Notes under the pieces: generated by a model
What the model was told of the DNA's origin: nothing
The model's database searches: none
Seen by the model: only the letters and a program-made list of their open reading frames with translations
Source of the DNA: Escherichia coli
GTDB taxonomy: Bacteria; Pseudomonadota; Gammaproteobacteria; Enterobacterales; Enterobacteriaceae
Assembly (NCBI RefSeq): GCF_017348835.2
Contig: NZ_CP071375.1
Direction: 5' to 3' (one strand)
Length of the DNA stretch: 64,000 nucleotides
Position numbers and translations under genes: made by a program
Shown: positions 1 to 64,000 of the stretch, piece after piece
How positions within the stretch are numbered: position 1 is the first letter of the stretch
Layout: every line of letters starts with the position of its first letter

Positions 1-427
1 TATTTAACAGTTGGCAATTATCACATAATAATGTGTGTAAATTGATGGTGGATTGATGCAAATTTGTTAATTGCAATGGTGTTAGCTGCGGTTGTGTGCT
101 CAAAAAATAATCTGCAATGGGCGTGGGTTGACGATATATAATATATTCTCCGTTAAGATGATTTTTGGTATCTCATTAAAAAACAAGTCATTTTTTCTTG
201 ATTGCATTTTGTTATCAGAAACAACTAGCTTTTTCTTTTATGACTATTCCCATCGCAGAAAACGATGTGTCATTTTAAATCGATGCGCGGAAATATTTAA
301 CTTGAACAAGCGGAAATAAATAGAGCAGCTATTCAGATTATTCTTTATGTTGGGGCTATTAAGGTTATGTTAATTGTAGCTTTGCTATGCTAGTAGTAGA
401 TTTTTGATAAATGTTTTATGGTCACAA

Positions 428-988
428 ATGAACGTGAGTAAATATGTCGCTATCTTTTCCTTTGTTTTTATTCAGTTAATCAGCGTTGGTAAAGTTTTTG
501 CTAACGCAGATGAGTGGATGACAACGTTTAGAGAAAATATTGCACAAACCTGGCAACAGCCTGAACATTATGATTTATATATTCCTGCCATCACCTGGCA
601 TGCACGTTTCGCTTACGACAAAGAAAAAACCGATCGCTATAACGAGCGACCGTGGGGTGGCGGTTTTGGCCTGTCGCGTTGGGATGAAAAAGGAAACTGG
701 CATGGCCTGTATGCCATGGCATTTAAGGACTCGTGGAACAAATGGGAACCGATTGCCGGATACGGATGGGAAAGTACCTGGCGACCGCTGGCGGATGAAA
801 ATTTTCATTTAGGTCTGGGATTCACCGCTGGCGTAACGGCACGCGATAACTGGAATTACATCCCTCTCCCGGTTCTACTGCCATTGGCCTCCGTGGGTTA
901 TGGTCCAGTGACTTTTCAGATGACCTACATTCCGGGTACCTACAACAATGGCAATGTGTACTTTGCCTGGATGCGCTTTCAGTTTTGA
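428..988 (+). CDS. pagP: Lipid A palmitoyltransferase PagP (outer-membrane beta-barrel)
   Basis: ORF 404..988 translation matches PagP; start moved to the internal ATG at 428 (MNVSKYV...), giving 186 aa with an N-terminal signal peptide. Confidence 0.9.
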
Positions 989-1162
989 GACAAATGAAGT
1001 TTTAGTAAATTCTTTAAAATCAATCACTAAAATAATTAACATCAAAAATAACGCGACTTTTATCACTTTTTAGTGAAGTTGCACTGGACAAAGCGTACCA
1101 CAATTGGTGTACTGGTAACCGACACAGCATTTGTGTCTATTTTTCATGTAAAGGTAATTTTG

Positions 1163-1372
1163 ATGTCTAAGATTAAAGGTAACGTTAAGTGGTTTAATGA
1201 GTCCAAAGGATTCGGTTTCATTACTCCGGAAGACGGCAGCAAAGACGTGTTCGTACACTTCTCTGCAATCCAGACTAATGGTTTTAAAACTCTTGCTGAA
1301 GGTCAGCGCGTAGAGTTCGAAATCACTAACGGTGCCAAAGGCCCTTCTGCTGCAAACGTAATCGCTCTGTAA
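1163..1372 (+). CDS. cspE: Cold-shock-domain protein CspE
   Basis: C-terminal 69 aa of ORF 1073..1372 ([20 protein letters not shown]...) is a CspA-family protein; ATG at 1163. Confidence 0.93.
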
Positions 1373-1392
1373 GATACGTCAGCAAGAATTCA

Positions 1393-1420
1393 AAACCCGC
1401 TTAATCAGCGGGTTTTTTTT
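1393..1420. terminator. Rho-independent terminator between convergent cspE and crcB
   Basis: GC stem aaacccgc/gcgggttt with loop, followed by an 8-T run on the + strand. Confidence 0.8.
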
Positions 1421-1425
1421 GGTCT

Positions 1426-1809
1426 TTAGTGTGCGGTTGAGGCCGAAAACAGCCAGAATGCCAGTGCGGTCATGGCAAAAGACCCCAGAAGGTTGACGAA
1501 AACGTTCAGTAACGCCCAGCCAAAGCGGCCCTCTTGTAACAAAAACACCACTTCTGCCGAAAATGTTGAGAAGGTTGTTAGACCGCCACAAAATCCGGTG
1601 GTGATTAATACTTTCCACACTGGATCAATGTTCGTCATCCTGCTGAACCAGGCGCATCCCATTCCTATGATGAATGCCCCAATCAGGTTTGCTGCCAGTG
1701 TCCCCAACGGAATCGCCTGATGCAGCGGGTTAAATCGCATACTTAACAGCCATCTCGCCACGCTTCCCGTACCACCGCCAATAAAAACTGCTAAAAGAAG
1801 TTGTAACAC
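1426..1809 (-). CDS. crcB: Fluoride ion channel CrcB/FluC
   Basis: 127-aa hydrophobic protein with the CrcB family signature (GGxTTFSTFS). Confidence 0.9.
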
Positions 1810-1895
1810 TGCAAAATCCTGCTATTTGATTTGTATGAGTGATAAGTGTAACGCCGAATAATCGTCGTTGGCGAATTTTACGACTCTGACAGGAG

Positions 1896-2690
1896 GTGGC
1901 AATGCTGGTTGCTGCAGGACAGTTTGCTGTTACATCTGTGTGGGAAAAGAACGCTGAGATTTGTGCCTCGTTGATGGCGCAGGCGGCGGAAAACGACGTA
2001 TCGCTGTTTGTCCTGCCGGAAGCATTGCTGGCGCGCGATGATCATGATGCGGATCTATCGGTTAAATCAGCACAGCTGCTGGAAGGCGAATTCCTCGGGC
2101 GTTTACGGCGAGAAAGTAAACGTAACATGATGACGACAATTCTGACGATTCATGTTCCTTCAACGCCGGGGCGCGCATGGAATATGCTGGTGGCGCTACA
2201 GGCAGGAAACATTGTCGCCCGTTATGCCAAACTGCATCTCTATGATGCATTTGCCATTCAGGAATCACGCCATGTTGATGCTGGTAATGAAATAGCTCCG
2301 TTACTGGAGGTGGAAGGGATGAAGGTCGGTCTGATGACCTGTTATGACTTACGCTTTCCAGAGCTGGCGCTGGCACAGGCATTACAGGGAGCTGAAATCC
2401 TGGTGCTTCCTGCCGCCTGGGTTCGCGGGCCGCTCAAAGAGCATCACTGGTCAACGTTGCTTGCCGCTCGTGCGCTGGATACCACCTGTTATATGGTGGC
2501 GGCGGGGGAGTGCGGGAACAAAAATATCGGGCAAAGCCGGATTATAGATCCCTTTGGCGTCACCATTGCGGCAGCGTCAGAAATGCCTGCACTCATTATG
2601 GCGGAAGTGACGCCCGAACGTGTGCGTCAGGTGCGCGCGCAACTGCCCGTCTTAAACAACCGTCGCTTTGCGCCGCCGCAATTATTATGA
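1896..2690 (+). CDS. ybeM: Carbon-nitrogen hydrolase (nitrilase superfamily) YbeM, intact reading frame
   Basis: 264-aa ORF with strong RBS (aggagg) upstream of ATG 1896; nitrilase-family features (E...K...C triad region, [10 protein letters not shown]). Confidence 0.8.
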
Positions 2691-2818
2691 TGTTTTGTTA
2701 CTCGGCGCTTGATTCACCTTGTTACAGATTGCTATTGTGTGCGCGCGTCGAATGACCGTTAATATTCTCTGGTTTTTAAGGCGTGTTCTGTTGCCGGTTA
2801 TATGTCAAGAAGGTATCT

Positions 2819-3022
2819 ATGGGTGAGATTAGTATTACCAAACTGCTGGTAGTTGCGGCGCTGGTCGTTCTGCTGTTTGGGACTAAGAAGTTACGTACGC
2901 TGGGCGGAGACCTTGGAGCGGCCATTAAAGGGTTCAAGAAGGCGATGAATGATGACGATGCTGCGGCGAAAAAAGGCGCAGACGTTGATCTTCAGGCTGA
3001 AAAGCTCTCTCATAAAGAGTGA
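2819..3022 (+). CDS. tatE: Twin-arginine translocase subunit TatE
   Basis: 67 aa from the internal ATG at 2819 ([25 protein letters not shown]...), TatA/E family; ORF-track start at 2783 is too far upstream. Confidence 0.9.
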
Positions 3023-3062
3023 CGTGGCGAGCAGGAGGCTCCCTCAATATCTTGTTCGATAC

Positions 3063-3094
3063 AAAAAACCCGCTTCAAAAAGCGGGTTTTTTAT
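3063..3094. terminator. Bidirectional rho-independent terminator (tatE / lipA convergent)
   Basis: aaaaaacccgctt..aagcgggtttttt: stem flanked by an A-run and a T-run. Confidence 0.8.
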
Positions 3095-3122
3095 CAGACA
3101 GATGTAAGTAATTATTACAGGA

Positions 3123-4088
3123 TTACTTAACTTCCATCCCTTTCGCCTGCAAATCGGCGTGGTAAGAAGAGCGGACAAACGGACCGCATGCAGCATGGGT
3201 AAAGCCCATCGCCAGCGCTTCGGCTTTCATTTCGTCGAACTCATCCGGGCTAACGTAACGTTGAACCGGCAGGTGATGGCGGCTTGGCTGCAAATATTGC
3301 CCCAGCGTTAACATCGTCACACCATGACGGCGCAGGTCGCGCATTACTTCAATAATCTCTTCATTGGTTTCACCCAGACCCACCATCAGACCAGACTTGG
3401 TCGGGATTTCCGGATGCGCTTCTTTAAAGCGTTCCAGCAGCTTCAGCGACCAGTTGTAATCTGCGCCAGGCCGTACCTGCCGGTAAATACGCGGTACGTT
3501 TTCCAGGTTATGGTTGAACACATCTGGGGGCGTTGCAGTCAGAATATCCAGAGCACGATCCATTCGACCGCGGAAATCCGGCACCAGAGTTTCAATTTTG
3601 ATTTGCGGGCTTTTTTCCCGAATGGCAGTAATACAATCCGCAAAGTGTTGGGCACCGCCATCGCGCAGGTCATCACGGTCAACGGAGGTGATAACCACAT
3701 AACGCAGCGCCATATCGGCAATGGTCTGCGCCAGTTTCACTGGCTCATTGGCATCAGGAGCTACCGGGCGACCGTGGGCAACGTCACAGAACGGACAACG
3801 GCGGGTACAAATAGCGCCGAGGATCATAAACGTTGCTGTGCCGTGGTTGAAGCATTCCGCCAGGTTAGGGCAGGAGGCTTCCTCGCAGACAGAATGCAGG
3901 CCATTTTTGCGCATTGCGGCTTTGATGCCCTGGATACGTGTAGAGTCCGCTGGAAGCTTGATTTTCATCCATTCCGGCTTGCGCAGCAGGGCTTCGCGCT
4001 CTGTTGCCACGTTTTTAACCGGGATAAGGGCCATCTTATCGGCATCGCGGTATTTAACACCGCGTTCCATCACAATGGGTTTACTCAT
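3123..4088 (-). CDS. lipA: Lipoyl synthase (radical SAM)
   Basis: 321 aa; two Cys clusters ([15 protein letters not shown]) typical of LipA. Confidence 0.97.
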
Positions 4089-4296
4089 AGCGTGCGTGTT
4101 CCAGTTGCGAATTACGAAGGAAAGCGTTTCAATTCAATAGATTGTTGTAATTATCAACTATTTTTGAATTAACGACTGGCAGTATATCATTGAAACGGAC
4201 CTGAAAGCAGCCAAAGCGGTCGCGAAAATGTAAAATTGTTGTTGGATTGTGCCATTTTATCGTTCTGCGCTGTGATCTGGCTGTAACAATACTTTT

Positions 4297-5250
4297 TCAA
4301 AATGCATTACGTATAACATCTATTACTCCGTGCAGGATGGGATCACGCAGGCTGAATTTGTTGTAGTGGATAGAGAAATCTATTTGCTCCTCATTTAAGG
4401 ACGGAAAAGGCAGTTTTTCCAGCGGCCAGCAGCGGCTAAACAGGTTATAAAAACGGCTGGGAATAATCGCTAACATGTCACTGTTGGCAACCAGTGCAGC
4501 GATTGTCAAAATGTTGTAGCTGGTGAAATTGATTTGCCGGTCCGGAAACATCTCTTGAACTCTCTGCCGCAGACCGCTGAAATTTTGCCCTTCCGGTAAC
4601 AGGAGTACATGCGCAGCGTTGTCGATAGTCTCTCTGTCATCTTCTAAAGAGAGTAGTGGATTTCCCTCGCGGCAAATTAACACCATATTGTCGGTGAACA
4701 GAACATGATGTTGCACCGTACGATTGGTGCAAAACATGTTATCGATGATGAGATCGGTTTGAAACTGACTGAGTTGGTTTTCCGCGTCGCTGATGGGCGG
4801 GTTGCGCAGTAAAAGCTGCGGATAGTGAGTTTTAATCGCCCGATAGATGACAGGAAGGACCAGGGCTCCGACCGAGGGAGTGGTCGCAATAGTTATCGTT
4901 CGTTGCTTATCATAGCTTCCTTCGATATCCAGCGCGCCAAGAATGGACTCAAGGCCCTGACTGATATACTCATGTAGATGCATCGCAAATGCGGTAGGAG
5001 TGACACCCTGGCCTTTGCGAATAAACAATGGGTCAGGGAATATAACGCGCAGTTTCTGAATAGACTGACTGATTGCCGAGGGGGTCAGATTAAGCACTTT
5101 CGCTGCATTAACGATCCCTTTATGTACATATACAGCTTCAAAAATAGTCAGAAGGTTAAGATCAATATTTCGTAAGGTTGTAAATATTTGTGGTTTACCT
5201 TCTGACGACTTTCTGCTTAAACAGGGTTCAATTTGATTATTACTATCCAC
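4297..5250 (-). CDS. ybeF: LysR-family transcriptional regulator YbeF
   Basis: 317 aa; N-terminal LysR-type HTH (DLNLLTIFEAVYVHKGIVNAAKVLNLTPSAISQSIQKLR). Confidence 0.88.
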   Translation of the reverse strand: MDSNNQIEPCLSRKSSEGKPQIFTTLRNIDLNLLTIFEAVYVHKGIVNAAKVLNLTPSAISQSIQKLRVIFPDPLFIRKGQGVTPTAFAMHLHEYISQGLESILGALDIEGSYDKQRTITIATTPSVGALVLPVIYRAIKTHYPQLLLRNPPISDAENQLSQFQTDLIIDNMFCTNRTVQHHVLFTDNMVLICREGNPLLSLEDDRETIDNAAHVLLLPEGQNFSGLRQRVQEMFPDRQINFTSYNILTIAALVANSDMLAIIPSRFYNLFSRCWPLEKLPFPSLNEEQIDFSIHYNKFSLRDPILHGVIDVIRNAF

Positions 5251-5508
5251 GCACTTACTCCAATTTTATTCATGGAAAAATAATATTTAAAAAATTACAA
5301 TAATCTTATGTCTAATTGGAACGGAACGCTTTTGCTCACCATAATCAACTATTTCAATAGGTTAATCAATGGGGTGAGTTACGGAGCAAGGCGTAGCACC
5401 GCATTTCTGCAAGTGATAAAGAAAATATACAAACACGAAGGAGATGTAAAGCATTAGCAGGTATTATGAGTAATGACCCAGTGTAAATTGGGCCATTGAT
5501 GTATGGAA

Positions 5509-6150
5509 TTAAGTGGTAATATATTCGAAGTCAGGATTGTTTAGTAGCGCTAAAATATTTTCCAGTAAACGTGGAGCAATATTATTAGTCGTCGCTTCGG
5601 GTTTCCATTGTGATATTTTAGCCATTTCCATTCCGGCATACCCACAAGGATTAATACGTAAAAATGGTGAAAGATCCATATTGACGTTTAATGCCAGACC
5701 GTGGAATGAACAACCGCGTCGAATACGTAAACCCAGTGAGCAAATTTTCTTTTCCCCGACATAGACACCTGGCGCGTCAGCCCGAGGATGCGCTTCTATA
5801 CCCAGTTCAGCCAGGGTATTCACCACTGTTTGCTCAAGCAAGGTCACCAGTTCACGCACACCGAGTTTACGGCGTTTCAGGTTAAGCAACACATACATCA
5901 CCTGTTGCCCCGGCCCGTGATAAGTCACCTGTCCACCGCGATCGCTCTGGATCACCGGAATATCACCCGGCATTAAAATGTGCTCCGCTTTTCCTGCCTG
6001 CCCTTGGGTGAATACCGGATAGTGCTCGACCAGCCAGATTTCATCAAGGGTACTATCATCGCGGGTATCGGTGAATTCATGCATAGCCTGGGAGATTGGC
6101 TCGTAAGGCTGAAGACCGAGCTGGCGGACAAGAATTTTATCCTGATACAA
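5509..6150 (-). CDS. lipB: Octanoyltransferase LipB
   Basis: 213-aa ORF matches LipB. Confidence 0.93.
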
Positions 6151-6250
6151 AACGGCATCTCCGTGGAGAATGAGTAAAAGTGGGGGAAAAGTATATCACA
6201 GCGAGGAGAGGGGAGTTACCCGACCAGGGGCCGGGTAACGGAGAAGCGAG

Positions 6251-6514
6251 TTACAGAACCATGCGGACAATATCGATTTTGCCCAGTTCTTCATACAGTG
6301 TTTCAACCTGCTCGATATGAGTGGCGTTGATAGTGATAGATACCGAGTGGTAGTTGCCTTTGCTGCTTGGTTTTACCGTTGGGGTGTAGTCACCTGGCGC
6401 ATGGCGCTGTACCACTTCAACCACCTGATCAACCAGCTCAGGTAACGCCTGCCCCATAACTTTGTAAGTAAAAGGAGTAGGGAATTCAAGCAGTTCGTTA
6501 AGTTTGGTTTTCAT
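6251..6514 (-). CDS. ybeD: UPF0250 protein YbeD
   Basis: 87-aa ORF matches YbeD. Confidence 0.9.
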
Positions 6515-6546
6515 GTCAGCTCCGGCGTAACGTAATTAAATAGCAA

Positions 6547-6573
6547 CTCCCGCCAGAAGGCGGGAGTTTTTTT
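6547..6573. terminator. Stem-loop terminator between dacA and ybeD
   Basis: ctcccgcc-agaa-ggcgggag followed by T7 on +; the minus-strand side is also U-rich. Confidence 0.6.
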
Positions 6574-6624
6574 ACTGATGCTTAGTATATGGGGACGGAA
6601 ATTACACTTTCAAGTGTTCAATTT

Positions 6625-7836
6625 TTAACCAAACCAGTGATGGAACATTAATTTAATGTAATCAATGATTTTGCCGAAGAAGTTACCTTCCGGGATTTCT
6701 TGCAACACAACCAGCGGGCGTTGCTCGATCGTTTTGCCATCAAGCTGGAAGTTGATAGTTCCGACGACCTGATTCTTTTGCAGCGGCGCATGCAATTCAC
6801 TGCTGTTCAGCACATAGCTGGCTTTCAGATCTTTCATGCGACCACGCGGAATGGTCAGGTACACGTCTTTATCAACCCCTAACGAAGCGCGATCAGAATC
6901 ACCAAACCAAACCGGTTCAGAGGCGAACTCTTTACCTACTTTCAGTGGGTTAACGGTTTCGAAGAAACGGAAGCCCCAGGTTAGCAGTTTTTTACTTTCG
7001 GCTTCACGGCCTTTAAAAGTACGTCCGCCCATCACCGCAGAAATCAAGCGCATCTGGCCTTCAGTCGCAGAAGCAACAAGGTTGTAACCTGCTTTGTCAG
7101 TGTGTCCGGTTTTGATGCCGTCGACATTCAGGCTGTTATCCCATAACAGGCCGTTACGGTTCAGCTGGCGAATACCGTTAAACGTAAATTCTTTTTCTTT
7201 ATAGATCGAGTATTCATTCGGTACGTCACGGATCAATGCCTGGCCGATCAGCGCCATATCTCGCGCGGAGCTGTACTGACCATCAGCATCCAGACCATGT
7301 ACCGTCTGGAAGTGGGTGTTTTTCAGGCCCAGGGCGTTAACGTAGCTGTTCATCAAGCCAACAAAAGCGTCCTGGCTACCAGCGGCAAAATCGGCCATGG
7401 CGACACAAGCATCGTTACCCGATTGCAGGTTTATACCGCGGATCAGCTGAGAAACCGGAACCTGCATGCCCGGTTTGAGAAACATCAGCGAAGAACCTTT
7501 AAACACCGGGTTACCGGTGGCCCATGCGTCGTTGCCGATAGTGACTAAATCAGTTTCTTTAAATTTACCGGCTTTCATTGCCTGGCCGATAACGTAACTG
7601 GTCATCATTTTGGTCAGGCTGGCAGGATCGCGGCGGACATCTGCGTTCTGTTCGGCGAGCACTTTGCCGGAGTTATAGTCAATCAGGATGTAGGACTCCG
7701 CATCGATCTGCGGTACACCCGGGATCATAGTTTTGATATTCAGGTCATCGGCATGTGCAGCAGAGATAAAGGCTGTGCAAAGAGCCGTGGTGAGCGCCAG
7801 GCGCTTCATGATACGAGCGGAAAAAATGGTATTCAT
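6625..7836 (-). CDS. dacA: D-alanyl-D-alanine carboxypeptidase PBP5
   Basis: 403 aa; signal peptide, SxxK motif, C-terminal amphipathic anchor. Confidence 0.96.
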
Positions 7837-7975
7837 GGTCTGAACTACGACATCCGTGATGGAATTAAAAAAAGTGCCCTACTATAGCAAATGCACTACC
7901 GGCAGGCATCTGACTTTCCGCGTGACTTTGTTAACGTCATTTACAGAAATTGACACATCAGATGCCTGCTTTACG

Positions 7976-9064
7976 CTACTGCGCGGTGGTAATAAATGAC
8001 TGTAATTGGGCTTCGGTTTGCAAACGTTGCTGCAAGGTACTGGCTTCGGCTTTGCTGGCGAATGGGCCAAGCTGGATCCGCCAGACCGCGCCATTTTGAG
8101 TTACGCGACCGGGGACGCCGAACTTCTGTCCCAGTTGCTGTTGGTACTGTTGCGCACGAGCCTGATCGCTAACGGCCCCGACTTGCACCATAAAGTTGCC
8201 GCTGGCGCTTTGCGAGGCGGCTTGCGGTGTCACCATTGCAGGCGAGGTTGCAGGCGTTGTCGACGGAGCTGTAACAACGGGCTGTGGAGCAGGCGTCGGT
8301 TCGCTGCCTTCCAGTACACCAGGCGCTAAGGTCGTTGGTGCGCCGAGGAAACCGCTGCTGGTTACCGGCGCGCCGGTCGGATCTTCGCTTTTTAGCGTCG
8401 AATTACTGACTGGAAGAATGTCACCCTGCGGGCCAGATACTGAACTTGTTCCCGCGCCACCGCTTAAATCGGGAGGTGCAGGCAGGGCGTAAGTCTGTTT
8501 GGCGACTGTGGTACAAGCCATACCAGGACCAGAAAGCGAACCATCCTGGGCGACAATAATCGGATCGATACGAACTTTGGTGTTGTTTGACGTGTTAAGA
8601 CGGTCAGCTGCCGCGCGAGAAAGTGAAATAACGCGGTCGTTGCCGTAAGGACCGCGATCATTAATGCGCACCACGATCATTCGCCCGTTAGCCAGGTTAG
8701 TGATTCTGGCGTAGCTGGGGATCGGAAGCGTTGGATGGGCCGCCGTCAGCTGTGTCGGATCGAAAGCTTCGCCAGAGGCCGTCAGGTTACTGCCTGGTTC
8801 GGCATCATAGATTGCCGCCAGTCCCGCTTGGCTAAATCGAGACGGATCCTGCACGATTTTGTAGCTTTTACCGTCGCGCTGGTAATCCTGATTTGCCGTC
8901 GCGTTCAGTGGTTCGAAACGCGGGTCCGCCCCGCTAATTTCAACTATGGGGCCGTTACATACCGCAGGCTGCGGTACACTTACCGTCTGTTGCTGACCAT
9001 CATCGCTTGTACATGCCGCGAGCATTCCTGCCGCGATGCAGATCCCGAGCCACTGCTTACGCAT
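7976..9064 (-). CDS. rlpA: Septal-ring lytic transglycosylase / rare lipoprotein A
   Basis: 362 aa; lipoprotein signal (LAAC), DPBB region, Pro/Thr-rich linker, C-terminal SPOR-like region. Confidence 0.94.
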   Translation of the reverse strand: MRKQWLGICIAAGMLAACTSDDGQQQTVSVPQPAVCNGPIVEISGADPRFEPLNATANQDYQRDGKSYKIVQDPSRFSQAGLAAIYDAEPGSNLTASGEAFDPTQLTAAHPTLPIPSYARITNLANGRMIVVRINDRGPYGNDRVISLSRAAADRLNTSNNTKVRIDPIIVAQDGSLSGPGMACTTVAKQTYALPAPPDLSGGAGTSSVSGPQGDILPVSNSTLKSEDPTGAPVTSSGFLGAPTTLAPGVLEGSEPTPAPQPVVTAPSTTPATSPAMVTPQAASQSASGNFMVQVGAVSDQARAQQYQQQLGQKFGVPGRVTQNGAVWRIQLGPFASKAEASTLQQRLQTEAQLQSFITTAQ

Positions 9065-9074
9065 TGCGCACCTC

Positions 9075-10187
9075 TTACACGCTTTTCGACAACATTTTCC
9101 TGTGGGTGTGGATTGACATTACAATCCCGAACCCAGCCATCAGCACAATTAGCGCCGATCCTCCATAACTGACCAGTGGGAGCGGAACCCCTACAACCGG
9201 CAGAATACCGCTTACCATACCAATATTTACGAAGACATAAACGAATAATATCAGCATTAAGCCACCAGCCATGACGCGACCAAAGGTGGTTTGCGCTCTG
9301 GCGGCTATCCACAGCCCGCGCATGATCAGCAGAATGTAGAGAGCGAGCAGAATCAGAATGCCCACTAATCCCAGCTCTTCCGCCAGTACCGCGAAGATAA
9401 AGTCAGTATGGCGTTCGGGGAGAAATTCAAGCTGTGACTGAGTGCCGTGCAGCCAGCCTTTGCCGCGTAATCCGCCGGAGCCAATAGCAATTTTAGACTG
9501 AATAATGTGATAGCCCGCGCCGAGTGGGTCTGATTCCGGGTCCAGGAGCATCATTACGCGCTGGCGCTGGTAATCATGCATCAGGAAGAACCACAGAATC
9601 GGAATGAACGCCGCTACCAGCACTACTGCGACGCCAATCAGACGCCAGCTAAGGCCAGAGAGGAACAGTACAAACAGACCGGAAAGCGCAACGAGGATTG
9701 ATGTTCCCAGGTCAGGCTGTGCAGCCACCAGCAGCGTGGGCATAAATATCAGCACCAGCGCGATGCCAGTGTTCTTCAACGATGGCGGGCAAACGTCGCG
9801 GTTGATAAAGCGCGCAACCATCAGTGGTACGGCTATTTTGGCAATTTCCGACGGCTGAAAACGAACAATACCGAGGTCCAGCCAGCGTTGAGCGCCTTTA
9901 GAGATGGCACCGAAAGCATCTACCGCCACCAGCAAAATAATACAGATGATATAGAGATAGGGGGCCCAGCCTTCATAAACGCGTGGAGGAATTTGCGCCA
10001 TCACCACCATGATGACCAGACCCATCGCGATTTGGCCTATTTTACGCTCCATCATGCCAATATCCTGACCGCTGGCGCTCCAGATAACCAGGGCGCTGTA
10101 AACCAGCAATGCCAGTAAGATCAGCAGCATTGTGGGATCGAGATGGACTTTATCCCAGAATGTTTTTTTATTCGGATTATCCGTCAT
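9075..10187 (-). CDS. mrdB: Peptidoglycan glycosyltransferase RodA (SEDS family)
   Basis: 370-aa polytopic membrane protein matching RodA. Confidence 0.96.
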
Positions 10188-10189
10188 GA

Positions 10190-12091
10190 TTAATGGTCCT
10201 CCGCTGCGGCAACCGCTGGATTTTCCGCAGGCAGATCGGTGTTGTTATCACCCAGCATAATGTGGTCGAGGATCTGGCGCATCAGCGTACCAACCGCCGG
10301 ACCCGCGCCGCCGTTCTCCAGAATCATGGCGACAGCCACTTGCGGATTGTTGTATGGCGCAAAGGCGGTCATCAGTTTGTGGTCACGTAAACGCTCGGCA
10401 ATCTTGTGCGCATTATAGGTTTCGTTCGCTTTCAGACCGAAGACCTGAGCGGTACCAGATTTCGCCGCAATTTTGTACGGTGCGCTGGCAAAGTATTTAT
10501 GCGCCGTACCGTTAGGGCGGTTAGCAACACCGTACATACCGTCTTTCGCCAGCTCCCAGTAACCGGAATGAATATCGCCGACGGGCGGTTCATGCGGTTG
10601 TACCCATGGCACCTGTTTGCCGTCTTCGGCGGTGCTCATCAGCAAATGCGGAACCTTCACGATACCGTCATTAATCAGGATCATTAGTGCCTTACTCATC
10701 TGGATTGGGGTCGCTGTCCAGTAACCCTGACCGATACCAACCGGAATGGTGTCACCCTGATACCACGGTTTTTTAAAGCGTTTCTGTTTCCATTCGCGGG
10801 TAGGCATGTTGCCGGAACGTTCTTCCGCCAGGTCGATACCGGTGTAATGACCATAACCGAATTTACCCATCCATTCGGAGAGGCGATCGATCCCCATATC
10901 GTAGGCCACCTGATAGAAGAAGGTATCCGCAGATTCTTCCAGCGATCTTGTGACATTCAGACGCCCGTGGCCCCATTTTTTCCAGTCACGATAACGTTTT
11001 TCCGAACCTGGCAGTTGCCACCAGCCTGGGTCAAACAGCGTCGTATTGCGCGTGATCACCCCGGCGCTCAATGCCGAAACCGCTACATAGGGTTTAACTG
11101 TAGACGCGGGAGGATAAACCCCCTGTGTGGCGCGGTTCACCAGCGGTGTATTCGGGTCGTTCAACAAGGCGGAATAATCTTTGCTGGAGATACCGTCAAC
11201 AAACAAGTTTGGGTCATAACTAGGCGTGGAAACCAGCGCCAGCACCCCACCTGTACGCGGATCGGTGACTACCACAGCTGCGCGGCTACCCGCCAGCAGC
11301 GTTTCAATATATTGCTGGAGTTTGAGATCCAGCGTCAGGTAAATATCGTGTCCGGCTTGCGGTGGTACTTCTTTTAACTGGCGAATAACACGCCCACGGT
11401 TGTTAACTTCAACCTCTTCATAACCGGTCTGACCGTGCAGCACATCTTCATAGTAACGCTCAATGCCCAGCTTACCGATATCATGCGTTGCCGCATAGTT
11501 GGCCAGTTTGCCGTCATTATTCAGGCGTTCGACGTCTTTATCGTTGATTTTCGACACATAGCCGATGACGTGGGTCAACGCCGAGCCGTAAGGATAGTAA
11601 CGACGTTTATAGCCTTTAACTTCAACACCCGGAAAACGGTACTGATTGACGGCAAAGCGAGCTACTTGTACTTCGGTCAGGTTAGTTTTCACCGGAATAG
11701 AGGTGAAACGGTGTGAACGTGCGCGCTCTTTTCGGAATGCAGCAATATCGTCATCGGTCAGATCTACCACGCTGCGCAAAGCGTCCAGCGTTTGCTGCAC
11801 GTTATCGACTTTCTCCGGCATCATTTCTATCTGGTAGATAGTGCGGTTGAGTGCCAGAGGGATACCGTTACGGTCGTAGATAATGCCGCGGCTGGGCGCG
11901 ATAGGCACCAGCTTAATGCGGTTTTCATTAGAGCGGGTCTGGTAGTCGGTAAAGCGAACAATTTGCAGATTATACAGGTTGGCGATAAGCACGCCGGTCA
12001 GCAGCAAAATCCCCAAAAAGGCGACCAGCGCCCGGCGCACAAACAGCGCGGACTCTGCCGTATAGTCGCGAAAAGAGTTCTGTAGTTTCAT
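10190..12091 (-). CDS. mrdA: Penicillin-binding protein 2 (elongasome transpeptidase)
   Basis: 633 aa; N-terminal TM segment and transpeptidase domain. Confidence 0.96.
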
Positions 12092-12121
12092 CCGCTGCGT
12101 TTTCTACTCAAAGCTCCCTTA

Positions 12122-12589
12122 TCACTCACGGTGATAAGGATGGTTGGTGGTGATGCTCCACGCCCGGTACAGACTCTCTGCGACCAGCACGCGAACCAGC
12201 GGATGGGGGAGGGTAAGCGCCGACAGCGACCAGCTCTGCTCCGCCGCCGCTTTACAGGCAGGCGACAACCCTTCAGGCCCGCCAATCAGTAGACTGACGT
12301 CGCGACCATCCAGCTTCCAGCGTTCCAGCTCAGCGGCTAACTGCGGCGTATCCCAGGGCTTGCCTGGAATATCGAGGGTGACAATGCGGTTTTTGCCTGC
12401 GGCCGCCAACATCTGCTCACCCTCTTTGTCGAGTATGCGCTTGATGTCCGCATTCTTGCCGCGTTTTCCGGCCGGAATTTCAATCAGCTCGAAGGGCATA
12501 TCTTTCGGAAAACGACGCAGGTACTCGGTAAAACCGGTTTGTACCCAGTCCGGCATTTTCGTTCCCACGGCGACAAGTTGCAGCTTCAC
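12122..12589 (-). CDS. rlmH: 23S rRNA (pseudouridine1915-N3)-methyltransferase RlmH
   Basis: 155-aa SPOUT-family protein. Confidence 0.94.
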
Positions 12590-12592
12590 GCA

Positions 12593-12928
<336 letters not shown>

Positions 12929-13169
12929 TCAAATAGATAAAAATGGTCTGTCAGTATACCTGAACCAGAGGCGATTTCGGGACAATTGTCGCCGAATCGG
13001 CTTTCGAAAGTGGGCTATCATCCCACCCCGCGCCGCAGATTGCATCGCCATTTTTGTAAAACAATTTCTACAAAGTCGTGTCTGGCGGAAAAAGTCTGGC
13101 TGCGGAGAATATCAGCCTGCCCGGGGCTGTCAATGGTCGTTGCGGCTTACCCGTAAAAAAACAGAAAAG

Positions 13170-13781
13170 TCATGCATTCTCGACCCCGATGGCACGGCTA
13201 TTGAGGACGCGTAGCGTCGCGAATTTTTGGTTGATATCAATGGCGCTCCAACACCCCTGGTCAACGCGAAAATGCCACATAGACTCGGCAGGCATGCCAA
13301 TTAGACGAGCAATTAACAGACTCAGTACGCCCTGATGGCTGACGACTAAAATATTCTGATAGTGCTGATATTCACTAAGCCTTGCGATAAAGCGTTCCAC
13401 TCGTTGCGAAAATGCCTGAAATCCTTCACCGTTCGTGGGGATAGCATGCTGCCAGTCATTGCACCACGCGCTATAGTTTTCGGCATCTTCTTGCATGAGG
13501 TCGCGATGATGTCGCATCTCCCAGTCGCCAAAAAACATTTCGTTGAGTTCAGGGATGATATGAACGGGGAGCTGGCGGTCACTGAGAACCAGTCGCGCGG
13601 TATGCTGTGCCCGTTCCAGTTCACTGCATAAAACCAGGTCAAAGGAAACATCATCTAGCAGTGTATGCAGATTTTGCGCTTGCTCAATACCGCGTGCGGT
13701 CAGGGGTGTGGGCGCATGACCGCTGTACAGACCATCGACATTCGCTTGTGTTTCGCCATGACGAATTAACCACAGTCGCAT
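13170..13781 (-). CDS. cobC: Alpha-ribazole phosphatase / phosphoglycerate-mutase-family protein CobC
   Basis: RHGE histidine-phosphatase motif near the N-terminus; start taken at the second Met (MRLWLIRHGET). Confidence 0.9.
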   Translation of the reverse strand: MRLWLIRHGETQANVDGLYSGHAPTPLTARGIEQAQNLHTLLDDVSFDLVLCSELERAQHTARLVLSDRQLPVHIIPELNEMFFGDWEMRHHRDLMQEDAENYSAWCNDWQHAIPTNGEGFQAFSQRVERFIARLSEYQHYQNILVVSHQGVLSLLIARLIGMPAESMWHFRVDQGCWSAIDINQKFATLRVLNSRAIGVENA

Positions 13782-13804
13782 CATGCCCTCCGTAACGACA
13801 GGTA

Positions 13805-14446
13805 TCAGCGATACAAGCCTTGTTGGTTAATGTAAGTCAATACCGGTTCCGGCAATAAATCCTCACACGATTCACCGTTTTGCAAACGTTCGCGGATGAT
13901 GGTCGCCGAGATGTTAAACCACGGCGTTTCAGCCAGATAAATTTTACCGGCAGGCTGAAGGTGAAGGTCTTCCGGGTTATGTGTCAAATGATCTTCCAGC
14001 CATTGCTGGTATTGCGGTTGCGCCATTTCAAGTGGGTAACCTGGACGCCGACAGACGATCAAATGTGCATTGTCGAGTATCGTTTCGTATTCGTACCAGG
14101 TCGGAAAGGTCAGCAATGAATCCTGACCAATAATAAACGCCAGCGGCACGTCCGGTCCTTGTTCCTGCCGCCACTCTTTCAGTGTTTGCGCAGTGTAAGA
14201 GGGGGCATTGCGCTTTAGCTCGCGTTCATCAAGAGTAAATAATGGCTTGTCGGCAATCGCCAGTTCAAGCATGTGTTTACGCTGCACGCTGTTCGCTTCC
14301 GGCTGGGGACGATGCGGAGGAACATTATTAGGGATTATTGTGACCCGCGTCAGACCAATCAAATTCGCCAGCGTTTCCACGGGTTTTAGATGACCATAGT
14401 GCACCGGATCAAAGGTGCCGCCAAACAGAGCCTGTAAAGATTTCAT
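13805..14446 (-). CDS. nadD: Nicotinate-nucleotide adenylyltransferase
   Basis: 213 aa; [11 protein letters not shown] nucleotidyltransferase motif. Confidence 0.95.
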
Positions 14447-14447
14447 A

Positions 14448-15479
14448 TCAACCGTCGATAAATACGTCCGCCAGGGGTTTATGGCACAACAGAAGAGATA
14501 ACCCTTCCAGCTCTGCCCACACTGACTGACCGTAATCTTGTTTGAGGGTGAGTTCCGTTCGTGTCAGGAGTTGCACGGCCTGACGTAACTGCGGCTGACT
14601 TAAGCGATTTAACGCCTCGCCCATCATGCCCCGGCGGTTCTGCCATACCCGATGCTTATCAAACAACGCACGCAGTGGCGTATGGGCAGACTGGCGTTTC
14701 AGGTTAACCAGTAACAACAGTTCACGTTGTAATGTGCGCAACAAAATAACCGGTTCGCTGCCTTCCAGACGCAGTTGCTGAAGAATATGCAACGCGCGCT
14801 TACTTTTTCCCATCAACAAAGCATCAACCCAATGAAAAGGGGTGAAATGCGCGGCATCATTCACCGCCTGTTCGACGCGCGGTAATGTCAGTTTGCCGTC
14901 TGGCCAGAGCAGCGATAAACGCTCCAGTGCCTGAGCCAGCGCCAGCAGGTTACCTTCATAACAGTAGCAGAGCACCTGATTCGCCGCGTCATCCAGTTCT
15001 AAGTTGAGCTGTTTTGCGCGCGCAGCAACCCAGCGGGGAAGCTGAGCCTGCTCCGGTGTCTGACAGGTCACTTGCACGCTTCGATTCGCAAGAGCAGTAA
15101 ACCAGGCGGCATTTTCTTGTGCTTTGCTTAATTTATTACCGCGGACGATCAACAGCAGGTCGTCATGCAGAAGTCCGGTGAGTGTGAGAAGTTGTTCATT
15201 GATCGCCGCATTCGGTCCGTTTTCTGGTAACAGCAGCAATAGCGTTTGTCGACTGGCAAACAGACTCATGGCCTGGCATAACGAAAATATCGCATTCCAG
15301 TCAGTGTTGGGATCAATGGAAAAAGTGTGGTGTTCTTCGAATCCTTGTGCCGCAGCTACCTGACGAACAGCGTCCTGGCTTTCCTGCAATAACAGAGGAT
15401 CGTTACCAAGTAAAAGATACGCCGCGCGCAGCCCTTCATTGAGCTGCGCGCGGAGTTGTTCCGGGTACAACCGAATCAT
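14448..15479 (-). CDS. holA: DNA polymerase III delta subunit
   Basis: 343-aa ORF matches HolA. Confidence 0.94.
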
Positions 15480-16060
15480 CAGTTACCCAGCGTGGTGGAG
15501 ATGCGTGCAGGCGTTGCCGGAGTATCCGTTGTGGTCGACGTCTGTTCTTCGTCGGAACGAATATCCGCAGCACGGATGCTTGGCAGTTTACGAATCAGCT
15601 GTTCGGCAGCACGGTCGTACATCTCTTTTACGATCATGTCTTGTTCGTTATCTTTCGCTAACGCCATTTGCGGGTTATCAAAGAACGAACGGAAGACTTT
15701 GGCGCTAATCGGGTAGATATCACGGCCGGGGATCAACACGGTCGCATTCACCGTCATGATCATCTGATACTCTGCTGTTTGACCGTTACGGAATACCGAT
15801 GCGGTATCTTTCGCGATGCTCACTTTACCCAAACGCAGGGATGGAACGTCCTTACGCGTGGTTTCTTTATCAAGCAACTCGACACCATTCAGACGTAACT
15901 GGTTACGCACCGCACGGCTTAATGGCCCGTTCGGATCACCTGAGTCCAGGATCATGACCTTCATAGTGGAAGGAACCTGCGTGGTATCACGCAGATGCCA
16001 GCCACACCCGGCGGTGATTAACACCGCCAGAGATAACAACAATGTTGCCAGATATCGCAC
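15479..16060 (-). CDS. lptE: LPS assembly lipoprotein LptE
   Basis: 193 aa; lipobox (ITAGC); stop overlaps the holA start. Confidence 0.94.
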
Positions 16061-16074
16061 GCTTCCTCCCGCGC

Positions 16075-18657
16075 TTAGCCAACGACCAGATTGAGGAGTT
16101 TACCTGGTACGTAAATCACTTTACGTACAGTAACGCCATCAAGATATTTTGCTACCAGATGTTCCTGGCCAGCACGTTCGCGAACCTGTTCTTCCGTTGC
16201 GTCCACCGGAACGGTGATTTTGGCACGGACTTTACCGTTAACCTGCACCACGACCAGCGTGGAGTCTTCCACCATCGCTTTTTCGTCAGCAACCGGCCAC
16301 GGCGCGTTGTCGATATCGCCTTCGCCTTTCAGTTCCTGCCACAGCGTGAAGCAGATGTGCGGGGTGAACGGGTTAAGCATACGGACAACGGCCAGCAGCG
16401 CTTCCTGCATCAGAGCGCGATCCTGCTCGCCATCGGTTGGTGCTTTCGCCAGTTTGTTCATCAGCTCCATAATCGCCGCAATTGCGGTGTTGAAGGTCTG
16501 ACGACGGCCGATATCATCGGTCACTTTAGCGATCGTTTTATGCACATCGCGACGCAGCGCTTTCTGATCTTCAGTCAGCGCATCAACGTTCAGTGCCGCA
16601 ACATCACCTTTTGCTGTGTGCTCGTAAACCAGTTTCCAGACACGTTTCAGGAAGCGGTTAGCCCCTTCCACACCGGATTCCTGCCATTCGAGAGTCATAT
16701 CAGCCGGAGAAGCAAACATCATAAACAGACGAACGGTGTCCGCGCCGTAACGTTCAACCATCACCTGCGGGTCGATACCGTTGTTCTTCGACTTGGACAT
16801 TTTGCTCATGCCGGTATAAACCAGTTCATGGCCTGCCGCATCTTTCGCTTTCACGATACGGCCTTTCTCGTCACGTTCAACGATAGCATCAACCGGGGAA
16901 ACCCAGTTACGTTCGCCGTTTTCGCCAACATAGTAGAAGGCATCTGCCAGCACCATACCCTGACACAGCAACTGTTTCGCTGGTTCGTCAGAGTTCACCA
17001 TGCCTGCATCACGCATCAGTTTGTGGAAGAAGCGGAAGTAGAGCAGGTGCATAATGGCGTGTTCAATACCACCAATGTAGATATCCACCGGCAGCCAGTA
17101 GTTAGCCGCTTCGGAATCCAGCATCCCTTCTTTGTACTCTGGGCAAGTGTAGCGCGCATAGTACCAGGAGGACTCCATAAAGGTGTCGAAAGTGTCGGTT
17201 TCACGCAGCGCTGGCATACCGTTAACGGTAGTTTTTGCCCACTCCGGATCTGCTTTAATCGGGCTGGTAATGCCGTCCATCACCACATCTTCCGGCAGGA
17301 TCACCGGCAGCTGGTCGTCCGGGGTCGGCATTACGGTACCGTCTTCCAGCGTCACCATCGGAATCGGCGCGCCCCAGTAACGCTGACGAGAAACACCCCA
17401 GTCGCGCAGGCGGTAGTTCACTTTACGCTCGCCAACGCCCATCGCAGTCAGTTTATCTGCGATGGCGTTGAAGGCCGCTTCATGGTCAAGACCGTTGAAC
17501 TCGCCAGAGTTGAACAGCACGCCTTTTTCAGTCAGGGCTTGCTGAGAAAGATCTGGCTCAGAGCCGTCAGCCGCCAGGATAACCGGTTTGATGTTCAGGC
17601 CGTATTTAGAGGCAAACTCGTAGTCGCGTTGGTCGTGCCCCGGAACCGCCATTACTGCGCCCGTGCCGTACTCCATCAATACGAAGTTTGCTGCCCAAAC
17701 GGGAATTTCTTCGCCCGTTAATGGGTGAACCGCTTTAAAGCCAGTATCGACGCCTTTTTTCTCCATCGTCGCCATTTCAGCTTCGGCAACTTTGGTGTTA
17801 CGGCATTCGTCAATAAAGGCCGCCAGTTCAGGATTATTTTCCGCCGCTTTCTGCGCCAGCGGATGACCCGCAGCTACCGCCAGGTAGGTACAACCCATAA
17901 AGGTGTCCGGGCGGGTAGTGTAAACGGTCAGCGTGTTGTCATAGTCGTTAACGTTGAAGGTGATTTCCACGCCTTCGGAACGACCGATCCAGTTACGCTG
18001 CATGGTTTTAACGGTGTCTGGCCAGTGATCCAGTTTATCCAGATCGTTGAGCAGCTCGTCAGCGTAAGCGGTGATTTTGATAAACCACTGCGGGATCTCT
18101 TTACGTTCAACTTTGGTATCGCAGCGCCAGCAGCAGCCGTCGATAACTTGTTCGTTCGCTAGTACGGTCTGGTCGTTCGGGCACCAGTTGACCGCAGAAG
18201 TCTTCTTATATACCAGGCCTTTTTTATACAGCTCGGTGAAGAATTTCTGTTCCCAACGGTAGTATTCCGGCGTACAGGTTGCCAGCTCGCGGCTCCAGTC
18301 ATAACCAAAGCCCAGCATTTTGAGCTGGTTTTTCATATACGCGATGTTGTCGTACGTCCACGGTGCCGGTGCGGTGTTGTTTTTCACCGCCGCGCCTTCC
18401 GCAGGCAGACCAAAGGCGTCCCAGCCGATCGGCTGCAGGACGTTTTTGCCCAGCATACGCTGGTAGCGGGCGATCACGTCACCGATGGTGTAGTTACGTA
18501 CGTGGCCCATGTGTAGTCGACCAGAAGGATAGGGAAGCATAGACAGGCAGTAATACTTCTCTTTGCTCTCGTCTTCGGTTACTTCAAATGTGCGCTTCTC
18601 ATCCCAATGAAGCTGTACTTTGGATTCTATCTCTTCCGGGCGGTATTGCTCTTGCAT
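16075..18657 (-). CDS. leuS: Leucyl-tRNA synthetase
   Basis: Class I aaRS with HMGH and KMSKS motifs; start set to the internal ATG at 18657 ([11 protein letters not shown]..., 860 aa) rather than the ORF-track extension to 18798. Confidence 0.96.
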
Positions 18658-18891
18658 GGCAGCCAGTGGTCCTGTTTTCAATACGGCTACAAATGTAGCG
18701 TTGAGGTGGTTTTTCAGATCCGCATAGCATAGCCCAAACGTCCGCGTCAAAACAGCCTTTCGCGCACTCGACGTTGAAATGATGCCCGGATTATTCATAC
18801 ATTAATTTACAGAGTTTGTGGGCGTATTAGCAAAGCAAGGAACAAAGAACGTCTATTATTATAGTCAGTTAACGACCCGGGAGATGAAACG

Positions 18892-19374
18892 ATGAACAAG
18901 GTTGCTCAATATTACCGTGAACTGGTCGCGTCACTGAGCGAACGCCTGCGCAATGGCGAACGTGATATCGACGCACTGGTGGAACAGGCGCGCGAGCGCG
19001 TAATAAAAACAGGGGAGTTAACGCGAACCGAGGTCGATGAGCTGACGCGAGCTGTCAGACGTGACCTGGAAGAGTTCGCCATGAGCTATGAAGAGAGCCT
19101 GAAAGAAGAATCTGACAGCGTCTTTATGCGGGTGATTAAAGAAAGCTTGTGGCGGGAGCTGGCAGACATCACTGATAAAACGCAGCTTGAATGGCGCGAA
19201 GTTTTCCAGGACCTCAATCATCATGGGGTTTATCACAGCGGAGAAGTGGTCGGGCTGGGAAATCTGGTCTGCGAGAAATGTCACTTCCATCTCCCGATCT
19301 ACACACCGGAAGTGCTGACGCTATGCCCGAAATGTGGTCATGACCAGTTCCAGAGACGCCCGTTTGAGCCGTAA
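18892..19374 (+). CDS. ybeL: Uncharacterised protein YbeL (DUF1451, C-terminal Cys4 zinc ribbon)
   Basis: 160 aa; CxxC...CxxC at the C-terminus. Confidence 0.9.
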   Translation: MNKVAQYYRELVASLSERLRNGERDIDALVEQARERVIKTGELTRTEVDELTRAVRRDLEEFAMSYEESLKEESDSVFMRVIKESLWRELADITDKTQLEWREVFQDLNHHGVYHSGEVVGLGNLVCEKCHFHLPIYTPEVLTLCPKCGHDQFQRRPFEP

Positions 19375-19407
19375 TAGTCTGATTTCGCACAGCAATAAAG
19401 AGAATAT

Positions 19408-19439
19408 GGGCCGAATGAAATTCCCCGGCCCTTGTTTTT
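19408..19439. terminator. Rho-independent terminator between ybeL and ybeQ
   Basis: gggccg...cggccc stem followed by a T-run. Confidence 0.7.
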
Positions 19440-19443
19440 ATCT

Positions 19444-20427
19444 CTACAGTAAATCTTCAGTCTCACGAATTTCCTGACTGACATCTCTGGTTCCGGATGA
19501 CTGAACTTTACGATACAGGTCGAGAGCCTGTCGGAGATCGACAGGTCTTCCTTCTCCGTAGTGATACATAATGGCCAGGTTATACCAGGCAGTGGCGTCA
19601 TTGCATTCAGCGGCTTTTGTAAACCATTCAAAGGCAGCCTGATAATCTTTCTCAACGCCTTGTCCGTGTTTATACATATAACCGATGTTGACGTAAGCGC
19701 CGACGCTTTCCTGAGCGGCAGCCTTCAGATACCAGTACATCGCTTGCTTATAGTCCTGGTCCACCCCTTCGCCAGCGTTATAATCCCATGCAATTTGAAA
19801 CTGGACGTGCCGATTACCCTGCTGTGCGCTTTTCAAATACCAGAATGCGGCGAGTGTCTCGTTTTGAGCAACGCCTTTTCCGTCTTCATAAAGATCGGCC
19901 AGATTGTTTTGCGCGTCACTATGGCCTTGTAATGCAGCTTGTTTGTACCAGAAAAATGCCAGCGTATAGTCTTGTGCGACTCCGTTGCCATTTCTGTACA
20001 TCCACCCAAGATTATTTTGCGCATAAGACATTCCGCTCTCCGCGGCTATCTGATACCAGGCAACCGCTTCTTTATAGTTGGGGTCTTCTCCACGATCCAG
20101 TATCCAGCCAAGGGCGTTGGAAGCGAAAGTATGGCCTTGTAGGGCAGCTTTTTTCAGCCAGAAGATGGCTTGCTCATTATCTTTATGACGGCTTTTATCC
20201 TCGGTATACTTTTGCCCTAAGGAGTATTGTGCTTCACAATGACCTTGCTCAGCGGCCAGCTTCAGCCAGTAAAAGGCCTTTTCGTCGTCCGGAGAGTCAA
20301 TTGCGCTATCGCGATTATAATAAAACCCAACAATATATTGAGCCTCGCAATCGCTTTTTTCAGCACGTTCGATAATCTTATCTATTGATAAATTATCGCA
20401 GCAACTTGACGTAAAAATCATTATCAT
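19444..20427 (-). CDS. ybeQ: Sel1-repeat (TPR-like) protein YbeQ
   Basis: 327 aa with about seven tandem Sel1-like repeats (AQxxLGxxY...G); no obvious signal peptide. Confidence 0.88.
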   Translation of the reverse strand: MIMIFTSSCCDNLSIDKIIERAEKSDCEAQYIVGFYYNRDSAIDSPDDEKAFYWLKLAAEQGHCEAQYSLGQKYTEDKSRHKDNEQAIFWLKKAALQGHTFASNALGWILDRGEDPNYKEAVAWYQIAAESGMSYAQNNLGWMYRNGNGVAQDYTLAFFWYKQAALQGHSDAQNNLADLYEDGKGVAQNETLAAFWYLKSAQQGNRHVQFQIAWDYNAGEGVDQDYKQAMYWYLKAAAQESVGAYVNIGYMYKHGQGVEKDYQAAFEWFTKAAECNDATAWYNLAIMYHYGEGRPVDLRQALDLYRKVQSSGTRDVSQEIRETEDLL

Positions 20428-20550
20428 TTCCTTATGGTTGCAGATAAAACATATTATATTTTTATGTGTTCCGTTTTTGCGTAAGTCTTATTTTATGCGT
20501 ATTATGTTGTGTCAGAAAAGTATAAATAAATGAGCCTCGTAATGTAGTTT

Positions 20551-20569
20551 ACATTCACTAAATGAATGT
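20551..20569. promoter_or_regulatory. Inverted repeat acattca-N5-tgaatgt just upstream of the ybeR RBS
   Basis: Perfect 7-bp inverted repeat read directly from the sequence in the AT-rich ybeQ/ybeR divergent region. Confidence 0.35.
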
Positions 20570-20584
20570 TTAAGGATAAATTAT

Positions 20585-21292
20585 ATGGACATGGAGTCGC
20601 AAAAAATATTGTTTGCACTTTCCACTCCGATGGAAATACGCAATGAATGCTGTTTACCTTCGCATTCATCCCCCAAAATGTATTTAGGTACATGCTTTTT
20701 TGACCTTTCTTCCTCCTGGGGAATTGATGACCGTGATGACCTGCTGCGCACAATTCACCGAATGATCGATAACGGTCATGCCGCTCGGTTGGCAGGGTTT
20801 TATCACCGCTGGTTTCGTTATTCTCCATGTGAATGGCGTGACTATCTTGCTGAATTAAATGAGCAAGGTCAGGCTTATGCGCAATTTGTCGCCAGCACAG
20901 CCGAATGCTGTGGTGAGGGGGGAATCAAAGCCTGGGATTATGTCCGGATGGGTTTTTTAAGCCGAATGGGCGTACTTAATAACTGGTTGAGTGAAGAAGA
21001 AAGTCTATGGATCCAGTCGCGCATTCATCTACGGGCTCTACGTTATTATAGTAACTGGCGGCAATACTTTGCCGGTTATACCTTTGGTCGGCAATATTGG
21101 CAGTCTCCCGAAGATGATCATCTGCAGTTATTACGCGAAATCTTAGCGCGTAAAGAATACGACGATTCCGGCAATGATATGTTTTATCAATTATTTGCCA
21201 GTGATGATGCGTATTACCCTACCTTGTCCTGGCAACCATTGGCTTACTATTCTGCATGCCCGGAAACGCTTAAGGATATGAGCGACCTATGA
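20585..21292 (+). CDS. ybeR: DUF1266-family protein YbeR
   Basis: 235 aa; paralogue of YbeU (23382..24089) with shared blocks ([18 protein letters not shown]); stop overlaps the djlB start (ATGA). Confidence 0.88.
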
Positions 21293-22716
21293 AAAATTGC
21301 TGGAAGATTCTCGAAATAGAGGAAACGACTGACGTCGATATTATCCGCCGCGCTTATCTGGCGCTGTTACCGTCCTTTCATCCAGAAACCGATCCGCAGG
21401 GTTTTAAACAACTTCGTCAGGCGTATGAGGAGGCGCTACGGATTGCGCAGTCGCCTGCTAAATCTGTTTGGCAACCAGAAGAATATGAGGTAGCAGAACA
21501 TGAAATTCTGCTCGCCTTTCGTGCGTTACTTGCCTCTGATAGCGAACGTTTTCTGCCCTCCGCCTGGCAGCGATTCATTCAGCAATTAAATTATTGCTCG
21601 ATGGAAGAGATTGATGAATTACGCTGGTCGCTGTGCACAATCGCCATGAACACTGCCCATTTATCCTTCGAGTGCGTGGTGTTATTAGCAGAAAGATTGC
21701 GGTGGTTGCAGGAGGAAAACGTCGGGGAAATAGACGAAGAAGAACTGGAATCCTTTTTATATGCCATTGCGAAGGGGAATGTTTTTAACTTCCAGACCAT
21801 TCTGCATCTGCCCGTTGCCGTGCAAAATGACACCATCGATTTTTACCAAATGTTCGCTCGGATTTGGTCATCGTATCCAGAATGGCTGACATTGTATTTA
21901 GCGCAACATCGCGCAGTGATTATCCCCGATGATGCAAAACTGCACAGAAATTTACTCCGCTGGTATAGCGCAGGTCGCCTGGGAATTCCCGAACTCCTGG
22001 ATTACGCCCGGTCGTGGCGGGAAGCTGAATCTGATAATGAAGATGCGCGTTATTATGAATACGCACAACGCGTCTATTGTGGAGAAGGCGAAAGCTTGCT
22101 GGCAGAACTTTGTGACTACTGGCGCGAGTATCCCTCCACCCAGGCGGATGCTTTAATATTGCAATGGTGCCGTCAGCATCGGGTCGATTATTACCCGTTA
22201 GTGGTGATGATGATTGAAGCTCGTGAACTGGTTAACGATCAGGGAAAACCGCTACTTTATATCCCCGGCGACAGCGCCCGTACGCGTTTTCATTTATACG
22301 AAATACTCAGCGATGAAAAACTCTCTGCGCTGGGGCGTTCTCTGGTCGAGATGGTTTTGCACAAAGGACGTAAGCCGCGGATCTCACTCACGCGTGATAC
22401 AGAACATCCCTTATGGCCATTATATTTAGTTGCCAAACAATTAGTGCAGGCCAGCCAACCGACAGAAGAATCATTAATGCCGATTGTGAGCCGCCTTGAT
22501 GCGGAAGATCGTTGTCCACTGGAAGCATTAATTATTCGTCGATTATTAATTCAGGCGGCGAATTTTACCGAGAAGCAAACTGTTGAACCGGAGCCGCAAC
22601 CGCAGCCAATGCCCGTTGACGATGGTGGGCCAGGCTGTCTGGGCATCATTAAAATTATTTTCTATATTTTTATCTTTGCTGGTTTGATAGGGAAAATACT
22701 CCATCTGTTCGGGTGA
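21289..22716 (+). CDS. djlB: J-domain co-chaperone DjlB (HPE variant, C-terminal membrane anchor)
   Basis: 475 aa; N-terminal J-like domain ([33 protein letters not shown]); C-terminal hydrophobic tail ([21 protein letters not shown]). Confidence 0.88.
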
Positions 22717-22725
22717 CAGTCGACG

Positions 22726-23280
22726 TTAATGTGCGGGAAGCCCGGCAAGTAATCTTTCCGCATTTTTGTAATGTTGTTTGGCGGCCAGTTTTAACCATTT
22801 TTGAGATTCATAATGGTTAACATTAATACCTGAGCCATTTCTGTAGATCAAACCTAAAGTATATTGAGCATGAGCATACCCTTGTTCAGCTGCTTCCTTA
22901 TACCAGAGAATTGCTTTACGGGTGTCGGGTTTGACCCCCAGACCTTTGAGGTAGATCCACCCCAGTTTACTTTGCGCGCGTGGATTTTCCTGTTCCGCTG
23001 ATTGCTCATACCAGTATCTCGCCTGTATATAATCCAGTGGTTTACCGTCGCTACCATGAAGATAAAATTCTCCAAGGCGATATTGCGATGTTGAGTGACC
23101 ATGAATCGCGGAAAGCTCCGTGGCTGCCGTGGTGAATGGAAGACTGCCCGGTGAGCTTAAATAATCAAAGGCATAATTCACCATGGCTTTATCACGCAAC
23201 GTTGTTTTCTTGGGTTGGCTAATACAGGTAATTGCTGCAACTATAAAAATTGCGAATATATACATTAATTTTTTATTCAT
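22726..23280 (-). CDS. ybeT: Sel1-repeat protein YbeT with N-terminal signal/anchor sequence
   Basis: 184 aa; hydrophobic N-terminus ([19 protein letters not shown]) followed by Sel1 repeats. Confidence 0.88.
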
Positions 23281-23381
23281 ATGTGAATACTTCGATTTTC
23301 TTTTTATTTTGAAAGCGTCAAGTTTATACTCATCAATAATAAAAAAGTAGTCAGTTAATGCACTTAAGGGATTATTAACAA

Positions 23382-24089
23382 ATGAATAAGGAAGAACAAT
23401 ATCTTCTTTTTGCGCTTTCTGCGCCGATGGAAATACTTAATCAGGGTTGCAAACCCGCGCATGACTCGCCAAAAATGTATACTGGGATAAAAGAATTCGA
23501 TCTCTCATCATCCTGGGGAATAAATAATCGTGATGATTTAATTCAGACTATTTATCAGATGACTGATGATGGTCATGCCAATGATTTAGCTGGCTTATAT
23601 CTGACATGGCATCGCTCTTCCCCTGAAGAGTGGAAAGCATTAATTGCTGGCGGCTCGGAGAGAGGATTGATTTATACCCAATTCGTTGCGCAAACCGCTA
23701 TATGCTGTGGGGAAGGGGGAATCAAAGCCTGGGATTATGTGCGGATGGGGTTTTTGTCGCGGGTTGGTGTACTCAACAAGTGGCTGACGGAAGAAGAGAG
23801 TTTATGGCTGCAATCGCGCGTTTATGTACGAGCTCACCATTACTATCACAGCTGGATGCACTATTTTTCCGCCTATTCGTTAGGGCGTCTCTACTGGCAA
23901 TCTTCTCAGTGCGAAGACAACGCTTCGCTACGCGAGGCGCTAACCCTGTACAAATACGATAGCGCCGGGAGTCGGATGTTCGAAGAGCTGGCAGCGGGAA
24001 GCGACCGTTTCTATGCCACGCTTCCCTGGCAGCCATTAACTGTCCAGCCTGAATGCCCGGTAACGCTTAAGGATGTGAGCAACCTATGA
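23382..24089 (+). CDS. ybeU: DUF1266-family protein YbeU
   Basis: 235 aa; paralogue of YbeR; stop overlaps the djlC start (ATGA). Confidence 0.88.
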
Positions 24090-25537
24090 AAACATGTTGG
24101 CAAATCCTCGAAATTGAAAGCACGACGCAAATAGACATTATCCGCCAGGCTTATCTTGCTCGCTTACCGTTATGTCATCCCGAAACCGATCCGCAAGGGT
24201 TTAAAGCATTACGCCAGGCCTATGAAGAGGCCCTGCGACTGGCGGTAAATCCTGTCGAGGAAGCAGATGATGAAGAAAAAGATGATGCCACTGAGCATGA
24301 AATACTACGTGTATTCAGGGCATTACTGGATTCAGAAAGTGATCGTTTTCAGCCCTCCGCCTGGCAGAAATTTATTCAGCAATTAAATACCTGGAACATG
24401 GAGGATGTCGATCAATTACGCTGGCCGCTGTGTGCAATCGCTATAGAAGCGCGATATCTTTCATTAAATTGTGCTTCTTTGCTGGCAGAGCGTTTGAACT
24501 GGCATTCGTTTAATGACAGCGAAGGAATAGATGAGGAAGAAAGGGAGGCTTTTCTTGAGGCCATTCAGGCTGGTGATTGTTTCGATTTCCTTGGCCTTCT
24601 GGAATATCCCGTTGCGTTGCAGAACCAGACTGTTGAATATTACTTCGCGCTGGAACGTTGCTGCCATTACCATCCTGACTATGTCACTGCGTTTTTGGCG
24701 ATGGAAGGTCCGTGGTTCATTCCTGATGATGCAAAGTTACATCGCAAACTGTTGCGCTGGTACAGCTCGGTGCAAACAGGTATGGCGGAACTCATTCCTG
24801 TTGCCCAACAGTGGCAAACGGAAGAACCAGAAAGCGAAGATGCCCAGTATTACCAGTGTACACAACGTTTGTACTGCGGCGAGGGGGAAAGCCTGCTTGC
24901 CGATCTCTGCGCGTACTGGGGAAGTTACCCATCTACACAAGCCGATAATTTGTTGTTGCAGTGGAGCGCACAACATTGCCCGGATTATTTCGCGTTATTA
25001 GTGATGGTTATCGAAGCGCGGAGCATGGTAGATGCGCAAGGTAAACCGTTGAAATATGTTCCTGGTGAGAGCGCCCGGACGCGTCTGTTATGGGCGGAAA
25101 TTTTACATAGCGGAAAACTATCGCCGTTAGGTCAATCGTTTATTGAGTCGTTATTCTTCAAACGCAAAGCATGGGCGTGGTGGAAATCGAGAGTCGGTAG
25201 CGAGACAGAGCAAGATTCACCGTTACTGGATTTGTATCGGGTAGCGGAACAGGTAGTACTTGAAGCGTTTCCGAAACAAGAGATGCTGGCCCGTCTTAAT
25301 ACAAGGCTGGAAGGTGGAGATGCTCATCCATTAGAGGCCATTATCACCCGGATGCTGTTGACGAAAGTGAAACTCGAGCCGGAGGATGAAGATGTCGATG
25401 AGCCAACACCTGAAAACCATGAAGAAAAAAATGATGAGGATGAAAAACCACAGAGCATTACCAGCATTATCAAAATCAGCTTAACGGTGCTGGTGATAGG
25501 TTATGCTCTCGGCAAAATCGCGATGTTGTTTAGTTGA
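24086..25537 (+). CDS. djlC: J-domain co-chaperone DjlC (HPE variant, C-terminal membrane anchor)
   Basis: 483 aa; N-terminal J-like domain (...[13 protein letters not shown]), acidic linker and C-terminal hydrophobic tail ([22 protein letters not shown]). Confidence 0.88.
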
Positions 25538-25554
25538 CGATGTGTTTTTTGCGC

Positions 25555-25590
25555 CGATGCCGGATGCAGCATTTACGCCGCATCCGGCAG
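25555..25590. repeat. REP palindromic unit between convergent djlC and hscC
   Basis: gccggatgc...gcatccggc palindrome. Confidence 0.65.
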
Positions 25591-25596
25591 CCGTGA

Positions 25597-27267
25597 TTAT
25601 GGGATCTCAATGGCTAAATAAACGCTCGCCCGCCGCCTGACCTCATCGACGCGGGCCATATCGTTTGACTGCAACGCCGCATCAAAATCGGTGATCACCC
25701 GGCCAATCTCTTCTCGCTCGTCACCCAGCGCCCGCGCCCACAACTCTTCCAGTTTGGCTTTAAAGGTACGATTGATGAGCATATCGCGCGGATAAATTTT
25801 CAATGCGGATAACCGCGTCCGACTCTCTTCAATCTGCTGCGCGCTCAATGTTACCGGGCTGTGGTTAATCACTCTGGACTTAATGCTGCCGTCTTCCAGA
25901 AGCACGTCAACTTCAAGCAAACCGTTGATATCATAACTAAAGCGAATATCAATCGACTGATAAGCCCCGGTTTTCTTCAACGGCACATCGAAGGATTCCA
26001 CCAGAATGTTGTTTTTAACTTTGTGGTTTTCTCCCTGATAGACGTTAACCGTAATTGAATCCTGTTCCGGGTGCATGGTTGAATAAGTTTCTACACGCGA
26101 CACGGGCACAGTGGTGTTTCGTTCAATAATCGGCGAGAAAATGCCGGAAACGCCCTGACGGTTAACCTCAACGCCCAACGAGTAAGGGCAAATATCAGTG
26201 AGGATCACTTCTTCAATATCTTCACTGCGTAAGCGGCAGGCAGCCTGGATTGCTGCGCCCAGCGCTACAATGGTGCTCGGATCGTAACTTTGATACGGTA
26301 ATTTGCCAAACAGACGCACGGCGATTCGCTGCACCAGCGGCATTTGTGACGCGCCGCCAACCAGCACCAGACTGTCGATTTGACTCGGCTTCAGACGCGC
26401 ATCGCGCAACGCCTGTTCAATCGGCACTCGCAAGCGATTGAGCAGCGGCAACCACAAATCTTCCAGTTCGTTCTCGTAAAATTCGCATTCCCGCGTTTCA
26501 TCCTGGTACTGCCAGCGAATGTGCATTGGCGATTGATTGCTACATTTTGCCGCTTCCACACAGGCGTACAAGGCTGCCAGTTCACTCTCGTTAAGCGTGG
26601 TCCTGGCGACATCCGCGCGCTTTAAAACGTCATCGACCAACATATGGGTAAAATCTTCGCCACCGAGGAAGTTATCGCCAGCGGAGGCGTGAACTTCAAT
26701 CACCGGCGTGGCGTACTCAAGCACCGTGACGTCAAACGTGCCGCCACCGAGATCAAACACTAGCGAACGGGTATTTTGTTGGGTATGCAGGCCATACGCC
26801 ATCGCAGCTGCTGTGGGTTCATTAATTAAGCGTACCGCATTTAACCCGGCTAACTCCGCTGCTAAACGGGTATGCTTGCGTTGTTCATCGCTGAAATAAG
26901 CCGGAACAGAGATCACCACATCTTTAATCGGACGTTGCAGAAATTCTTCGGCATCTTCTTTTAATGAGCGCAATACCAAAGAGGACAGTTCTGGCGCGTT
27001 AAATGTGTCGCTGCCTAACCGCCAGTTGGTATTACTGCCCATTGCACGTTTAAATAACGCTGCCGTTTTATCCGGATGCGAAGTACGCCGTGATACAGCC
27101 GGTTTTCCGACTAAAATATGATTATTTTCATCCATGCTAATTATGGATGGTGTTAAATATTCACCGAACTTATTTGGAATTAATTGCGCGGCACCGTCTT
27201 TCCAGACGGCAATTAAACTATTGGTAGTACCGAGATCGATACCAATGGCGAGTTCTGCATTATCCAT
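25597..27267 (-). CDS. hscC: Specialised Hsp70-family chaperone HscC
   Basis: 556 aa; Hsp70 ATPase signatures (IGIDLGTTNS, DLGGGTFD); shorter than DnaK. Confidence 0.95.
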   Translation of the reverse strand: MDNAELAIGIDLGTTNSLIAVWKDGAAQLIPNKFGEYLTPSIISMDENNHILVGKPAVSRRTSHPDKTAALFKRAMGSNTNWRLGSDTFNAPELSSLVLRSLKEDAEEFLQRPIKDVVISVPAYFSDEQRKHTRLAAELAGLNAVRLINEPTAAAMAYGLHTQQNTRSLVFDLGGGTFDVTVLEYATPVIEVHASAGDNFLGGEDFTHMLVDDVLKRADVARTTLNESELAALYACVEAAKCSNQSPMHIRWQYQDETRECEFYENELEDLWLPLLNRLRVPIEQALRDARLKPSQIDSLVLVGGASQMPLVQRIAVRLFGKLPYQSYDPSTIVALGAAIQAACRLRSEDIEEVILTDICPYSLGVEVNRQGVSGIFSPIIERNTTVPVSRVETYSTMHPEQDSITVNVYQGENHKVKNNILVESFDVPLKKTGAYQSIDIRFSYDINGLLEVDVLLEDGSIKSRVINHSPVTLSAQQIEESRTRLSALKIYPRDMLINRTFKAKLEELWARALGDEREEIGRVITDFDAALQSNDMARVDEVRRRASVYLAIEIP

Positions 27268-27350
27268 TGCATTTATATCTTGAAAGAAAAAGAGATAAAC
27301 AGATTAAGACCACCCAGGTAACGCGTGGTGATCTTAATCAATGACGTGTG

Positions 27351-28286
27351 TTAAGCGTAAAATTTCAGACGATCGGCCAGTAAATCAACAAAGCCCTGAC
27401 GATCAACATCGACCATTACAGTGGCATTCGGTTTATTGCCAGTCAGATAATAATAATCAACAACCGTCATCCCCTGGGTATATTTCCCCTGTGTTTCCAC
27501 GCCAACCCAGCGCTCAACAGTGGTAAACAACTCGGGTTTCAACAGCCAGGCGATGGTGCATGGGTCATGCAGCGGTGCGCCGACAAAGCCCCATTTTTCG
27601 TCTTTATGATATTCGAGGAAGAAATCCAGCAGTTCGGCAACAATGGTTGAAACAGGGTTGCCAATCGCGCGGAAACGCTCAGTGTCTTCAACGTGGATTT
27701 GTGCTTTGTGAGTAACATCCAGACCTGCCATCACCACCGGGATCCCTGACTGGAAGACAATTTCTGCCGCTTCCGGGTCAACGTAAATATTAAATTCAGC
27801 CGCAGGCGTCCAGTTACCAAGCCCCATTGCGCCGCCCATAATCACGATACGGGCAATTTTGCTATGCAGTTCCGGATGGCTATTGAGCAGCAAGGCAACG
27901 TTAGTTTGCGGTCCGGTAGAAACAATGGTGACAGGTTCCGCACTTTCACGCAGCGTTTTCGCCATTAGCTCTACCGCCGTACAGTTTTGCGGTGCGAACG
28001 CCGGTTCCGGTAATGCCGGGCCGTCGAGACCGCTTTCGCCGTGCACATTGTCCGCGATAATCAACTCACGCATTAACGGTTTTACCGCGCCGCCTGCTAC
28101 CGGAATATCGGTGCGATTAAGCAAGGTCAGCATACGCAGAACATTGCGTAAGGTTTTTTCTGGTGTCTGGTTTCCGGCGGAAGACGTAATTGCTTTGACA
28201 TCAAGCTCTGGTGAGGCGAGGGCGAGAACTATTGCGATAGCGTCGTCATGACCTGGGTCGCAATCTAACAGAATTGGCAGTGCCAT
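27351..28286 (-). CDS. rihA: Pyrimidine-specific ribonucleoside hydrolase RihA
   Basis: DCDPGHDD nucleoside-hydrolase motif; start set at the internal ATG ([15 protein letters not shown], 311 aa). Confidence 0.92.
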
Positions 28287-28403
28287 TGTTGCTCCTTGTT
28301 GTGTGCTTCTTTGCGACAAGGGTAACGCCAGGATGTAACAGATACGAGGGGCGAAACGATAAAGCGTGAGATGGCGCGCAATTGGGTATGCGCGCCAGAG
28401 TGA

Positions 28404-29129
28404 TTAATGCAGGATTTTCGCGAGGAAGTCTTTTGCGCGGTCCGATTTCGGATCATCGAAGAAAGCGTCTTTCGGCGAGTCTTCGACAATTTTACCCTCG
28501 TCCATAAAGATCACCCGATTCGCCACTTTACGGGCAAAGCCCATTTCGTGGGTCACCACCATCATGGTCATTCCTTCGTTCGCCAGTTCGACCATTACGT
28601 CCAGCACTTCGTTGATCATCTCCGGATCCAGCGCCGATGTCGGTTCGTCGAACAGCATGGCAATAGGATCCATACACAATGCGCGAGCGATCGCCACACG
28701 CTGCTGCTGACCGCCGGAAAGCTGCGCCGGAAATTTATTGGCATGTGCGGAAAGTCCCACGCGCTCCAGCAATTTCAATGCTTTTTCACGAGCCGGCGCT
28801 TTATCGCGTTTAAGCACTTTCACCTGCGCCAGGGTCAGGTTTTCGATAATCGACAGATGAGGGAACAGCTCGAAATGTTGGAATACCATCCCGACGCGAG
28901 AACGCAGCTTTGCCAGATCGGTTTTCTTGTCGTTAACCACGATACCATCGACGGTGATTTCACCTTGCTGCACTGGTTCGAGGCCGTTGACGGTTTTAAT
29001 CAGCGTTGATTTGCCGGAACCAGACGGGCCGCAAACCACCACTACTTCGCCTTTTTTCACTTCGGTTGAGCAGTCGGTCAGCACCTGAAAGTGACCATAC
29101 CATTTTGAAACATTTTTCAGGGTAATCAT
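28404..29129 (-). CDS. gltL: Glutamate/aspartate ABC transporter ATP-binding protein
   Basis: 241 aa; Walker A (GPSGSGKST), ABC signature (LSGGQQQR). Confidence 0.95.
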
Positions 29130-29803
29130 TATGCTGTCCTTCTTTTCAAGTAGCTGACCAACAACGACGCGCTAAGGCTAATAACGAAATAAACAAATCC
29201 GGCAAACAGGATCATCTCAACCTGCGTACCATCACGCTCACCAATGGTTGAGGCGGTACGGAAGAAATCGGCCAGAGATAACACATACACCAGTGAGGTA
29301 TCCTGGAACAGTACGATGCCCTGAGTGAGCAGCAGCGGCACCATCGCGCGGAACGCCTGCGGCAGAATAATCAGTTTCATCGACTGCCAGTGAGTCATTC
29401 CCAACGCCAGCGCGGCGCTCGACTGACCACGAGAAATACTTTGGATACCAGCACGGATAATCTCTGAATAGTAGGCCGCTTCAAACATCGAAAACGCCAC
29501 CATCGCCGAAATTAAACGGATATCATTTTTTGGCGATAATCCCAGCACGTTTTGCAGAAAACCCGGCACGATCAGGTAAAACCACAGCAAAACCATAACT
29601 AAAGGAATCGAGCGGAATACGTTAACGTAGGCTTTGGCAAACCACGCTACGGGCGCAAAGCTGGACAAGCGCATCACCGCCAGCATGGTGCCCCACAAAA
29701 TACCAATCACGACTGCCGTGACGGTGATTTTCAGCGTGATCACCAGCCCGTCGAGCAGATATGGCAGGGAAGGGACAATGGAACTCCAGTCAAACTCGTA
29801 CAT
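29129..29803 (-). CDS. gltK: Glutamate/aspartate ABC transporter permease
   Basis: 224-aa polytopic permease; overlaps gltL and gltJ ends. Confidence 0.93.
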
Positions 29804-30543
29804 TATTTGCCCCCCATGTTGCCAGGCAGGCGAACTTTACGTTCAACCAGCGTCATCACCAGCATGATAAAAGCGTTAATCAACACATACGCTAGCGTAA
29901 TGGCGGTAAACGACTCCCAGGCATGGGCCGAGTAATCGAGTAATTTACCCGCCTGCGCCGCCATATCCACCAGGCCGATAGTCGAGGCGATGGCGGAGTT
30001 TTTCACCAGGTTCATCATCTCTGAGGTCATCGGCGGGACGATAACGCGATAAGCATTAGGCAGCAGTACGTAGCGGTAAGCTTGCGGTAGCGTCAGACCC
30101 ATCGCCAGCGCGGCATTTTTTTGCCCGCGCGGCAGCGACTGAATCGCGGCGCGTACCTGTTCGCAAACACGGGCGGCGGTAAACAGCCCCAGGCAGAGCA
30201 TGGATGAAAGGAAAAACTGAATATTGGGATCCAGCTCGGCCTTAAACCACATGCCGATTTTCTCCGGCAGCAGCTCCGGGATCACCAGATACCAGGTAAA
30301 GAATTGCACAATCAACGGCACGTTGCGGAACAGTTCGACATACAACGTACCCAGACCGGAGAGAAAACGGTTTGGAACGGTACGTAAAATGCCGAAAAAT
30401 GAACCGACGAGGAAAGCGATAATCCAGGCGCAGATCGACAAAGCGATCGTCACCTGAAAACCACTCCAGATCCAACCAAGATAGGTGGTGTTGCCGAACG
30501 GGGCTTGTTGTAAAAAAATACCCCAGTTCCAGTCTATAGACAT
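29803..30543 (-). CDS. gltJ: Glutamate/aspartate ABC transporter permease
   Basis: 246-aa permease. Confidence 0.93.
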
Positions 30544-30554
30544 AAATCTACTCC

Positions 30555-30717
30555 AGAAAAAAGAGGGTAGCAGCGTTAACTGCTACCCTCGAAGATTGTT
30601 ACCCAGCGTATTGCGGTTTTCAGGCCCGATGGGGAACGACCATCAGGCGTATAGTCTGTCCGTGCTACGTAACAATCGAGAGGGCTAGAATTTCCGCCCC
30701 TGGTTCTTGTAATTAGT
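30555..30717 (-). ncRNA. sroC: SroC sRNA, processed from the gltI-gltJ spacer (GcvB sponge)
   Basis: Position between gltI and gltJ with an intrinsic terminator at its 3' end; boundaries placed from remembered K-12 layout, not computed. Confidence 0.55.
30556..30592 (-). terminator. Rho-independent terminator/attenuator after gltI (3' end of sroC)
   Basis: Minus-strand hairpin gagggtagcag..ctgctaccctc followed by a U6 run (A6 on + at 30556-30561). Confidence 0.8.
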
Positions 30718-31621
30718 TCAGTGCCTTGTCATTCGGTTCTTTGAACAGTGCTTTCATTTCGTCTGACAGTTCGAAATTCATGTTCAGGTTTTTCGGCGGA
30801 ATGGGATTTTTGAACCATTTATCAAACCATTTTTCCGCTTCACCGGAGGTCTGCACCTGAGCGATGGTGTCATCCATCAGCTTTTTGAACTGCGGATCGT
30901 CTTTACGCAACATGCAACCGTAGGCTTCCTGAGACTGTGGCTTGCCGACGATATCCCAGTTGTCTGGTTTCTTCGCTTTCGCACGTTCACCGGCCAGCAG
31001 AGCATCATCCATCATAAAGGCAACGGCACGACCGCTTTCCAGGGTACGGAAAGAGTCACCGTGATCTTTGGCGCTGATGATGCGCATATTCATTTTTTGC
31101 TCTTCATTCAGTTTGTTGAGCAAAACTTCAGAGGTAGTGCCGGAAGTGACGACTACGGCTTTGCCTTTCAGGTCGGCAAAATCTTTGATATCGCCGCCCT
31201 TTTTGGTCAACAGGCGCGTACCGACCACGAAAATAGTGTCAGAGAAAGCCGCCTGTTTTTGGCGTTCGACGTTGTTGGTGGTAGAACCACATTCAAAATC
31301 GAAAGTGCCGTTTTGCAGAAGAGGAATACGGTTTTGTGAGGTGATCGGAATCAGTTTCACCTGCAAGTCCGGTTTGTTGAGTTTCTTTTTCACTGCTTCA
31401 ACAATGGCGTTGGAGTAATCCTGCGAGTAACCCACCACTTTTTGCTGATTGTCGTAATAAGAGAAAGGTACTGAAGATTCACGGTGACCGACGACAATCA
31501 CACCGTTTTTGGCGATTTTGTCCAGCGTACTACCTGCTGCCGGGGCGGCGTCATCTGCCTGTGCCAGGCCTGCGGAAAGCGCCAGGGCCAGGATTGCTGT
31601 GGCAGGTTTACGTAATTGCAT
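30713..31621 (-). CDS. gltI: Glutamate/aspartate periplasmic binding protein
   Basis: Start at the internal ATG 31621 (MQLRKPATAILALALSAGLAQA signal peptide, 302 aa); ORF-track start 31696 is too far upstream. Confidence 0.93.
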   Translation of the reverse strand: MQLRKPATAILALALSAGLAQADDAAPAAGSTLDKIAKNGVIVVGHRESSVPFSYYDNQQKVVGYSQDYSNAIVEAVKKKLNKPDLQVKLIPITSQNRIPLLQNGTFDFECGSTTNNVERQKQAAFSDTIFVVGTRLLTKKGGDIKDFADLKGKAVVVTSGTTSEVLLNKLNEEQKMNMRIISAKDHGDSFRTLESGRAVAFMMDDALLAGERAKAKKPDNWDIVGKPQSQEAYGCMLRKDDPQFKKLMDDTIAQVQTSGEAEKWFDKWFKNPIPPKNLNMNFELSDEMKALFKEPNDKALN

Positions 31622-32017
31622 ATCCAACTCCTTTATCTTCTGCGTTAAAAACGCATGGATACTCGTTGTGAGTGTTTGTGTTGTTATCATCTGCAACTTT
31701 ATTGTGCAGTGTTGTGCTTGTTAGGTAACATTTAGTTTGGCTAAATGTAAAGATAATGCTGTTTTATTGTTTGTTTTTGCGAGATGCGCCGCACCATTCC
31801 GAAGCAAAATTCTTAAAATGCACTCTTTTGGTGCTACCGATGGATTGCTGTGGTGCAACCGGGTTGTACTGATGCTGGTTCAAGCTTTGCCTTGTATAAC
31901 AAAGCAATAGATGTGCCAAAGTTGGATAGGAGAATATTGTTATCCGGATAATGCACTGATGCCGCATCCGGTGAGCGTGCCGAAATATGGGATGTATTCC
32001 GGCACGATAAGAAGGGA

Positions 32018-33556
32018 TTATTTACGTCGCTGACGCAGACTCATCAACACAGCAGCAAAACCAAACAGTGCCGTCAGCACCCACAGCGGCCAGTTGCCGG
32101 TACGTGCATACGGTGTGAGTCCGGTGGTCGGCGTCACATTAGTGGTTAACACCTCGCGGGTGAACTGCGGGATCATCGCCTGAATCTCACCCTGCGGGCC
32201 AATCACCGCCGTAATGCCGTTGTTGGTGCTGCGCAACAGTGGGCGCGCCAGCTCCAGCGCACGCATTCGCGCCATCTGGAAGTGTTGCCATGGACCAATA
32301 GATTTACCAAACCACGCATCGTTGGAGATAGTCAGCAGATAGTCGGTATCCGGGCGGAAGTTATCGCGCACTTGCTCGCCGAGAATGATCTCGTAGCAAA
32401 TAGCCGCAGTAAGCTCAATACCATTTGCCGACAGCGGCGGCTGGATATATGGCCCACGGCTGAACGACGACATCGGCAGATCAAAGAACGGTGCTAACGG
32501 ACGCAGAATCGACTCCAGCGGGACAAACTCGCCAAACGGCACCAGATGGTTTTTGTTATAGCGATCGGCTGATTCGTAGCTGTACGGTGCACCTTTACCC
32601 AGCGTGATGATGGTGTTGTAGGTATCGTAACGGTTCTGCTTATTAAGACGCGCGTCAACAATCCCGGTCACCAGCGTACTCCCTTTATCACGCAACTCAC
32701 CGTCCAGTGCTTTGAGGAACGGTTGCTGATTAATTTCCAGATCGGTTATCGCCGACTCCGGCCAGATAATCAACGATGATTTGCCCATCAGTGGTGCCGT
32801 TGCGTTGTAGTAAATCTTCAGCGTATTAAGAAGCTGGCCTTCGTCCCATTTCAGCGATTGCGGAATATCGCCCTGAACCATCGAAACCTGAATGGTTTTC
32901 TCCGGTTGTGGGGTAAACCACTGGATGTAACGCAGCGGGAAGGGAAGGGCAAACAGCACGACGGCCACCACCAGCGGACGCCAGTTGCGTTTGACTAACG
33001 CCAGTGCCAGCAGGCCGCTAACCATCATCAGCAGGAAGTTAATGGCTTCCACGCCCATTAGCGGTGCCAGCCCTTTTAACGGGCCATCAATCTGGCTATA
33101 GCCGAACTGTAACCACGGGAAGCCTGTCAGTACCCAACCGCGCAGAAACTCGGTCACTTGCCAGAGAGCAGGGGCGGCAATCGCCACGCGCAGCCAGGTG
33201 GTTTTCGGCCACAGGCGCGACAGCACGCCAGCAAACAGTCCGGTATACAGCGACAAATACGCTGCCAGTAGCACCACCAGGAAGATGTTAACCGGGCCAG
33301 GCATTCCGCCAAAGGTCGCGATGCTGACATAGACCCAGTTAATACCGCTGCCAAAGAGGCCAAATCCCCAGCAAAAGCCAATAGCGGCAGACTGGAGTGG
33401 ACGGCGGTTAAAGGTCAACGCCTGAAGCCCCATCAGCGAAATAATCGCCGCAGGCCAGACGTCGTAAGGAGAGAAGGCCAGCGTTCCGCAGGCACCGAAT
33501 AATAACGCCAGCAGCAGGCGAATGCGCTGGCGTTCAATTAATGAGGCAAAAGCCAT
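32018..33556 (-). CDS. lnt: Apolipoprotein N-acyltransferase
   Basis: 512 aa; N-terminal TM helices plus C-terminal CN-hydrolase domain. Confidence 0.95.
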
Positions 33557-33580
33557 GTAGTTATCTATCCAGTTTCGGTT

Positions 33581-34459
33581 TTATTCATCCAGCTTTGGCT
33601 GGGGTGAGTCATCCGGGATTTTGACATGAACCTGAATAATACGCCGACTATCGGCCATCGCCACTTTGAACTGGTAACCGTCGATGTCGATGGTTTCGCC
33701 ACGCGCCGGAAGATGCCCAAATGCCTGCATCACCAGACCACCGATAGTGTCGACTTCTTCATCGCTAAAGTGGGTGCCGAACGCTTCGTTGAAGTCTTCA
33801 ATGGAAGCCAGTGCGCGTACGGTCCAAGTATGACGACTCAGCTGACGGAAGTCGATATCATCTTCTTCGTCATACTCGTCTTCAATCTCACCAACAATCA
33901 GTTCCAGGATGTCTTCAATGGTCACCAGACCGGAAACCCCACCGAATTCGTCAATGACGATCGCCATGTGGTAACGCTGAGAGCGAAACTCTTTCAGCAT
34001 CCGGTCTACGCGCTTACTTTCAGGAACGACAACCGCCTGACGTAACACTTTGTCCATGCTGAAGGCTTCAGCATCGCTGCGCATAAACGGCAGCAAGTCT
34101 TTCGCCATCAGAATCCCTTCAATGTGATCTTTGTCTTCGCTAATCACCGGGAAACGTGAGTGGGCGGACTCGATGATGACATCAAGGCATTCGTCCAGCG
34201 TCTGGTTGCGTTTCAGGGTAATCATCTGGGAGCGGGGGATCATGATGTCGCGGACGCGTTGGTCTGCGATGTCCATCACCCCTTCGAGCATATCGCGCGT
34301 ATCTTCGTCGATAAGGTCGTTCTGCCCGGAATCACGGATCAGCGCCAGCAGTTCGTCACGGTTTTTCGGTTCACCGTGGAAAAGTTGGCTGAGTAACAGG
34401 GAGAAAAATCCCTTCTTGTTGCTTATCGTGTCACTACTGTGTGAATTGTCGTCGCTCAT
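33581..34459 (-). CDS. corC: Mg/Co efflux-associated protein CorC (CBS + CorC_HlyC domains)
   Basis: 292-aa ORF matches CorC/YbeX. Confidence 0.93.
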
Positions 34460-34548
34460 GGCGTCGTATGGGTTCTCAGGTTAGTTAATCAAAACGCCGT
34501 CGTTAATCACCAACGGCGGGGACGTCTGCCAGCCAAATGCCTGGCAAA

Positions 34549-35016
34549 TTATTCTTTCTCGGCAATGTACGGATCCTCATAGCCCAGAGCAAGCATAATC
34601 TCTGTTTCGAGGGCTTCCATTTCTTCTGCTTCGTCATCTTCGATGTGATCGTAACCTAACAAATGCAGACTGCCGTGCACCACCATATGCGCCCAGTGCG
34701 CCTCCAGTGGTTTGCCTTGCTCCTGAGCTTCCTTCTCAACCACCTGACGGCAGATAACCAGATCGCCCAGTAGCGACATCTCCATGCCAGGCGGCACTTC
34801 AAACGGGAAGGAGAGCACGTTGGTCGGCTTATCCTTACCGCGATAGGTCAGATTCAGACTGTGGCTTTCGGCGGTATCGACCACGCGAATAGTTACTTCC
34901 GATTCTTCCTGAAACTGCGGGATCACCGCATTCAGCCATGTTTGAAACTGGCTCTCTTCCGGCAATCCGGAGTTATCTTCACATGCCAGTTGTAAATCGA
35001 GGATCACCTGACTCAT
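34549..35016 (-). CDS. ybeY: Endoribonuclease YbeY (rRNA maturation)
   Basis: 155 aa; HxxxHxxGxxH metal motif ([11 protein letters not shown]). Confidence 0.95.
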
Positions 35017-36053
35017 TTTTGTTCCTGTTCTTCGCGCTTGCGTTCTGCTGCCAGCGCCGCTTTACGTTTTTGTTCTGCTTCTTCCCAGGCTTCATAAGCG
35101 TTAACGATACGCGCCACCACCGGGTGACGAACCACGTCTTCGCTGTGGAAGAAGTTAAAGCTGATCTCTTCGACATCGGCCAGCACTTCAATGGCATGAC
35201 GTAAGCCTGATTTAGTATTACGCGGCAGGTCGATCTGTGTGACGTCGCCGGTGATAACCGCTTTTGAGTTAAAACCGATACGGGTCAGGAACATCTTCAT
35301 CTGTTCGATGGTGGTGTTCTGGCTCTCATCGAGAATGATAAAGGCGTCATTCAGCGTACGACCACGCATATAGGCCAGCGGTGCGACTTCAATAACGTTG
35401 CGCTCAATCAGTTTCTCGACTTTCTCAAAGCCCAGCATTTCAAACAGCGCGTCGTACAGTGGGCGCAGATACGGGTCTACTTTCTGGCTTAAATCGCCAG
35501 GCAGGAAGCCCAGTTTCTCACCGGCTTCTACTGCCGGACGAGTCAGCAGAATACGGCGAATTTCCTGACGCTCCAGGGCATCAACTGCTGCAGCCACTGC
35601 CAGGTAGGTTTTACCCGTACCCGCCGGGCCAACGCCGAAGGTAATGTCATGGTCGAGAATATTGGCGATGTACTGCGCCTGGTTTGGCGTGCGCGGCTTA
35701 ATTACGCCGCGTTTGGTTTTGATATTGACCGCTTTGCCGTACTCCGGCACGCTCTCCGCGCTTTGCTCCAGTACCCGTGCTTCTTTAATCGCAAGGTGGA
35801 TCTGTTCCGGTTCGATATCCTGAATCTGACCGCGCATCGGGGCAGTATCGACATACAGGCTACGCAGAATGTCTGCCGCAGCGGTGACGCAAATCGGACG
35901 GCCGGTCAGTTTAAAGTGGTTATCGCGGCGATTGATCTCGATGCCGAGACGGCGTTCGAGCTGCTTGATGTTGTCATCAAACGGGCCGCACAGGCTCAAC
36001 AGACGCGCATTGTCTGCTGGCTCCAGGGTGATTTCGCGAGTGTCTATGTTCAA
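35013..36053 (-). CDS. ybeZ: PhoH-like ATPase YbeZ
   Basis: Walker A (GPAGTGKT). TTG start at 36053 with a strong RBS (aagagga) gives 346 aa; the ATG at 36092 (359 aa) has no good RBS. Confidence 0.88.
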
Positions 36054-36205
36054 ACCGTTCCTCTTATCTGTATGCCGCCGGAAGCTGAACATTCACCGGC
36101 CTATAAGGAAATTATTCACGCCACAGGAAAAAGGCGCAAGCATTGCGATAAAGATGGGGATAAAGAGAGAAAAAACAAGGCCCACCGGAACGGCAGGCCT
36201 GAGAA

Positions 36206-37630
36206 TTACGGCTGATAATAACCCACGCCAAGGTCGTTTTCTTTGCGGGTACGGGCAATCACCGATTCCGGTGTTTCTGCCACGCGCAGACCCATTTCAT
36301 CTTCAGTTCGCACCACTTTACCGCGCAGAGAGTTCGGGTAGACGTCGGTAATTTCTACATCGACGAATTTACCGATCATATCCGGCGTGCCTTCGAAGTT
36401 GACCACGCGGTTATTTTCCGTACGCCCGGAAAGCTCCATGATGCTCTTACGCGATGTACCTTCTACCAGAATACGCTGGGTGGTGCCGAGCATCCGACGG
36501 CTCCATGCCATCGCTTGCTGATTAATGCGCTCTTGCAGAATATACAGACGCTGCTTCTTCTCTTCTTCCGGAACATCATCAACCATATCGGCGGCTGGTG
36601 TACCCGGACGTGCAGAGAAGATAAAGCTGTAGCTCATGTCGAAATTGACGTCGGCAATCAGCTTCATCGTTTTCTCGAAGTCTTCGGTGGTTTCGCCAGG
36701 GAAGCCAACGATGAAGTCAGAACTGATCTGAATATCCGGACGCGCCGCACGCAGTTTACGGATGATCGCTTTGTACTCCAGCGCCGTATGGGTACGTCCC
36801 ATCAGGTTCAGAATACGATCGGAACCGCTCTGTACCGGCAGATGCAGGAAGCTCACCAGCTCCGGCGTGTCGCGATACACTTCGATGATATCGTCGGTGA
36901 ATTCGATCGGATGGCTGGTGGTAAAGCGAATACGATCGATCCCGTCGATCGCAGCAACCAGACGCAACAGATCGGCAAACGATCCTGTGGTGCCGTCGTA
37001 GTTTTCACCACGCCAGGCGTTCACGTTCTGACCGAGCAGGTTGACTTCACGCACGCCCTGAGCCGCAAGCTGGGCAATTTCAAACAGAATATCGTCGGAG
37101 GGACGGCTTACCTCTTCACCACGGGTGTAAGGCACCACGCAGTAGGTGCAATATTTATTGCAGCCTTCCATGATGGAGACAAACGCGGTCGGTCCTTCGG
37201 CGCGCGGTTCCGGTAGACGGTCAAACTTCTCGATTTCCGGGAAGCTGATATCTACAACCGGGCTGCGGTCGCCGCGCACGGAGTTGATCATCTCCGGCAG
37301 ACGGTGCAGCGTTTGCGGCCCAAAAATAATATCGACATAGTGGGCGCGCTGGCGAATGTGCTCGCCTTCTTGCGATGCCACGCAGCCACCGACGCCGATA
37401 ATCAGGTCTGGATTCTTCTCTTTTAACAGTTTCCAGCGACCCAACTGATGGAAGACTTTTTCCTGAGCCTTCTCGCGGATTGAGCAGGTGTTCAGCAGCA
37501 GCACATCCGCTTCTTCCGCCACGTCGGTCAGTTGATAGCCGTGGGTGGCATCCAGCAGATCGGCCATCTTCGATGAATCGTACTCGTTCATCTGACAGCC
37601 CCAGGTTTTAATATGGAGTTTTTTGGTCAT
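36206..37630 (-). CDS. miaB: tRNA-i6A37 methylthiotransferase MiaB
   Basis: 474 aa; radical-SAM CxxxCxxC (CNKYCTYC) plus N-terminal MTTase Cys. Confidence 0.95.
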
Positions 37631-37775
37631 CGACTTGCTCTTGCGAAATAGTAGCCAGGAATGCAGGGCGCATAGTGTAATGCTTTGCTGCCGTTGTGAC
37701 CAGTATGAGCGTTATCAGCCCTTAGGGGTAAAAATCCTGTAAACTTAAAGCATATTGCTAACAGGATGATTGACC

Positions 37776-38951
37776 ATGACAAATCAACCAACGGAAATTG
37801 CCATTGTCGGCGGAGGAATGGTCGGCGGCGCACTGGCGCTGGGGCTGGCACAGCACGGATTTTCGGTAACGGTGATCGAGCACGCAGAACCTGCACCGTT
37901 TATCGCTGACAGCCAGCCGGATGTGCGGATCTCGGCGATCAGCGCGGCTTCGGTATCATTGCTTAAAGGGTTAGGGGTCTGGGATGCAGTACAGGCTATG
38001 CGTTGCCATCCTTACCGCAGACTGGAAACGTGGGAGTGGGAAACGGCGCATGTGGTGTTTGATGCTGCTGAACTAAAGCTGCCGCTGCTTGGCTACATGG
38101 TGGAAAACACTGTCCTGCAACAGGCGCTGTGGCAGGCGCTGGAAGCGCATCCGAAAGTAACGTTACGTGTGCCAGGCTCGCTGATTGCATTACATCGAGA
38201 TAATGATCTTCAGGAGCTGGAACTGAAGGGCGGTGAAACGATCCGCGCGAAGCTGGTGATTGGTGCCGACGGCGCAAATTCGCAGGTGCGGCAGATGGCG
38301 GGAATTGGCGTTCATGCCTGGCAGTATGCGCAGTCGTGCATGTTGATTAGCGTCCAGTGCGAGAACGATCCCGGCGATAGCACCTGGCAGCAATTTACTC
38401 CGGACGGACCGCGTGCGTTTCTGCCGTTGTTTGATAACTGGGCATCGCTGGTGTGGTATGACTCTCCGGCGCGTATTCGCCAGTTGCAGAATATGAATAT
38501 GGCACAGCTCCAGGCGGAAATCGCGAAGCATTTCCCGTCGCGTCTGGGGTACGTTACACCGCTTGCCACTGGTGCGTTTCCGCTGACGCGTCGCCATGCG
38601 TTGCAGTATGTGCAGCCAGGGCTTGCGCTGGTGGGCGATGCCGCGCATACCATCCATCCGCTGGCGGGGCAGGGGGTGAATCTTGGTTATCGTGATGTCG
38701 ATGCCCTGATTGATGTTCTGGTGAATGCCCGCAGCTACGGCGAAGCGTGGGCCAGTTATCCTGTCCTCAAGCGTTACCAGATGCGGCGCATGGCGGATAA
38801 CTTCATTATGCAGAGCGGTATGGATCTGTTTTATGCCGGATTCAGTAATAATCTGCCGCCGCTGCGTTTTGTGCGTAATCTTGGTTTGATGGCGGCGGAG
38901 CGTGCTGGCGTGTTGAAACGTCAGGCGCTGAAATATGCGTTAGGGTTGTAG
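37776..38951 (+). CDS. ubiF: 2-octaprenyl-3-methyl-6-methoxy-1,4-benzoquinol hydroxylase (FAD monooxygenase)
   Basis: FAD-binding GGGMVGG motif; start at MTNQPTEIAIVGGG (391 aa). Confidence 0.93.
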   Translation: MTNQPTEIAIVGGGMVGGALALGLAQHGFSVTVIEHAEPAPFIADSQPDVRISAISAASVSLLKGLGVWDAVQAMRCHPYRRLETWEWETAHVVFDAAELKLPLLGYMVENTVLQQALWQALEAHPKVTLRVPGSLIALHRDNDLQELELKGGETIRAKLVIGADGANSQVRQMAGIGVHAWQYAQSCMLISVQCENDPGDSTWQQFTPDGPRAFLPLFDNWASLVWYDSPARIRQLQNMNMAQLQAEIAKHFPSRLGYVTPLATGAFPLTRRHALQYVQPGLALVGDAAHTIHPLAGQGVNLGYRDVDALIDVLVNARSYGEAWASYPVLKRYQMRRMADNFIMQSGMDLFYAGFSNNLPPLRFVRNLGLMAAERAGVLKRQALKYALGL

Positions 38952-38961
38952 CCTTACAACA

Positions 38962-39050
38962 TTGCCGGATGCGTGCCAACCGTAGGTCGGATAAGACGCG
39001 GCAGCGTCGCATCCGACATTGAAGGATAAGACGTGTCAACATCGCATTCG
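38962..39050. repeat. REP/BIME cluster downstream of ubiF
   Basis: Tandem imperfect palindromes of the gccggatgcg / cgcatccgac type. Confidence 0.6.
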
Positions 39051-39071
39051 ACATTGAATGAACGCAGAAAA

Positions 39072-39100
39072 GCAAAAAGCTCGCCGAAGCGAGCTTTTTT
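39072..39100 (-). terminator. Rho-independent terminator of the tRNA operon
   Basis: Minus-strand hairpin aagctcgc..gcgagctt followed by a U-rich tract, directly downstream of glnX. Confidence 0.8.
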
Positions 39101-39104
39101 AATG

Positions 39105-39179
39105 TGGCTGGGGTACGAGGATTCGAACCTCGGAATGCCGGAATCAGAATCCGGTGCCTTACCGCTTGGCGATACCCCA
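39105..39179 (-). tRNA. glnX: tRNA-Gln (anticodon CUG)
   Basis: 75 nt; reverse complement reads UGGGGUAUCGCCAAGCGG...CCAGCCA; anticodon loop read by eye. Confidence 0.9.
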
Positions 39180-39216
39180 ACTGGGTGCACTTACAAGGTA
39201 AGCGTCTTGAATAAAT

Positions 39217-39291
39217 TGGCTGGGGTACGAGGATTCGAACCTCGGAATGCCGGAATCAGAATCCGGTGCCTTACCGCTTGGCGATACCCCA
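39217..39291 (-). tRNA. glnV: tRNA-Gln (anticodon CUG)
   Basis: Identical copy of the 39105..39179 gene. Confidence 0.9.
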
Positions 39292-39339
39292 ACAAATTGG
39301 TTTTTGAATTTGCCGAACATATTCGACACATTCAGAATT

Positions 39340-39416
39340 TGGTGGCTACGACGGGATTCGAACCTGTGACCCCATCATTATGAGTGATGTGCTCTAACCA
39401 ACTGAGCTACGTAGCC
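39340..39416 (-). tRNA. metU: Elongator tRNA-Met (anticodon CAU)
   Basis: 77 nt; GGCUACGUAGCUCAGUUGG...CCACCA; anticodon CAU. Confidence 0.9.
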
Positions 39417-39431
39417 AGATTGTTTCTTCGA

Positions 39432-39506
39432 TGGCTGGGGTACCTGGATTCGAACCAGGGAATGCCGGTATCAAAAACCGGTGCCTTACCGCTTGGCGAT
39501 ACCCCA
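39432..39506 (-). tRNA. glnW: tRNA-Gln (anticodon UUG)
   Basis: 75 nt; same scaffold as glnX but anticodon loop UUUUGAU. Confidence 0.9.
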
Positions 39507-39540
39507 ATAACCGGGCGGTGAACCGCTTACTCGAAGAAGA

Positions 39541-39615
39541 TGGCTGGGGTACCTGGATTCGAACCAGGGAATGCCGGTATCAAAAACCGGTGCCTTACCG
39601 CTTGGCGATACCCCA
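39541..39615 (-). tRNA. glnU: tRNA-Gln (anticodon UUG)
   Basis: Identical copy of the 39432..39506 gene. Confidence 0.9.
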
Positions 39616-39638
39616 TCCGTACAACGCTTTCTGGTGAA

Positions 39639-39723
39639 TGGTGCGGGAGGCGAGACTTGAACTCGCACACCTTGCGGCGCCAGAACCTAAATCTGGTGCG
39701 TCTACCAATTTCGCCACTCCCGC
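39639..39723 (-). tRNA. leuW: tRNA-Leu (anticodon UAG), long variable arm
   Basis: 85 nt; GCGGGAGUGGCGAAAUUGG...CCCGCACCA. Confidence 0.9.
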
Positions 39724-39731
39724 AAAAAAGA

Positions 39732-39808
39732 TGGTGGCTACGACGGGATTCGAACCTGTGACCCCATCATTATGAGTGATGTGCTCTAACCAACTGAGCT
39801 ACGTAGCC
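39732..39808 (-). tRNA. metT: Elongator tRNA-Met (anticodon CAU)
   Basis: 77 nt; identical copy of the 39340..39416 gene; first gene of the operon. Confidence 0.9.
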
Positions 39809-40150
39809 ATCTTTTTTTTCGCGATACCTTATCGGCGTTGCGGGGCGCATTATGCGTATAGAGCCTTGCAGCGTCAACCTCTTTTTCAAGGAAAATTGCT
39901 CGAAAGTGACTGTTTGGTTAGGTTGCGAACAGCGTGGCGCTATATTCGTCAATTATTGTTTACTTTGTGTTTTTTCCCACCCTACAGCCATTCTTTTGTC
40001 ATACAGGATGAAATTCGGAATTTAACAATAGTGGTGGGAAATTAATCTATGAAATACTGGCCTACAGTGATGAGTTGTCAAACAGTGATGTGGCAAACCC
40101 GGAACATTTCCTTACTGCATATCAGAATCAACAAGCACCTCAATAACTGA

Positions 40151-40178
40151 AACAGCCCCGGATTTCACCGGGGCTGTT
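40151..40178 (-). terminator. Hairpin terminator downstream of asnB
   Basis: aacagccccgg-atttca-ccggggctgtt perfect stem. Confidence 0.6.
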
Positions 40179-40187
40179 TCGCATTTC

Positions 40188-41852
40188 TTACTTATACGCC
40201 GACTGGTGAACACCAACCGCGCGACCAGACGGATCGTCCATTTTCTTGAACGCTTCATCCCATTCGATCGCTTTAGCGGAAGAACACGCGACGGAAGGAC
40301 CGCCCGGCACGCACTCAGCGGCACTCGGAAGCGGGAATAGTTCTTCAAAGATCTCCCGGTACAGATACGCTTCTTTTGAGGTCGGTGTGTTGTACGGGAA
40401 GCGGAAGCGGGCAGTTTCCAGCTGTTGATCAGAAACCTGCTGCGCCGCCACTTCTTTCAGGGTGTCGATCCAACTGTAACCGACGCCATCGGAGAACTGC
40501 TCTTTCTGCCGCCAGGCCACGCTTGCGGGCAGGTATGACTCAAAACATTCACGCAGGATGTGTTTTTCCATCTTGCCGTTACCGCACATTTTATCCTGCG
40601 GGTTAATGCGCATCGCCACGTCGAGGAATTTCTTGTCGAGGAACGGAACGCGTGCTTCCACGCCCCAGGCTGACATCGCTTTGTTGGCACGGGCGCAGTC
40701 ATACATATGCAGGGCCAGCAGTTTACGCACCGTCTCTTCATGCAGTTCTTTGGCATTCGGTGCTTTGTGGAAGTAAAGATAACCGCCAAACACTTCATCA
40801 GAACCTTCACCGGACAGCACCATTTTAATGCCCATCGCTTTGATCTTACGCGACATTAAATACATCGGTGTTGAAGCGCGAATAGTGGTCACATCATAGG
40901 TTTCGATGTGGTAAATCACGTCGCGGATGGCGTCCAGACCTTCCTGTACAGTGAAGTGAATTTCATGATGCACAGTGCCCAGATGGTTTGCCACTTCCTG
41001 GGCTGCTTTCAGATCCGGTGAACCCGGCAGACCTACAGCAAAGGAGTGTAACTGCGGCCACCAGGCTTCAGAGCGTTCCTGATCTTCCACGCGACGGGCT
41101 GCGTATTTCTTGGTGATAGCGGAAATAATTGAGGAATCCAGACCACCAGAAAGCAGCACACCGTAAGGCACATCAGACATCAGATGGCTTTTAACGGAAT
41201 CTTCCAGAGCCTGACGCAGCTCGTTTTTGTCGGTGACATTATCTTTCACCGCATCGTAGTCGAACCAGTCGCGATGATAATAAGAACGGATTTCGCCGTC
41301 CTGACTCCACAAATAGCTCCCCGCCGGGAACTCTTTAATCGTGCGGCATACCGGCACGAGGGCTTTCATTTCTGAGGCCACATACAGCTGACCATGTTCG
41401 TCATAGCCCATATACAGTGGGATGATCCCCAGATGGTCGCGACCAATCAGGTAGGCATCTTTTTCGCTGTCGTACAGGGCAAAGGCAAACATGCCCTGCA
41501 AGTCGTCGAGAAATTCCGGCCCTTTTTCCTGATACAGCGCGAGGATCACTTCACAGTCAGACCCTGTCTGGAACTGATAACGATCGCCGTATTCAGCGCG
41601 CAATGCCTGGTGATTGTAGATTTCACCGTTTACCGCCAGTACGTGGGTTTTTTGTTGGTTGTAGAGAGGTTGCGCCCCCGCGTTAACGTCAACAATTGAC
41701 AGACGTTCGTGGGCGAGAATGGCGTTATCACTGGCATAAATACCGGACCAGTCCGGGCCACGATGACGCATCAGGCGTGACAGCTCGAGTGCTTTCTTAC
41801 GCAGCTCAACTGCGTCTGTTTTGATATCGAATACGCCAAAAATTGAACACAT
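40188..41852 (-). CDS. asnB: Asparagine synthetase B (glutamine-hydrolysing)
   Basis: Start at the internal ATG 41852 (MCSIFGV..., Cys2 nucleophile, 554 aa); the ORF-track extension to 41933 is not used. Confidence 0.95.
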   Translation of the reverse strand: MCSIFGVFDIKTDAVELRKKALELSRLMRHRGPDWSGIYASDNAILAHERLSIVDVNAGAQPLYNQQKTHVLAVNGEIYNHQALRAEYGDRYQFQTGSDCEVILALYQEKGPEFLDDLQGMFAFALYDSEKDAYLIGRDHLGIIPLYMGYDEHGQLYVASEMKALVPVCRTIKEFPAGSYLWSQDGEIRSYYHRDWFDYDAVKDNVTDKNELRQALEDSVKSHLMSDVPYGVLLSGGLDSSIISAITKKYAARRVEDQERSEAWWPQLHSFAVGLPGSPDLKAAQEVANHLGTVHHEIHFTVQEGLDAIRDVIYHIETYDVTTIRASTPMYLMSRKIKAMGIKMVLSGEGSDEVFGGYLYFHKAPNAKELHEETVRKLLALHMYDCARANKAMSAWGVEARVPFLDKKFLDVAMRINPQDKMCGNGKMEKHILRECFESYLPASVAWRQKEQFSDGVGYSWIDTLKEVAAQQVSDQQLETARFRFPYNTPTSKEAYLYREIFEELFPLPSAAECVPGGPSVACSSAKAIEWDEAFKKMDDPSGRAVGVHQSAYK

Positions 41853-42098
41853 AACCTTCTCCGTTAACCTGGTATTTGTTGCTTGTTGTGTTTGCTTGTT
41901 TAAAAAAATGCCGCAAAGCAGCACTGTGCGCAAGCGATTTGGCGGTGAAAAAATAAAAAACGTAATGGTGATTGCTGATTTGTGAAAAAGGGGAGGGTGC
42001 GGTGATGTATTTATTAATGGATCGATAATTTTTGGCGGGTTTTATTGAATGTTTATATTTTACGGGGGCCAAATTGCTGACAAAGTGCGATTTGTTCA

Positions 42099-42198
42099 TG
42101 CCGGATGCGGCGTGAACGCCTTATTCGGCCTACAAAAGCATGAAAATTCAATAAATTGCAGGAGCTGCGTAGGCCTGATAAGCGTAGCGCATCAGGCA
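42099..42198. repeat. REP/BIME cluster between asnB and umpH
   Basis: tgccggatgcggcgtgaacgccttattcggcctac and gtaggcctgataagcgtagcgcatcaggca palindromic units. Confidence 0.7.
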
Positions 42199-42248
42199 GT
42201 TTGGCGTTTGTCATCAGAGCCAACCACGTCCGCAGACGTGGTTGCTAT

Positions 42249-43001
42249 TCAGATAACGTCGATTTCAGCGACCGATGGGTAAATCCAGCTGGGGCGGAAC
42301 GGCATACTGTCGATATCGTCGAGCGATGAAACACCAGAGAGCACCAGAATCGTCTCCAGACCTGCCTGGAAGCCGGCCAGAATATCGGTACGCAGGTTAT
42401 CGCCGACAATCACCGTTTCTTCCGAATGTGCCTGCATTTTGTTTAATGCCGCGCGGATAATCCACGGACTCGGCTTACCAACATAGAACGGTTTACGCCC
42501 GGAGATTTTTTCGATCCCTGCACACAACGCGCCACAGGCGGGATAAAAACCGCGCCCGTGGGTGTCCGGGTTGGTGGCGATAAAACGTGCACCGTTAGCG
42601 ACGAAATAGGCCGCTTTATGCATCATGTCCCAGTTGTAGGAACGCGTTTCGCCAACAATCACAAAATCAGGGTTCACATCGGTAATAGTGAAACCGGCTT
42701 TGTACAGTTCATGAATCAGTGCGCCTTCGCCCACCACATACGCTTTCTTGCCTTCCTGGCGACGCAGGAAATCGGCGGTCGCCATCGCAGAGGTATAAAA
42801 CACGCTGTCAGGTACATCGACACCGGCAGTGGCAAAGCGGTTCGCCAGATCCTGCCCGGTCTGCGAAGGATAGTTGGTCAGCAACACCAGCGGCAGGCCT
42901 TTATCCATAATCCCGTGCAAAAATTCCGCTGCACCCGGTACGGCGACGTTATCGTGCATCAGCACGCCGTCGATATCGCAAATTACATTTTTAATGGTCA
43001 T
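42249..43001 (-). CDS. umpH: UMP phosphatase (HAD superfamily)
   Basis: 250 aa; HAD motif I DIDGVL. Confidence 0.94.
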   Translation of the reverse strand: MTIKNVICDIDGVLMHDNVAVPGAAEFLHGIMDKGLPLVLLTNYPSQTGQDLANRFATAGVDVPDSVFYTSAMATADFLRRQEGKKAYVVGEGALIHELYKAGFTITDVNPDFVIVGETRSYNWDMMHKAAYFVANGARFIATNPDTHGRGFYPACGALCAGIEKISGRKPFYVGKPSPWIIRAALNKMQAHSEETVIVGDNLRTDILAGFQAGLETILVLSGVSSLDDIDSMPFRPSWIYPSVAEIDVI

Positions 43002-43048
43002 GGACTACCCAGAATATTGACAACAATAAGCGCCACTATAAAAGCACA

Positions 43049-44269
43049 TTAATTTTCCAGCAAATGCTGGAGCAAAATACCGTTGAGCATGGCGCGTTTT
43101 ACCAGCGCAAAAGCGCCGATTGCCGAGCGGTGATCCAGCTCAGAACGTACCACCGGCAGATTAGTACGAAACGCCTTCAGCGCCTGGGTATTAATGCAGC
43201 TTTCAATAGCAGGGAGCAGCACTTTATCGGCTTCGGTGATTTCACCGGCAATAACAATTTTTTGCGGATTAAATAAGTTGATAGCAATGGCGATGGTTTT
43301 GCCCAGATGACGACCGACATACTCAATCACTTCCGAGGCCAGGCTATCGCCTTTGTTCGCGGCTTTGCAGATAGTTTTGATGGTGCAGTCGTCCAGCGGC
43401 ACGCGGCTCTGGTAGCCCTGCTTTAACAGATTCAACACCCGTTGTTCAATGGCAGCGTTGGCGGCGATAGTTTCCAGGCAGCCAAAGTTGCCGCAGTGGC
43501 AGCGTTCACCCAGCGGTTCGACCTGAATATGGCCAATTTCACCGACGTTGCCGTTGCGGCCAATAAAAATGCGCCCGTTAGAGATAATCCCGGCCCCGGT
43601 TCCGCGATGGACACGCACCAGAATGGAGTCTTCGCAATCCTGACTTGCACCGAAGTAGTGCTCTGCCAGCGCCAGACTACGGATATCGTGGCCGACAAAA
43701 CAGGTCACTTTAAAACGCTCTTCCAGTGCTTCTACCAGCCCCCAGTTTTCCACCTGAATATGCGGCATGTAATGAATTTTGCCGCTGTCCGGGTCAACAA
43801 GTCCAGGCAGGATCACGGAAATGGCGATCAGCTCGCGCAGCTTGCGTTGGTAGCTATCAATAAACTGAGCAATGGCATTCAGCAGGGCATGTTCCAGCGT
43901 CTGCTGGGTACGTTCCGGCAGCGGGTAATGTTCTTCTGCCAGCACTTTGCTGCTGAGATCAAACAGAGTGATGGTGGCGTCATGACGACCAAGCCGTACG
44001 CCGATTGCGTGGAAATTGCGGGTTTCGGTGACGATAGAGATAGCGCGGCGGCCCCCGGTGGAGGCCTGCTGATCAACTTCTTTGATCAGCCCGCGTTCGA
44101 TAAGCTGACGCGTAATTTTGGTTACGCTGGCGGGGGCAAGCTGGCTTTGCTCGGCAATCTGAATCCGCGAGATTGGCCCGTACTGGTCAATCAGGCGATA
44201 AACCGCCGCGCTGTTAAGCTGTTTTACGAGATCAACATTACCTATCTGAGCTTGTCCGCCTGGTGTCAT
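43049..44269 (-). CDS. nagC: N-acetylglucosamine repressor NagC (ROK family)
   Basis: 406 aa; N-terminal HTH and ROK signature with Cys/His zinc site (HCHCGNFGCLE). Confidence 0.95.
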   Translation of the reverse strand: MTPGGQAQIGNVDLVKQLNSAAVYRLIDQYGPISRIQIAEQSQLAPASVTKITRQLIERGLIKEVDQQASTGGRRAISIVTETRNFHAIGVRLGRHDATITLFDLSSKVLAEEHYPLPERTQQTLEHALLNAIAQFIDSYQRKLRELIAISVILPGLVDPDSGKIHYMPHIQVENWGLVEALEERFKVTCFVGHDIRSLALAEHYFGASQDCEDSILVRVHRGTGAGIISNGRIFIGRNGNVGEIGHIQVEPLGERCHCGNFGCLETIAANAAIEQRVLNLLKQGYQSRVPLDDCTIKTICKAANKGDSLASEVIEYVGRHLGKTIAIAINLFNPQKIVIAGEITEADKVLLPAIESCINTQALKAFRTNLPVVRSELDHRSAIGAFALVKRAMLNGILLQHLLEN

Positions 44270-44277
44270 ACTTTCTC

Positions 44278-46286
<2,009 letters not shown>

Positions 46287-46618
46287 TATTCACCTCAATA
46301 AGTAAAATGTAAGCCGTTGGCGGATTAGGCATCTTTAAGCGTAACCTGGATTTGCGCAGACAGGCGTCAATCCGACCTGATTTTTTGAATGATAAAATAA
46401 GTTTTCTGGTTTAGCCAGTAAAAGGGAGTGATGATAACGATATTTGGTGACAAAACTCACAAAAGACACGCATTTAATTTGCGATACGAATTAAATTTTC
46501 ACACACTCTGTAGCAGATGATCTAACAATCTGATTACAGAACATCGGCAGTAAAATTTGCAGCAAAATAAAAATACGGCTTTAAACGAGCCAAATAGGGT
46601 TCTCGTAGGGGGAATAAG
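46287..46618. promoter_or_regulatory. Divergent nagB / nagE promoter-operator region
   Basis: 332-bp AT-rich spacer between divergent nagBACD and nagE; NagC/CRP control inferred from architecture, individual sites not mapped here. Confidence 0.5.
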
Positions 46619-48565
46619 ATGAATATTTTAGGTTTTTTCCAGCGACTCGGTAGGGCGTTACAGCTCCCTATCGCGGTGCTGCCGGTGGCGGCACTGTTGC
46701 TGCGATTCGGTCAGCCAGATTTACTTAACGTTGCGTTTATTGCCCAGGCGGGCGGTGCGATTTTTGATAACCTCGCATTAATCTTCGCCATCGGTGTGGC
46801 ATCCAGCTGGTCGAAAGACAGCGCAGGTGCGGCGGCGCTGGCGGGTGCGGTAGGTTACTTTGTGTTAACCAAAGCGATGGTGACCATCAACCCAGAAATT
46901 AACATGGGTGTACTGGCGGGTATCATTACCGGTCTGGTTGGTGGCGCAGCCTATAACCGTTGGTCCGATATTAAACTGCCGGACTTCCTGAGCTTCTTCG
47001 GCGGCAAACGCTTTGTGCCGATCGCCACCGGCTTCTTCTGCCTGGTGCTGGCGGCCATTTTTGGTTACGTCTGGCCGCCGGTACAGCACGCTATCCATGC
47101 AGGCGGCGAGTGGATCGTTTCTGCAGGCGCGCTGGGTTCCGGTATCTTTGGTTTCATCAACCGTCTGCTGATCCCAACCGGTCTGCATCAGGTACTGAAC
47201 ACCATCGCCTGGTTCCAGATTGGTGAATTCACCAACGCGGCGGGTACGGTTTTCCACGGTGACATCAACCGCTTCTATGCCGGTGACGGCACCGCGGGGA
47301 TGTTCATGTCCGGCTTCTTCCCGATCATGATGTTCGGTCTGCCGGGTGCGGCGCTGGCGATGTACTTCGCAGCACCGAAAGAGCGTCGTCCGATGGTTGG
47401 CGGGATGCTGCTTTCTGTTGCTGTTACTGCGTTCCTGACCGGTGTGACTGAGCCGCTGGAATTCCTGTTCATGTTCCTTGCTCCGCTGCTGTACCTCCTG
47501 CACGCACTGCTGACCGGTATCAGCCTGTTTGTGGCAACGCTGCTGGGTATCCATGCCGGCTTCTCTTTCTCTGCGGGGGCTATCGACTACGCGTTGATGT
47601 ATAACCTGCCGGCCGCCAGCCAGAACGTCTGGATGCTGCTGGTGATGGGCGTTATCTTCTTCGCTATCTACTTCGTGGTGTTCAGTTTGGTTATCCGCAT
47701 GTTCAACCTGAAAACGCCGGGTCGTGAAGATAAAGAAGACGAGATCGTTACTGAAGAAGCCAACAGCAACACTGAAGAAGGTCTCAATCAACTGGCGACC
47801 AACTATATTGCTGCGGTTGGCGGCACTGACAACCTGAAAGCAATTGACGCCTGTATCACCCGTCTGCGCCTTACAGTGGCTGACTCTGCCCGCGTTAACG
47901 ATACGATGTGTAAACGTCTGGGTGCTTCTGGTGTAGTAAAACTGAACAAACAGACTATTCAGGTGATTGTTGGCGCGAAAGCAGAATCCATCGGCGATGC
48001 GATGAAGAAAGTCGTTGCCCGTGGCCCGGTAGCAGCTGCCTCTGCTGAAGCAACTCCGGCAACTGCCGCTCCTGTAGCAAAACCGCAGGCTGTACCAAAC
48101 GCGGTATCTATCGCGGAGCTGGTATCGCCGATTACCGGTGATGTCGTGGCACTGGATCAGGTTCCTGACGAAGCATTCGCCAGCAAAGCGGTGGGTGACG
48201 GTGTGGCGGTGAAACCGACAGATAAAATCGTCGTATCACCAGCCGCAGGGACAATCGTGAAAATCTTCAACACCAACCACGCGTTCTGTCTGGAAACCGA
48301 AAAAGGCGCGGAGATTGTCGTTCACATGGGTATCGACACCGTAGCGCTGGAAGGTAAAGGCTTTAAACGTCTGGTGGAAGAGGGCGCGCAGGTAAGCGCA
48401 GGGCAACCGATTCTGGAAATGGATCTGGATTACCTGAACGCTAACGCCCGTTCGATGATTAGCCCGGTGGTTTGCAGCAATATCGACGATTTCAGTGGCT
48501 TGATCATTAAAGCTCAGGGCCATGTTGTGGCGGGTCAAACACCGCTGTATGAAATCAAAAAGTAA
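46619..48565 (+). CDS. nagE: PTS N-acetylglucosamine-specific EIICBA
   Basis: 648 aa; membrane EIIC, EIIB (CITRLR) and C-terminal EIIA domains. Confidence 0.95.
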   Translation: MNILGFFQRLGRALQLPIAVLPVAALLLRFGQPDLLNVAFIAQAGGAIFDNLALIFAIGVASSWSKDSAGAAALAGAVGYFVLTKAMVTINPEINMGVLAGIITGLVGGAAYNRWSDIKLPDFLSFFGGKRFVPIATGFFCLVLAAIFGYVWPPVQHAIHAGGEWIVSAGALGSGIFGFINRLLIPTGLHQVLNTIAWFQIGEFTNAAGTVFHGDINRFYAGDGTAGMFMSGFFPIMMFGLPGAALAMYFAAPKERRPMVGGMLLSVAVTAFLTGVTEPLEFLFMFLAPLLYLLHALLTGISLFVATLLGIHAGFSFSAGAIDYALMYNLPAASQNVWMLLVMGVIFFAIYFVVFSLVIRMFNLKTPGREDKEDEIVTEEANSNTEEGLNQLATNYIAAVGGTDNLKAIDACITRLRLTVADSARVNDTMCKRLGASGVVKLNKQTIQVIVGAKAESIGDAMKKVVARGPVAAASAEATPATAAPVAKPQAVPNAVSIAELVSPITGDVVALDQVPDEAFASKAVGDGVAVKPTDKIVVSPAAGTIVKIFNTNHAFCLETEKGAEIVVHMGIDTVALEGKGFKRLVEEGAQVSAGQPILEMDLDYLNANARSMISPVVCSNIDDFSGLIIKAQGHVVAGQTPLYEIKK

Positions 48566-48574
48566 TCTGCTTTA

Positions 48575-48604
48575 TGCCTGATGCGACGCTTGAGCGTCGC
48601 ATCC
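48575..48604. repeat. REP-like palindrome downstream of nagE
   Basis: tgcctgatgcgacgcttgagcgtcgcatcc. Confidence 0.55.
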
Positions 48605-48613
48605 AACAATGAC

Positions 48614-48647
48614 AAGCGGTGGAGATCTTCTCTGCCGCTTTTTTTTT
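48614..48647 (+). terminator. Rho-independent terminator of nagE
   Basis: Stem-loop followed by a T9 run. Confidence 0.7.
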
Positions 48648-48767
48648 CATCAATCATCCCCATAATCTCAGTGAGATTTTCGATTTTCACTAACTAACAG
48701 TTGTCAGCCTGTCCCGCTTATAAGATCATACGCCGTTATACGTTGTTTACGCTTTGAGGAATCCACG

Positions 48768-50432
48768 ATGAGTGAGGCAGAAGCCCGCCCGACTAACTTT
48801 ATCCGTCAGATCATCGATGAAGATCTGGCCAGTGGTAAGCACACCACAGTACACACCCGTTTCCCGCCGGAGCCGAATGGCTATCTGCATATTGGCCATG
48901 CGAAATCTATCTGCCTGAACTTCGGGATCGCCCAGGACTATAAAGGCCAGTGCAACCTGCGTTTCGACGACACTAACCCGGTAAAAGAAGATATCGAGTA
49001 TGTTGAGTCGATCAAAAACGACGTAGAGTGGTTAGGTTTTCACTGGTCTGGTAACGTCCGTTACTCCTCCGATTATTTTGATCAGCTTCACGCATATGCG
49101 ATCGAACTGATCAATAAAGGCCTGGCGTACGTTGATGAACTGACGCCGGAACAGATCCGCGAATACCGCGGCACCCTGACACAGCCGGGTAAAAACAGCC
49201 CGTACCGCGACCGCAGCGTTGAAGAGAACCTGGCGCTGTTCGAGAAAATGCGTACCGGCGGTTTTGAAGAAGGTAAAGCCTGCCTGCGTGCGAAAATCGA
49301 CATGGCGTCGCCATTTATCGTAATGCGCGATCCGGTGCTGTACCGCATTAAATTTGCTGAACACCACCAGACTGGCAACAAGTGGTGCATCTACCCGATG
49401 TACGACTTCACCCATTGCATCAGCGATGCGCTGGAAGGTATTACGCACTCTCTGTGTACGCTTGAGTTCCAGGACAACCGTCGCCTGTACGACTGGGTAC
49501 TGGACAACATCACCATTCCTGTTCACCCGCGCCAATACGAATTCTCGCGCCTGAATCTGGAATACACTGTGATGTCCAAGCGTAAGCTGAACCTGCTGGT
49601 GACCGACAAGCACGTTGAAGGCTGGGATGACCCGCGTATGCCGACCATTTCCGGTCTGCGTCGTCGTGGTTACACTGCGGCTTCTATTCGTGAGTTCTGC
49701 AAACGCATCGGCGTGACCAAGCAGGACAACACCATTGAGATGGCGTCGCTGGAATCCTGCATCCGTGAAGATCTCAACGAAAATGCGCCGCGCGCAATGG
49801 CGGTTATCGATCCGGTGAAACTGGTTATCGAAAACTATCAGGGCGAAGGCGAAATGGTCACCATGCCGAACCATCCGAACAAACCGGAAATGGGGAGCCG
49901 TCAGGTGCCGTTTAGCGGTGAGATTTGGATCGATCGCGCCGATTTCCGCGAAGAAGCTAACAAGCAGTACAAACGTCTGGTGCTGGGTAAAGAAGTGCGT
50001 CTGCGTAATGCTTACGTCATTAAGGCTGAACGCGTGGAGAAAGATGCCGAAGGTAATATCACCACCATCTTCTGTACTTATGACGCCGACACCTTAAGCA
50101 AGGATCCGGCAGATGGTCGTAAAGTGAAAGGCGTTATTCACTGGGTAAGCGCGGCACATGCGCTGCCGGTTGAAATCCGCCTGTACGATCGTCTGTTCAG
50201 TGTGCCGAATCCAGGCGCTGCGGATGATTTCCTGTCGGTGATTAACCAGGATTCTCTGGTCATTAAACAGGGCTTTGCTGAACCGTCTCTGAAAGATGCG
50301 GTGGCAGGTAAAGCATTCCAGTTTGAGCGTGAAGGTTACTTCTGCCTCGATAGCCGCCATTCTACGGCGGAAAAACCGGTATTTAACCGCACCGTTGGGC
50401 TGCGTGATACCTGGGCGAAAGTAGGCGAGTAA
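48768..50432 (+). CDS. glnS: Glutaminyl-tRNA synthetase
   Basis: 554 aa; class I HIGH (HIGH at [12 protein letters not shown]) and KMSKS-type (VMSKR) motifs. Confidence 0.96.
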
Positions 50433-50448
50433 TTTTAAGTTTCGCTAT

Positions 50449-50611
50449 GCCGGATGGGGCGTTTACGTCGCATCCGGCAAGGAACAGACAAACAGTTTCA
50501 AACGCTAAATTGCCTGATGCGCTACGCTTATCAGGCCTACATGATCTCTGCAATATATTGAGTTTGCGTGCTTTTGTAGGCCGGATAAGGCGTTCACGCC
50601 GCATCCGGCAA
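50449..50611. repeat. BIME: three REP palindromic units downstream of glnS
   Basis: Units at about 50449-50480, 50512-50541 and 50577-50611 in alternating orientation. Confidence 0.7.
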
Positions 50612-50629
50612 GAAATATGCAAACAATCC

Positions 50630-50656
50630 AAAACGCCGCGTTCAGCGGCGTTTTTT
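50630..50656 (+). terminator. Rho-independent terminator after glnS
   Basis: aacgccgc-gttca-gcggcgtt followed by a T-run. Confidence 0.75.
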
Positions 50657-51010
50657 CTGCTTTTCTTCGCGAATTAATTCCGCTTCGCAATTTATCCATA
50701 AAATAAATTTAAAATCACGAAACATAATTAAATAAAATGTAACCGCTTTCATCTTGCTGGAATTTCACGCTTTTATTCTTCTGCAAGCCTTTCAACGGCA
50801 AACTTAAGCCTTGTAACAAAAATCATCAAAATATGTGCGGTTGCTCATGTTCTTACATTCTGGTTACAGAAAGAGATTGATAATTCGCGTCGCGAAAAAT
50901 AGTCTGTTCCTGTAGTCAGCGAGACTTTTCTCAACGCTACTTTTTTAATTTTTATTTTTTTCGCTGTTCACCTTTGGTGCAGCAATTTATACGTCAAAGA
51001 GGATTAACCC

Positions 51011-52417
51011 ATGCGTACGTTTAGTGGCAAACGTAGTACGCTGGCGCTGGCTATCGCCGGTGTTACAGCAATGTCGGGCTTTATGGCAATGCCGGAGGCT
51101 CGCGCCGAAGGATTCATCGACGATTCAACCTTAACCGGCGGTATCTATTACTGGCAGCGTGAACGCGACCGTAAAGATGTTACCGACGGCGACAAATACA
51201 AAACCAACCTTTCTCACTCCACCTGGAATGCCAACCTCGATTTTCAGTCTGGTTATGCTGCTGATATTTTCGGCCTTGATATTGCCGCGTTTACGGCGAT
51301 TGAAATGGCGGAAAACGGCGACAGCTCTCACCCGAACGAAATCGCGTTTTCAAAAAGTAATAAAGCCTATGACGAAGACTGGTCCGGCGACAAAAGCGGT
51401 ATAAGCCTGTATAAAGCAGCGGCCAAATTTAAATACGGTCCGGTTTGGGCGAGGGCAGGTTATATTCAGCCAACCGGTCAGACGCTGTTAGCGCCGCACT
51501 GGAGCTTTATGCCAGGTACTTATCAGGGGGCGGAAGCCGGAGCGAATTTTGATTACGGCGATGCCGGTGCGTTGAGTTTCTCCTACATGTGGACCAATGA
51601 ATACAAAGCGCCGTGGCATCTGGAAATGGATGAGTTTTATCAGAACGATAAAACCACCAAAGTTGATTATCTGCACTCCCTTGGGGCGAAATACGACTTC
51701 AAAAATAACTTCGTACTGGAAGCGGCATTTGGTCAGGCGGAAGGGTATATCGATCAATATTTTGCCAAAGCCAGCTACAAATTTGATATCGCCGGTAGCC
51801 CGTTAACCACCAGCTACCAGTTCTACGGTACCCGCGATAAAGTTGACGATCGCAGCGTCAACGACCTTTATGACGGCACCGCCTGGCTGCAAGCGTTGAC
51901 CTTTGGTTACCGGGCGGCTGACGTAGTGGATTTGCGCCTCGAAGGCACCTGGGTTAAGGCTGACGGTCAGCAGGGATACTTCCTGCAACGTATGACTCCA
52001 ACCTACGCTTCCTCGAACGGTCGCCTGGATATCTGGTGGGACAACCGTTCCGACTTTAACGCTAACGGCGAAAAAGCGGTTTTCTTCGGTGCGATGTATG
52101 ACCTGAAAAACTGGAATCTTCCAGGCTTCGCCATCGGCGCTTCCTACGTTTACGCATGGGATGCTAAACCTGCGACCTGGCAGAGCAATCCGGATGCGTA
52201 CTACGACAAAAACCGGACTATTGAAGAGTCTGCCTACAGCCTGGATGCGGTCTATACCATTCAGGACGGTCGCGCCAAAGGCACGATGTTCAAACTGCAC
52301 TTCACCGAATACGACAACCACTCCGACATCCCAAGCTGGGGCGGTGGTTACGGCAACATCTTCCAGGATGAGCGTGACGTGAAATTTATGGTAATCGCAC
52401 CATTCACCATCTTCTGA
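51011..52417 (+). CDS. chiP: Chitoporin (OprD-family outer-membrane porin)
   Basis: 468 aa; signal peptide, C-terminal aromatic residue (...FTIF). Confidence 0.93.
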
Positions 52418-52466
52418 TGCCCGACGCGGCAGGTTTTGTGCCTGCCGCACGTTTGAGGAATTTGCT

Positions 52467-52793
52467 ATGAAAAAACTGATTCTCATCGCCATAATGGCAT
52501 CGGGGCTGGTGGCTTGTGCGCAATCAACCGCGCCACAGGAAGACAGCCGTCTGAAAGAGGCATACAGCGCCTGTATCAACACCGCACAAGGTTCGCCAGA
52601 AAAAATTGAAGCCTGCCAGAGCGTGTTAAACGTGCTGAAGAAAGAGAAACAACATCAGCAGTTTGCCGACCAGGAAAGTGTACGCGTACTGGATTATCAG
52701 CAGTGTCTGCGTGCAACGCAAACCGGAAATGATCAGGCGGTGAAAGCCGATTGTGATAAGGTCTGGCAGGAAATACGCAGTAATAACAAATAA
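52467..52793 (+). CDS. chiQ: Lipoprotein ChiQ
   Basis: 108 aa; lipobox LVAC. Confidence 0.9.
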   Translation: MKKLILIAIMASGLVACAQSTAPQEDSRLKEAYSACINTAQGSPEKIEACQSVLNVLKKEKQHQQFADQESVRVLDYQQCLRATQTGNDQAVKADCDKVWQEIRSNNK

Positions 52794-52832
52794 GTGAGAG
52801 CTGTAACTCTCGCTTTTCTTATTTCCCTTGCA

Positions 52833-52863
52833 TAAAAAAGCCAACCCGCAGGTTGGCTTTTCT
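52833..52863. terminator. Bidirectional terminator between chiQ and fur
   Basis: aaaaaagccaacc-cgca-ggttggctttt; A-run and T-run on either side. Confidence 0.75.
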
Positions 52864-52876
52864 CGTTCAGGCTGGC

Positions 52877-53323
52877 TTATTTGCCTTCGTGCGCATGCTC
52901 ATCTTCGCGGCAATCGCCTTCGGCACAGTGACCGTAAAGATAGAGACTGTGGTTAGTCAGGCGAATGCCATGTTTTGCGGCAATTTCACGCTGACGCGCT
53001 TCGATGGAGTCATCACTAAATTCGATTACCTTGCCGCAGTCGAGGCAGATCAGGTGATCGTGGTGATGTTGCTGTGTCAGTTCAAATACGGATTTACCGC
53101 CTTCAAAATTGTGGCGGGTGACGATACCAGCATCGTCAAACTGGTTCAGTACGCGATATACCGTAGCCAGACCAATTTCTTCACCCATATCGATCAGACG
53201 TTTGTATAAATCTTCCGCACTGACGTGATGGTTGTCCGGCTCCTGAAGAACTTCCAGGATTTTTAAACGAGGAAGCGTTACTTTCAGGCCAGCTTTCTTT
53301 AGGGCGGTATTGTTATCAGTCAT
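52877..53323 (-). CDS. fur: Ferric uptake regulator
   Basis: 148 aa; HHDH...CxxC metal-site motifs. Confidence 0.97.
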   Translation of the reverse strand: MTDNNTALKKAGLKVTLPRLKILEVLQEPDNHHVSAEDLYKRLIDMGEEIGLATVYRVLNQFDDAGIVTRHNFEGGKSVFELTQQHHHDHLICLDCGKVIEFSDDSIEARQREIAAKHGIRLTNHSLYLYGHCAEGDCREDEHAHEGK

Positions 53324-53402
53324 GCGGAATCTGTCCTGTTACTAAGCGGTTCACTTCATTAGAAGAAGTGACAGAATTTGCTCTTGAGATAATGCGTATC
53401 AT
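53316..53402 (-). CDS. uof: uof, 28-codon upstream ORF translationally coupled to fur
   Basis: Translation MIRIISRANSVTSSNEVNRLVTGQIPHD; its stop overlaps the fur start; present as the C-terminal part of track ORF 53316..53552. Confidence 0.75.
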   Translation of the reverse strand: MIRIISRANSVTSSNEVNRLVTGQIPHD

Positions 53403-53406
53403 TATA
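53388..53406 (-). promoter_or_regulatory. Fur box at the fur promoter, overlapping the uof start codon
   Basis: Minus-strand tataATGATACGCATTATC matches the Fur-box consensus; the ATG is the uof start. Confidence 0.7.
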
Positions 53407-53611
53407 GAATTGCCACGCCTAAATGAAAACCACAAGTCCCTGGCAAATATTGTTAATAAAAACGTGGCACAGCTTACATTTACAACAGCAAGGCCACTTG
53501 AACACCGGGACATTGTACAGGTACAACAGCAAAAGTTACAAATTTGTAGCAATTATTTTGATTGGCATTATCTATTAATACGGCGTAGACATGAGTCTAC
53601 GCCGCATCACA

Positions 53612-54142
53612 TCAGGCATTGAGAATTTCGTCGAGATGCAACTCTTCAGAAATCTGTTTAACCCATTTTTCTACACGTTCAGCGGTCAGTTCCGGCTGAC
53701 GGTCTTCGTCGATAGCCAGACCGACAAAGTGGTCGTCATCTGCCAGACCTTTTGATGCTTCGAAATGATAGCCCGCAGTTGGCCAGTGACCAACGATGGT
53801 TGCACCGCGCGGTTCAATGATGTCGCGGATGGTGCCCAATGCGTCGCAGAAATATTCGGCGTAATCTTCCTGGTCACCACAACCAAACAGCGCAACCAGT
53901 TTGCCATTGAAATCAATCTCTTCGAGAGTCGGGAAGAAGTCATCCCAGTCACACTGCGCTTCGCCGTAATACCAGGTTGGGATGCCCAGCAGCAGAATGT
54001 CATAAGCTTCCAGATCTTCTTTGCTGCTTTTTGCAATGTCATGGACATCGGCAACGTCTTTACCAAGCTGTTTTTGAATCATTTTTGCGATATTTTCGGT
54101 ATTACCGGTGTCGCTGCCGAAAAAGATGCCAGTGATAGCCAT
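53612..54142 (-). CDS. fldA: Flavodoxin 1
   Basis: Start at the internal ATG 54142 ([16 protein letters not shown]..., 176 aa); ORF-track start at 54259 is too far upstream. Confidence 0.95.
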
Positions 54143-54281
54143 GAGTGAAATAACCTCTTGAAACTTATTGAAATGGGGGTGGAAAATTGCCCACGGATAA
54201 AGGCAATCATAGCAGAACAGGCAGTCTTGCGGAATCAGCAAACGAGCAGGACTGCACACTGTGCTACATGAAAGTGGAAAT

Positions 54282-54575
54282 TTAAACGATGCCCTGACTA
54301 CGCAGCGCCGCCAGTTGCTGCATTAACATCTCTTCGATCAGTTCGCTACGGCTCATATTGCGCGACTCCGCCAGCTCGTTCAGCGCCTCGACAGCTTCCG
54401 CGTTCAGCTTCAGTTCGACACGCTTAAGGCCTCGTACTTTGTCGCGTTTTAGCTGGTTGCGTTTATTAATACGCAGCTGTTCATCGCGCGAAAGCGGATT
54501 AGTTTTCGGTCGTCCCGGTCGACGCTCGTGCGCGAACAGATCTAATGTCGTACGGTCCGTTTGTTCTTTGGCCAT
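54282..54575 (-). CDS. ybfE: Small ribbon-helix-helix-like protein YbfE
   Basis: Start taken at [10 protein letters not shown] (97 aa); basic N-terminus, C-terminal RHH-like segment. Confidence 0.8.
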
Positions 54576-54714
54576 GATCTTGGTGACTTCGGGGGAAACA
54601 ATCAGCCAGGCCTCTGCCCGGATGGATAGCGCGCCATAATACATCAGCGCGATGAGTCACGCCAACGCCCACGCGCGGAAAGCGACGCGGACGCTGGGTT
54701 TTTAATCAGTTGCG

Positions 54715-55479
54715 TTAATCATTGAGATAGCGACGGATAGCGCGTAATACCGCATCCGGTTTTTCAGCATGGACCCAGTGACCCGCGCCTGCAATCACAT
54801 GCGCCCGTGCCTGTGGAAATTGTGCCAGTAAATCATCACGGTACTGCTCGCTAACATAAGGAGAATTGCCGCCAGGGATAAACAGGGCAGGGTGATCCCA
54901 TGCCGGGATTTTCTCCCAACCCACAATATGCGGATACTGATCCCACAATACCGGCACGTTAAAGCGCCACTCCCCGTCAACAAAAGATTTCAACAGAAAC
55001 TGAATCACCCCTTCTTCATTAAGATGCTGGCGCATTATTGCTGCTGCTTGCTGGCGAGTTTGTGCGTCCGATTCACTGACCGCGTTGATAGCCGCGAAAA
55101 TCTCATCATGACGGCGTACGTGATAGTCGACCGGTGCGATATCGATCGCCACCAGTTTATCGATGCGATCGGGGGCCAGTGCAGTAAGTGCCATTACCGC
55201 TTTACCGCCCATGGAGTGACCGATAAATGTTGCTTTGTCGATCTGCTGTGCATCCAGAGTATCAACAAGATCCTGGGCCATCGCCGGGTAATTCATTACC
55301 GGATCTCTCGGTGAAAGACCGTGGTTACGCATATCAACCTGGATGATATTGTGATCGTTTACCAGATCGCGAGCCAGTACGCCAAGGTTGTCGAGGCTGC
55401 CAAATAGACCATGGACAAGAACGATGGGAGAATTATTGTGCTGGTTTTGTGCAGTTTGCGCGCGGATATTCAATTTCAT
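54715..55479 (-). CDS. ybfF: Alpha/beta-hydrolase esterase YbfF
   Basis: 254 aa; GHSMGG nucleophile elbow. Confidence 0.93.
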   Translation of the reverse strand: MKLNIRAQTAQNQHNNSPIVLVHGLFGSLDNLGVLARDLVNDHNIIQVDMRNHGLSPRDPVMNYPAMAQDLVDTLDAQQIDKATFIGHSMGGKAVMALTALAPDRIDKLVAIDIAPVDYHVRRHDEIFAAINAVSESDAQTRQQAAAIMRQHLNEEGVIQFLLKSFVDGEWRFNVPVLWDQYPHIVGWEKIPAWDHPALFIPGGNSPYVSEQYRDDLLAQFPQARAHVIAGAGHWVHAEKPDAVLRAIRRYLND

Positions 55480-55663
55480 GGCAAAGTTCTTTTTTTCGCG
55501 TTGTCGGGTTAGGGTATTATGTTGACCATTGTGCCACAGGGCTGCAACAAATAAGGTTTATTCCGAGTTTTTCTGCAAGCCAGGCTTGACGCTATCCGCT
55601 GCCGGGATTTATTCATATACTCCTGGCGACTTGTATTCAGCTAAGACACTGCACTGGATTAAG

Positions 55664-56209
55664 ATGAAAACGATTGAAGTTGATGATGAACTCTACAGCT
55701 ATATTGCCAGCCACACTAAGCATATCGGCGAGAGCGCATCCGACATTTTACGGCGTATGTTGAAATTTTCCGCCGCATCACAGCCTGCTGCTCCGGTGAC
55801 GAAAGAGGTTCGCGTTGCGTCACCTGCTATCGTCGAAGCGAAGCCGGTCAAAACGATTAAAGACAAGGTTCGCGCAATGCGTGAACTTCTGCTTTCGGAC
55901 GAATACGCAGAGCAAAAGCGAGCGGTCAATCGCTTTATGCTGCTGTTGTCTACACTATATTCTCTTGACGCCCAGGCGTTTGCCGAAGCAACGGAATCGT
56001 TGCACGGTCGTACACGCGTTTACTTTGCGGCAGATGAACAAACGCTGCTGAAAAATGGTAATCAGACCAAGCCGAAACATGTGCCAGGCACGCCGTATTG
56101 GGTGATCACCAACACCAACACCGGCCGTAAATGCAGCATGATCGAACACATCATGCAGTCGATGCAATTCCCGGCGGAATTGATTGAGAAGGTTTGCGGA
56201 ACTATCTAA
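55664..56209 (+). CDS. seqA: Replication-origin sequestration protein SeqA
   Basis: Start at the internal ATG 55664 ([11 protein letters not shown]..., 181 aa). Confidence 0.95.
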
Positions 56210-56234
56210 AACGTTGCAGACAAAGGACAAAGCA

Positions 56235-57875
56235 ATGGCAATCCACAATCGTGCAGGCCAACCTGCACAACAGAGTGATTTGATTAACGTCGCCCAACTG
56301 ACGGCGCAATATTATGTACTGAAACCAGAAGCAGGGAATGCGGAGCACGCGGTGAAATTCGGTACTTCCGGTCACCGTGGCAGTGCAGCGCGCCACAGCT
56401 TTAACGAGCCGCACATTCTGGCGATCGCTCAGGCAATTGCTGAAGAACGTGCGAAAAACGGCATCACTGGCCCTTGCTATGTGGGTAAAGATACTCACGC
56501 CCTGTCCGAGCCTGCGTTCATTTCCGTACTGGAAGTGCTGGCAGCGAACGGCGTTGATGTCATTGTGCAGGAAAACAATGGCTTCACTCCAACGCCTGCC
56601 GTTTCCAATGCCATCCTGGTTCACAATAAAAAAGGTGGCCCGCTGGCAGACGGTATCGTGATTACACCGTCCCATAACCCGCCGGAAGATGGTGGTATCA
56701 AGTACAATCCGCCAAATGGTGGCCCGGCTGATACCAACGTCACCAAAGTGGTGGAAGACAGGGCCAACGCACTGCTGGCCGATGGCCTGAAAGGCGTGAA
56801 GCGTATCTCCCTCGACGAAGCGATGGCATCCGGTCATGTGAAAGAGCAGGATCTGGTGCAGCCGTTTGTGGAAGGGCTGGCCGATATCGTTGATATGGCG
56901 GCGATTCAGAAAGCGGGCCTGACGCTTGGCGTTGATCCGCTGGGCGGTTCCGGTATCGAATACTGGAAGCGTATTGGCGAGTATTACAACCTCAACCTGA
57001 CTATCGTTAACGATCAGGTCGATCAAACCTTCCGCTTTATGCACCTTGATAAAGACGGCGCGATCCGTATGGACTGCTCCTCTGAGTGTGCAATGGCAGG
57101 CCTCCTGGCACTGCGTGATAAGTTCGATCTGGCGTTTGCTAACGACCCGGATTATGACCGTCACGGTATCGTCACTCCGGCAGGTTTGATGAATCCGAAC
57201 CACTACCTGGCGGTGGCGATCAATTACCTGTTCCAGCATCGTCCGCAGTGGGGCAAAGATGTTGCCGTCGGTAAAACGCTGGTTTCATCTGCGATGATCG
57301 ACCGTGTGGTCAATGACTTGGGTCGTAAACTGGTAGAAGTCCCGGTAGGTTTCAAATGGTTTGTTGATGGCCTGTTCGACGGCAGCTTCGGCTTTGGCGG
57401 CGAAGAGAGCGCAGGGGCTTCCTTCCTGCGTTTCGACGGTACGCCGTGGTCCACCGATAAAGACGGCATCATTATGTGTCTGCTGGCGGCGGAAATCACC
57501 GCTGTCACCGGTAAGAACCCGCAGGAACACTACAACGAACTGGCAAAACGCTTTGGTGCGCCGAGCTACAACCGTTTGCAGGCAGCTGCGACTTCCGCAC
57601 AAAAAGCGGCGCTGTCTAAGCTGTCTCCGGAAATGGTGAGCGCCAGCACCCTGGCAGGTGACCCGATCACCGCGCGCCTGACTGCTGCTCCGGGCAACGG
57701 TGCTTCTATTGGCGGTCTGAAAGTGATGACTGACAACGGCTGGTTCGCCGCGCGTCCGTCAGGCACGGAAGACGCATATAAGATCTACTGCGAAAGCTTC
57801 CTCGGTGAAGAACATCGTAAGCAGATTGAGAAAGAAGCGGTTGAGATTGTTAGCGAAGTTCTGAAAAACGCGTAA
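56235..57875 (+). CDS. pgm: Phosphoglucomutase
   Basis: Start at [10 protein letters not shown] (546 aa); phosphoserine loop TPSHNP. Confidence 0.95.
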
Positions 57876-57893
57876 ACACATTAAATAATAAAT

Positions 57894-57919
57894 ATCCTCC
57901 GGCATAGCCGGAGGTTTTT
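57894..57919 (+). terminator. Rho-independent terminator after pgm
   Basis: cctccgg-catag-ccggagg followed by T5. Confidence 0.7.
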
Positions 57920-58600
57920 CAAATGCGCCTATAAGGCTCTCTTACCAGCCGCGCCCTAACAGGCGCACACGATCTGACATTTGCATCCAACTTCGTTACT
58001 TACGGCCCGTAAACGGGCTGCCCGGATAGGGAATCGATAACTGCTCTACCATTTTATCCTCTTCAAGCTGGTGCTTTATGTAATCCTGTATCTTCGCCGT
58101 GTTCTTACCCACTGTATCGACGTAGTACCCTCTGCACCAGAACTCCCTGTTCCTGTATTTGAATTTCAAATCACCAAACTGCTCGTAAAGCATCAGACTG
58201 CTTTTCCCTTCCAGATATCCCATAAAGCCGGATACGCTCATTTTGGGCGGGATCTCCACAAGCATATGGATATGATCTGCACAGCATTCAGCTTCCAGAA
58301 TCCGTACACTTTTCCACTCACACAGCTTTCTCAAAATACTGCCTATTGCTCTACGCTTCTCTCTGTAGAACACCTGTCTTCGATATTTTGGCGCAAAAAC
58401 TATGTGATATTTACAGTTCCATCGGGTGTGCGCTAAGCTCTTTTCGTTCCCCATTGGGACCCCCTTTTGATTTCTTGTTTGACACTTGCAGTTGCCAGAC
58501 CGCAAGGTGTTTTAACAAATCAAAAGGGGTTTTAATAACTGGCTCAAAGCTGAAAGCTTTCCGGAACCCCCAGCCTAGCTGGGGGTTTTCTGTGCACAAG
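57900..58600 (-). mobile_element. IS200-family insertion sequence (IS200/IS605 family), boundaries approximate
   Basis: Contains an IS200-type Y1 transposase gene; the 5' side has a perfect hairpin (58566-58588) and a long-range inverted repeat (58461-58471 / 58527-58537) around the tnpA RBS; size is about 0.7 kb. Confidence 0.6.
57996..58454 (-). CDS. tnpA: IS200-type Y1 (HUH) transposase TnpA
   Basis: 152 aa from MGNEKSLAHTRWNCKYHIVFAPKYRR...; HUH motif HIHMLV and catalytic Tyr region; closely resembles Salmonella IS200 TnpA by recall. Confidence 0.85.
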   Translation of the reverse strand: MGNEKSLAHTRWNCKYHIVFAPKYRRQVFYREKRRAIGSILRKLCEWKSVRILEAECCADHIHMLVEIPPKMSVSGFMGYLEGKSSLMLYEQFGDLKFKYRNREFWCRGYYVDTVGKNTAKIQDYIKHQLEEDKMVEQLSIPYPGSPFTGRK

Positions 58601-58631
58601 AAAAAGGGCGGTCGCAAGATCGCCCTTTTTT
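58601..58631 (-). terminator. Rho-independent terminator of speF-potE
   Basis: Minus-strand hairpin gggcgatcttgcgaccgccc flanked by A6/T5, immediately after the potE stop. Confidence 0.75.
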
Positions 58632-58642
58632 ACTTTGCTTTT

Positions 58643-59962
58643 TTAACCGTGTTTATTTTTCAGTTCAAAGCGTGGTGATACCAGACCATACAGTGTCCAA
58701 CCGAGGAAGGTCACGATAGAACCGTACAGCATGGCTTCTTCCCCGGATGAGTACAGCGCATAGAAACTGTACATCGCGCCAACAAAAGCAACAAAGTTTG
58801 CAACTTTCGCTTTTGAGGGGGGCACATTAGCGACCTTTTGAATAATGACTAATGCCGCCATTGACAGAATATACGGAATGATATTGGTCACCACGGCCAG
58901 GTTAACCAGCACGTTGAACTGACTGTTTAGCGACGGGCTAATCGTCATCAGCGCCAACCCGCTCTGGATAATCACAATGGTCAACATTCCCTGCACCGGT
59001 GCATCCACTTTGGTTACACGGGAGAAAATTTTAGGGAAGTAGCCTTCATCAGATGAAGATTTAAACACCTGGGCAATGGTGAACTGCCAGCCAAGTAGCG
59101 AACCGCAGCAGGACATCACCATCAGCGCCATAATGACTTTACCCACTTCCGGCGTGAACATCTGCGCGAAGGCCAGACCAAATGGTGCCGTTGAATTTGC
59201 CAGCTCCATATTTGGCACAATCCCGGCAATCACGTTGGTGGAGACGATATAAATCACCGCCGCACCTAACGTACCGCCGAGTACCGCGATTGGCACATTA
59301 CGTTCCGGGTTTTCCACTATATCAGTATTTGCACACGCAGACTCCAGACCAAGAAAAGCCCACAGCGTCATAGCGATGGAAGAACCTACCGCACTGAAGA
59401 ACGGTGCATGATGCGGATTCCAGGAATCAACGTACAGCGTCGGGCTAAACCAGAACCAGCCAATAATGCACAGACCGACGACCGGAATAATGACCCCCCA
59501 CACGGTAATGCTACTGATTTGCCCGGTAATGCGCGCACCACCAAAGTTAGCCACGGTACAAATCCACAGCACCCCGATGGTCGCAAGACCAATCTGCACT
59601 GGCGACAAACTCGCGCCGAGCAGTTCGGTGCCGTAACCAACCGCCGAAATAGCAATCGCGACGTTAGCAATCAGCAGTGAGACGCCGTAGGTATAGTTCG
59701 CCATAAAGTTACCGGATTTACCGAAAGCATACTCGGCATAACCGCCCATACCGCCTGATTTACGGCTGAACATACCGCATTTTGCGAATGCCCATGCCAG
59801 TGCCATTGAGCCTACGGCTGTCACCAGCCAGGAGATAATTGAGATTGTCCCGACTTCGGCAAGCTTTGTCGGCAGCATGATGATACCGGAGCCCATCATG
59901 TTGACCATCGTCAGTATGGTTAACTGAACGACGCCCATTTTGTTCGATTTAGCCTGACTCAT
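58643..59962 (-). CDS. potE: Putrescine/ornithine antiporter (APC family)
   Basis: 439-aa 12-TM transporter matching PotE. Confidence 0.95.
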   Translation of the reverse strand: MSQAKSNKMGVVQLTILTMVNMMGSGIIMLPTKLAEVGTISIISWLVTAVGSMALAWAFAKCGMFSRKSGGMGGYAEYAFGKSGNFMANYTYGVSLLIANVAIAISAVGYGTELLGASLSPVQIGLATIGVLWICTVANFGGARITGQISSITVWGVIIPVVGLCIIGWFWFSPTLYVDSWNPHHAPFFSAVGSSIAMTLWAFLGLESACANTDIVENPERNVPIAVLGGTLGAAVIYIVSTNVIAGIVPNMELANSTAPFGLAFAQMFTPEVGKVIMALMVMSCCGSLLGWQFTIAQVFKSSSDEGYFPKIFSRVTKVDAPVQGMLTIVIIQSGLALMTISPSLNSQFNVLVNLAVVTNIIPYILSMAALVIIQKVANVPPSKAKVANFVAFVGAMYSFYALYSSGEEAMLYGSIVTFLGWTLYGLVSPRFELKNKHG

Positions 59963-62157
59963 AATTTTTCCCCTTTCAACAGGGTGCTTTGCGCATCACG
60001 AGGCTTGATGACATAGCACCAAACTTGCTTACGACCATCATGTTCTTCGATATAGACACCCTGCAGCTCCGGTGCAAAACCTGGCAGCAGGTTGATCCCT
60101 TCTTCCAGAGCGCTGAAGTAACGCAGAACAGCACCACCCCAGATTTCACCCGGAACAACACACAGCACACCCGGAGGATAAGGAAGCGCACCTTCGGCAG
60201 CGATACGGCCTTCTGCATCCGGCAGACGAACCAGTTCCACTTCACCGCGTAAATAGGCGTAGTTGGCTTCTTGCGGATTCATGCTGACGCGTGGGAAGTG
60301 CTCCTTACGGAACATCTCTTTTTGCAGTTGTTTCACGTTGTGGCGGGCATACAAATCATGCATTTCCTGACACAACTGACGCAGGGTATAACCGGCGTAG
60401 CGCTCTTCATGCTGTTTGTAGATGGAAGGTAGCACTTCTGCTAATGGCGCGTCGGACTCAAGCAGTTTTTCGAAGCGTACCAGCAGGGCAACAAGTTGCT
60501 GAAGTTTGGCCATATCTTCTGCCGGAGTCAGCAGGAAGAGGATGGAGTTAAGATCGCATTTTTCCGGCACTACGCCATTTTCGCGCAGGAAGTTAGCAAG
60601 AATCGTCGCGGGTACACCGAACGCTTCATATTCGCCGTTACGTGCATCAATACCTGGGGTTGTCAGCAACAGTTTGCATGGATCGACAAAGTATTGATTC
60701 TCTGCATAGCCTTCAAAAGAATGCCAGTGTTCCCCTGGTACAAACTGGAAGAAGCGCAGATCAACCGCAATTTGCGCTGTTTCATACGACTGCCAGGGTT
60801 TACCATCCACCAGTTCAGGTACGAACGGACGAATATGCTGACAGTTATCGAGGATCAGTTTGCGGGCATTAATGCCATTTACCACACAATCCATCCACAT
60901 ATTACGACCGCTGACACCTTCATGCATTTTGGCGTTGATATCCAGTGCGGCAAACAGCGGATAGAACGGGCTGGTGGAGGCGTGCATCATAAAGGCGTTG
61001 TTCATGCGTTTGTGCGGTACATAACGCTGTTGCCCTTTGATGTGGCTGTCTTTTTTATGAATTTGTGAAGTCTGAGAAAAACCAGCCTGTTGTTTATGCA
61101 CAGATTGCGTAACCAGAATACCCGGATCGTTCTCATTAAGTTCCAGTAGCAGCGGCGAACAGTCCGCCATCATCGGAATAAACTGTTCATAGCCGACCCA
61201 TGCTGAGTCAAACAGGATGTAGTCACACAGATGACCAATTTTATCCACCACCTGGCGGGCGTTATAAATCGTACCGTCGTAGGTGCCTAACTGAATCACA
61301 GCGAGGCGGAAAGGACGAGCCTCTTTTGCCCGCTGCGGTGCGACTTCCGCGATCAGCTCACGCAGGTAACTTTCTTCAAAACAGTGCGCATCAATGCCAC
61401 CGATAAAGCCATACGGGTTACGTGCCGTTTCCAGATAAACCGGTGTTGCACCAGCCTGTAGCAACGCTCCGTGGTGGTTAGATTTGTGGTTATTGCGATC
61501 AAACAGCACCAGATCACCCGGTGTTAGCAGGGCGTTTAAAACCACTTTGTTAGAAGATGAAGTGCCATTTAGAACGAAGTATGTTTTATCTGCATTAAAC
61601 ACTTTTGCCGCATGTTGCTGTGCAATGCATGGCGCGCCTTCGTGAATCAGCAGATCGCCCATTGCCACATCCGCGTTGCATAAGTCGGAACGGAACAGCG
61701 TTTCTCCGAAGTACTCCACGAACTGATTCCCTGCCGGATGACGACGGAAAAACTCACCTCCCTGATGACCCGGGCAGTCAAAAGCGCTATTGCCCTGATT
61801 GACATAATCGACCAGTGCGCGGAAGAAGGGCGGGCGCAGTTGCGTTTCATAATGGCTGGCAGCGGTTTCTAACTGACGTCCATAAAACTCTTTCCGTGAT
61901 TCGCAATGCTCGAAGACACCAGAAATACGTGGCAGATATTCTGCTGGTACACGTTCTTCATTTTCCGTTGCAATAAAAACAGGAATACCATAGCCAGTAG
62001 CGTCTATTTCATCGAGTTTTCCACGTTCAACATCACTGACTGATAAAATAATGGCGGCAACGTCAATATAATTACTTTCGTCTATATTCACGCATGCACG
62101 ATGAGTGGAAAAACAATCCGGGCAAGAACGACTAACGGCAATTTTTAATTCTGACAT
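59959..62157 (-). CDS. speF: Inducible ornithine decarboxylase
   Basis: PLP fold-III decarboxylase; start taken at MSELKIAV (732 aa). Confidence 0.93.
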   Translation of the reverse strand: MSELKIAVSRSCPDCFSTHRACVNIDESNYIDVAAIILSVSDVERGKLDEIDATGYGIPVFIATENEERVPAEYLPRISGVFEHCESRKEFYGRQLETAASHYETQLRPPFFRALVDYVNQGNSAFDCPGHQGGEFFRRHPAGNQFVEYFGETLFRSDLCNADVAMGDLLIHEGAPCIAQQHAAKVFNADKTYFVLNGTSSSNKVVLNALLTPGDLVLFDRNNHKSNHHGALLQAGATPVYLETARNPYGFIGGIDAHCFEESYLRELIAEVAPQRAKEARPFRLAVIQLGTYDGTIYNARQVVDKIGHLCDYILFDSAWVGYEQFIPMMADCSPLLLELNENDPGILVTQSVHKQQAGFSQTSQIHKKDSHIKGQQRYVPHKRMNNAFMMHASTSPFYPLFAALDINAKMHEGVSGRNMWMDCVVNGINARKLILDNCQHIRPFVPELVDGKPWQSYETAQIAVDLRFFQFVPGEHWHSFEGYAENQYFVDPCKLLLTTPGIDARNGEYEAFGVPATILANFLRENGVVPEKCDLNSILFLLTPAEDMAKLQQLVALLVRFEKLLESDAPLAEVLPSIYKQHEERYAGYTLRQLCQEMHDLYARHNVKQLQKEMFRKEHFPRVSMNPQEANYAYLRGEVELVRLPDAEGRIAAEGALPYPPGVLCVVPGEIWGGAVLRYFSALEEGINLLPGFAPELQGVYIEEHDGRKQVWCYVIKPRDAQSTLLKGEKL

Positions 62158-62309
62158 TTTGTTCATCTCTTTATTTCAGGTAATAGCAGGTCCTCAATTT
62201 CTCAAAGGAGAAATCGATCACGCCGGAAAAAAAGCAAAGCTCCACCGCTGATAAATAAATCAGTAGTTTGCTTTTTGCAGATGCAATAACCCAGACCAGC
62301 CCGGTAACT

Positions 62310-62490
62310 GGCTATACTCGTCATACTTCAAGTTGCATGTGCTGCGTCTGCGTTCGCTCACCCCAGTCACTTACTCATGTAAGCTCCTGGGGATTCACTC
62401 GCTTGTCGCCTTCCTGCAACTCGAATTATTTAGAGTATATACTCGTCATACTTCAAGTTGCATATGCTGCGACTCGAATTATGTAGAGTT
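62310..62490. repeat. ERIC (enterobacterial repetitive intergenic consensus / IRU) element with an adjacent core-deleted partial copy
   Basis: atgtaagctcctggggattcac (62377-62398) and cgctcaccccagtcacttac (62355-62374) match the ERIC core by recall; end segments 62314-62346 and 62419-62435 are repeated directly at 62439-62488. Confidence 0.6.
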
Positions 62491-62592
62491 TAAAAGGGTT
62501 AGCAGTATATGAGCACCGAGGGATACAGGTATTAACCTGTAATGCTTAAAGTCAGGGAGACCTGTACGCTGGGGTGCCCTTTAGTCAGAAGA

Positions 62593-62697
62593 CTAGCGGG
62601 CATTAAAGAAATGAAAGTCAAAACTATTACGATGGGCAAACTTCATGATATGGGTTGTCCGCCTTATATGAGGCATTAAGCGGTTATTATTTTCCAT
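62593..62697 (-). CDS. speFL: speFL leader peptide (ornithine-sensing arrest peptide), 34 codons
   Basis: Reverse-strand ATG at 62697 to TAG at 62593 translates to MENNNRLMPHIRRTTHIMKFAHRNSFDFHFFNAR; too short for the ORF track. Confidence 0.75.
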   Translation of the reverse strand: MENNNRLMPHIRRTTHIMKFAHRNSFDFHFFNAR

Positions 62698-62893
62698 TTA
62701 CCTTTACCTCTTGCTGTGTCAGTTGAAGGTAGAGTTATTCTATCCATGAAATGGCTATAATCTGTGAAGAAGATCAACAAAAAACGATCATACCCCAGAT
62801 AATAAATCATTAATTATGAATAGCGCCATATTAGACGCTGTTTTGTTATTTAAATGTTGTAATTTTGTGTTTTATATTTGCGTTAAGAAATTA

Positions 62894-62926
62894 AACCTGC
62901 CAAATAATAATATTTGGTGCAGGTTT
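62894..62926 (-). terminator. Possible terminator hairpin downstream of kdpE
   Basis: aaacctgc...gcaggttt imperfect stem in an AT-rich region. Confidence 0.35.
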
Positions 62927-62971
62927 AATAATAAATTAATCACTATTTAAGCGAATTTATTGAATAACAAT

Positions 62972-63649
62972 TCAAAGCATAAACCGATACCCAATACCGG
63001 TTTCAGTAATGAAATGGCGGGGGCGAGCGGGATCCTGTTCCAGTTTTTGTCGCAGATGTCCCATATAAATACGCAAATAATGACTGTGTTCGACCGCGTT
63101 TGGCCCCCACACCTGGTTAAGGAGTTGGCGCTGGGGGAGTACTTTTCCGGCGTTGTTGAGCAGCACTGCCAGCAGGCGAAACTCAATCGGGGTGAGGTGC
63201 ACCTCTTCCTCACCCCGGTGAATCACGCGGGCGGCTAAATCGACGGTAACATCGGAAAATTTCACTACCGGATCGGGCGCGGCAGTGGCTGAATGGCGGC
63301 GTAATGCGACGCGCAGACGGGCCTGCAATTCGCCAATGCCAAACGGCTTACTCAGATAATCATCCGCTCCGGCATCCAGCGCGGCGATTTTGTCGCTCTC
63401 TTCGCTGCGTGCGGAAAGCACTATCACCGGCACCGCGCTCCACTGGCGCAGGTCGCGGATAAACTCAATCCCATCACCATCGGGCAGGCCGAGATCGAGA
63501 ATAATCAAATCTGGCTTACGGGTTGCCGCTTCCAGCAAGCCGCGTTGCAGCGTTTCGGCCTCAAAGACGCGCATACCGTCGCCCTCCAGCGCCGTGCGCA
63601 GAAAGCGACGAATAGCCTGTTCATCTTCAACAATCAGAACGTTTGTCAC
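62972..63649 (-). CDS. kdpE: Response regulator KdpE (OmpR family)
   Basis: 225 aa; receiver domain (phospho-accepting Asp in LIILDLGLPD) and winged-helix output domain. Confidence 0.95.
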   Translation of the reverse strand: MTNVLIVEDEQAIRRFLRTALEGDGMRVFEAETLQRGLLEAATRKPDLIILDLGLPDGDGIEFIRDLRQWSAVPVIVLSARSEESDKIAALDAGADDYLSKPFGIGELQARLRVALRRHSATAAPDPVVKFSDVTVDLAARVIHRGEEEVHLTPIEFRLLAVLLNNAGKVLPQRQLLNQVWGPNAVEHSHYLRIYMGHLRQKLEQDPARPRHFITETGIGYRFML

Positions 63650-64000
63650 ATATCCTCATGAAATTCTTCAAGTTCAGGGGCAGTTTGCTGGGGAAGTGTA
63701 ACACGAAAACAGGCACCACCTTCCGGTCGGTTGAACGCGGTAATAGTGCCCCCGTGTACATCCACTATCTCCCGACAAATTGCCAGTCCAAGCCCTACCC
63801 CCGGTACTGCCGACTCTTTATTCCCGCGAGCAAACTTATCAAATATCGTCTGCTCCTGGCCTGGCGGAAGACCGGGGCCGTTATCCCAGACATCCAGTTG
63901 TAGATTTTCGCCCTCAACGTGGGCATCGATACCAATTTCGGCCTGCGCACCCGCATATTTCACCGCGTTCTCCAGCAGATTAATCAGCACCCGTTCAAAG
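63646..64000 (-). CDS. kdpD: Sensor histidine kinase KdpD, C-terminal HATPase fragment (gene continues past the window end)
   Basis: N-box and G-box motifs (LLENAVKY, DNGPGLP, GLGLAI); overlaps the kdpE start. Confidence 0.9.
   Translation of the reverse strand, partial: FERVLINLLENAVKYAGAQAEIGIDAHVEGENLQLDVWDNGPGLPPGQEQTIFDKFARGNKESAVPGVGLGLAICREIVDVHGGTITAFNRPEGGACFRVTLPQQTAPELEEFHEDM

Follow-up and report, generated by a model that had tools for sequence, protein, structure and literature searches.

The seven-gene tRNA block on the minus strand at positions 39105-39808 of the window (the whole 64,000-nucleotide stretch of Escherichia coli DNA that was analysed) is, with near certainty, the metT operon, a unit made as one transcript and then processed, which is the sole source of four tRNAs and whose duplicate gene copies are probably kept homogeneous. 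The metT operon is a textbook locus that is already known, and the tRNA genes themselves hold nothing new. That the window is E. coli chromosome and the block the metT operon follows from the agreement of all seven genes with those of K-12, since the differences from that strain are confined to the spacers.

Identity of the block

In E. coli K-12 MG1655 the corresponding stretch comprises glnX, glnV, metU, glnW, glnU, leuW and metT (b0664-b0673), running from ubiF to asnB. Gene order, strand and both neighbours are the same as in the window, the mature tRNA sequences are identical in seven of seven cases, and the promoter hexamers and the terminator are also identical. The two sequences differ by two 1-base indels and one substitution, all of them in spacers; the T-run between metT and leuW is 1 nt shorter in the window, and the spacer between metU and glnV is 1 nt longer and has one C/T change. 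Of 5426 complete E. coli genomes, 5424 gave a match to a 1201-bp query around the block, nine of them at 100%, and the annotation in the matched genomes lists one tRNA-Leu, two tRNA-Met and four tRNA-Gln genes adjoining ubiF. The flanking open reading frames of the window, at 37770-38951 on the plus strand and 40188-41933 on the minus strand, are named ubiF and asnB in the annotated matches.

ARAGORN, run on the whole 64-kb window as a check, called exactly seven tRNA genes, all on the minus strand and spanning 39105-39808, and Rfam gave the same seven. The sequence-only reading of this DNA, which had described a seven-gene tRNA operon at exactly these coordinates with three identical duplicate pairs, elongator tRNA-Met genes and one interleaved tRNA-Leu(UAG) (39639-39723 by ARAGORN), is therefore borne out in each of these points. 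The features of the operon, in the direction of transcription, are as follows.

39878-39900, minus strand: A/T-rich tract AATTTTCCTTGAAAAAGAGG immediately upstream of the -35 hexamer (from sequence; its AAAAA run is invariant in six species)
39872-39877, minus strand: -35 hexamer TTGACG (promoter scan, 10/12 matches, 17-nt spacer; TTGAC invariant in six species)
39849-39854, minus strand: -10 hexamer CATAAT (promoter scan; GCATAAT invariant in six species)
39809-39848, minus strand: GC-rich discriminator GCGCCCC, predicted start at about 39841 and 5' leader of about 33 nt (from sequence)
39732-39808, minus strand: metT, elongator tRNA-Met(CAU), 77 nt (ARAGORN and Rfam; identical to MG1655 metT)
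39639-39723, minus strand: leuW, tRNA-Leu(UAG), 85 nt (ARAGORN and Rfam; identical to MG1655 leuW)
39541-39615, minus strand: glnU, tRNA-Gln(UUG), 75 nt (ARAGORN and Rfam; identical to MG1655 glnU)
39432-39506, minus strand: glnW, tRNA-Gln(UUG), exact copy of glnU (ARAGORN, Rfam and MG1655 comparison)
39340-39416, minus strand: metU, elongator tRNA-Met(CAU), exact copy of metT (ARAGORN, Rfam and MG1655 comparison)
39217-39291, minus strand: glnV, tRNA-Gln(CUG), 75 nt (ARAGORN, Rfam and MG1655 comparison)
39105-39179, minus strand: glnX, tRNA-Gln(CUG), exact copy of glnV (ARAGORN, Rfam and MG1655 comparison)
39063-39104, minus strand: A/U-rich linker CAUUA, terminator hairpin at 39099-39074 (AAAAAGCUCGC-UUCG-GCGAGCUUUUU) and T-rich tail (terminator scan and fold)

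The order along the minus strand is thus Met(CAU), Leu(UAG), Gln(UUG) twice, Met(CAU) and Gln(CUG) twice. Against the Rfam tRNA model RF00005, which has a gathering score of 29, all seven genes score 57.6-71.1 bits (E-values of 8e-10 to 1.5e-13), and the 3' CCA is encoded in the gene in seven of seven tRNAs. Identity within the duplicate pairs is complete, at 77/77 positions for Met, 75/75 for Gln(UUG) and 75/75 for Gln(CUG), and the two Gln species differ from each other at 7 of 75 positions, these being the wobble base and three stem pairs that are altered on both sides. The six spacers (8, 23, 34, 15, 48 and 37 nt) are mutually unrelated, and the identity between copies ends within a few bases of the gene borders. 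Exact repeats of 75-77 nt together with seven covariance-model matches in 704 bp cannot have arisen by chance.

Elongator tRNA-Met is told from the initiator tRNA-fMet and from tRNA-Ile2(CAU) by a Watson-Crick pair at 1-72 and by an anticodon stem whose base lacks three consecutive G-C pairs. As read from the sequence, metT and metU pair G1 with C72, and their anticodon stem is rich in A/U (CAUCA/UGAUG), which, along with their identity to MG1655 metT and metU, supports the assignment of both genes as elongators. In the literature, too, metT and metU are named as the two elongator tRNA-Met genes, identical to each other (PMC6265465).

Promoter, leader and terminator

The sequence TTGACG-17-CATAAT at 39877-39849 is the only promoter-like site that the promoter scan found on the minus strand in 38800-40300. 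The A/T-rich tract AATTTTCCTTGAAAAAGAGG that precedes it presumably resembles the UP-element consensus and would act as an UP element. When the upstream regions of E. coli, K. aerogenes, K. pneumoniae, E. hormaechei, Y. pseudotuberculosis and P. alcalifaciens are aligned, a 33-nt stretch that takes in the -10 hexamer and the early part of the leader (GCATAATGCGCCCCGCAACGCCGAT-AAGGT, 39855-39823) is invariant across all six species, which represent three enterobacterial families. Its part GCGCCCCGCAACGCCGAT-AAGGT (~25 nt after GCATAAT) is invariant in the six species while the flanks drift. Transcription probably starts near 39841.

At the other end of the operon, the hairpin AAAAAGCUCGC-UUCG-GCGAGCUUUUU begins 5 nt past the CCA of glnX and is followed by GCUUUUCU. 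The stem is of 11 bp with a UUCG loop, and on the minus strand it folds at -17.9 kcal/mol (z = -4.5), with none of 200 shuffles folding as well. It is retained in four other species (of Klebsiella, Enterobacter and Yersinia), where two pairs have changed in a compensatory manner, and in experimental work the metT terminator has been handled as Rho-independent (PMC2241853). These findings sustain the earlier claim that a strong terminator ends the operon. Folded on the plus strand, the same segment gives -17.1 kcal/mol (z -2.9), again as an equivalent hairpin followed by Ts. The terminator may therefore work both ways, also stopping the converging ubiF transcript, as the A5/T5 flanks make the stem symmetric.

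Two further elements lie on either side of the operon. Directly after the asnB stop (40188) there is a 14-bp G+C-rich hairpin at 40148-40181, which the scan placed on the plus strand; this is probably the asnB terminator, which would protect the promoter of the tRNA operon against read-through. On the other side, the gap from the ubiF stop to the operon's terminator contains two tandem 35-nt palindromic units at 38989-39058 (within 38955-39070), consisting of GGATAAGACGCGGCAGCGTCGCATCCGACATTGAA and an 86% copy. The 116-nt segment 38955-39070 is a dispersed repeat of the REP/BIME type, since a sensitive genome search places it at a median of 22 sites per E. coli genome. Within the 64-kb window, no second copy of the REP-like palindrome turned up when as many as 3 mismatches were allowed.

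Transcription, processing and essentiality

The seven genes would be expressed as follows. RNA polymerase with sigma-70 would start at the strong promoter TTGACG-17-CATAAT and make the seven tRNAs as one precursor, with the transcript ending at the hairpin and U-run 5 nt past glnX. RNase E would take off the 3' terminator hairpin and separate the last genes, RNase P would next cut at the mature 5' ends and so remove the leader, and RNases T, PH and D would trim the 3' ends, where the CCA is already encoded. The duplicate genes would raise gene dosage.

Much of this is known from K-12. On northern blots the seven tRNAs are seen together in one full-length transcript, which accumulates in RNase mutants, and processing intermediates that retain a 5' non-coding region have been reported (PMC2241853). 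In the same work the Rho-independent terminator was found to inhibit RNase P until it is cut off, mainly by RNase E, which also splits off the last genes, and RNase P was found to cut the upstream tRNAs at their mature 5' ends (PMC2241853). The finishing of the 3' ends by RNases T, PH and D is likewise described in the K-12 literature. As the sequence of the window is near-identical to that of K-12, the single transcript and its processing by RNase E and RNase P are expected to carry over.

The view that the seven genes form one operon, as had been proposed from the sequence, is supported by the sole promoter-like site upstream, by spacers of 8-48 nt and by the seven-tRNA transcript (PMC2241853). 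It is very unlikely that they are instead separate transcription units, or at least two sub-operons with internal promoters. Identical duplicates could in principle have promoters of their own, and several sizes of processing intermediates are seen on northern blots (PMC2241853). The spacers, however, are too short for most promoters, the scan gave a single minus-strand promoter-like site, which lies ahead of metT, and in RNase mutants the full-length seven-tRNA transcript builds up, the intermediates being accounted for by cleavage with RNase P and RNase E (PMC2241853).

The single operon is also one that the cell cannot lose. A systematic study found the unit undeletable and noted that it holds all genes for tRNA-Met(CAU, elongator), tRNA-Leu(UAG), tRNA-Gln(UUG) and tRNA-Gln(CUG) (PMC11480407), and deletion has been achieved only with a plasmid copy present (PMC6265465). 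The metT operon cannot be deleted because every gene copy for these four tRNA species sits in it.

Age and homogeneity of the duplicate genes

The same seven-gene order, in the same neighbourhood of miaB, ubiF, the tRNAs and asnB, is found in Klebsiella and Enterobacter. Yersinia has six genes at the same chromosomal place, and Providencia has six genes with other neighbours. All four genera share the order Met-Leu-Gln-Gln-Met-Gln(-Gln) and have kept the promoter and leader core, with Providencia the exception among these orthologues for the terminator hairpin and for the ubiF and asnB neighbours. The P. alcalifaciens operon (NZ_OU659131.1, locus 2290-2903) adjoins nagC, and its last Gln gene is of the UUG type, so that this operon is without a Gln(CUG) gene.

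Within a species the paralogue pairs are identical while the spacers vary in both length and sequence. In Klebsiella both Met genes share one and the same change relative to E. coli, and in Yersinia both Met copies share 4 differences, and both Gln(UUG) copies 8, from those of E. coli. This pattern, drawn from six genomes, suggests that the paralogues evolve in concert, through gene conversion and selection on the mature tRNA. The copies would stay identical through such selection together with gene conversion between them, and strong parallel selection could add to gene conversion in keeping them so. There are exceptions to the identity within species. In E. hormaechei (CP103578.1, locus 2501-2575) the final Gln(CUG) gene departs from its partner at 10 of 75 positions, for the most part through paired stem changes, and Providencia paralogue copies differ from each other at 1-3 positions.

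Identity could also be explained if the duplicates had arisen by very recent tandem duplication in the E. coli lineage and for that reason only were still the same. This is most improbable. The copies are indeed 100% identical, and duplications and deletions of Gln units occur in E. coli today, but the seven-gene order is also that of Klebsiella and Enterobacter, the six-gene form is found in Yersinia and Providencia, and the spacers beside paired genes are unrelated in sequence and length. The species-specific substitutions that paralogues share point to homogenisation rather than recency. Single copies in close relatives and identical flanks of the copies were both looked for, and neither holds. 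Given an order common to the relatives and unrelated spacers beside the paired genes, the duplications are therefore old, and concerted evolution is the preferred account of their identity.

Gene-number variants, unusual assemblies and a suppressor allele

Gene number was surveyed among the E. coli genomes with junction-specific queries, for which a match at ≥80% of their length requires a rearranged operon. A single Gln(CUG) gene is present in 152 genomes, which agrees with the 160 genomes in which the 1201-bp query reaches <80% coverage, and between 8 and about 92 genomes have just one Gln(UUG) gene (from the junction query and the listing of match spread). Three Gln(CUG) genes occur in at most 29 genomes and three Gln(UUG) genes in at most 35, with one eight-gene example of each. 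The uncorrected figure of 731 genomes for the single-Gln(UUG) form was rejected, as it consists mostly of two joined pieces that span ~284 bp in normal two-copy genomes. Operons of six or eight genes thus make up a few percent of E. coli assemblies, with 0H24, WP8-S18-CRE-02, M8 and HS30-1 as example strains.

One strain with a single Gln(CUG) gene has lost exactly one 112-bp Gln(CUG) unit. The variation in gene number fits unequal crossing-over between identical copies, in which the homology between copies would allow Gln units to be added or removed, and part of the copy-number variants may be assembly errors.

Two assemblies depart further from the usual arrangement. CEA224S (NZ_CP166080.1, GCF_051122395.1) is without a 705-bp block that corresponds to the seven genes within 1 nt (window 39105-39809), so that at about position 2705 of the locus the leader is fused to the terminator, and the gene-exact boundaries of this loss are odd. 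Its lysT cluster is intact, and there is no other copy of the operon in the assembly. Consistent with this one case, 5424 genomes are matched by queries that take in the flanks, but 5423 by those lying wholly inside the operon. MC1061 (NZ_CP195014.1, GCF_053194095.1) has only one Met and one Gln(CUG) gene between asnB and ubiF (locus 2377-2575). This remnant, in which leuW, glnU and glnW are missing, is the outcome expected from collapsing the metT/metU and glnV/glnX repeats. Because the unit is essential, the losses in CEA224S and MC1061 are most likely assembly errors.

A different kind of variant is seen in the lab strain TUM23335 (NZ_CP188145.1, locus 406-480), where a plus-strand C-to-T change at the equivalent of window position 39145 turns the anticodon CUG into CUA. 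This is a supE-type amber suppressor in the promoter-distal Gln(CUG) copy, which is glnX by MG1655 naming, although the allele is usually written glnV44. The suppressor gene is left unannotated by PGAP and is labelled tRNA-Pyl by ARAGORN.

Overlapping open reading frames and the question of a mobile origin

Both strands of the block have overlapping open reading frames, 56-116 aa in length, which the sequence-only reading had dismissed as artefacts. That judgement stands, with no Pfam match in nine frames and no coding sequence in MG1655. None of the nine overlapping frames reaches the Pfam threshold, the best having E = 0.14 and 12.8 bits against a cut-off of 26.9. No coding sequence is annotated across the block in MG1655 or among the E. 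coli records listed, bar one 'hypothetical protein', and the record with this annotation also carries an extra ~430 bp. That at least one of the frames (for example 39033-39383, plus strand, 116 aa, or 39540-39761, plus strand, 73 aa) is truly protein-coding is thus extremely unlikely; the frames do exist on both strands, but tRNA genes explain the whole of this DNA, and the G+C-rich stems of such genes tend to keep reading frames open.

Least credible of all, to the point of being negligible, is a horizontal origin of the block as a tRNA array of a phage or plasmid. In its favour, large phages commonly have tRNA clusters, some of their genes for tRNA-Gln and tRNA-Leu reach 85-91% identity to individual genes of the block, and PLSDB holds 'plasmids' that carry the operon. 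Against it, the best phage record covers at most 23% of the block, the operon is present in 5424/5426 E. coli genomes at one conserved position that is kept from E. coli to Yersinia, and, of five PLSDB records examined, four have the chromosomal synteny miaB-ubiF-tRNAs-asnB and one (Providencia) has other chromosomal neighbours. A plasmid origin was rejected, as the PLSDB records examined look like mislabelled pieces of chromosome or whole chromosomes. The operon-bearing records, which include LR134125.1, CP125156.1, CP103578.1 and NZ_AP028969.1, range from 280 kb to 5.4 Mb; a sixth, CP043024.1 (28.8 kb), is an unpolished, error-rich contig that is 93% identical, with many indels and one annotated feature. 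A phage origin was rejected as well, the matches being to single tRNAs only. These matches, to glnU/W and leuW, come from large Sinorhizobium, Erwinia and Klebsiella phages (e.g., PV764938.1, OP586623.1 and MT939253.1).

Significance and other elements of the window

The metT operon is the sole source in E. coli of elongator tRNA-Met, of tRNA-Leu(UAG) and of both tRNA-Gln species. The classic supE amber suppressor lies in it as well, and the operon serves as a textbook case of how tRNAs are processed. The main value of the present analysis lies in correct annotation, and recognising the tRNA block clears several false calls of open reading frames. The side results may help genome curators, as the operon has six, seven or eight genes among E. 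coli assemblies and the standard pipeline does not annotate suppressor alleles. In at least two 'complete' assemblies the essential metT locus is collapsed or missing, so that it can serve as a convenient check of assembly quality.

Elsewhere in the window, four Rfam families scored above the gathering score. These were sroC at 30555-30717 (minus strand), the Hfq-binding sRNA STnc490 at 58464-58587 (minus strand), a cspA-type thermoregulator at 972-1420 (plus strand) and ES036 at 42134-42176 (plus strand), all of which are expected in that part of the E. coli chromosome.

Comparison with known tRNA operons

The promoter of tyrT is the standard example of a stable-RNA promoter under stringent control. 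In MG1655 tyrT-tyrV, the promoter and leader contain ATGCGCCCCGC-N3-CCGATAAGG, and metT has the same core with N4, the shared core running from the end of the -10 hexamer via the discriminator into the early leader. As in metT, the tyrT promoter drives tandem identical tRNA genes. The two operons differ in their tRNAs, in chromosomal position and in the -35 region, and the gap within the motif is 1 nt shorter in tyrT. The core, with a gap of either N3 or N4, is absent at lysT. Because of the GC-rich discriminator and the core shared with tyrT, the metT promoter would be expected to come under growth-rate and stringent control, as a member of the stable-RNA class; our literature search found no open-access paper measuring the regulation or start site of this promoter. 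It is conceivable, but rather unlikely, that the transcribed CCGATAAGG is a separate cis-element beyond the GC-rich discriminator, such as a signal for initial transcription or for pausing, a site for a regulator, or an element that directs processing.

With regard to processing, the closest parallel drawn here is the secG-leuU transcript of E. coli, in which a Rho-independent terminator also blocks RNase P until RNase E removes it (PMC2241853). The secG-leuU transcript differs in that it combines an mRNA with one tRNA and that RNase G participates in its processing, whereas removal of the metT terminator appeared to be independent of RNase G (PMC2241853).

Follow-up and report, generated by a model that had tools for sequence, protein, structure and literature searches.

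The glnS-chiP intergenic region

The window analysed here is a 64-kb segment of an E. coli chromosome that carries nagE, glnS, chiP, chiQ, fur and fldA, and both the list of open reading frames (ORFs) and the RefSeq annotation place the region upstream of chiP in a glnS-chiP-chiQ-fur context. The glnS gene stops at 50432. A terminator scan located its intrinsic terminator on the plus strand at 50630-50660, where a 10-bp G+C-rich hairpin (50630-50654) is followed by a T-run that extends to about 50660. The chiP coding sequence, which appears in the ORF list and in the RefSeq annotation under the match described below, occupies 51011-52417 on the plus strand and encodes a 468-aa chitoporin. The interval under study, 50657-51010, is the 354 bp that separate the glnS terminator from the chiP ATG.

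A preliminary description of this DNA had pointed to about 350 bp with long A/T runs between the glnS terminator and the start of chiP, and these observations hold: A/T-only runs of 18 nt (50698-50715), 15 nt (50724-50738) and 21 nt (50941-50961) lie within the 354 bp. The GC content of the interval is 35.0%, compared with 50.3% for the whole window; only 1.7% of 354-nt windows in the 64 kb are equally AT-rich, a level that about five further places in the window also reach. Such AT-richness is ordinary for intergenic DNA, and composition alone is unremarkable. What goes beyond chance in the interval is a set of conserved blocks, not its base composition.

A stretch of 701 bases around the interval was matched over at least 80% of its length in 5,260 complete E. 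coli genomes, with glnS and "chitoporin ChiP" as the annotated features under the match, and the glnS-chiP intergenic sequence is 99% identical to that of K-12 MG1655. For wider comparison we used 80 chiP loci from Enterobacteriaceae genomes and built a conservation footprint from 79 distinct upstream sequences. In this footprint the upstream DNA resolves into discrete conserved blocks within otherwise variable AT-rich sequence; the NagC, CRP-like, promoter and untranslated region (UTR) blocks are conserved across the 80 loci, with the GalR operator as the exception, and conservation is poor at about half of the columns from 50680 to 50810. The GTTTTT end of the glnS terminator is aligned in most related loci.

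The glnS and chiP genes are adjacent wherever glnS could be located, separated by 385-565 nt in all but one locus. The corresponding gap here, 578 bp, is longer than the 385-565 bp of most other genera because REP/BIME-type palindromic repeats occupy 50447-50620, between the glnS stop codon and its terminator. These repeats give sub-threshold Rfam matches to naRNA4 and ES036 and account for a median of about 39 matching places per E. coli genome. One locus, L040 (Enterobacter/Raoultella-like), has an extra ORF for a predicted membrane protein of 219 aa (1364-2023, minus strand) between glnS and the chiP control region; its spacer measures 1266 bp, and a distal NagC-type operator is still found there at 225 bp.

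Predicted transcription start and core promoter of chiP

The annotation of MG1655 provides a reference point for the 5' end of the chiP transcript. In that genome the noncoding RNA chiZ (b4808) occupies 708236-708333, a stretch of 98 nt that runs right up to the chiP ATG, and begins at the G of GTAGTCAGCG. All 98 bases are retained in this strain, the single difference being one extra T in the T-run. Because MG1655 chiZ is identical here apart from that T, we place the 5' end of the transcript at G50912, which would give a 5' UTR, coextensive with the ChiZ sRNA, of 99 nt (50912-51010, plus strand). Published constructs use the same start: chiP and ChiZ were cloned from GTAGTCAGCG / TAGTCAGCG (Adams et al., 2021), and chiP mRNA was transcribed in vitro from GUAGUCAGCG (Santiago-Frangos et al., 2017). 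Term-seq places the 3' end of ChiZ at MG1655 position 708334, which corresponds to 51011 here (Adams et al., 2021).

The remaining 255 bp (50657-50911) are promoter and operator DNA, not leader. The preliminary description had treated the entire interval as a long leader upstream of chiP; a leader is indeed present at 50912-51010, and the 354-bp extent assigned to it does not stand. Nor would transcription begin right at the start codon, since the MG1655 start implies a leader of moderate length, 99 nt.

A sigma-70 core promoter fits this start. On the plus strand at 50877-50905, a good -35 element, TTGATA (50877-50882), is separated by a 17-bp spacer from a weak -10 element, TAGTCT (50900-50905), which lies seven bases upstream of G50912. 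A consensus promoter scan missed this promoter because its -10 element matches the consensus at just 3 of 6 positions. The block that contains it, ATTGATAATTCGCGTCGCGAAAAATAGTCT (50876-50905), is almost invariant in the 79 sequences.

We also searched 50000-51500 against Rfam with permissive thresholds. No match reached its gathering score and none fell inside the leader; likewise, the interval matched no curated RNA family that would indicate a riboswitch or leader-peptide attenuator. The fold z-score was -0.48.

The NagC operator, a distal candidate and their helical phasing

The proximal NagC operator, GATAATTCGCGTCGCGAAAAATA, occupies 50879-50901, with its centre at 50890 (-22), between the -35 and -10 elements. 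It is letter-for-letter the published "ybfM proximal" NagC site. Scored with a matrix made from nine other published NagC sites, it reaches 22.0 bits and ranks first among 63,978 positions in the window, above the window's own nagE operator. Every locus scored has this operator with at most one changed base, and secondary sources report that NagC represses chiP. The fourth-best match to the matrix in the 64 kb, TTATATTTGCGTTAAGAAATTAA at 62872-62894 (15.0 bits), falls in AT-rich DNA separating two minus-strand ORFs, one of 735 aa that ends at 62166 and one of 225 aa, where it may have arisen by chance.

A candidate distal NagC-type operator, TCTGCTTTTCTTCGCGAATTAAT, lies at 50656-50678 (centre 50667), 223 bp from the proximal one. 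It belongs to a block that ends in GCGAATTAAT, directly follows the glnS terminator and is 70-90% conserved; most genera read (T)TTCGCGAnGCGAATTAAT at this position and score 14-22 bits. In E. coli the right half is conserved and the left half degenerate. The candidate has a 13-nt core, TCTTCGCGAATTA, in common with the published distal NagC site of chbB. In this strain it scores 8.6 bits, which 36% of shuffles of matched composition attain, so that the score lacks significance, and it is therefore conservation and phasing that argue for a function of the distal site in E. coli.

The phasing is apparent when the two operators are compared across species. Their centre-to-centre distances fall at 200-203, 210-214, 221-226, 232-238 and 245 bp, and a Rayleigh test on 19 lineage classes gave R = 0.70 at a period of 10.7 bp, a value reached by 0.28% of uniform nulls subjected to the same period scan. 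A DNA loop held together by a protein would be expected to preserve helical phase, and spacing steps of about 10.7 bp suggest that a NagC repression loop forms between the two operators. The distal NagC-type site was not described in the literature surveyed. A 2014 paper by Plumbridge and colleagues probably covers both that site and the chiP promoter, and part of the looping and phasing interpretation may already be published.

Eight loci of the Enterobacter, Lelliottia and Leclercia group (L039, L045, L047, L049, L050, L054, L069 and L079) are without the GCGAATTAAT block at the usual distance. The best NagC match in these loci is a different T-rich sequence, CTTATTTT..., situated about 191-195 bp upstream and scoring 6-16 bits (mostly 12-16). 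In this clade the distal operator may have been lost, or another site may have taken its place.

GalR and CRP-like sites between the operators

Two further recognisable sites lie between the NagC operators. The first is a GalR operator, TGTAACCGCTTTCAT, at 50738-50752, centred at about -167 from the transcription start. This sequence is the reverse complement of ATGAAAGCGGTTACA, which a ChIP-chip study inferred as the GalR site beneath one of its peaks; that peak, at MG1655 position 708069, maps to 50745, the centre of the motif. In the ChIP-chip paper the chiP site was validated by ChIP-qPCR and is called a known operator. The sequence here matched the GalR operator form, a 16-bp dyad GTGNAANC.GNTTNCAC; binding in vivo is taken from the literature. 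A run of 15 nt, ATGTAACCGCTTTCA (50737-50751), is identical to the mglB operator. Searched with a strict GalR motif pattern, 18 of 72 loci contained the site, and these belong only to Escherichia, Citrobacter and Klebsiella.

The second is a CRP-like site, TGTGCGGTTGCTCATG (TGTGC-N6-TCATG), at 50834-50849. It is near-invariant, ends in TCATA in most genera, and always lies 48.5 bp from the centre of the proximal operator in the 72 loci. Against the consensus TGTGA-N6-TCACA its core pentamers match at 4 of 5 and 3 of 5 positions, a moderate agreement. Its centre, 50841.5, is at -70.5 from the start; class I CRP sites are found at about -61.5, -71.5 and so on. We regard 50834-50849 as a probable CRP site. 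It resembles TGTGAAGAGGGTCATA, which we take to be the CAP site of the chb operon. At the level of the gene, ybfM (that is, chiP) is listed among the genomic-SELEX targets of CRP.

A conserved TGT(A/T)ACA box, with at least 80-90% column identity in the 79 sequences, is found at 50812-50818, about -97. We considered the TGTAACA box (50812-50827) as a second CRP site or a GalR operator and rejected both assignments, because its right half is neither conserved nor consensus-like.

Our most speculative proposal concerns how these sites might work together. Going by their arrangement, a conserved NagC loop of about 220 bp could enclose the GalR and CRP sites, such that loop geometry would integrate GlcNAc, galactose and cAMP signals, with the TGT(A/T)ACA box at about -97 binding a further factor; we hold this only tentatively, and consider it somewhat less probable than its opposite.

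The ChiX pairing site

The preliminary description had named the chiP 5' UTR as the target of the ChiX sRNA and proposed target prediction against ChiX as a check; the identification is right, for a leader of 99 nt rather than 354. The sequence CGTCAAAGAGGA at 50992-51003 is complementary to ChiX nt 45-56 at all 12 of 12 positions, and this pairing site (written CGUCAAAGAGGA on the plus strand) overlaps the Shine-Dalgarno sequence GAGG (50999-51002). The motif occurs once in the window. Because chiX itself lies outside the 64-kb stretch, the ChiX sequence was taken from MG1655. When the single-stranded (seed) part of ChiX was scanned across 42,648 windows on both strands of the 64 kb, the duplex at the chiP site, at -21.0 kcal/mol, was the strongest, against a background with a mean of -7.1 and a standard deviation of 2.5 kcal/mol. 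This seed-region scan replaced an RNAduplex run in which full-length ChiX was paired with the entire intergenic sequence and formed an unrealistic long-range duplex. The second-best duplex, at 40615-40633 on the plus strand (-20.3 kcal/mol), is bulged and antisense to a 581-aa minus-strand ORF, and is probably due to chance.

At least about 90% of the related loci retain the pairing site. Published compensatory mutations establish that ChiX represses chiP by pairing in this region.

Structure of the leader

The minimum free energy (MFE) fold of the leader contains two stem-loops on either side of a single-stranded tract, all on the plus strand. Stem-loop SL1 is 5'-terminal and spans 50912-50940. 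It is followed by a U/A-rich tract of 21 nt, UUUUUUAAUUUUUAUUUUUUU (50941-50961), whose unpaired probability is 0.82 and whose T-run is conserved, and then by stem-loop SL2, GCUGUUCACCUUUGGUGCAGC (50963-50983). The 3' part of the leader, beyond SL2, is mostly open in this fold. The order of 5' hairpin, U-rich tract and second hairpin recurs in most loci, with hairpin sequences that differ between genera and, in many of them, a U-run after SL2.

We projected the MFE structure of this leader onto a sequence-only MAFFT alignment of 66 distinct UTRs. With the projected partners 72% of cells pair, compared with 33-59% when partners are slid by 1 to 3 columns. Changes on both sides are seen at 14 of the 17 pairs of the fold, in 89 cells compared with 38 in shuffles, and none of 500 shuffles reached 89. 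The outer helix of SL1 is 87% paired across the 66 sequences, with all five of its pairs changing on both sides; the outer helix of SL2 is 77.5% paired, with four of five pairs doing so. RNAalifold returned no consensus structure for the 66-sequence alignment, and the support for the leader structure therefore comes from the pair counts.

The single-stranded tract at 50941-50961 is a probable binding site for the rim of Hfq, with binding itself known from the literature: CLIP has mapped Hfq crosslinks to a UA-rich sequence within the chiP 5' UTR, and for class II sRNAs, ChiX among them, the targets bind Hfq at its rim. The same leader is known to accumulate as an RNA of about 90 nt, ChiZ, which sponges ChiX. 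When PNPase is absent, an Hfq-binding fragment that carries the chiP ribosome-binding site accumulates. In the published data the effect of Rho is only intermediate, and the Rho score at the ChiZ 3' end is below the threshold used (Adams et al., 2021).

Natural variants of the leader

Two kinds of departure from the E. coli leader appear in the comparative set. Six loci from Citrobacter and related genera (L013, L020, L021, L022, L024 and L025) have about 120 nt inserted into the chiP 5' UTR, downstream of the second hairpin and upstream of the ChiX site; in L020 it lies at about 2356-2472, and the leader is lengthened to about 220 nt. The inserted sequence is an unannotated dispersed intergenic repeat, of which E. 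coli genomes contain a median of 5 copies, and it resembles ERIC/IRU elements.

In Kosakonia the ChiX site carries three substitutions and reads CGTCCAGAAGGA in L048, L057, L058 and L065 and CGTCTAGAAGGA in L052. Paired with E. coli ChiX, these sites would leave two mismatches. We scanned metagenome contigs with ATTCCTTYTRGACNGGCC for a compensating ChiX variant and obtained more than 120 stretches; among the matches listed none had a ChiX terminator or context, and these matches are due to chance. Should the Kosakonia ChiX seed read UCCUUCUGGACG or UCCUUCUAGACG, this would be a case of natural compensatory covariation; should it be unchanged, weakened ChiX control is predicted in that genus.

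Comparison with chb, nag and other sRNA-releasing leaders

The closest counterpart is the K-12 locus itself. The E. coli K-12 chiP 5' UTR/ChiZ (b4808), with its site for ChiX (also SroB, MicM or RybC), has the same locus, sequence, inferred transcription start, ChiX site and U-rich Hfq tract; the differences from K-12 ChiZ are the strain and one extra T in the U-tract, and nothing of substance. Short stable RNAs that end just downstream of an sRNA pairing site are likewise found by 3'-end mapping as 5'-UTR fragments or sponges of eptB, ompA and IspZ. The chiP fragment differs from these in becoming more abundant upon deletion of its sRNA and in acting on that sRNA in return.

At the DNA level, chiP follows the same regulatory logic as the E. 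coli chbBCARFG operon, where the terminator of the preceding gene is directly followed by a distal NagC operator. The distal NagC site of chb (L203 2330-2352, upstream of MG1655 chbB) comes right after the osmE terminator, as the chiP candidate comes right after the glnS terminator. A TGTGA-N6-TCATA sequence, taken to be the CAP site, is visible in the chb control region. The chb operon also uses the activator ChbR; no AGGTCAA-type repeats were seen upstream of chiP. The chb transcript is reported to interact with ChiX, and the role of the two pairing sites differs: in chb the site is a decoy that destroys ChiX, whereas in chiP it is a repressed target.

A second parallel lies in the same 64 kb. 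The divergent region of nagE-nagBACD (46379-46495), which NagC represses by looping, also contains a pair of 23-bp NagC operators. Their scores with the NagC matrix are high but provide no independent check, because both operators are among the nine training sites of the matrix. The two systems differ in the spacing of their operators, about 94 bp at nag and about 223 bp at chiP, and in that the distal site at chiP is much weaker in E. coli.

Alternative interpretations of the interval

We weighed three other accounts of the interval. If the whole 354 bp were transcribed, a promoter would have to lie just after the glnS terminator and produce an AT-rich 5' UTR of about 300 nt. Long leaders do exist in E. 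coli, and one promoter-like match, TTAAAA-18-TAAAAT, can be found at 50709-50738; it is at chance level, however (1 found and 1.5 expected), and falls where the region is least conserved. The annotated ChiZ RNA and the published constructs start at 50912, Rfam returned neither leader nor riboswitch in the upstream stretch, and what is conserved upstream consists of DNA palindromes with the sequences of published NagC and GalR operators rather than of RNA-like elements. We consider a leader of this length very improbable.

At the opposite extreme, the AT-rich stretch could be a non-functional spacer, or horizontally acquired DNA of the H-NS type, in which only the last few dozen bases matter. 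The low GC content and the poorly conserved columns within 50680-50810 would be in keeping with this. Against it stand the blocks that are near-invariant, an operator spacing that keeps helical phase, the glnS-chiP adjacency with its spacer of 385-565 nt in all but one locus where glnS was located, and the binding of GalR at chiP in vivo known from the literature, and this account, too, has little chance of being right. A separate hidden gene on either strand, for a small protein or an sRNA, is the least probable of all. Minus-strand ORFs of 36 aa (50642-50752) and 34 aa (50715-50819) do exist, as do weak sub-threshold Rfam matches near the terminator; yet the two ORFs span the least conserved columns, the Rfam matches all stay below the gathering score and fall on REP elements or the terminator hairpin, and MG1655 has nothing annotated at that location.

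A model for control of chiP

We conclude with high confidence that the interval is the control region of chiPQ, made up of about 255 bp of untranscribed regulatory DNA and a 99-nt 5' UTR. Identity to annotated and published elements, complementarity to ChiX, conservation and covariation were computed here; repression by NagC, binding by GalR and Hfq, repression by ChiX and the function of ChiZ are taken from the literature. We infer that this strain uses the MG1655 start, that the distal operator functions, that NagC loops the DNA and that CRP activates the promoter.

In the model that we propose, a weak sigma-70 promoter would start chiP transcription at G50912. The repressor NagC occupies the high-affinity operator between the -35 and -10 elements, and probably also binds the weaker distal operator 223 bp upstream, adjoining the glnS terminator. 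By bridging the two, NagC would loop out the AT-rich DNA between them, which carries the GalR operator and the CRP-like site at -70.5. In the UTR, ChiX together with Hfq pairs at the 12-nt target over the Shine-Dalgarno sequence, which prevents translation and favours termination by Rho. The UTR is in addition set free as the sRNA ChiZ, sponging ChiX in turn.

The chiP control region and its ChiX target and ChiZ are already known, a real but ordinary feature: published papers or the MG1655 annotation cover ChiZ as well as the GalR operator and the proximal NagC operator. Our analysis makes modest additions, namely the helical phasing of the operators, the covariation that supports the UTR hairpins, and natural variation at the ChiX site, and together these make the looping model directly testable. 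The importance of the finding beyond correct annotation is small. An AT-rich gap before a gene is not a leader by default; here 72% of it is operator and promoter DNA. Control of chitosugar uptake at this locus is layered in textbook fashion, combining transcriptional repression by NagC with translational silencing by ChiX/Hfq and its Rho-dependent polarity, and with the RNA decoys ChiZ and chb.

Follow-up and report, generated by a model that had tools for sequence, protein, structure and literature searches.

uof, a 28-codon leader ORF within the control region of fur in Escherichia coli

The short minus-strand ORF that ends within the start of fur in the analyzed stretch of E. coli DNA (64 kb in length, hereinafter the window) belongs to the known, already catalogued uof-fur arrangement, and its rediscovery adds nothing new. 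Very probably, uof is a fur leader ORF of 28 codons embedded in a control region in which autoregulation by Fur, translational coupling, control by the small RNA RyhB and dependence on MiaB are layered upon one another. The identity and anatomy of the ORF, the significance of the Fur box, the overlap with the promoter and the evolutionary pattern come from the present analysis; Fur binding, the coupling and the effects of RyhB and MiaB are taken from the literature. The presence of uof upstream of fur was reportedly described by Vecerek, Moll and Blasi in 2007 (EMBO J 26:965).

The ORF consists of 28 sense codons (MIRIISRANSVTSSNEVNRLVTGQIPHD) that are opened by an ATG at 53402..53400 on the minus strand and followed by a TGA at 53318..53316, as read directly from the sequence and from the ORF list. 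The fur ATG occupies 53323..53321 on the same strand, and uof ends 5 nt into fur, in the overlap ATGACTGA. In the ORF list, the uof frame appears as a 78-aa ORF that begins with an upstream TTG (53552), the result of a mechanical call of the first start after a stop. The interval assigned to the feature by an earlier, sequence-only reading, 53316..53406, is bounded by the uof stop on one side and the first base of the Fur box on the other, and its description of a 28-codon ORF ending in the fur start region is accurate. Taken alone, the ORF is statistically unremarkable, with 59 ORFs of at least 20 aa overlapping the surrounding 4 kb; its significance derives from the Fur box, the position of the ORF and its identity with an annotated and experimentally studied gene.

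This identity is unequivocal. The 601 bases around the site are found with 95-100% identity in 5424 of the 5426 complete E. coli genomes, where RefSeq annotates fldA, “uof: fur leader peptide” and fur, and the leader peptide annotation is present in all 40 records sampled evenly down the ranking. In K-12, the identical ORF, located between fldA and fur, is uof, with the product WP_001406816.1, and a comparison of the peptide with the NCBIfam equivalog model NF011344, “fur leader peptide”, yields 85.2 bits (cut-off, 71 bits) over the full length of the model (1-28 of 28). Thus, the name uof given to the ORF in the sequence-only reading agrees with both the annotation and the family model, and the overall interpretation of the locus as uof-fur is also in line with what papers citing Vecerek et al. 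2007 say on coupling, RyhB and autoregulation. The uof coding sequence contains a UCA (TCA, Ser) as codon 6, the rare codons ATA and AGA as codons 2 and 7, respectively, and five codons that start with U. The UCA codon is reported to make the decoding of uof dependent on the iron-sulfur enzyme MiaB (PMC11448259); among the 36 species with an intact uof, codon 6 is UCA in 14 and CCA in 13. EcoCyc groups uof among “leader peptides”. The features of the locus are listed in Table 1.

Table 1. Features of the fldA-uof-fur region (window coordinates)
Feature	Position	Strand	Basis
fldA (flavodoxin 1) CDS, upstream of uof-fur	53612..54142	-	sequence, ORF list, K-12 annotation
fldA terminator hairpin, 10-bp stem CGGCGTAGAC/GTCTACGCCG, loop TCAT	53581..53604	-	sequence
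Upstream promoter-like site TTGTAA-18-TACAAT	53512..53541	-	consensus scan
Proximal fur promoter, -35 TTTTCA	53424..53429	-	consensus scan
Proximal fur promoter, -10 TATAAT, over the first two bases of the uof ATG	53401..53406	-	consensus scan, conservation
Fur box TATAATGATACGCATTATC, 16/19 to consensus; operator for Fur autoregulation	53388..53406	-	consensus match
Predicted RyhB pairing region	53369..53420	-	duplex prediction
uof, 28-codon fur leader ORF	53316..53402	-	sequence, ORF list, K-12 annotation, family model
Leader hairpin UCACUUC-(7 nt)-GAAGUGA, uof codons 11-17	53351..53371	-	predicted fold
fur Shine-Dalgarno core AGGA, 10 nt before the fur ATG, in block AACAGGAC	53334..53337	-	sequence
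uof/fur overlap ATGACTGA, 8 bases: fur start codon and uof stop codon	53316..53323	-	sequence
Abundant RNA 3' end at the U of the fur AUG	53322	-	K-12 710645 converted, PMC7815308
fur CDS, 148 aa and stop	52877..53323	-	sequence, ORF list, K-12 annotation

A scan of the whole window with the 19-bp Fur box consensus GATAATGATAATCATTATC, allowing up to 3 mismatches, identifies a single match, TATAATGATACGCATTATC, and none of 100 dinucleotide shuffles gives any. The proposal that the uof ATG lies inside a near-consensus Fur box is therefore borne out, with a 16/19 match at 53406..53388 that is unique in the 64 kb. Across genera, the box is kept as TATAATGA[GT]ACGCATTA. It overlaps the -10 hexamer of the proximal promoter TTTTCA-17-TATAAT, the best promoter-like site of the region (10/12 match, sigma-70-like, with a 17-nt spacer). 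In a sample of 80 fur loci, each from a different species of Enterobacterales, this promoter is conserved, and TTTTCA or a one-base variant is found 17 nt upstream of the -10 hexamer in nearly all species. Together with the Fur box, the -35/-10 pair forms the most conserved upstream block of these loci, which persists even in Erwinia, Pantoea, Dickeya and Pectobacterium. The uof ATG is present in 72 of the 80 species, always within TATAATG, including lineages in which the ORF stops after 4-16 codons. As the ATG always belongs to a TATAATG, the promoter and the operator, and not its use as a start codon, account for its conservation, and it lies inside the Fur box mainly because the box overlaps the conserved -10. 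The overlap of the ATG with the Fur box is thus no link between the operator and translation. These observations agree with the published placement of the Fur box over the -10 of Pfur-a and of the fur start sites within uof (PMC7867234). Autoregulation of fur is cited elsewhere (PMC12683245).

From the promoter consensus and secondary literature, the transcription start site is predicted at approximately 53395..53393, about 7 nt downstream of the -10 hexamer. Because this position is inside uof, the transcripts from the proximal promoter would lack the uof AUG. The best-conserved fur promoter hence yields mRNAs without the uof start codon, which counts against the main mechanism outlined below. 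Two transcripts have been described, one that originates at “Puof” and spans uof and fur, and a shorter one, of fur, that originates at Pfur within the uof ORF, and the former is detected on northern blots (PMC6191717); RNA-seq has identified three promoters for ybfE-fldA-uof-fur and defined a uof-fur transcription unit (PMC4161252). A candidate for “Puof”, which might direct transcripts carrying the whole of uof, is the promoter-like site at 53541..53512. The block ...ATAATTGCTACAAATTTGTAACTTTT...TGTACAAT that contains this site is kept in all 16 aligned genera regardless of the state of uof.

The RNA 3' ends mapped in K-12 by Term-seq can be placed on the window by subtracting 657,323 from the K-12 coordinate, a conversion that follows from the flanking sequences given by Adams 2021. 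The 3' end of the fldA terminator, K-12 710897(-), with an intrinsic-terminator score of 19.7 (Adams 2021, Supplementary file 3, PMC7815308), converts to 53574, which is exactly 172 nt upstream of the uof ATG, in agreement with the listing in that work. The second, abundant 3' end, K-12 710645(-), with scores of 137086 and 180817 (Supplementary files 1 and 3 of the same study), falls within the fur start codon; it is not Rho-dependent, scores 1.1 as an intrinsic terminator and carries the flag “uORF” (PMC7815308). A terminator scan finds none between uof and fur.

In the mechanism that best combines these features with the published data, iron-loaded Fur, bound to its box (53406..53388) over the -10 hexamer, would limit the transcription of fur, that is, exert autoregulation. 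Short fur mRNAs from the proximal promoter would start a few bases 3' of the uof AUG and allow no uof translation from that codon, and long mRNAs, originating at the upstream promoter (~53541..53512) or from fldA read-through, would carry the whole of uof. On a long mRNA, ribosomes that end at the uof UGA would promote initiation at the fur AUG, the AGGA of which, at 10 nt upstream, appears rather far; this would constitute translational coupling. RyhB, which would be made when Fur is inactive, is expected to form an imperfect duplex near the uof start and with codons 7-11, and such pairing would lower the translation of uof and, in turn, that of fur. The UCA at codon 6 would add a dependence of uof decoding on MiaB. 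According to three papers, fur translation is coupled to that of uof, and RyhB blocks uof initiation, lowering Fur (PMC7534054, PMC12683245, PMC11550727). The finding of Vecerek 2007 that mutation of the uof start abolishes fur translation is relayed by several independent papers (PMC11550727, PMC7534054, PMC12683245, PMC11448259). No usable ribosome-profiling data on the translation of uof emerge from a literature search.

The comparative data on the coupling appear mixed. Conservation of the frame, on which the sequence-only reading had made its proposal depend, holds in all E. coli sampled but extends to only 36 of the 80 Enterobacterales species, in which the E. coli-type frame (28-30 codons, with the end at fur +5) is found; by comparison, the Fur protein itself is 90-100% identical across the 80 species. 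In 7 species, an ORF starts from the same ATG in another frame and ends in an ATGA overlap; in 4, the ORF is in frame with fur, with no stop between them; and in the remaining ones, either the ORF stops 18-76 nt upstream of fur or the ATG is absent. Enterobacter asburiae is the one species that has lost the TGA. Independent 1-nt indels have broken the frame in close relatives of species that retain it, among them Citrobacter sedlakii, Citrobacter sp. Awk4, Enterobacter sp. Bisph1, Salmonella enterica subsp. arizonae, K. oxytoca/Raoultella and Pluralibacter UBA7423; none of these species with indel-broken frames shows a change in the ribosome-binding-site block of fur, AACAGGAC...CCGCATGACTGA. 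Given that the frame is lost while this site stays identical, fur must be translatable without uof. The overlap ATGACTGA is present in 77 of the 80 species, including those that lack the uof frame, and is therefore fixed by something other than uof.

This pattern brings up the explanation that uof is largely an evolutionary by-product, in which case the conserved functional elements would comprise the promoter with its Fur box, the leader hairpin and the ribosome-binding site of fur, and uof translation would add little to the Fur level because most fur mRNA would come from the proximal promoter, without the uof AUG. Although unlikely as a whole, this explanation accounts for several observations. 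Both ends of the ORF are accounted for: the start is the ATG of the TATAATG that combines the -10 and the Fur box and persists even where the ORF is short, and the stop is fixed by the first codons of Fur, ATG ACT GAY, irrespective of uof. Moreover, the conserved ribosome-binding-site block leaves two of its three frames open in any case; the repeated frame losses are all due to indels in the hairpin loop; the start site of the conserved promoter is inside uof; and the species without uof possess an identical fur ribosome-binding site. Chance also goes a long way. When the variable middle of each of 65 distinct leaders is shuffled, with the Fur-box end and the ribosome-binding-site end kept, the frame opened by this ATG runs on to the fur start in about 40-55% of the leaders, that is, in an expected 25 of 65 if the leader length modulo 3 is randomized and 35 of 65 if the length is kept, compared to the 43 of 65 observed. 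Counted by genus labels, the ORF reaches the fur start in 18 of 30, against 12-14 expected. The enrichment for fur-reaching ORFs is thus modest, and the statistic ignores phylogeny.

The constraint on the peptide points in the same direction. Among 22 distinct 28-codon uofs, the pN/pS ratio amounts to 0.98 over the variable codons 6-15 and to 0.75 over codons 2-27, and the other two frames of the same DNA give 0.57-1.27, so that the uof frame is no better than these; nor are the third codon positions of uof the most variable ones. The fur genes of the same species, analyzed with the same script, give 0.027 in frame and about 4.7 out of frame, which indicates that the method works. As judged from these ratios, the uof peptide itself is not under selection, and what matters, if anything, is probably the act of translating uof rather than its product. 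A pN/pS of about 1 is, however, also what would be expected if translation of the leader mattered and the product did not. Further points speak against the by-product explanation. The frame has been held through 3-nt indels in several genera, producing in-frame uof variants of 28 and 29 codons, and the fur start is reached somewhat more often than by chance. The uof-fur transcript on northern blots and the uof-fur unit from RNA-seq also count against it, as does the experimental evidence of Vecerek 2007, relayed by several papers, on the effect of the uof start mutation and the action of RyhB on uof initiation. Judging from the comparative data, the uof layer is probably a lineage-restricted addition, found in Escherichia, most Citrobacter, Enterobacter and their relatives, superimposed on a much more conserved promoter, Fur box, leader hairpin and ribosome-binding site.

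Folding of the leader predicts a hairpin within uof, with a 7-nt loop (53364..53358). At the equivalent position, hairpins with different stems are predicted in other genera, for example, ACUUCC/GGAAGU, UUGCUCC/GGAGCGA, CGCUCA/UGAGCG and GCCC/GGGC. In per-sequence folding against shuffles, the mean z-score of the hairpin segment over 66 distinct leaders is -1.09, compared to +0.11 for a control segment. The frame-breaking 1-nt deletions of Citrobacter, Bisph1 and Salmonella map to the loop, and the hairpin looks better conserved, at the level of predicted folds, than the uof frame. Application of RNAalifold to a MAFFT alignment of 26 leaders recovers only a trivial 3-bp helix because the stems of different genera are out of register. 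Taken as a whole, the leader shows no unusual degree of structure, with z-scores of -0.5 (short form) and -1.4 (long form); the predicted folds leave the fur ribosome-binding site weakly paired, not clearly sequestered, and do not contain alternative hairpins that would exclude one another. At a permissive threshold, Rfam detects no cis-regulatory family in the leader. The same search returns only two sub-threshold sRNA matches, which lie on the opposite strand at the terminator that follows fur.

At the fur ribosome-binding site, the sequence AACAGGA is nearly invariant in the 80 species, whether uof is intact or not. The duplex of the fur site with the anti-Shine-Dalgarno sequence (AGGA at a 10-nt spacing) is predicted at -4.0 kcal/mol and that of uof, which is interrupted, at -3.6 kcal/mol, so that neither is strong; no well-placed Shine-Dalgarno sequence is found for the uof AUG, which, like the lack of clear sequestration of the fur site, counts against the main mechanism. 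These energies fail to separate uof, fur and reference ORFs.

The pairing of RyhB with the leader was analyzed using a RyhB sequence that is 100% identical in E. coli and matches Rfam RF00057 at 83 bits. RyhB nt 31-80 can form a long imperfect duplex with 53420..53369 at -24.4 kcal/mol, a value reached by 16 of 1000 shuffles, provided that the 5' arm of the RyhB terminator stem opens. In this predicted duplex, GAGCAA (53383..53378) pairs with RyhB U42-C47, which includes G44/C45; UGUC (53373..53370) pairs with RyhB 38-41; and UAAUGAUAC, over the uof AUG, pairs with RyhB 60-68. The single-stranded core of RyhB alone does no better than shuffles on the uof start region (181 of 1000). Two other searches gave nothing that could be retained: a scan of the RyhB core (nt 31-64) over 371 nt places the best site at 53491..53466, upstream of uof, where 133 of 200 shuffles are as good, so that this site was not taken as real, and a full-length RyhB-leader duplex spans an unrealistic 140 nt and is no better than shuffles (103 of 500), for which reason it was discarded. 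The need to open the RyhB terminator stem matches the account of the PETcofold authors, who note that the published RyhB-uof model overlaps this stem, that no tool they tried predicts it, and that validated pairs are unsupported in up to 3 of 9 species (PMC3018821). Of the 80 species, only 2, both belonging to Escherichia, carry the GAGCAA seed, which in Citrobacter/Enterobacter reads GTGCAA; accordingly, control by RyhB at this site looks Escherichia-specific. G44/C45 of RyhB are reported to be needed for repression, and RyhB to lower the short fur mRNA but not the uof-fur mRNA (Sinha 2018, PMC6191717), the latter result being a point against the main mechanism. The suggestion of the sequence-only reading that RyhB acts in this region agrees with the block of uof initiation relayed by several papers (PMC7534054, PMC12683245, PMC11550727), but the pairing itself is weakly supported thermodynamically.

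The hairpin, the RyhB seed and the abundant 3' end can also be put together differently, in a scenario that seems improbable. The most conserved features of the leader RNA would then be the hairpin (53371..53351) and a discrete leader RNA of ~70 nt (from the Fur-repressed proximal promoter, at about 53394, to the 3' end at 53322) that contains the RyhB seed target and might be a stable by-product or a RyhB decoy; the uof coupling would be a recent, Escherichia-centered overlay. Finally, transcription attenuation of the trpL/hisL type, in which ribosome stalling on uof would switch between a terminator and an antiterminator upstream of fur, is suggested by the short leader ORF with an internal hairpin (53371..53351), the abundant RNA 3' end near the end of the ORF (53322, PMC7815308) and the EcoCyc grouping, but is extremely improbable and was rejected, given that uof overlaps the fur start and leaves no room for a terminator between them, that the terminator scan is empty there, that the single hairpin is followed by no U-run and has no mutually exclusive alternative, that the mapped 3' end lies 28 nt beyond the hairpin with a score of 1.1 and no Rho dependence (PMC7815308), and that uof contains no run of one regulatory codon.

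For the preferred reading, a coupled leader ORF, the broader relevance lies in the role of Fur as master iron regulator and in the standing of uof as a textbook case of indirect sRNA control via an upstream ORF. The comparative caveats might be modestly useful to specialists because, judging from them, the uof layer does not seem to be shared by enterobacteria in general. Furthermore, any mutation of the uof ATG changes the -10 hexamer or a conserved position of the Fur box, so that start-codon mutants have to be interpreted with care.

Compared to uof as catalogued (EcoCyc G0-10580; NF011344), the window shows no difference: the same 28 aa are encoded at the same place, between fldA and fur, and the stop likewise lies over the fur start. 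The comparative additions are the retention of the frame in 36 of 80 species, the lack of constraint on the peptide, and the location of the start codon in the -10/Fur box of a promoter whose transcripts would skip it. Coupled overlapping genes with ATGA or TGAnnATG-type junctions are a general feature of bacterial operons, and uof shares with them a stop codon a few bases from the downstream start (ATGACTGA), with the ATGA form of the overlap in 7 other species; unlike in typical pairs of this kind, however, the uof partner has only 28 codons, its product seems unconstrained, and it is missing from the most conserved class of transcripts. A similar logic has been reported for GcvB acting on thrL and possibly ivbL, which are grouped with uof (PMC7534054): there, too, an Hfq-dependent trans-acting sRNA is reported to block the initiation of a short upstream ORF and thereby to lower the downstream gene. 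However, thrL and ivbL function by transcription attenuation, whereas uof overlaps fur, with coupling reported and no terminator between the two. With the Fur-repressed genes fepA, fecA and feoA (PMC7867234), fur has in common a 19-bp near-consensus box over the -10 hexamer; in contrast to these genes, the box of fur precedes the gene for Fur itself, in accord with autoregulation, and on the longer transcripts supplies the ATG start codon of uof.

The hairpin inside uof, the 28-codon leader ORF of fur, appears to be better conserved than the uof reading frame, because the natural 1-nt deletions that disrupt the frame map to the loop of the hairpin. Among the fur leaders compared, from 80 Enterobacterales species (L002-L081), many genera retain a hairpin at the equivalent position, with differing stem sequences. 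A Term-seq study identified a very abundant RNA 3' end at K-12 710645 that is neither Rho-dependent nor terminator-like (Adams 2021, PMC7815308, supplementary files 1 and 3). This end corresponds to window position 53322 (-), exactly the U of the fur AUG. Taken together with the predicted transcription start near 53394, it would delimit a roughly 70-nt leader RNA containing the RyhB seed target.

The ATG of the TATAATG motif, which joins the -10 hexamer of the proximal fur promoter to the uof start codon, opens other frames in some leaders. In L055, L056, L058 and L061 (Enterobacter sp. R1, Buttiauxella izardii, B. agrestis and Dryocola), this ATG is located about 66-69 nt upstream of fur and in frame with it, with no stop codon between them (e.g., MRRIHLNAHPESERIVKQQDNFR-MTDN...), so that long transcripts could encode an N-terminally extended Fur. 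In L020, L025, L028, L052, L054, L063 and L047 (Mangrovibacter, Cedecea and some others), the ORF opened by this ATG follows the third frame and ends in an ATGA overlap with fur, which is possible because ATGACTGA contains TGA in two frames. Judged by its sequence, this arrangement differs from the uof type yet is equally 'coupled-looking'.

The hairpin that follows fur appears to be a bidirectional terminator. A plus-strand 3' end at K-12 710187 (Adams 2021, PMC7815308) maps to window position 52864 (+), downstream of chiQ, the gene convergent with fur; sub-threshold Rfam matches to STnc370 and isrD on the plus strand overlap the hairpin. The matches found elsewhere in a search of the whole window at the Rfam gathering threshold are all ordinary for the E. 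coli chromosomal region that the window covers.

Features of the fur region and Rfam matches elsewhere in the window
Feature	Coordinates	Strand	Description
Promoter-like block	53512..53560	-	ATAATTGCTACAAATTTGTAACTTTT...TGTACAAT; contains TTGTAA-18-TACAAT
Leader hairpin	53351..53371	-	UCACUUC-7 nt-GAAGUGA, inside uof
Hairpin after fur	52834..52860	both	AAAGCCAACC-TGCG-GGTTGGCTTT
sroC	30555..30717	-	Rfam, gathering threshold
STnc490	58464..58587	-	Rfam, gathering threshold
cspA-type thermoregulator/mRNA	972..1420	+	Rfam, gathering threshold
Seven-tRNA-gene cluster	39108..39808	-	Rfam, gathering threshold
ES036	42134..42176	+	Rfam, gathering threshold

The upstream promoter-like block is nearly invariant across 16 genera. 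It probably corresponds in appearance to the region of the fur promoter that is activated by OxyR (Zheng et al. 1999).

Follow-up and report, generated by a model that had tools for sequence, protein, structure and literature searches.

A conserved RNA hairpin at the mapped 3' end of the fldA transcript, upstream of uof-fur in Escherichia coli

In E. coli, stable stem-loops that have no U-rich tail can mark steady-state 3' ends and protect them, and changes in U content could switch such hairpins between Rho-dependent and intrinsic modes in evolution (Dar & Sorek 2018, NAR; PMC6061677). Intrinsic terminators place a stable GC-rich stem-loop on the transcribed strand and a U-tract in the 7-8 nt directly 3' of the stem, with the transcript ending about 7-9 nt after the stem. 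Repetitive extragenic palindromic (REP) elements have a consensus of ~35 nt (an outer GCC(G/T)GATG...CATC(C/A)GGC stem and a CTAC tail), are mobile and dispersed, and as stable extragenic palindromes are able to stabilise upstream mRNA.

Here we describe a hairpin between fldA and the fur promoter region that is a member of a common, well-described class and not a new kind of element. It resembles the weak or leaky subclass of E. coli intrinsic terminators, having a GC-rich stem-loop right after a stop codon, a 3' end 7 nt past the stem, a terminator score above threshold, and a U-tract in the orthologues of several genera. It differs from them in that the fldA tail UAUUAAU is not a U-run, the d-score is -7.3, a terminator scan is negative, and substantial read-through into uof-fur is documented. 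With the protective stem-loops of Dar & Sorek it shares its stability, the lack of a uridine-rich tail and a precise 3' end just downstream, and the proposed switching matches the tails found across species; however, their class was defined on Rho-dependent transcripts, whereas the fldA end shows no bicyclomycin (BCM) effect (a Rho score of 0.92, which is confounded) and is followed by RNA that is AU-rich, C-poor and not rut-like. With REP elements the hairpin has a 10-nt core in common (GATGCGGCGT), and it too is a stable extragenic palindrome able to stabilise upstream mRNA, but it occurs in single copy, without the outer stem or the tail, and its position is kept from genus to genus.

The window, by which we mean the whole 64,000-nt stretch of E. 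coli DNA that was analysed (NCBI RefSeq assembly GCF_017348835.2, contig NZ_CP071375.1), carries ybfF, ybfE, fldA, uof and fur on the minus strand at this locus; coordinates are given in Table 1 and convert to MG1655 by adding 657323. According to Conway et al. (2014, PMC4161252), ybfE-fldA-uof-fur is one operon with three promoters, and fur can be co-transcribed with fldA, as Jaworska et al. (2021, PMC7867234) state with reference to Zheng et al. Across 53300-53700 the window differs from MG1655 at a single position, 53487 (A here, G at MG1655 710810), which lies in a poorly conserved stretch of the fldA-uof spacer. The same 401 bases were found in 5,424 of 5,426 complete E. coli genomes, with a median of one place per genome.

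Table 1. Features of the fldA-fur locus and REP-type palindromes, in window coordinates.
Feature	Position	Strand	Description and basis
Core hairpin	53581..53604	-	Perfect 10-bp GC-rich stem CGGCGUAGAC / GUCUACGCCG; loop UCAU on fldA-sense RNA
Extended RNA stem	53576..53609	-	15 bp with two G·U pairs; folding at -24.6 to -26 kcal/mol
A/U-only tail UAUUAAU	53574..53580	-	Mapped fldA mRNA 3' end is the last U
Sequence-conserved block directly 3' of the hairpin	53512..53577	-	About 90-100% across 47 species (conservation profile); fur regulatory region, not hairpin
fldA (flavodoxin 1) CDS	53612..54142	-	Stop TGA 53612-53614; open reading frame list and RefSeq annotation
uof	53316-53402	-	Annotation; reached by read-through
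fur	52877-53323	-	Annotation; reached by read-through
REP-type palindromes GCCGGATGCG(G/A)CG...CTTATCCGGCCTAC	25563-25597, 38990-39025, 42092-42125, 48570-48612, 50450-50486, 50582-50617		

The fldA hairpin and its mapped transcript end

The palindrome ggcgtagac-atga-gtctacgcc is present on the plus strand at 53582-53603 exactly as the initial annotation gave it, and its placement just 3' of the fldA stop and upstream of uof-fur was confirmed. Inverted-repeat and hairpin scans showed that the next base on each side (c/g) also pairs, which lengthens the perfect stem to 10 bp around a loop of 4 nt. On the fldA-sense (minus-strand) RNA the stem extends further, beginning 2 nt past the stop codon UGA, and the two G·U pairs of this extension are A·C mismatches on the plus strand. 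The folding energies differ between the strands, with the sense stem of 13-15 bp reaching -22.3 to -26 kcal/mol (z = -7.5 and -5.6 against dinucleotide shuffles) and the plus-strand RNA forming the 10-bp core only, at -18.7 kcal/mol (z = -2.9 against dinucleotide shuffles). As in intrinsic terminators, a stable GC-rich stem-loop is therefore present on the transcribed strand. A search of the Rfam 15 covariance models gave no match over 53560-53625 at E-values of up to 10.

The sense-strand tail after the GC core, UAUUAAUAGAUAAU, has four U in its first 8 nt and a longest run of two, so the absence of a U-tract claimed in the initial annotation is correct in the strict sense. The 7-8 nt directly 3' of the stem, where an intrinsic terminator has its U-tract, read UAUUAAUA and contain no such tract, though they are entirely A/U.

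In the Term-seq data of Adams et al. (2021, eLife, PMC7815308, supplementary files 1 and 3), the minus-strand end at MG1655 710897 is classed as the ‘primary’ fldA 3' end and has 47,785 reads on average. In window coordinates this end is 53574, 7 nt beyond the final G-C pair of the core, which is within the 7-9 nt typical of intrinsic terminators in vivo, and the 61-nt context printed by Adams et al. puts it at the last U of ...GUCUACGCCGUAUUAAU. It was called only in LB at an OD600 of about 0.4. The transcript end of the palindrome is thus already in a published map and is not new. The doubt raised in the initial annotation, that the palindrome might be neither conserved nor associated with a transcript end, is also answered: the structure is conserved across species, and the Term-seq end lies 7 nt after the stem. 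We consider it very probable that the palindrome reflects, in DNA, an RNA hairpin of fldA-sense orientation that lies where the fldA (and ybfE-fldA) message ends.

Proposed weak termination and protection of the fldA end

Our preferred reading, to which we give a probability of roughly 55%, is that the hairpin acts at the end of the fldA mRNA as a leaky (weak) intrinsic terminator that also protects the 3' end. RNA polymerase leaving fldA would transcribe a very stable GC-rich stem-loop and then the all-A/U tail, where a fraction of polymerases would be released by weak, Rho-independent intrinsic termination, giving the 3' end at 53574, and the hairpin would shield the resulting end against 3'-to-5' exonucleases. 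The remaining polymerases would pass through the OxyR/Fur-controlled fur promoter region into uof-fur, producing the known fldA-fur co-transcript. The mapped end at the hairpin, taken with the documented co-transcription, indicates that transcripts both stop at and cross the hairpin; the end would be made by termination and not by cleavage or trimming, and the leakiness would be functional.

Several measures bear on the strength of such a terminator. Under the Chen model the fldA end has an intrinsic-terminator score of 19.7, on a scale where values of at least 3 are read as compatible with an intrinsic mode (Adams et al. 2021, PMC7815308). The Rho score obtained with BCM, a Rho inhibitor, is 0.92 and not significant (PMC7815308), but it is confounded because the downstream 800-nt window includes fur's own promoters; in the table of Adams et al., coverage is 494 downstream of the end versus 220 upstream. 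Our consensus terminator scan, which requires at least five T in 8 nt, did not call the hairpin. We obtained a d-score of -7.3 for the sense-strand hairpin and -39 for the antisense orientation, values that are indicative only, the d'Aubenton-Carafa formula having been combined with modern energy parameters. Canonical terminators with a hairpin and a T-run scored +5 to +50 elsewhere in the window, and REP or in-gene palindromes scored -22 to -75; on this indicative scale the fldA hairpin is borderline, as expected for a leaky site. Although no U-run is present, a tail of A/U alone would make the RNA-DNA hybrid weak. The earlier judgement that this is not an efficient canonical terminator is upheld by the lack of a U-run, the negative scan, the borderline d-score and the known continuation into uof-fur.

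No experiment on in vitro termination, or on factor-independent release with purified components, at the fldA site was found in the searchable literature, and a phrase search on fldA terminator, transcript or mRNA returned nothing relevant. The TERMITe supplements do not have fldA among their entries, and the one text match to fldA in a nanopore annotation preprint was accidental.

The tail was compared across the Enterobacterales using a FldA protein scan, which located 80 loci in 80 different species and, with the window, gave 81 sequences. The best single hairpin after the fldA stop reached -12 kcal/mol or lower in 75/81 (mean -18.8 kcal/mol; like the other cross-species figures, uncorrected for phylogeny), against a mean of -7.8 kcal/mol for shuffles of the same sequences, 20 of 162 of which reached -12. 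The hairpin starts no more than 8 nt past the fldA stop in 72 sequences. Fewer than five U are present in the 8 nt after the stem in 69 of the 81, so the hairpin is more conserved than the U-tract. Citrobacter typically has the tail AUCAAUAG, with only two U in 8 nt; Enterobacter has an inner stem-loop followed by CGUUUU; and true U-runs follow the orthologous hairpin in Atlantibacter, some Yersinia, and Pantoea/Erwinia. The presence of a U-tract in some lineages suggests a terminator ancestry, while the retention of the hairpin where intrinsic termination should be very poor favours a role in protection.

It is quite possible, if less probable than our preferred reading, that the hairpin only protects and that no polymerase is released there. 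Longer transcripts would then be cut, for example by RNase E, or would end downstream, and PNPase or RNase II would trim them back to the hairpin, making 53574 a processing product; Term-seq does not discriminate termination from trimming. Stem-loop 3' ends that are not U-rich in their tails and are shielded from PNPase and RNase II are a documented E. coli class (Dar & Sorek 2018, PMC6061677), and the steady-state fldA end likewise lies directly after a stable stem-loop whose tail is not rich in U. Many species with just 1-3 U in 8 nt keep the hairpin, with compensatory changes, the spacer 3' of it is very AU-rich, and the portion of Conway et al. on ybfE-fldA-uof-fur (PMC4161252) names no internal terminator there. 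The ends of Dar & Sorek are, however, Rho-dependent, unlike what the (confounded) Rho score suggests here, and the high Chen-model score, an end placed exactly 7 nt past the GC stem in an all-A/U tail, as for real termination, and the genuine U-tract at the same hairpin in some relatives all argue for release at the site. The initial annotation had proposed an ‘RNA stability element’, and this stays a live option because hairpins with tails that are not U-rich define and protect 3' ends; ‘weak terminator’ describes the element at least equally well.

By analogy, leaky termination with end protection could be sensitive to translation, although we regard this as rather improbable. With the stem starting 2-8 nt past the stop, and no more than 8 nt past it in most species, a ribosome terminating on fldA would cover the 5' arm and block the hairpin, acting as a ‘valve’ by which the closeness of translation to transcription would set whether polymerase stops or runs on into uof-fur. 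Repression by the ribosome has been documented for the terminator tR2 when it is placed a few bp after a gene (PMC4824070).

Selection on the RNA helix, and the operator and REP readings

Covariation was assessed in a sequence-only MAFFT alignment of 47 species using RNAalifold. The consensus comprises 10 pairs, nine of which show double-sided compensatory changes, with 95.9% of cells paired and 85 cells carrying double changes (not corrected for phylogeny). Not one of the five measures was matched by any of 500 shuffles, and pairing fell to 24-51% when the partner was slid by 1-3 columns. Among the 47 species there are 42 distinct stem sequences, the loop varies freely in length and sequence, and in the conservation profile few intergenic positions vary more than those of the upper stem and loop; at the GGCG/CGCC base of the stem, conservation is 90% or higher.

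The departures from Watson-Crick pairing are biased towards one strand. In the paired columns, G·U on the sense strand occurs 34 times versus three for A·C, which is G·U on the other strand. A strand-symmetric finder returned 59 G·T versus 30 A·C, a noisy count in which the wrong hairpin was picked at some loci. When the best hairpin was chosen independently for each strand, the sense strand gave the lower energy in 62 species, against 13 for the antisense strand and six ties (again uncorrected for phylogeny). Together, the covariation, the sense-strand G·U bias and the sense folding indicate, at the level of sequence comparison, that selection acts on the RNA helix of the fldA transcript and not on a DNA operator read by a protein.

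The ‘protein-binding palindrome’ of the initial annotation is consequently unsupported, as the stem sequence turns over with compensatory changes and with a G·U bias on the fldA-sense strand. A dimeric regulator binding an operator here, between fldA and the fur promoter, would fit a perfect dyad beside promoter sequences under dense regulation (OxyR, Fur, CRP and OmpR are all reported for fur), as well as the conserved base of the stem. Such an operator is nevertheless very unlikely: the half-sites themselves are not conserved, the asymmetries favour sense G·U, a bias that a DNA-binding protein would not select, the loop is free to vary, and the sequence-conserved DNA block starts only past the hairpin. 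We rejected this reading on the 47-species covariation and strand bias, which revealed neither conserved half-sites nor strand-neutral asymmetry.

That the hairpin is a REP element or the remnant of one is similarly hard to credit. Both arms have a match in the true REPs of the window, one through the 10-mer GATGCGGCGT and the other through CGCC.TAT, and the core GATGCGRCGY has 10 matches in the window versus one expected, the fldA hairpin being one of the 10 and most of the others lying in REP-like palindromes. Against this, the hairpin has neither the outer GCCGG/CCGGC stem nor the CTAC tail and has five extra stem pairs; it has one match in the window when three mismatches are allowed, and the locus has a median of one place per genome (5,424 E. 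coli genomes). Its orthologous position is conserved across genera, unlike that of mobile REPs. The REP reading was rejected because the ~35-nt consensus is unmatched beyond the 10-nt core and CGCC.TAT, and because the element is not dispersed.

A chance palindrome without function, for which its short length and nothing else speaks, can be dismissed, as the window holds 12 distinct perfect hairpins (stem of at least 10 bp, loop of 3-8 nt) versus 0.53 expected from dinucleotide-preserving shuffles, an excess of about 20-fold that leaves chance no serious explanation, and as the structure covaries in 47-80 species and has a mapped transcript end.

Other palindromes in the window were recorded alongside. 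Three perfect GC-rich hairpins of 9-13 bp, without a U-tract and in minus-strand sense, have the same architecture as the fldA hairpin (40149-40180, 42221-42244 and 28372-28397) and sit 4-8 nt past the stops of the minus-strand open reading frames 40188..41933, 42249..43001 and 28404..29129, respectively; Adams et al. list no Term-seq end at any of the three. A perfect 9-bp palindrome, GCTGATCAA-NNNNN-TTGATCAGC, lies at 44068-44090 inside a 406-aa minus-strand open reading frame (43049..44269), and its sequence recurs in the context that Adams et al. print for a nagC Term-seq 3' end classed as ‘internal’.

The fur control region and what a partial stop would mean

The conserved block directly 3' of the hairpin contains ATAG-N7-CAAT-N7-ATTG-N7-TTTG, abutting a promoter-like TTGTAA-18-TACAAT at 53541..53512 found in a promoter scan, and the mapped fldA 3' end falls within the first ATAG. 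We take ATAG-N7-CAAT-N7-ATTG-N7-TTTG to be OxyR-site-like, with 14 of the 20 specified positions of the OxyR motif matching in a hand count. Judged from its sequence, the block is probably an OxyR-activated fur/uof promoter. An OxyR roadblock was considered as the source of the 3' end and rejected, as a protein bound from 53575 onward would stall the polymerase with its active site in the loop, about 12-18 nt upstream, and not at 53574. Further along the spacer, the stretch TATAATGATACGCATTATC (53388-53406, minus strand) is highly conserved and resembles the consensus of the Fur box. A promoter-like -10, TATAAT, contains the uof start ATG, so a promoter with that -10 could not transcribe a translatable uof. 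Activation of fur by OxyR has been described (Zheng et al. 1999, as given in citing papers).

Two further transcript ends lie close to fur in the data of Adams et al. One, a strong end at window 53322 on the minus strand (MG1655 710645), has 137,086 reads in LB at 0.4 and 180,817 in a second condition; it coincides exactly with the overlap between the end of uof and the start of fur, is flagged ‘uORF’, and has a low terminator score of 1.1 and a Rho score of 1.1. The other is a plus-strand end at MG1655 710187 (window 52864), beside a bidirectional terminator of hairpin and T-run, AAAAGCCAACC-CGCA-GGTTGGCTTTT, at 52836-52861 between the convergent chiQ (plus) and fur (minus). The d-score of this terminator is +6.6 for the plus strand and +31.5 for the minus strand.

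The importance of the hairpin is modest: it sets the end of an essential flavodoxin message. Together with its leakiness, it would set the share of SoxRS-driven fldA transcription that reaches fur; for the operon as a whole, this link has been described before. We may speculate that a partial stop placed just ahead of the fur control region could reduce the interference caused by transcription from upstream, and, if stopping does depend on translation of fldA, Fur synthesis and occlusion of the fur promoter would be tied to fldA expression under SoxRS induction. For the family, the locus is a clean case in which the structure of one orthologous hairpin is kept and its tail shifts between U-rich and U-poor across genera, and these varying tails illustrate the easy evolutionary switching that has been proposed between terminator types.

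Follow-up and report, generated by a model that had tools for sequence, protein, structure and literature searches.

The pgm-potE spacer and the element it holds

In the window, by which we mean the whole 64,000-nucleotide stretch of Escherichia coli DNA that was analysed, pgm (56184-57875, + strand) faces the convergent gene potE (58643-59962, - strand) and speF, and the spacer between them holds an IS200 element. The top (tnpA sense) strand of the element is the window's minus strand; element nt 1 falls at 58599, and tnpA is read in the same direction as potE. The features of the spacer are as follows.

57889-58599, - strand: IS200 (IS200C-type), complete, 711 bp (alignment with the empty site)
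57896-57914, - strand: right-end subterminal hairpin CCTCCGGCTATGCCGGAGG, element nt 686-704 (terminator scan; -15.5 kcal/mol)
57996-58454, - strand: tnpA, encoding a 152-aa Y1/HUH transposase (Pfam, NCBIfam, motif)
58446-58534, + strand: art200 antisense sRNA, about 90 nt, predicted from homology to Salmonella art200 only (PMC4513863)
58455-58560, - strand: tnpA 5'UTR (Rfam STnc490 and RNA fold)
58565-58587, - strand: left-end subterminal hairpin AACCCCCAGCTAGGCTGGGGGTT, element nt 13-35 (fold; Rfam STnc490 model positions 1-23)
58600-58631, no single strand: native bidirectional pgm/potE terminator, the host target (GAAAAA-GGGCGGTCGCAAGATCGCCC-TTTTTT; -21.9 kcal/mol on the + strand)

The approach employed to define the ends was a megablast comparison of 57600-58900 with 5426 complete E. 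coli genomes, which yielded direct pgm-potE junctions. In E. coli 06-3462, where the two genes are joined directly, the empty site reads ...ACACATTAAATAA|GAAAAAGGGCGG... (in longer form gcgTAAacacattaaataa|gaaaaagggcggtcgcaagatcgccctttttt); written as ...TTAAATAA|GAAAAAGG..., it differs from the window by exactly 711 bp, 57889-58599. The original prediction, which had asked for such a comparison of the same locus in other E. coli genomes, placed the element at 57900-58640, and these limits are corrected here, as the former splits the right-end hairpin and the latter takes in the host terminator. No target duplication was found between window and empty site, only TT being common to both junctions. 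Because the first two bases of the element (TT) are also the two bases that follow its last base, its boundaries carry a 2-nt AA/TT ambiguity and could equally be written as 57887-58597 or 57888-58598. For the same reason we abandoned the assignment of a single cleavage point, TTGTGCAC...ATATTTA and GTGCAC...ATATTTATT being equally possible from sequence comparison. TT stands at both junctions in every copy read, in tandem copies (see below) and in both empty-site reconstructions. Copies of E. coli IS200C elsewhere match the window from 57887 to about 58605, and the 676 nt between the two hairpins is the same in five other E. coli copies in which both were located. Terminal inverted repeats are absent, TTGTGCAC... 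and ...GGATATTTA not being inverted repeats of each other, and there is no second IS200 copy in the 64-kb window.

The predicted product of ORF 57996-58454 is, as originally proposed, a 152-aa Y1 transposase on the minus strand with an HIHMLV motif. It matches Pfam Y1_Tnp PF01797 (E 4.7e-37) and NCBIfam transpos_IS200 NF033573 (142.8 bits; cut-off 55), carries ADHIHMLVE at residues 59-67, in which H61-I-H63 is the HUH motif, and has the catalytic tyrosine at Y125, the residue whose substitution in Y125F gives a catalytically dead mutant of Salmonella IS200 (PMC4513863). It is homologous to the solved IS200/IS605 TnpA structures 2EC2, 2F5G, 2A6M and 2XM3 (E 1e-18 to 1e-15), the alignment covering the HUH motif and the helix that contains the tyrosine. 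A 169-aa reading from TTG 58505 was dropped in favour of ATG 58454, which has the Shine-Dalgarno sequence AAGGGGGT upstream and is the annotated start. The protein is identical to the E. coli IS200C TnpA at 150/152 residues, the differences being K82E and G136V. The 711 bp hold this single ORF, i.e. tnpA with no tnpB, as in the IS200 group, and every feature of that group that can be tested in sequence was found: Y1/HUH transposase, tnpA only, no inverted repeats, two hairpins, no duplication, several copies at unrelated loci and the IS200-specific leader.

Taken as a whole, the sequence evidence indicates that 57889-58599 is almost certainly a complete, apparently functional IS200 of the E. 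coli IS200C type at the foot of a terminator. The element is a known one. RefSeq already has a copy identical to that of the window in strains PE164 and F2_81, with its gene annotated as an IS200/IS605 family transposase; the present analysis adds where precisely the element begins and ends, the empty site, the attribution of the 'pgm terminator' hairpin to the element and the double hit at one terminator (see below). A quite different explanation is that the ORF is what is left of an IS200 that was domesticated or has decayed, fixed at this locus without functional ends. IS200 rarely transposes (PMC4513863), the protein has two substitutions relative to the commonest IS200C TnpA and the RefSeq label is merely 'IS200/IS605 family transposase', all of which such a remnant would accommodate; nevertheless, the element has both its ends in full, with the sequences seen in other copies, and the empty site is shorter by precisely the length of the element; the ORF is full-length with HUH motif and Y125, and the element is carried by only 30/5426 genomes, the opposite of what is expected of a fixed domesticated gene. 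We therefore regard a remnant as very improbable, and the original prediction of an IS200-family element holds, its ends being intact and the ORF no domesticated fragment. It is scarcely credible that the gene encodes a REP-associated tyrosine transposase (RAYT) and does not belong to an insertion sequence: RAYTs are Y1/HUH proteins of similar size, and there is a weak match to NCBIfam REP_Tyr_transpos NF047646, yet its 28.3 bits lie far under the 80-bit cut-off, against 142.8 over 55 for transpos_IS200, the flanks are the left and right ends of IS200 with no REP/BIME arrays, and the element is multi-copy and mobile.

Upstream of tnpA lies the structured leader that had been recognized as typical of IS200. 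Rfam STnc490 (RF01405) matches 58464-58587 (- strand) over its full length, 1-124, with 146.4 bits (gathering score 56), and the 5'UTR folds with -40.9 kcal/mol (z -4.39), its Shine-Dalgarno sequence being paired. The stem-loop concerned spans element nt 71-139 (window 58529-58461) and pairs AAGGGGGT (58466-58459); in element numbering, the Shine-Dalgarno sequence lies at nt 134-141 and the ATG at nt 146. By analogy with Salmonella IS200, in which transcription starts at about nt 40 and the stem-loop spans nt 69-138 (PMC4513863), tnpA transcription would begin at about element nt 40. STnc490/art200 has been described as an RNA antisense to the tnpA 5'UTR (PMC4513863); the Rfam family matches the tnpA-sense strand and takes in the left-end terminator hairpin, so that its orientation appears to differ from that of the published sRNA. 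Weak matches to MicX and BjrC174 at 58511-58656 were set aside, as they are under the gathering scores and reflect terminator hairpins. Elsewhere in the window, Rfam matches at gathering level were a cluster of seven tRNA genes (39108-39808, - strand), sroC sRNA (30555-30717, - strand), a cspA-type thermoregulator 5'UTR (972-1420, + strand) and ES036 sRNA (42134-42176, + strand), all usual for the corresponding region of the E. coli chromosome.

Hairpins stand at both ends of the element. That of the left end, presumed to be the TnpA-binding hairpin of this end, folds with -18.7 kcal/mol on the - strand and with -20.7 kcal/mol, followed by TTTT, on the + strand; in Salmonella IS200 the corresponding nt 12-34 are a bidirectional Rho-independent terminator that blocks impinging transcription (PMC4513863). 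The right-end hairpin is followed by ATATTTA(TT) up to the end of the element. Read on the + strand it becomes CCTCCGGCATAGCCGGAGG plus TTTTT (57896-57919), which is terminator-like for pgm and lies 21 nt past the pgm stop codon, and it was on such grounds that the element had been placed between a pgm terminator and a potE terminator. However, this hairpin recurs unchanged in 6/6 further E. coli IS200 copies that were read at the right end, and it is absent from the empty site; the supposed pgm terminator is the IS200 right end. For annotators the warning is that the terminator-like hairpin after pgm is transposon DNA.

The native terminator lies on the other side of the element. Its stem, GGGCG...CGCCC at 58606-58625, is 6 nt from the IS left end at 58599, in agreement with the earlier observation that the left end abuts the potE terminator, and it is intact in empty and occupied genomes alike. 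[quoted passage not shown] On this comparison, the spacer before insertion held one bidirectional terminator common to pgm and potE, and IS200 entered the A/T tract at its pgm-proximal foot. The potE transcript would thereby keep the hairpin and the first 8 nt of its U-tract, while pgm transcripts meet, in order, the right-end hairpin with T5, the left-end hairpin with T4 and the native terminator. Transcription of both genes probably still terminates here, and the insertion would be close to neutral. The element itself would be nearly silent, by analogy with Salmonella IS200, for which silencing by the terminator hairpin, the Shine-Dalgarno-sequestering leader and antisense art200 has been demonstrated (PMC4513863). 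The importance of the locus is small: the insertion, of a known IS, looks neutral, marks a lineage and is usable for typing.

Distribution in E. coli and the two junctions at one terminator

The original prediction that the insertion is strain-specific agrees with the genome comparison, in which the uninterrupted short pgm-potE spacer was present in 3164/5426 complete E. coli genomes and IS200 at the pgm/potE site in 30/5426. The variability of this spacer between strains, stated in the same prediction, is likewise real, K-12/BL21-type strains having an extra gene block. In BL21 (4277-6023 of the sequence compared) about 1.7 kb that is missing from the window lies between pgm and potE; the block of the K-12/BL21 type comprises a lipoprotein gene, a DUF2625 gene and a truncated wHTH pseudogene. 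Across E. coli the spacer exists in at least four states.

The element is widespread at other sites. The 1301-nt query, which includes pgm and potE flanks, had 18019 matching places in 5425 genomes; IS200 copies 95-99% identical were found at many other loci, with up to 36 places per genome, and the right-end probe matched 2721/5426 E. coli genomes. Matches covering the IS only adjoin gnd, galU, uhpT, lom, hypT and sseA.

The 30 occupied genomes are of two kinds. A junction-specific query separated two matching genomes from 28 with a 3-nt gap, and the window junction was thus found only in PE164 and F2_81 (both from pigs), at 100% identity. The remaining 28/30 carry the same 711-bp element in the same orientation, 3 nt closer to pgm, at ACACATTAAA|IS|TAAGAAAAAGG, as against ACACATTAAATAA|IS|GAAAAAGG in the window; this type, which corresponds to window 57886/58600, includes E. 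coli WP8-S18-CRE-02 (L010) and YSP8-1 (L011), with the locus at about 1776-2544. With the element removed, either junction type gives precisely the same empty site. Between the two groups there are 10 differing positions within the IS and many SNPs in the pgm, potE and speF genes beside it, which places the groups in different chromosomal backgrounds with different IS200 variants. As far as the sequences can tell, the simplest reading is that IS200 entered this terminator twice, independently and in the same orientation, at points 3 nt apart. One ancestral insertion could also have given rise to both junction types had it later moved by 3 nt, through local excision and re-insertion or rearrangement, and element length, orientation and terminator are indeed all the same; the 10 differences within the IS, the many flanking SNPs and the exact restoration of the same empty site by each junction speak against such a shift, which we consider improbable.

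Target sites of IS200-group elements

Association with terminators is not confined to the pgm/potE locus. The left end was located in five other E. coli copies, and in each (5/5) it stands directly after a GC hairpin and T-run; four of the five follow an annotated gene that is read in the same direction (gnd, galU, uhpT and sseA) and the fifth follows a prophage lom-family gene. When the left-end hairpin 17-mer CCCCAGCTAGGCTGGGG was scanned over species-representative genomes, 120 loci (L012-L131) were obtained from widely differing bacteria, among them Vibrio, Oxalobacter, Mailhella/Desulfovibrio, Peptococcaceae, other Bacillota, Brenneria, Edwardsiella and Dickeya. In IS200-group copies a GC hairpin, usually with a T-run after it, precedes the left end: one ending ≤12 nt from this end was present in 86/97 unique flanks, compared with 14/97 in a control placed 60 nt further upstream, and mean folding energies were -19.6 and -9.4 kcal/mol for left-end flanks and control, respectively. 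By the same hairpin criterion, only 35/206 (17%) of the T-rich pentamers outside long ORFs in the window qualified, versus 89% of the left ends. A 2025-26 preprint independently reports an enrichment of terminator-like sequences directly before IS200/IS605 elements, so that the association as such is already known; literature text searches for an older statement of a target rule for IS200/IS1541 gave only this preprint.

Several further observations were made among these loci. The exact hairpin CCCCAGCTAGGCTGGGG is common to IS200-group elements of Proteobacteria, Desulfovibrionaceae, Bacillota and Peptococcaceae, and in a Bacillota-type family (L032, L097-L105) it stands at the right end, followed by ATGCTTATT. 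Tandem IS200-group copies were seen at L117 (about 300-365) and at L118 and L120, each of these two with two matches, in which a right end, CCTCCGGCTATGCCGGAGGATATTTA, is directly followed by a left end, TTGTGCCCAG...; such a junction could be the RE-LE junction of a circle, or another copy's right end (hairpin and ATATTTATT) used as target. In Dickeya undicola (L091, about 2100-2180, - strand) a solo left end in the form of a long perfect palindrome, TTTTTTGTCTATAGAAAACCCCCAGCTAGGCTGGGGGTTTTCTATAGACAAAAAAA, lies after a terminator hairpin without the rest of the element and may be a remnant or a MITE-like derivative. The case described in PMC3082878 would fit an IS200-group insertion at the terminator hairpin and T-tract of an attenuator.

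At the insertion point itself the sequence is T-rich and ends in TT: TTCTT in the window, TTATT in the group of 28 genomes and T-runs elsewhere. This target form, TT[A/C/T]TT, is also that of the element's own 3' end, TTATT. From the foot of the target hairpin to the insertion point the distance varies, being 0-8 nt plus TT, which makes recognition of the hairpin as a rigid structure unlikely. Both end hairpins are preceded by GAAAA(A), and AAAA is invariant in the copies sampled, so there is no covariation with targets.

In IS608, the cleavage and target tetranucleotides pair with a guide of 4 nt that lies immediately 5' of each subterminal hairpin, AAAG with TTAC (PMC5934647). Were IS200 to follow IS608 and ISDra2, TnpA would excise the top strand as a single-stranded circle and paste it 3' of a short target pairing with the guide just 5' of the left-end hairpin. 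By the same analogy with IS608, the AAAA at both ends would be the guide and would pair with TTTT in terminator T-tracts, and this proposed AAAA:TTTT pairing would account for T-rich targets and for insertion into terminator T-tracts. The hairpin beside the target, which may be seen as resembling the element's own right end (hairpin and TTATT), might contribute to capture or to the survival of the insertion, and the outward terminator-like hairpins at both ends would let the element replace the terminator that it interrupts. Our tentative hypothesis, to which we give somewhat under an even chance, is that IS200-group elements actively home to intrinsic terminators, with pairing between AAAA and the T-tract and with the GC hairpin on the single-stranded target helping capture.

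The terminator association, including the double hit, might instead reflect the survival of harmless insertions, with any T-rich pentamer being used and no targeting of hairpins. Insertions just past a terminator break no genes or operons, the variable spacing speaks against a rigid reading of the hairpin, and the data consist of standing copies and not of de novo events. On the other hand, the excess of hairpins before left ends over those before T-rich pentamers at large (89% against 17%), the constant orientation of the copies read, with the left end on the T-tract side, the tandem copies, which target another copy's hairpin and TTATT (L117, L118 and L120), and the two independent hits 3 nt apart at the pgm/potE terminator speak against survival alone. 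We consider survival as the whole explanation less likely than not but a serious alternative, and part of the association could come from post-insertion selection.

In IS608-type elements the active (top) strand lies preferentially on the lagging-strand template. If the chromosome has the K-12 orientation and the locus lies in the right replichore, as we assume, the top strand of the window copy is on the leading-strand template, which is not the preference of the IS608 type. Presumably, judging by K-12 gene orientation, the window and sseA copies lie the 'wrong' way and the gnd, galU and uhpT copies the 'right' way.

Homing to terminators, if true, would explain the harmless spread of a near-silent IS, the double hit 3 nt apart and the tandem copies; what would be new is then the site rule and its mechanism, not the association. 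Targeting of this kind would also suggest a possible terminator-seeking insertion tool. The wider pattern bears modestly on how elements of the tnpB-less branch of the IS200/IS605 family choose their targets.

Comparison with known systems

IS200 of Salmonella enterica, the 707-bp element of Lam & Roth whose layout is given by Ellis et al. 2015 (PMC4513863), resembles the window element in having a single 152-aa tnpA with Y125, no inverted repeats and no target duplication. Its terminator hairpin lies at nt 12-34, compared with 13-35 here, and its stem-loop at nt 69-138, compared with 71-139; the window element also matches the Rfam STnc490/art200 region over its full length. The two, compared by published layout, differ in length (707 bp versus 711 bp here), the window element being an E. 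coli sequence variant.

E. coli IS200C, the NCBI PGAP name for TnpA WP_000526135.1, agrees with the window element in 95-99% of the DNA from end to end, in 150/152 residues of TnpA and fully in the end sequences, TTGTGCACAG... and ...GGAGGATATTTA; K82E, G136V, a handful of SNPs and another chromosomal site are the differences. IS1541 of Yersinia pestis and Y. pseudotuberculosis, which also belongs to the IS200 group, is closely related and also expresses STnc490 (PMC4513863). Many left-end loci of the TTGTGCCCAG... type (L116-L131, which we would guess to be Yersinia) have the same hairpin and T-run target. Whereas a Yersinia genome has about 40 copies of IS1541, the median for the element in E. 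coli is 1-2.

The mechanistic paradigms of the IS200/IS605 family are IS608 of Helicobacter pylori and ISDra2, which share with IS200 a homologous Y1 TnpA, a subterminal hairpin at each end, duplication-free insertion 3' of a short left-side target and a 4-nt guide 5' of each hairpin. IS608 differs in carrying tnpB and in its TTAC target, reached via the guide AAAG, whereas IS200 lacks tnpB, would use AAAA as its guide and has T-tracts beside hairpins as its targets.

Follow-up and report, generated by a model that had tools for sequence, protein, structure and literature searches.

An old short and a young full-length ERIC unit in the speFL-speF leader of Escherichia coli

Ornithine- and Rho-dependent control of speF, the gene for inducible ornithine decarboxylase, has been demonstrated with the ERIC-free speFL-speF spacer of Escherichia coli K-12, which is 257 nt long. 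In the stretch of E. coli DNA analysed here (64,000 nucleotides of contig NZ_CP071375.1, referred to as the window), the corresponding spacer carries two adjacent ERIC units, a full-length one (F) and a short one that consists of arms only (S). The locus raises the questions of which unit came first, how the pair arose, and whether the additional RNA interferes with the regulation of the gene. An earlier note on this DNA had interpreted S as a tandem partial copy of F, and had suggested that the element may shape the structure of the leader RNA.

Two ERIC units in the speFL-speF spacer

The genes of the locus lie on the minus strand. speFL (62593..62697; MENNNRLMPHIRRTTHIMKFAHRNSFDFHFFNAR), a leader ORF of 34 codons that senses ornithine and is recognised from the ORF list, the RefSeq annotation and the literature, precedes speF (59959..62157), with potE (58643-59962) downstream of the latter; both are known from the ORF list and the RefSeq annotation of an identical sequence. 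kdpE (62972-63649) is present in the ORF list and in the RefSeq annotation of E. coli PE164. The PE164 region is 100% identical to the window, and speF (start at 62157), speFL and kdpE are annotated there at the same positions on the minus strand; because of this annotation, F and S are placed in the speFL-speF spacer, where the earlier note had also located them. From the stop codon of speFL to the AUG of speF the spacer measures 435 nt, and in the leader RNA, which corresponds to the minus strand, S comes 100 nt after the speFL stop, F follows S, and 155 nt separate F from the AUG of speF. A 44-aa hypothetical protein (62676-62810, minus strand), which overlaps the start of speFL by 22 nt, is annotated by RefSeq in genomes of the window type and is absent from the K-12 feature table. 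On the non-transcribed plus strand, ORFs of 72 and 59 aa (62268-62486 and 62333-62512) cross the ERIC units; they are unannotated in the RefSeq PE164 sequence and are probably artefacts of the repeats.

F (62313..62439) is an imperfect palindrome of 127 nt, in which a core is enclosed by arms of 25 nt with 80% complementarity. The sequence of the ERIC1R primer matches exactly at 62377-62398 (plus strand) and that of ERIC2 with one mismatch at 62355-62376 (minus strand), the two sites making up the core inverted repeat (62355..62398) that is absent from S; shuffled sequences gave no match to either primer. The primer sequences were confirmed against the literature, in which 246 papers give the two together. 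The recognition of an ERIC by its classical primer sites in the earlier note is borne out, and its interval (62310-62490) was right to within 2-3 nt. In complete E. coli genomes, megablast detects the F interval (62313-62440, query positions 214-341) with 97-99% identity at 5 places per genome in the median and at 10 at most. Located between speFL and speF on the same strand, F is intergenic and lies in a transcribed region, as is described for ERIC; its transcription as a part of the leader is suggested by the minus-strand location and, by analogy, by the Salmonella promoter upstream of the uORF. The increments of 125 and 53 nt between alleles of the site equal an element plus TA, in agreement with TA termini and TA target duplication, the exact TA breakpoint being ambiguous because the arms are near-identical. 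The Rfam model V_AS5, an ERIC-like Vibrio RNA, matches F over its full length with 46.3 bits, which is below the gathering threshold of 96. Mobility of F is represented by presence/absence polymorphism only, and we know of no transposase that acts on ERIC.

F fits every testable defining feature of ERIC. It shares the 127-bp imperfect palindrome and both primer sites with the ERIC family (described in 1991; reviewed in PMC2229807, PMC3184786 and PMC10969869); both are multicopy, intergenic yet transcribed, flanked by TA and form a long RNA hairpin, with no essential difference between them. F and S belong to a well-known kind of small mobile repeat of enteric bacteria. An ERIC at this leader is unmentioned in the speFL preprint and in the orf34 paper. 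Below-threshold matches to V_AS5, to isrH and, spuriously, to rli43 were all that a search of 61900-63000 against Rfam returned; a speF-leader family was not among them. Wilson and Sharp (2006) are said to have catalogued the ERIC loci of E. coli, and their catalogue may list the speFL-speF locus in O157:H7 or CFT073.

S (62438..62492, minus strand; 53 nt plus the shared TA) is recognised by direct repeats, by its hairpin and by its occurrence on its own. Two direct repeats relate it to F: 62313-62349 corresponds to 62438-62474 (37 nt, 95% identity), and 62414-62439 to 62467-62492 (26 nt, 88% identity), which agrees with the earlier observation that the flanking arms recur next door without the core. 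The units have one TA in common (62438-62439), and S lies 5' of F on the RNA. As in the short variants of ERIC, both arms are present in S and the core is missing. The yehL-yehK intergenic region (ATCC 25922, M16807) contains an arms-only element with the same central junction; in ATCC 25922 (L099, 1201-1253) both of its arms are of the 3'-arm type, which makes the palindrome nearly perfect. Positions 159-216 of the Rfam model of isrH from Salmonella align end to end with S (26.4 bits, threshold 45); this match and that to V_AS5 reflect ERIC-derived sequence inside the models, not family membership. With these two extra loci (yehL-yehK and the isrH model), S appears from sequence comparison as an instance of a recurring short ERIC form, not as a local accident.

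According to the abstract of Wilson and Sharp (2006), shorter ERICs reportedly come from internal deletion; our own literature search on short ERICs and internal deletion found nothing useful. The speF locus differs from the internally deleted variants in that the short unit abuts a full unit via the common TA, and the pair acts as a small expandable array. A passage of PMC10969869 cites Zo (2011) for the reductive divergence of ERIC.

Allelic states and relative age of the units

The comparison of the spacer across strains proposed in the earlier note, performed by allele-specific searches of 5,426 complete E. coli genomes and an alignment of 17 fetched loci, reveals five states at one site: empty, S, S+F, F and S+S+F. 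The S-only allele, with a spacer of 309-310 nt, is found in about 3,290 genomes (about 61%; O55:H7 RM12579 is an example), and the empty allele of the K-12 type, with a spacer of 257 nt, in about 1,700. The S+F allele (434-435 nt) is present in 32 genomes (the window and 31 others; PE164 and 14EC033 are examples of S+F strains), while the F-only (381 nt) and S+S+F (487 nt) alleles occur in one genome each, NCTC9112 and DCE7, respectively. F is carried by 34 of the 5,426 genomes (0.6%), all among the roughly 3,346 genomes of the window type. Subtraction of the ERIC units from the window spacer leaves exactly 257 nt, the same length as in K-12. About 375 genomes have a megablast match to neither the window-type nor the K-12-type leader, possibly owing to loss of the locus, disruption by an IS element or a third haplotype; one match adjoins an IS1 transposase (H29).

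The two rarest alleles retain traces of their formation. The F-only allele has a hybrid 5' arm, in which the start of S is joined to the end of the F arm, whereas the S+S+F allele contains a duplicated interval of 53 nt and has private variants in common with an S+F allele of the L010 type. Both are explained by misalignment between the two 5' arms, the presumed mechanism. In one group of loci, S, F and S+F are all found on flanks that are nearly identical, and in another group the same is true of S, S+F and S+S+F.

The window type and the K-12 type represent two deep haplotypes. In the comparison of 61558-62697 (speFL, the leader and the first 600 nt of speF) with K-12 (L003), the identity amounts to 85.7% for speFL, 83.8% for the spacer and 84.8% for the first 600 nt of speF, and SpeFL differs at residues 5 and 7 (N/S and L/T). 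The identity of the window type to E. albertii and to the divergent Escherichia E69 is 89-92%. About 1,705 genomes belong to the K-12 type. Loss of the element from K-12 by precise excision is rejected because the K-12 type is more distant from the window type than E. albertii is, the whole leader and the 5' part of speF being only about 84-85% identical. The empty site of K-12 is similar in sequence to that of Citrobacter; the K-12 type constitutes a distinct deep haplotype with an ancestral empty TA site common with Citrobacter, and looks introgressed or very old. The filled site (CCCTTT-TA-[S]-TA-TAGCC) compared with the empty K-12 site (CCCTTG-TA-TTATC) is consistent with TA target duplication; TA flanks are a described property of ERIC MITEs.

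The distribution and the variation of the units establish their order. In a scan of one genome per species, which identified 82 loci by the speFL sensor motif, E. albertii and E69 have a diverged arms-only hairpin of 51-53 nt at exactly the E. coli site, without F. In six S+F alleles, F has no variable sites among 125, S has 7 among 55, and the flanks have 8 among 255 (Fisher P = 0.0002 and 0.008). S is older than F: the former is an old resident, the latter a young newcomer. Since S alone is common and occupies the same site in E. albertii and E69, and F is rare and invariant, F was added beside a pre-existing S. It would have joined at the TA that ends S, presumably by transposition, in a minority lineage of E. 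coli.

The reading of S as a tandem partial duplicate of an adjacent full ERIC that later lost its core in place reverses this order. The direct adjacency of the units and the 88-95% identity of their arms speak for such a duplication, and the GCAG direct repeats that flank the core could mediate its deletion; yet a derived copy is hard to reconcile with S alone being the majority allele and occurring without F in E. albertii and E69, with the recurrence of the same arms-only junction at yehL-yehK and in the Salmonella isrH model, and with F being invariant and S polymorphic. This origin of S, already largely refuted, is very improbable. S+F is present on at least three flank backgrounds, so a single recent gain of F needs later recombination; the alternative is an older polymorphism with recurrent loss. 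On this reading, S+F would be ancestral in the window-type haplotype, and the common S-only allele would result from repeated deletion between the two 3' arms, which are 125 nt apart. The 37-nt direct repeats make such a deletion mechanistically easy, each of the diverged backgrounds with S+F has S-only relatives, and two S-only alleles (L011 and L012) carry the CACATG of the F 3' arm rather than the CATAGG of S on the same background, an arm variant that is better explained by older polymorphism with recurrent loss. However, F is devoid of variation in the very alleles in which S and the flanks vary, which favours a single gain with later recombination; moreover, E. albertii and E69 possess only S, and no more than about one in a hundred window-type genomes (34 of about 3,346) carries F. 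An ancestral S+F array is accordingly an improbable explanation, and the late addition of F to an old S is preferred.

Predicted folding of the leader RNA

Thermodynamic predictions on RNAs of 400-640 nt indicate that each unit forms a hairpin of its own. S alone is predicted to fold with -18.5 kcal/mol (z -5.2) and F alone with -52.9 kcal/mol (z -9.1), the complementary strand of F reaching -43.2 kcal/mol; the predicted value for S+F, -71.7 kcal/mol, nearly equals that of both units added up. For the core helix CCCCAG:CUGGGG the predicted probability is 0.99, and in the ensemble of the window allele the helices of S and F have probabilities of at least 0.98. Pairing of the S 5' arm with the F 3' arm, considered as an alternative, has an ensemble probability of 0. 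When the whole leader of the S, F or S+F allele is folded, the units form separate hairpins and the remaining structure is unchanged. The insertion site lies in a multiloop that, in the minimum free energy (MFE) structures of these three alleles, is closed by pairing of UAACCC (62497-62502) with GGGUUA; the latter belongs to the 3' flank of the units (62287..62312, minus strand), which consists of a small hairpin (GCCAGUUACCGGGCUGGU) and then GGGUUA. The same architecture surrounds the empty site of K-12. In the MFE structure of the S+S+F allele, arms pair between units and a part of the flanking structure differs.

Two further predicted elements concern the regulation of the gene. A segment within speFL (62604..62615, minus strand, about nt 82-93 of the ORF) pairs with the speF Shine-Dalgarno (SD) region (62163..62173, minus strand, positions -16 to -6) with a predicted probability of about 1.0. 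This predicted long-range helix matches the inhibitory structure of Salmonella that sequesters the speF ribosome-binding site, and which is opened there by translation of the uORF. The four alleles that bear ERIC (S, F, S+F and S+S+F) do not differ in the predicted accessibility of the speF SD. A predicted hairpin (GCCC...GGGC; 62576..62601, minus strand, as mapped from the fold), which includes the stop codon of speFL and lies upstream of both units on the RNA, corresponds to the described pause/termination hairpin.

Folding of the leader with and without the element, another proposal of the earlier note, lends no support to its suggestion that the element shapes the leader RNA: both units are predicted to fold by themselves, the architecture around the K-12 empty site is the same as in the S, F and S+F alleles, and the accessibility of the SD stays the same in every allele with ERIC. 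As a whole, the earlier interpretation stands as regards the ERIC, its core-less neighbour and their location in the leader, and is unsupported as regards the copy origin and, by the evidence of folding, the shaping of the RNA. A quantitative effect of the ERIC units on the mRNA may still exist, as the computation leaves room for it.

Insulated passenger or part of the regulation

In both E. coli and Salmonella, termination is placed about 20 nt beyond the stop codon of the uORF, just after a hairpin of which the uORF's 3' end is part; the prematurely terminated RNA of Salmonella is 157 nt long, counted from its start site, which lies 516 nt upstream of speF. As termination takes place just past the uORF, the ERIC site lies downstream of the attenuator and would be transcribed mainly in the induced state. 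A scan detected no terminator-like sites in 62100-62980 and no promoter-like sites in the ERIC units or on the minus strand; ERIC as a source of a terminator or an internal promoter is accordingly rejected. For regulation in K-12, ERIC is dispensable.

The S+F array is most readily understood as a structurally insulated and presumably neutral passenger of the speF leader that leaves the known regulation unchanged; we assign this reading a probability of roughly 0.7. S would have inserted at a TA in an Escherichia ancestor, within the first 100 nt of the speFL-speF leader, a part that tolerates indels, and the young F would have joined it later. When Rho termination after speFL is suppressed, S and F would be transcribed within the 5' UTR of speF-potE, and each unit would fold co-transcriptionally into its own hairpin, bringing the ends of the insertion together. 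Because an insertion that folds on itself holds its two ends close to each other, the pairing across the spacer on which the leader relies would be undisturbed; the long-range pairing of speFL with the speF SD and the conserved 3' 155 nt of the leader would stay intact. At the level of DNA, the repeated arms would act as direct repeats, whose misalignment would give rise to the alleles with F only and with S+S+F. At most, the units are expected to have quantitative effects, on the processing or stability of the mRNA or on the timing of leader folding.

ERIC insertions are also present in the leaders of other genera. The spacer measures 242-259 nt in most Enterobacteriaceae of the 82-locus scan. 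Citrobacter L059 and L086 have a full ERIC at one common site (position 59, within a hairpin loop), and Kluyvera has full ERICs at two sites, position 38 (L022 and L093) and position 82 (L049, K. ascorbata). These insertions are flanked by TA, add between 124 and 126 nt to the spacer of relatives with an empty site, and have the same orientation as in E. coli; they are independent of the E. coli ones and fall in the same leader zone. The five insertion events (S and F in Escherichia, one in Citrobacter, two in Kluyvera) all have one orientation, which is not significant (P about 0.06). Expanded spacers of 375-379 nt, with about 120 nt extra, are found in Salmonella enterica arizonae/diarizonae (L054 and L091), where the extra sequence lies about 64-190 nt after the speFL stop, and in Citrobacter freundii M-21 (L040); no similarity to ERIC was detected in them. 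Since transcription in S. Typhimurium starts 516 nt upstream of speF, the Salmonella model leader would likewise be of the long form. In addition, a contig labelled as a Collinsella sp. MAG (L087) contains speFL and a 257-nt spacer of the E. coli K-12 type, and most likely represents E. coli DNA that was wrongly binned with the MAG.

The recurrence of insertions in the same leader zone of three genera raises the possibility that the ERIC hairpins are functional parts of the leader that tune speF-potE expression, the allele series representing natural expression variants. Tuning could proceed via cleavage sites for RNase E, G or III, via stabilisation of the 5' UTR, or via a longer interval before closure of the anti-SD helix. 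All five events have the orientation with the better RNA fold (-52.9 vs -43.2 kcal/mol), and the S hairpin of E. albertii and E69 is better preserved than would be expected if the E. coli sequence had decayed at random (P = 0.007, 0.026 and 0.066); the common orientation and the retention of the hairpin are hints of selection acting on the RNA. The speF leader of Salmonella is already a target of RNase G, and the orientation-dependent RNase E effects of ERIC in Yersinia provide a precedent. Nevertheless, K-12 and most Enterobacteriaceae, with spacers of 242-259 nt, dispense with ERIC and retain full regulation, F is confined to 0.6% of the E. coli genomes, the predicted folds are insulated, and the shared orientation falls short of significance. 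A functional role of the hairpins is hence unlikely. A still broader proposal, which we find rather doubtful, counts S and F of Escherichia, the Citrobacter insertion, the two of Kluyvera and the non-ERIC inserts of about 120 nt in Salmonella and C. freundii together: across Enterobacteriaceae, self-folding MITEs would land repeatedly and in a specific orientation in the first 100 nt of the spacer, and the resulting arrays could tune speF-potE expression. If it were true, tuning might operate through processing of the 5' UTR by RNase E/G or through the time that passes before the anti-SD helix closes, and the unstable series of 0, S, S+F, F and S+S+F would be a contingency-like expression polymorphism. 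The insulated passenger remains the preferred reading.

Related elements in other bacteria differ in position or in ancestry. The ERICs of Yersinia mRNAs (De Gregorio et al. 2005) are, as PMC2229807, PMC3184786 and PMC10969869 describe them, likewise co-transcribed and hairpin-forming; located between cistrons or at 3' ends, they act on the upstream transcript and change its stability via RNase E in an orientation-dependent manner. In contrast, the E. coli units lie in a 5' leader, downstream of a Rho attenuator, and are known here from sequence and folds. The Correia/NEMIS elements of Neisseria are similar in being MITE hairpins within transcribed mRNA leaders, but they belong to an unrelated sequence family, and their cleavage by RNase III has been demonstrated (PMC10969869).

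The speFL leader serves as a model of how a nascent peptide senses a metabolite and how this sensing is coupled to Rho attenuation, and functional work on it has all been performed with the ERIC-free leader of K-12 or with that of Salmonella. About 61% of E. coli genomes have a 53-nt hairpin in the speF leader, and a few have 180-230 nt of extra structured RNA; these alleles sit on a haplotype that is about 16% divergent from K-12 and has two different residues in SpeFL. If the variants alter expression, the results obtained in K-12 would not be directly transferable to most strains; if they are neutral, the locus would provide a clean natural demonstration that self-folding insertions are tolerated in a leader dependent on long-range pairing. 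For the biology of ERIC, the locus offers a dated example, in which an old S was joined by a young F, and the array changes by misalignment of the arms.

Follow-up and report, generated by a model that had tools for sequence, protein, structure and literature searches.

The reference for the leader peptide of the speF-potE operon, which senses ornithine and turns on these polyamine genes, is SpeFL of E. coli K-12, for which cryo-EM structures of the stalled ribosome are available (PDB 6TBV and 6TC3; Herrero del Valle et al. 2020). In this peptide, residues 1-13 form a sensor domain made of an N-terminal hairpin and the HIRRxxH loop at positions 10-16, and residues 14-34 form the effector domain (Herrero del Valle et al., bioRxiv 10.1101/604074). 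According to the same work, the ornithine pocket is lined by P9, R12 and R13, codons 12 and 13 are rare Arg codons, and deletion of the N-terminal hairpin (residues 1-7) abolishes arrest in vitro. In the effector domain, residues F20, F28, F30 and F31 are packed round F26, residue 32 adjoins the peptidyl-transferase centre, where N32 displaces U2585, and RF1 is blocked at the stop codon (bioRxiv 10.1101/604074).

The orf34 leader of Salmonella Typhimurium (Ben-Zvi et al. 2019, PMC6386406) shares with the present locus a length of 34 codons, a start about 30 nt from the 5' end and the AGG-CGG codon pair. By the description given in that paper, it also has, as predicted for the present locus, a hairpin at the stop codon, a helix between the 3' part of the ORF and the speF ribosome-binding site (RBS) and a long structured 'ring' spacer; in Salmonella the hairpin is followed by Rho termination, which is presumed here. 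It differs in its UGA stop codon, which is UAG in the DNA analysed here. The Rho-terminated transcript of Salmonella is 157 nt long, the interaction between ORF and RBS was validated by compensatory mutations, and deletions in the 'ring' were found to alter arginine-dependent mRNA decay (Ben-Zvi et al., PMC6386406). The stop-codon hairpin has been described for both Salmonella and E. coli (bioRxiv 10.1101/604074; PMC6386406).

The closest mechanistic analogue of SpeFL, and no relative of it, is TnaC, the leader peptide of tnaCAB. TnaC is tryptophan-dependent, has an unrelated sequence, recognises another ligand at another tunnel site and acts on RF2 instead of RF1. The logic is the same in both cases: a small molecule makes the ribosome stall at the leader stop codon, which hides a rut site and keeps Rho from terminating transcription (bioRxiv 10.1101/604074).

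The locus reported here lies near one end of a stretch of 64,000 nt of E. coli DNA, which was analysed as a whole and is referred to as the window. Compared with K-12 SpeFL, the window ORF has the same locus, length, UAG stop, HIRRxxH loop, effector domain, AGG-CGG pair and predicted stop-codon hairpin. The differences are the substitutions S5N and T7L, which bear out exactly the suspicion of the initial annotation that two N-terminal residues depart from the K-12 sequence, and a speFL-speF spacer of 435 nt instead of 257.

Identity of the 34-codon leader ORF

Translation of the ORF (Table 1) gives MENNNRLMPHIRRTTHIMKFAHRNSFDFHFFNAR followed by TAG, and an ATG-started frame of 34 amino acids is also given at this position by the ORF listing. 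In the final 7 kb of the window there are 97 overlapping ORFs of at least 20 amino acids, so that one of 34 codons means little by itself and comparison was needed. The ORF is located between kdpE and speF-potE, on the same strand as both speF and potE. A megablast search of 5426 complete E. coli genomes found the kdpE-speF intergenic region to be 100% identical to that of E. coli PE164, in which exactly these bases are labelled speFL, 'leader peptide SpeFL' (WP_001312672.1), by RefSeq/PGAP, within the order kdpD, kdpE, speFL, speF, potE, IS200/IS605 tnpA, pgm. In ST540 and JJ1886 the gene is annotated under this protein accession too, and the PGAP label speFL was also found in many other strains. 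The K-12 MG1655 counterpart is b4803 (YP_010051176.1), with the translation MENNSRTMPHIRRTTHIMKFAHRNSFDFHFFNAR.

At the protein level, an alignment spanning the whole window peptide shows 32 of 34 residues to be identical to the SpeFL chain of the stalled-ribosome structures (PDB 6TBV/6TC3, E 1.7e-18), and the peptide is matched by Pfam family PF10940, 'Leader peptide SpeFL' (E 2.2e-6, score 27.8). A scan of the peptide with the NCBIfam HMMs returned no family, even at E values up to 1; the SpeFL name used by PGAP evidently comes from another type of rule. Likewise, an Rfam scan of positions 57800-64000 returned no leader or riboswitch family, and the sub-threshold matches to V_AS5 and isrH in this region were accounted for by copies of the ERIC repeat described below.

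All functional elements that have been published for SpeFL are kept in the window peptide, namely P9, the HIRRTTH loop, the five Phe residues, N32, the AGG-CGG pair and the UAG stop. The residues of the N-terminal hairpin (1-7) are also present and include both substitutions relative to K-12, so that ornithine sensitivity could differ in degree between the two forms. We consider it almost certain that the ORF is speFL, the arrest/leader peptide gene of speF-potE, in its commonest natural E. coli allele (N5, L7).

A leader ORF upstream of speF, resembling the SpeFL arrest peptide, had been proposed in the initial annotation from the sequence alone. The ORF is borne out by its translation, the ORF listing, PGAP and synteny, and its SpeFL-like nature by the structural match, by PF10940 and by the PGAP label on identical bases. 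The checks proposed with it come out in its favour: its alignment with annotated speFL is near-perfect, and 5020 of the 5426 complete E. coli genomes have speFL in full length (partial match in 23, none in 383). The description of the ORF as unlisted was correct for the ORF track used at that time only; elsewhere this is a standard annotated gene, as the K-12 entry illustrates. Its recognition by eye is a correct re-discovery of a small gene falling under ORF-length cut-offs and adds no new knowledge, PGAP annotating speFL in nearly every E. coli genome. The gene has been described before: it is routinely annotated, characterised both structurally and genetically, and has a Pfam family of its own.

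Table 1. Positions of speFL, its leader elements, the ERIC repeats and the adjacent genes in the window
Feature	Position	Strand	Evidence
speFL CDS, 34 codons + UAG stop (stop 62593-62595)	62593-62697	-	translation, PGAP, PDB 6TBV, Pfam PF10940
Purine-rich putative Shine-Dalgarno region GAGGUAAAGG, immediately 5' of the speFL AUG	62701-62710	-	read from sequence
HIRRTTH (codons 10-16), HIRRxxH ornithine-recognition loop	62650-62670	-	sequence; motif per bioRxiv 10.1101/604074
Rare Arg codons AGG and CGG (codons 12-13)	62662-62664 and 62659-62661	-	sequence, codon list
Effector domain (codons 14-34): F20, F26, F28, F30, F31, N32, identical to K-12	62596-62658	-	alignment
Predicted hairpin UGCCC-GC-UAGUC/GACUA-AA-GGGCA	62575-62602	-	folding, window and K-12 allele
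Second leader hairpin UACAGGU-UAAU-ACCUGUA	62524-62541	-	folding, alignment
Predicted long-range helix, 5' strand (speFL codons 24-31)	62604-62626	-	minimum-energy fold
Predicted long-range helix, 3' strand (speF Shine-Dalgarno + AUG, 62155-62157)	62146-62173	-	minimum-energy fold
Mini-ERIC, ~50 nt, two ERIC ends without the centre	62441-62493	-	alignments
Full-length ERIC (enterobacterial repetitive intergenic consensus), 127-128 nt	62313-62440	-	repeat search, primer match
speF, inducible ornithine decarboxylase, regulated gene	59959-62157	-	ORF listing, PGAP
potE, putrescine-ornithine antiporter, 439-aa permease, co-transcribed with speF	58643-59962	-	ORF listing, PGAP
kdpE	62972-63649	-	ORF listing

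Leader RNA and the speFL-speF spacer

The whole leader was folded, beginning at the position that corresponds to the start site in Salmonella. The predicted hairpin at the end of speFL comprises the stop codon and the two sense codons before it, in the window and K-12 alleles alike, and would correspond to the RNA-polymerase pause, or stop-codon, hairpin of the published model. In the second leader hairpin, the closing pair has undergone a compensatory change, from U-A in K-12 to C-G in the window. The minimum-energy fold contains a helix of 10 bp (62626-62617/62155-62146) and another of 12 bp (62615-62604/62173-62162) that join speFL to the speF RBS; this long-range pairing is predicted despite the ERIC insertion. 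From the middle of speFL to about 100 nt past its stop codon, the C/G ratio is 1.4-2.0, a value that is compatible with a rut site and is no proof of one. A scan for consensus promoters upstream of speFL found no sigma-70-like site on the minus strand; a putative transcription start was placed by analogy with Salmonella (+32).

The greater length of the spacer relative to K-12 reflects 176 extra nucleotides, located by alignment at about 62318-62493. They belong to two repeats. The mini-ERIC is part of the common non-K-12 allele, being present in ST540, JJ1886 and CFT073, and is absent from K-12; the full-length repeat is absent from all four of these strains. In the latter, the sequence of primer ERIC1R was found exactly and that of ERIC2 with one mismatch. 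On the basis of these primer sequences, we take this repeat to be ERIC. Apart from its place inside a regulatory leader, nothing distinguishes the window copy from other ERIC/IRU repeats, which are the same imperfect palindrome of 127 nt. Copies of the full-length sequence are dispersed over unannotated intergenic DNA, the median genome having 5, and the doublet of mini-ERIC and full ERIC was found in 34 of the 5426 complete E. coli genomes. The two units start at a distance of about 80 nt or more past the point where Rho is expected to terminate, and each is predicted to fold as a self-contained hairpin inside the 'ring' of the leader, leaving the regulatory helices intact. The spacer is known in lengths of 257 nt in K-12, about 310 nt in the common allele and about 380 nt in Salmonella, and because of ERIC repeats it falls into at least three length classes within E. 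coli. A literature search on ERIC together with speF returned nothing relevant. The ERIC-expanded spacer is the only unusual feature of this locus, and a minor curiosity; a quantitative effect on regulation might conceivably result from it.

By analogy with the characterised systems, ornithine binding, ribosome arrest and an involvement of Rho are presumed for the present allele and strain. Transcription of the leader would begin at a promoter some 30 nt before the AUG, and RNA polymerase would pause at the hairpin that contains the speFL stop codon. At low ornithine concentrations, the ribosome would terminate at UAG and depart, and the slow AGG-CGG codons would delay the trailing ribosomes, exposing the C-rich rut site; Rho could then terminate transcription just past the hairpin, some 20 nt after the stop codon. 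In any mRNA resulting from read-through, pairing of speFL codons 24-31 with the speF ribosome-binding site would block the start of translation. At high ornithine concentrations, a single ornithine would be caught between the HIRRxxH loop (P9, R12, R13) and the 23S rRNA, the C-terminal domain, rich in Phe, would compact in the exit tunnel, and N32 would displace U2585, excluding RF1. The ribosome stalled on the stop codon and the queue behind it would mask the rut site, keep Rho out and hold the inhibitory helix open. With Rho excluded and the RBS helix open, speF-potE would be expressed. An additional arginine-dependent layer, based on pausing at the Arg codons and on RNase G, may complement the ornithine mechanism.

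Allele distribution and alternative readings

The window allele (at least 99% identity) was found in 3332 of the 5426 complete E. coli genomes (61%), and a K-12-type allele (80-90% identity band, mostly 85.7%) in about 1704. Among 1.84 billion representative proteins, phmmer found 14 matches to the peptide, most of which read MENNNR[L/F/A]MPHIRRTTHIM[K/M]FAHRN... Residues M1, N4, R6, H10, I11, R13, H16, R23, F26 and F31 are invariant among eight full-length forms of SpeFL, with identities down to 56%. Since N5 and a hydrophobic residue 7 are the rule among the homologues, K-12 with its S5 and T7 is the outlier: the laboratory peptide is a minority allele that lies off the family consensus. Along with the spacer classes, this could matter when data from K-12 reporters are extended to other strains. 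Where the homologue of 56% identity is encoded there are no kdp genes nearby, and the genes that follow it directly are those for a decarboxylase of the OKR_DC family and an amino-acid permease. As the decarboxylase and permease are kept where the kdp neighbours are missing, the link to speF-potE represents the conserved context.

Short ORFs being abundant by chance, a fortuitous frame in a leader that functions as RNA only had to be considered, as did the possibility that the real gene is an overlapping ORF of 44 codons (62676-62810, minus strand), which is also annotated by PGAP. The window and K-12 alleles of speFL differ at 15 of 105 nt (85.7% identity), 12 of which are third codon positions. 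When the codons are read as in speFL, 11 of those changed are synonymous and two are non-synonymous, whereas the two remaining frames give synonymous to non-synonymous ratios of 1:13 and 1:12; this excess of synonymous changes, confined to a single frame, argues that speFL is coding. A chance ORF is ruled out by these comparative data, i.e. by the 11:2 ratio and by the matches of the peptide to a solved structure and to a Pfam family. The 44-codon ORF was rejected as a real gene, since it is not conserved in the K-12 allele and overlaps the promoter region and start of speFL, where it would span a conserved promoter block; it is probably a spurious call, and the PGAP labels that it bears are inconsistent ('hypothetical protein' or 'TonB-dependent receptor'). 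Taken as a whole, this way of accounting for the ORF has next to no probability. A peptide that is truly translated might also serve mainly as a sensor of arginine supply through its two rare Arg codons, as has been proposed for Salmonella orf34, pausing of the ribosome altering the folding of the leader and its sensitivity to RNase G. The window keeps the AGG-CGG pair, and Ben-Zvi et al. (PMC6386406) have shown an arginine-dependent destabilisation for which both these codons and alternative structures of the leader matter. However, such an effect adds to the ornithine arrest, induction by ornithine having been reported in both PMC6386406 and bioRxiv 10.1101/604074, and two codons cannot account for the conservation of a whole peptide combined with synonymous drift. 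A principal role in arginine sensing is very improbable.

It is conceivable, on the other hand, that speFL is functional in the window and that N5 and L7, the ERIC-expanded spacer, or both shift the regulation quantitatively with respect to K-12, by altering the ornithine threshold, the basal read-through or the RNase G-dependent decay of the mRNA. Residues 5 and 7 belong to the N-terminal hairpin that arrest requires, deletions within the Salmonella 'ring' alter the arginine-dependent destabilisation of the mRNA (PMC6386406), and the ERIC doublet is rare (34/5426) and adds two stable predicted hairpins inside the ring. However, homologues from elsewhere usually have N5 and a hydrophobic residue at position 7, as do 61% of E. 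coli genomes, and it is K-12 that departs from the norm. The ERIC units, for their part, are predicted to fold on themselves at least about 80 nt past the Rho point with the regulatory helices intact, and the length of the spacer already varies in nature (257, about 310 and about 380 nt). Such a shift is rather unlikely, and an ordinary speFL in its commonest allele is the preferred reading. That the doublet, possibly with the N5/L7 allele, retunes the expression of speF-potE in its lineage is unlikely; it could do so through an altered RNase G/E-dependent decay or through the kinetics with which the RBS-sequestering helix is formed. Should this be true, a dispersed repeat would be seen to modulate, in a natural setting, an attenuator based on an arrest peptide.

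Neighbouring genes and variant forms of speFL

The longest ORF for speF starts at an ATG at position 62166 (MNKMSELK...) and has 735 codons, against 732 amino acids for the form starting at 62157 (MSELK...). In K-12, 2 nt are deleted between these ATGs, so that the first of them is no longer in frame with speF; the conserved speF start is therefore 62157, in agreement with PGAP. Identity to K-12 is uneven along this part of the window: it amounts to 98.8% in pgm, 96.3% in potE-speF (58603-62305) and 88.8% in the segment comprising the leader, speFL, kdpE and kdpD (62491-64000). The haplotype break falls at the ERIC site, so that speFL belongs with the haplotype on the kdp side. Within the kdpE-speFL intergenic region, the upstream part could not be aligned to K-12; the two sequences align again from about 95 nt before the speFL AUG.

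The 3' end of the window kdpE (62971-63115) matches the K-12 pseudogene ybfI (locus L002, 4721-4865) at 89.7% identity, as would be expected if ybfI were a remnant derived from kdpE and lying, in K-12, across speF-potE from it. The gap between potE and pgm (region 57996-58640) contains in the window a tnpA gene of the IS200/IS605 family (57996-58505, minus strand), and a strong Rfam match to STnc490 (58464-58587, 146 bits) was found at this element. The corresponding gap contains nothing in CFT073 and ybfP/ybfG/ybfI in K-12.

Altered forms of speFL were found in several genomes. E. coli CFT073 (locus L005, about 4995-5036) has an in-frame deletion of 63 nt that removes codons 3-23 and with them the whole HIRRxxH loop. 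The remnant is an ORF of 13 codons, MENSFDFHFFNAR, with the same stop codon, and speF and potE are intact; judging from the published mutational data, this deletion should abolish ornithine sensing. E. coli NDM6 (locus L006, 401-505) carries a K-12-type speFL, labelled 'hypothetical protein' only, with the substitution T14K in the HIRRxxH loop (HIRRKTH), and the speF gene downstream of it is a frameshifted pseudogene. A further form, with a replaced N-terminus (MNKLESLPPHIRRTTH...), adjoins a fragment of an IS1 transposase at three loci (L010, 226-330; L011, 131-235; L009, 4001-4105), where insertion of IS1 appears to have cut off about the first seven speFL codons together with the native promoter.
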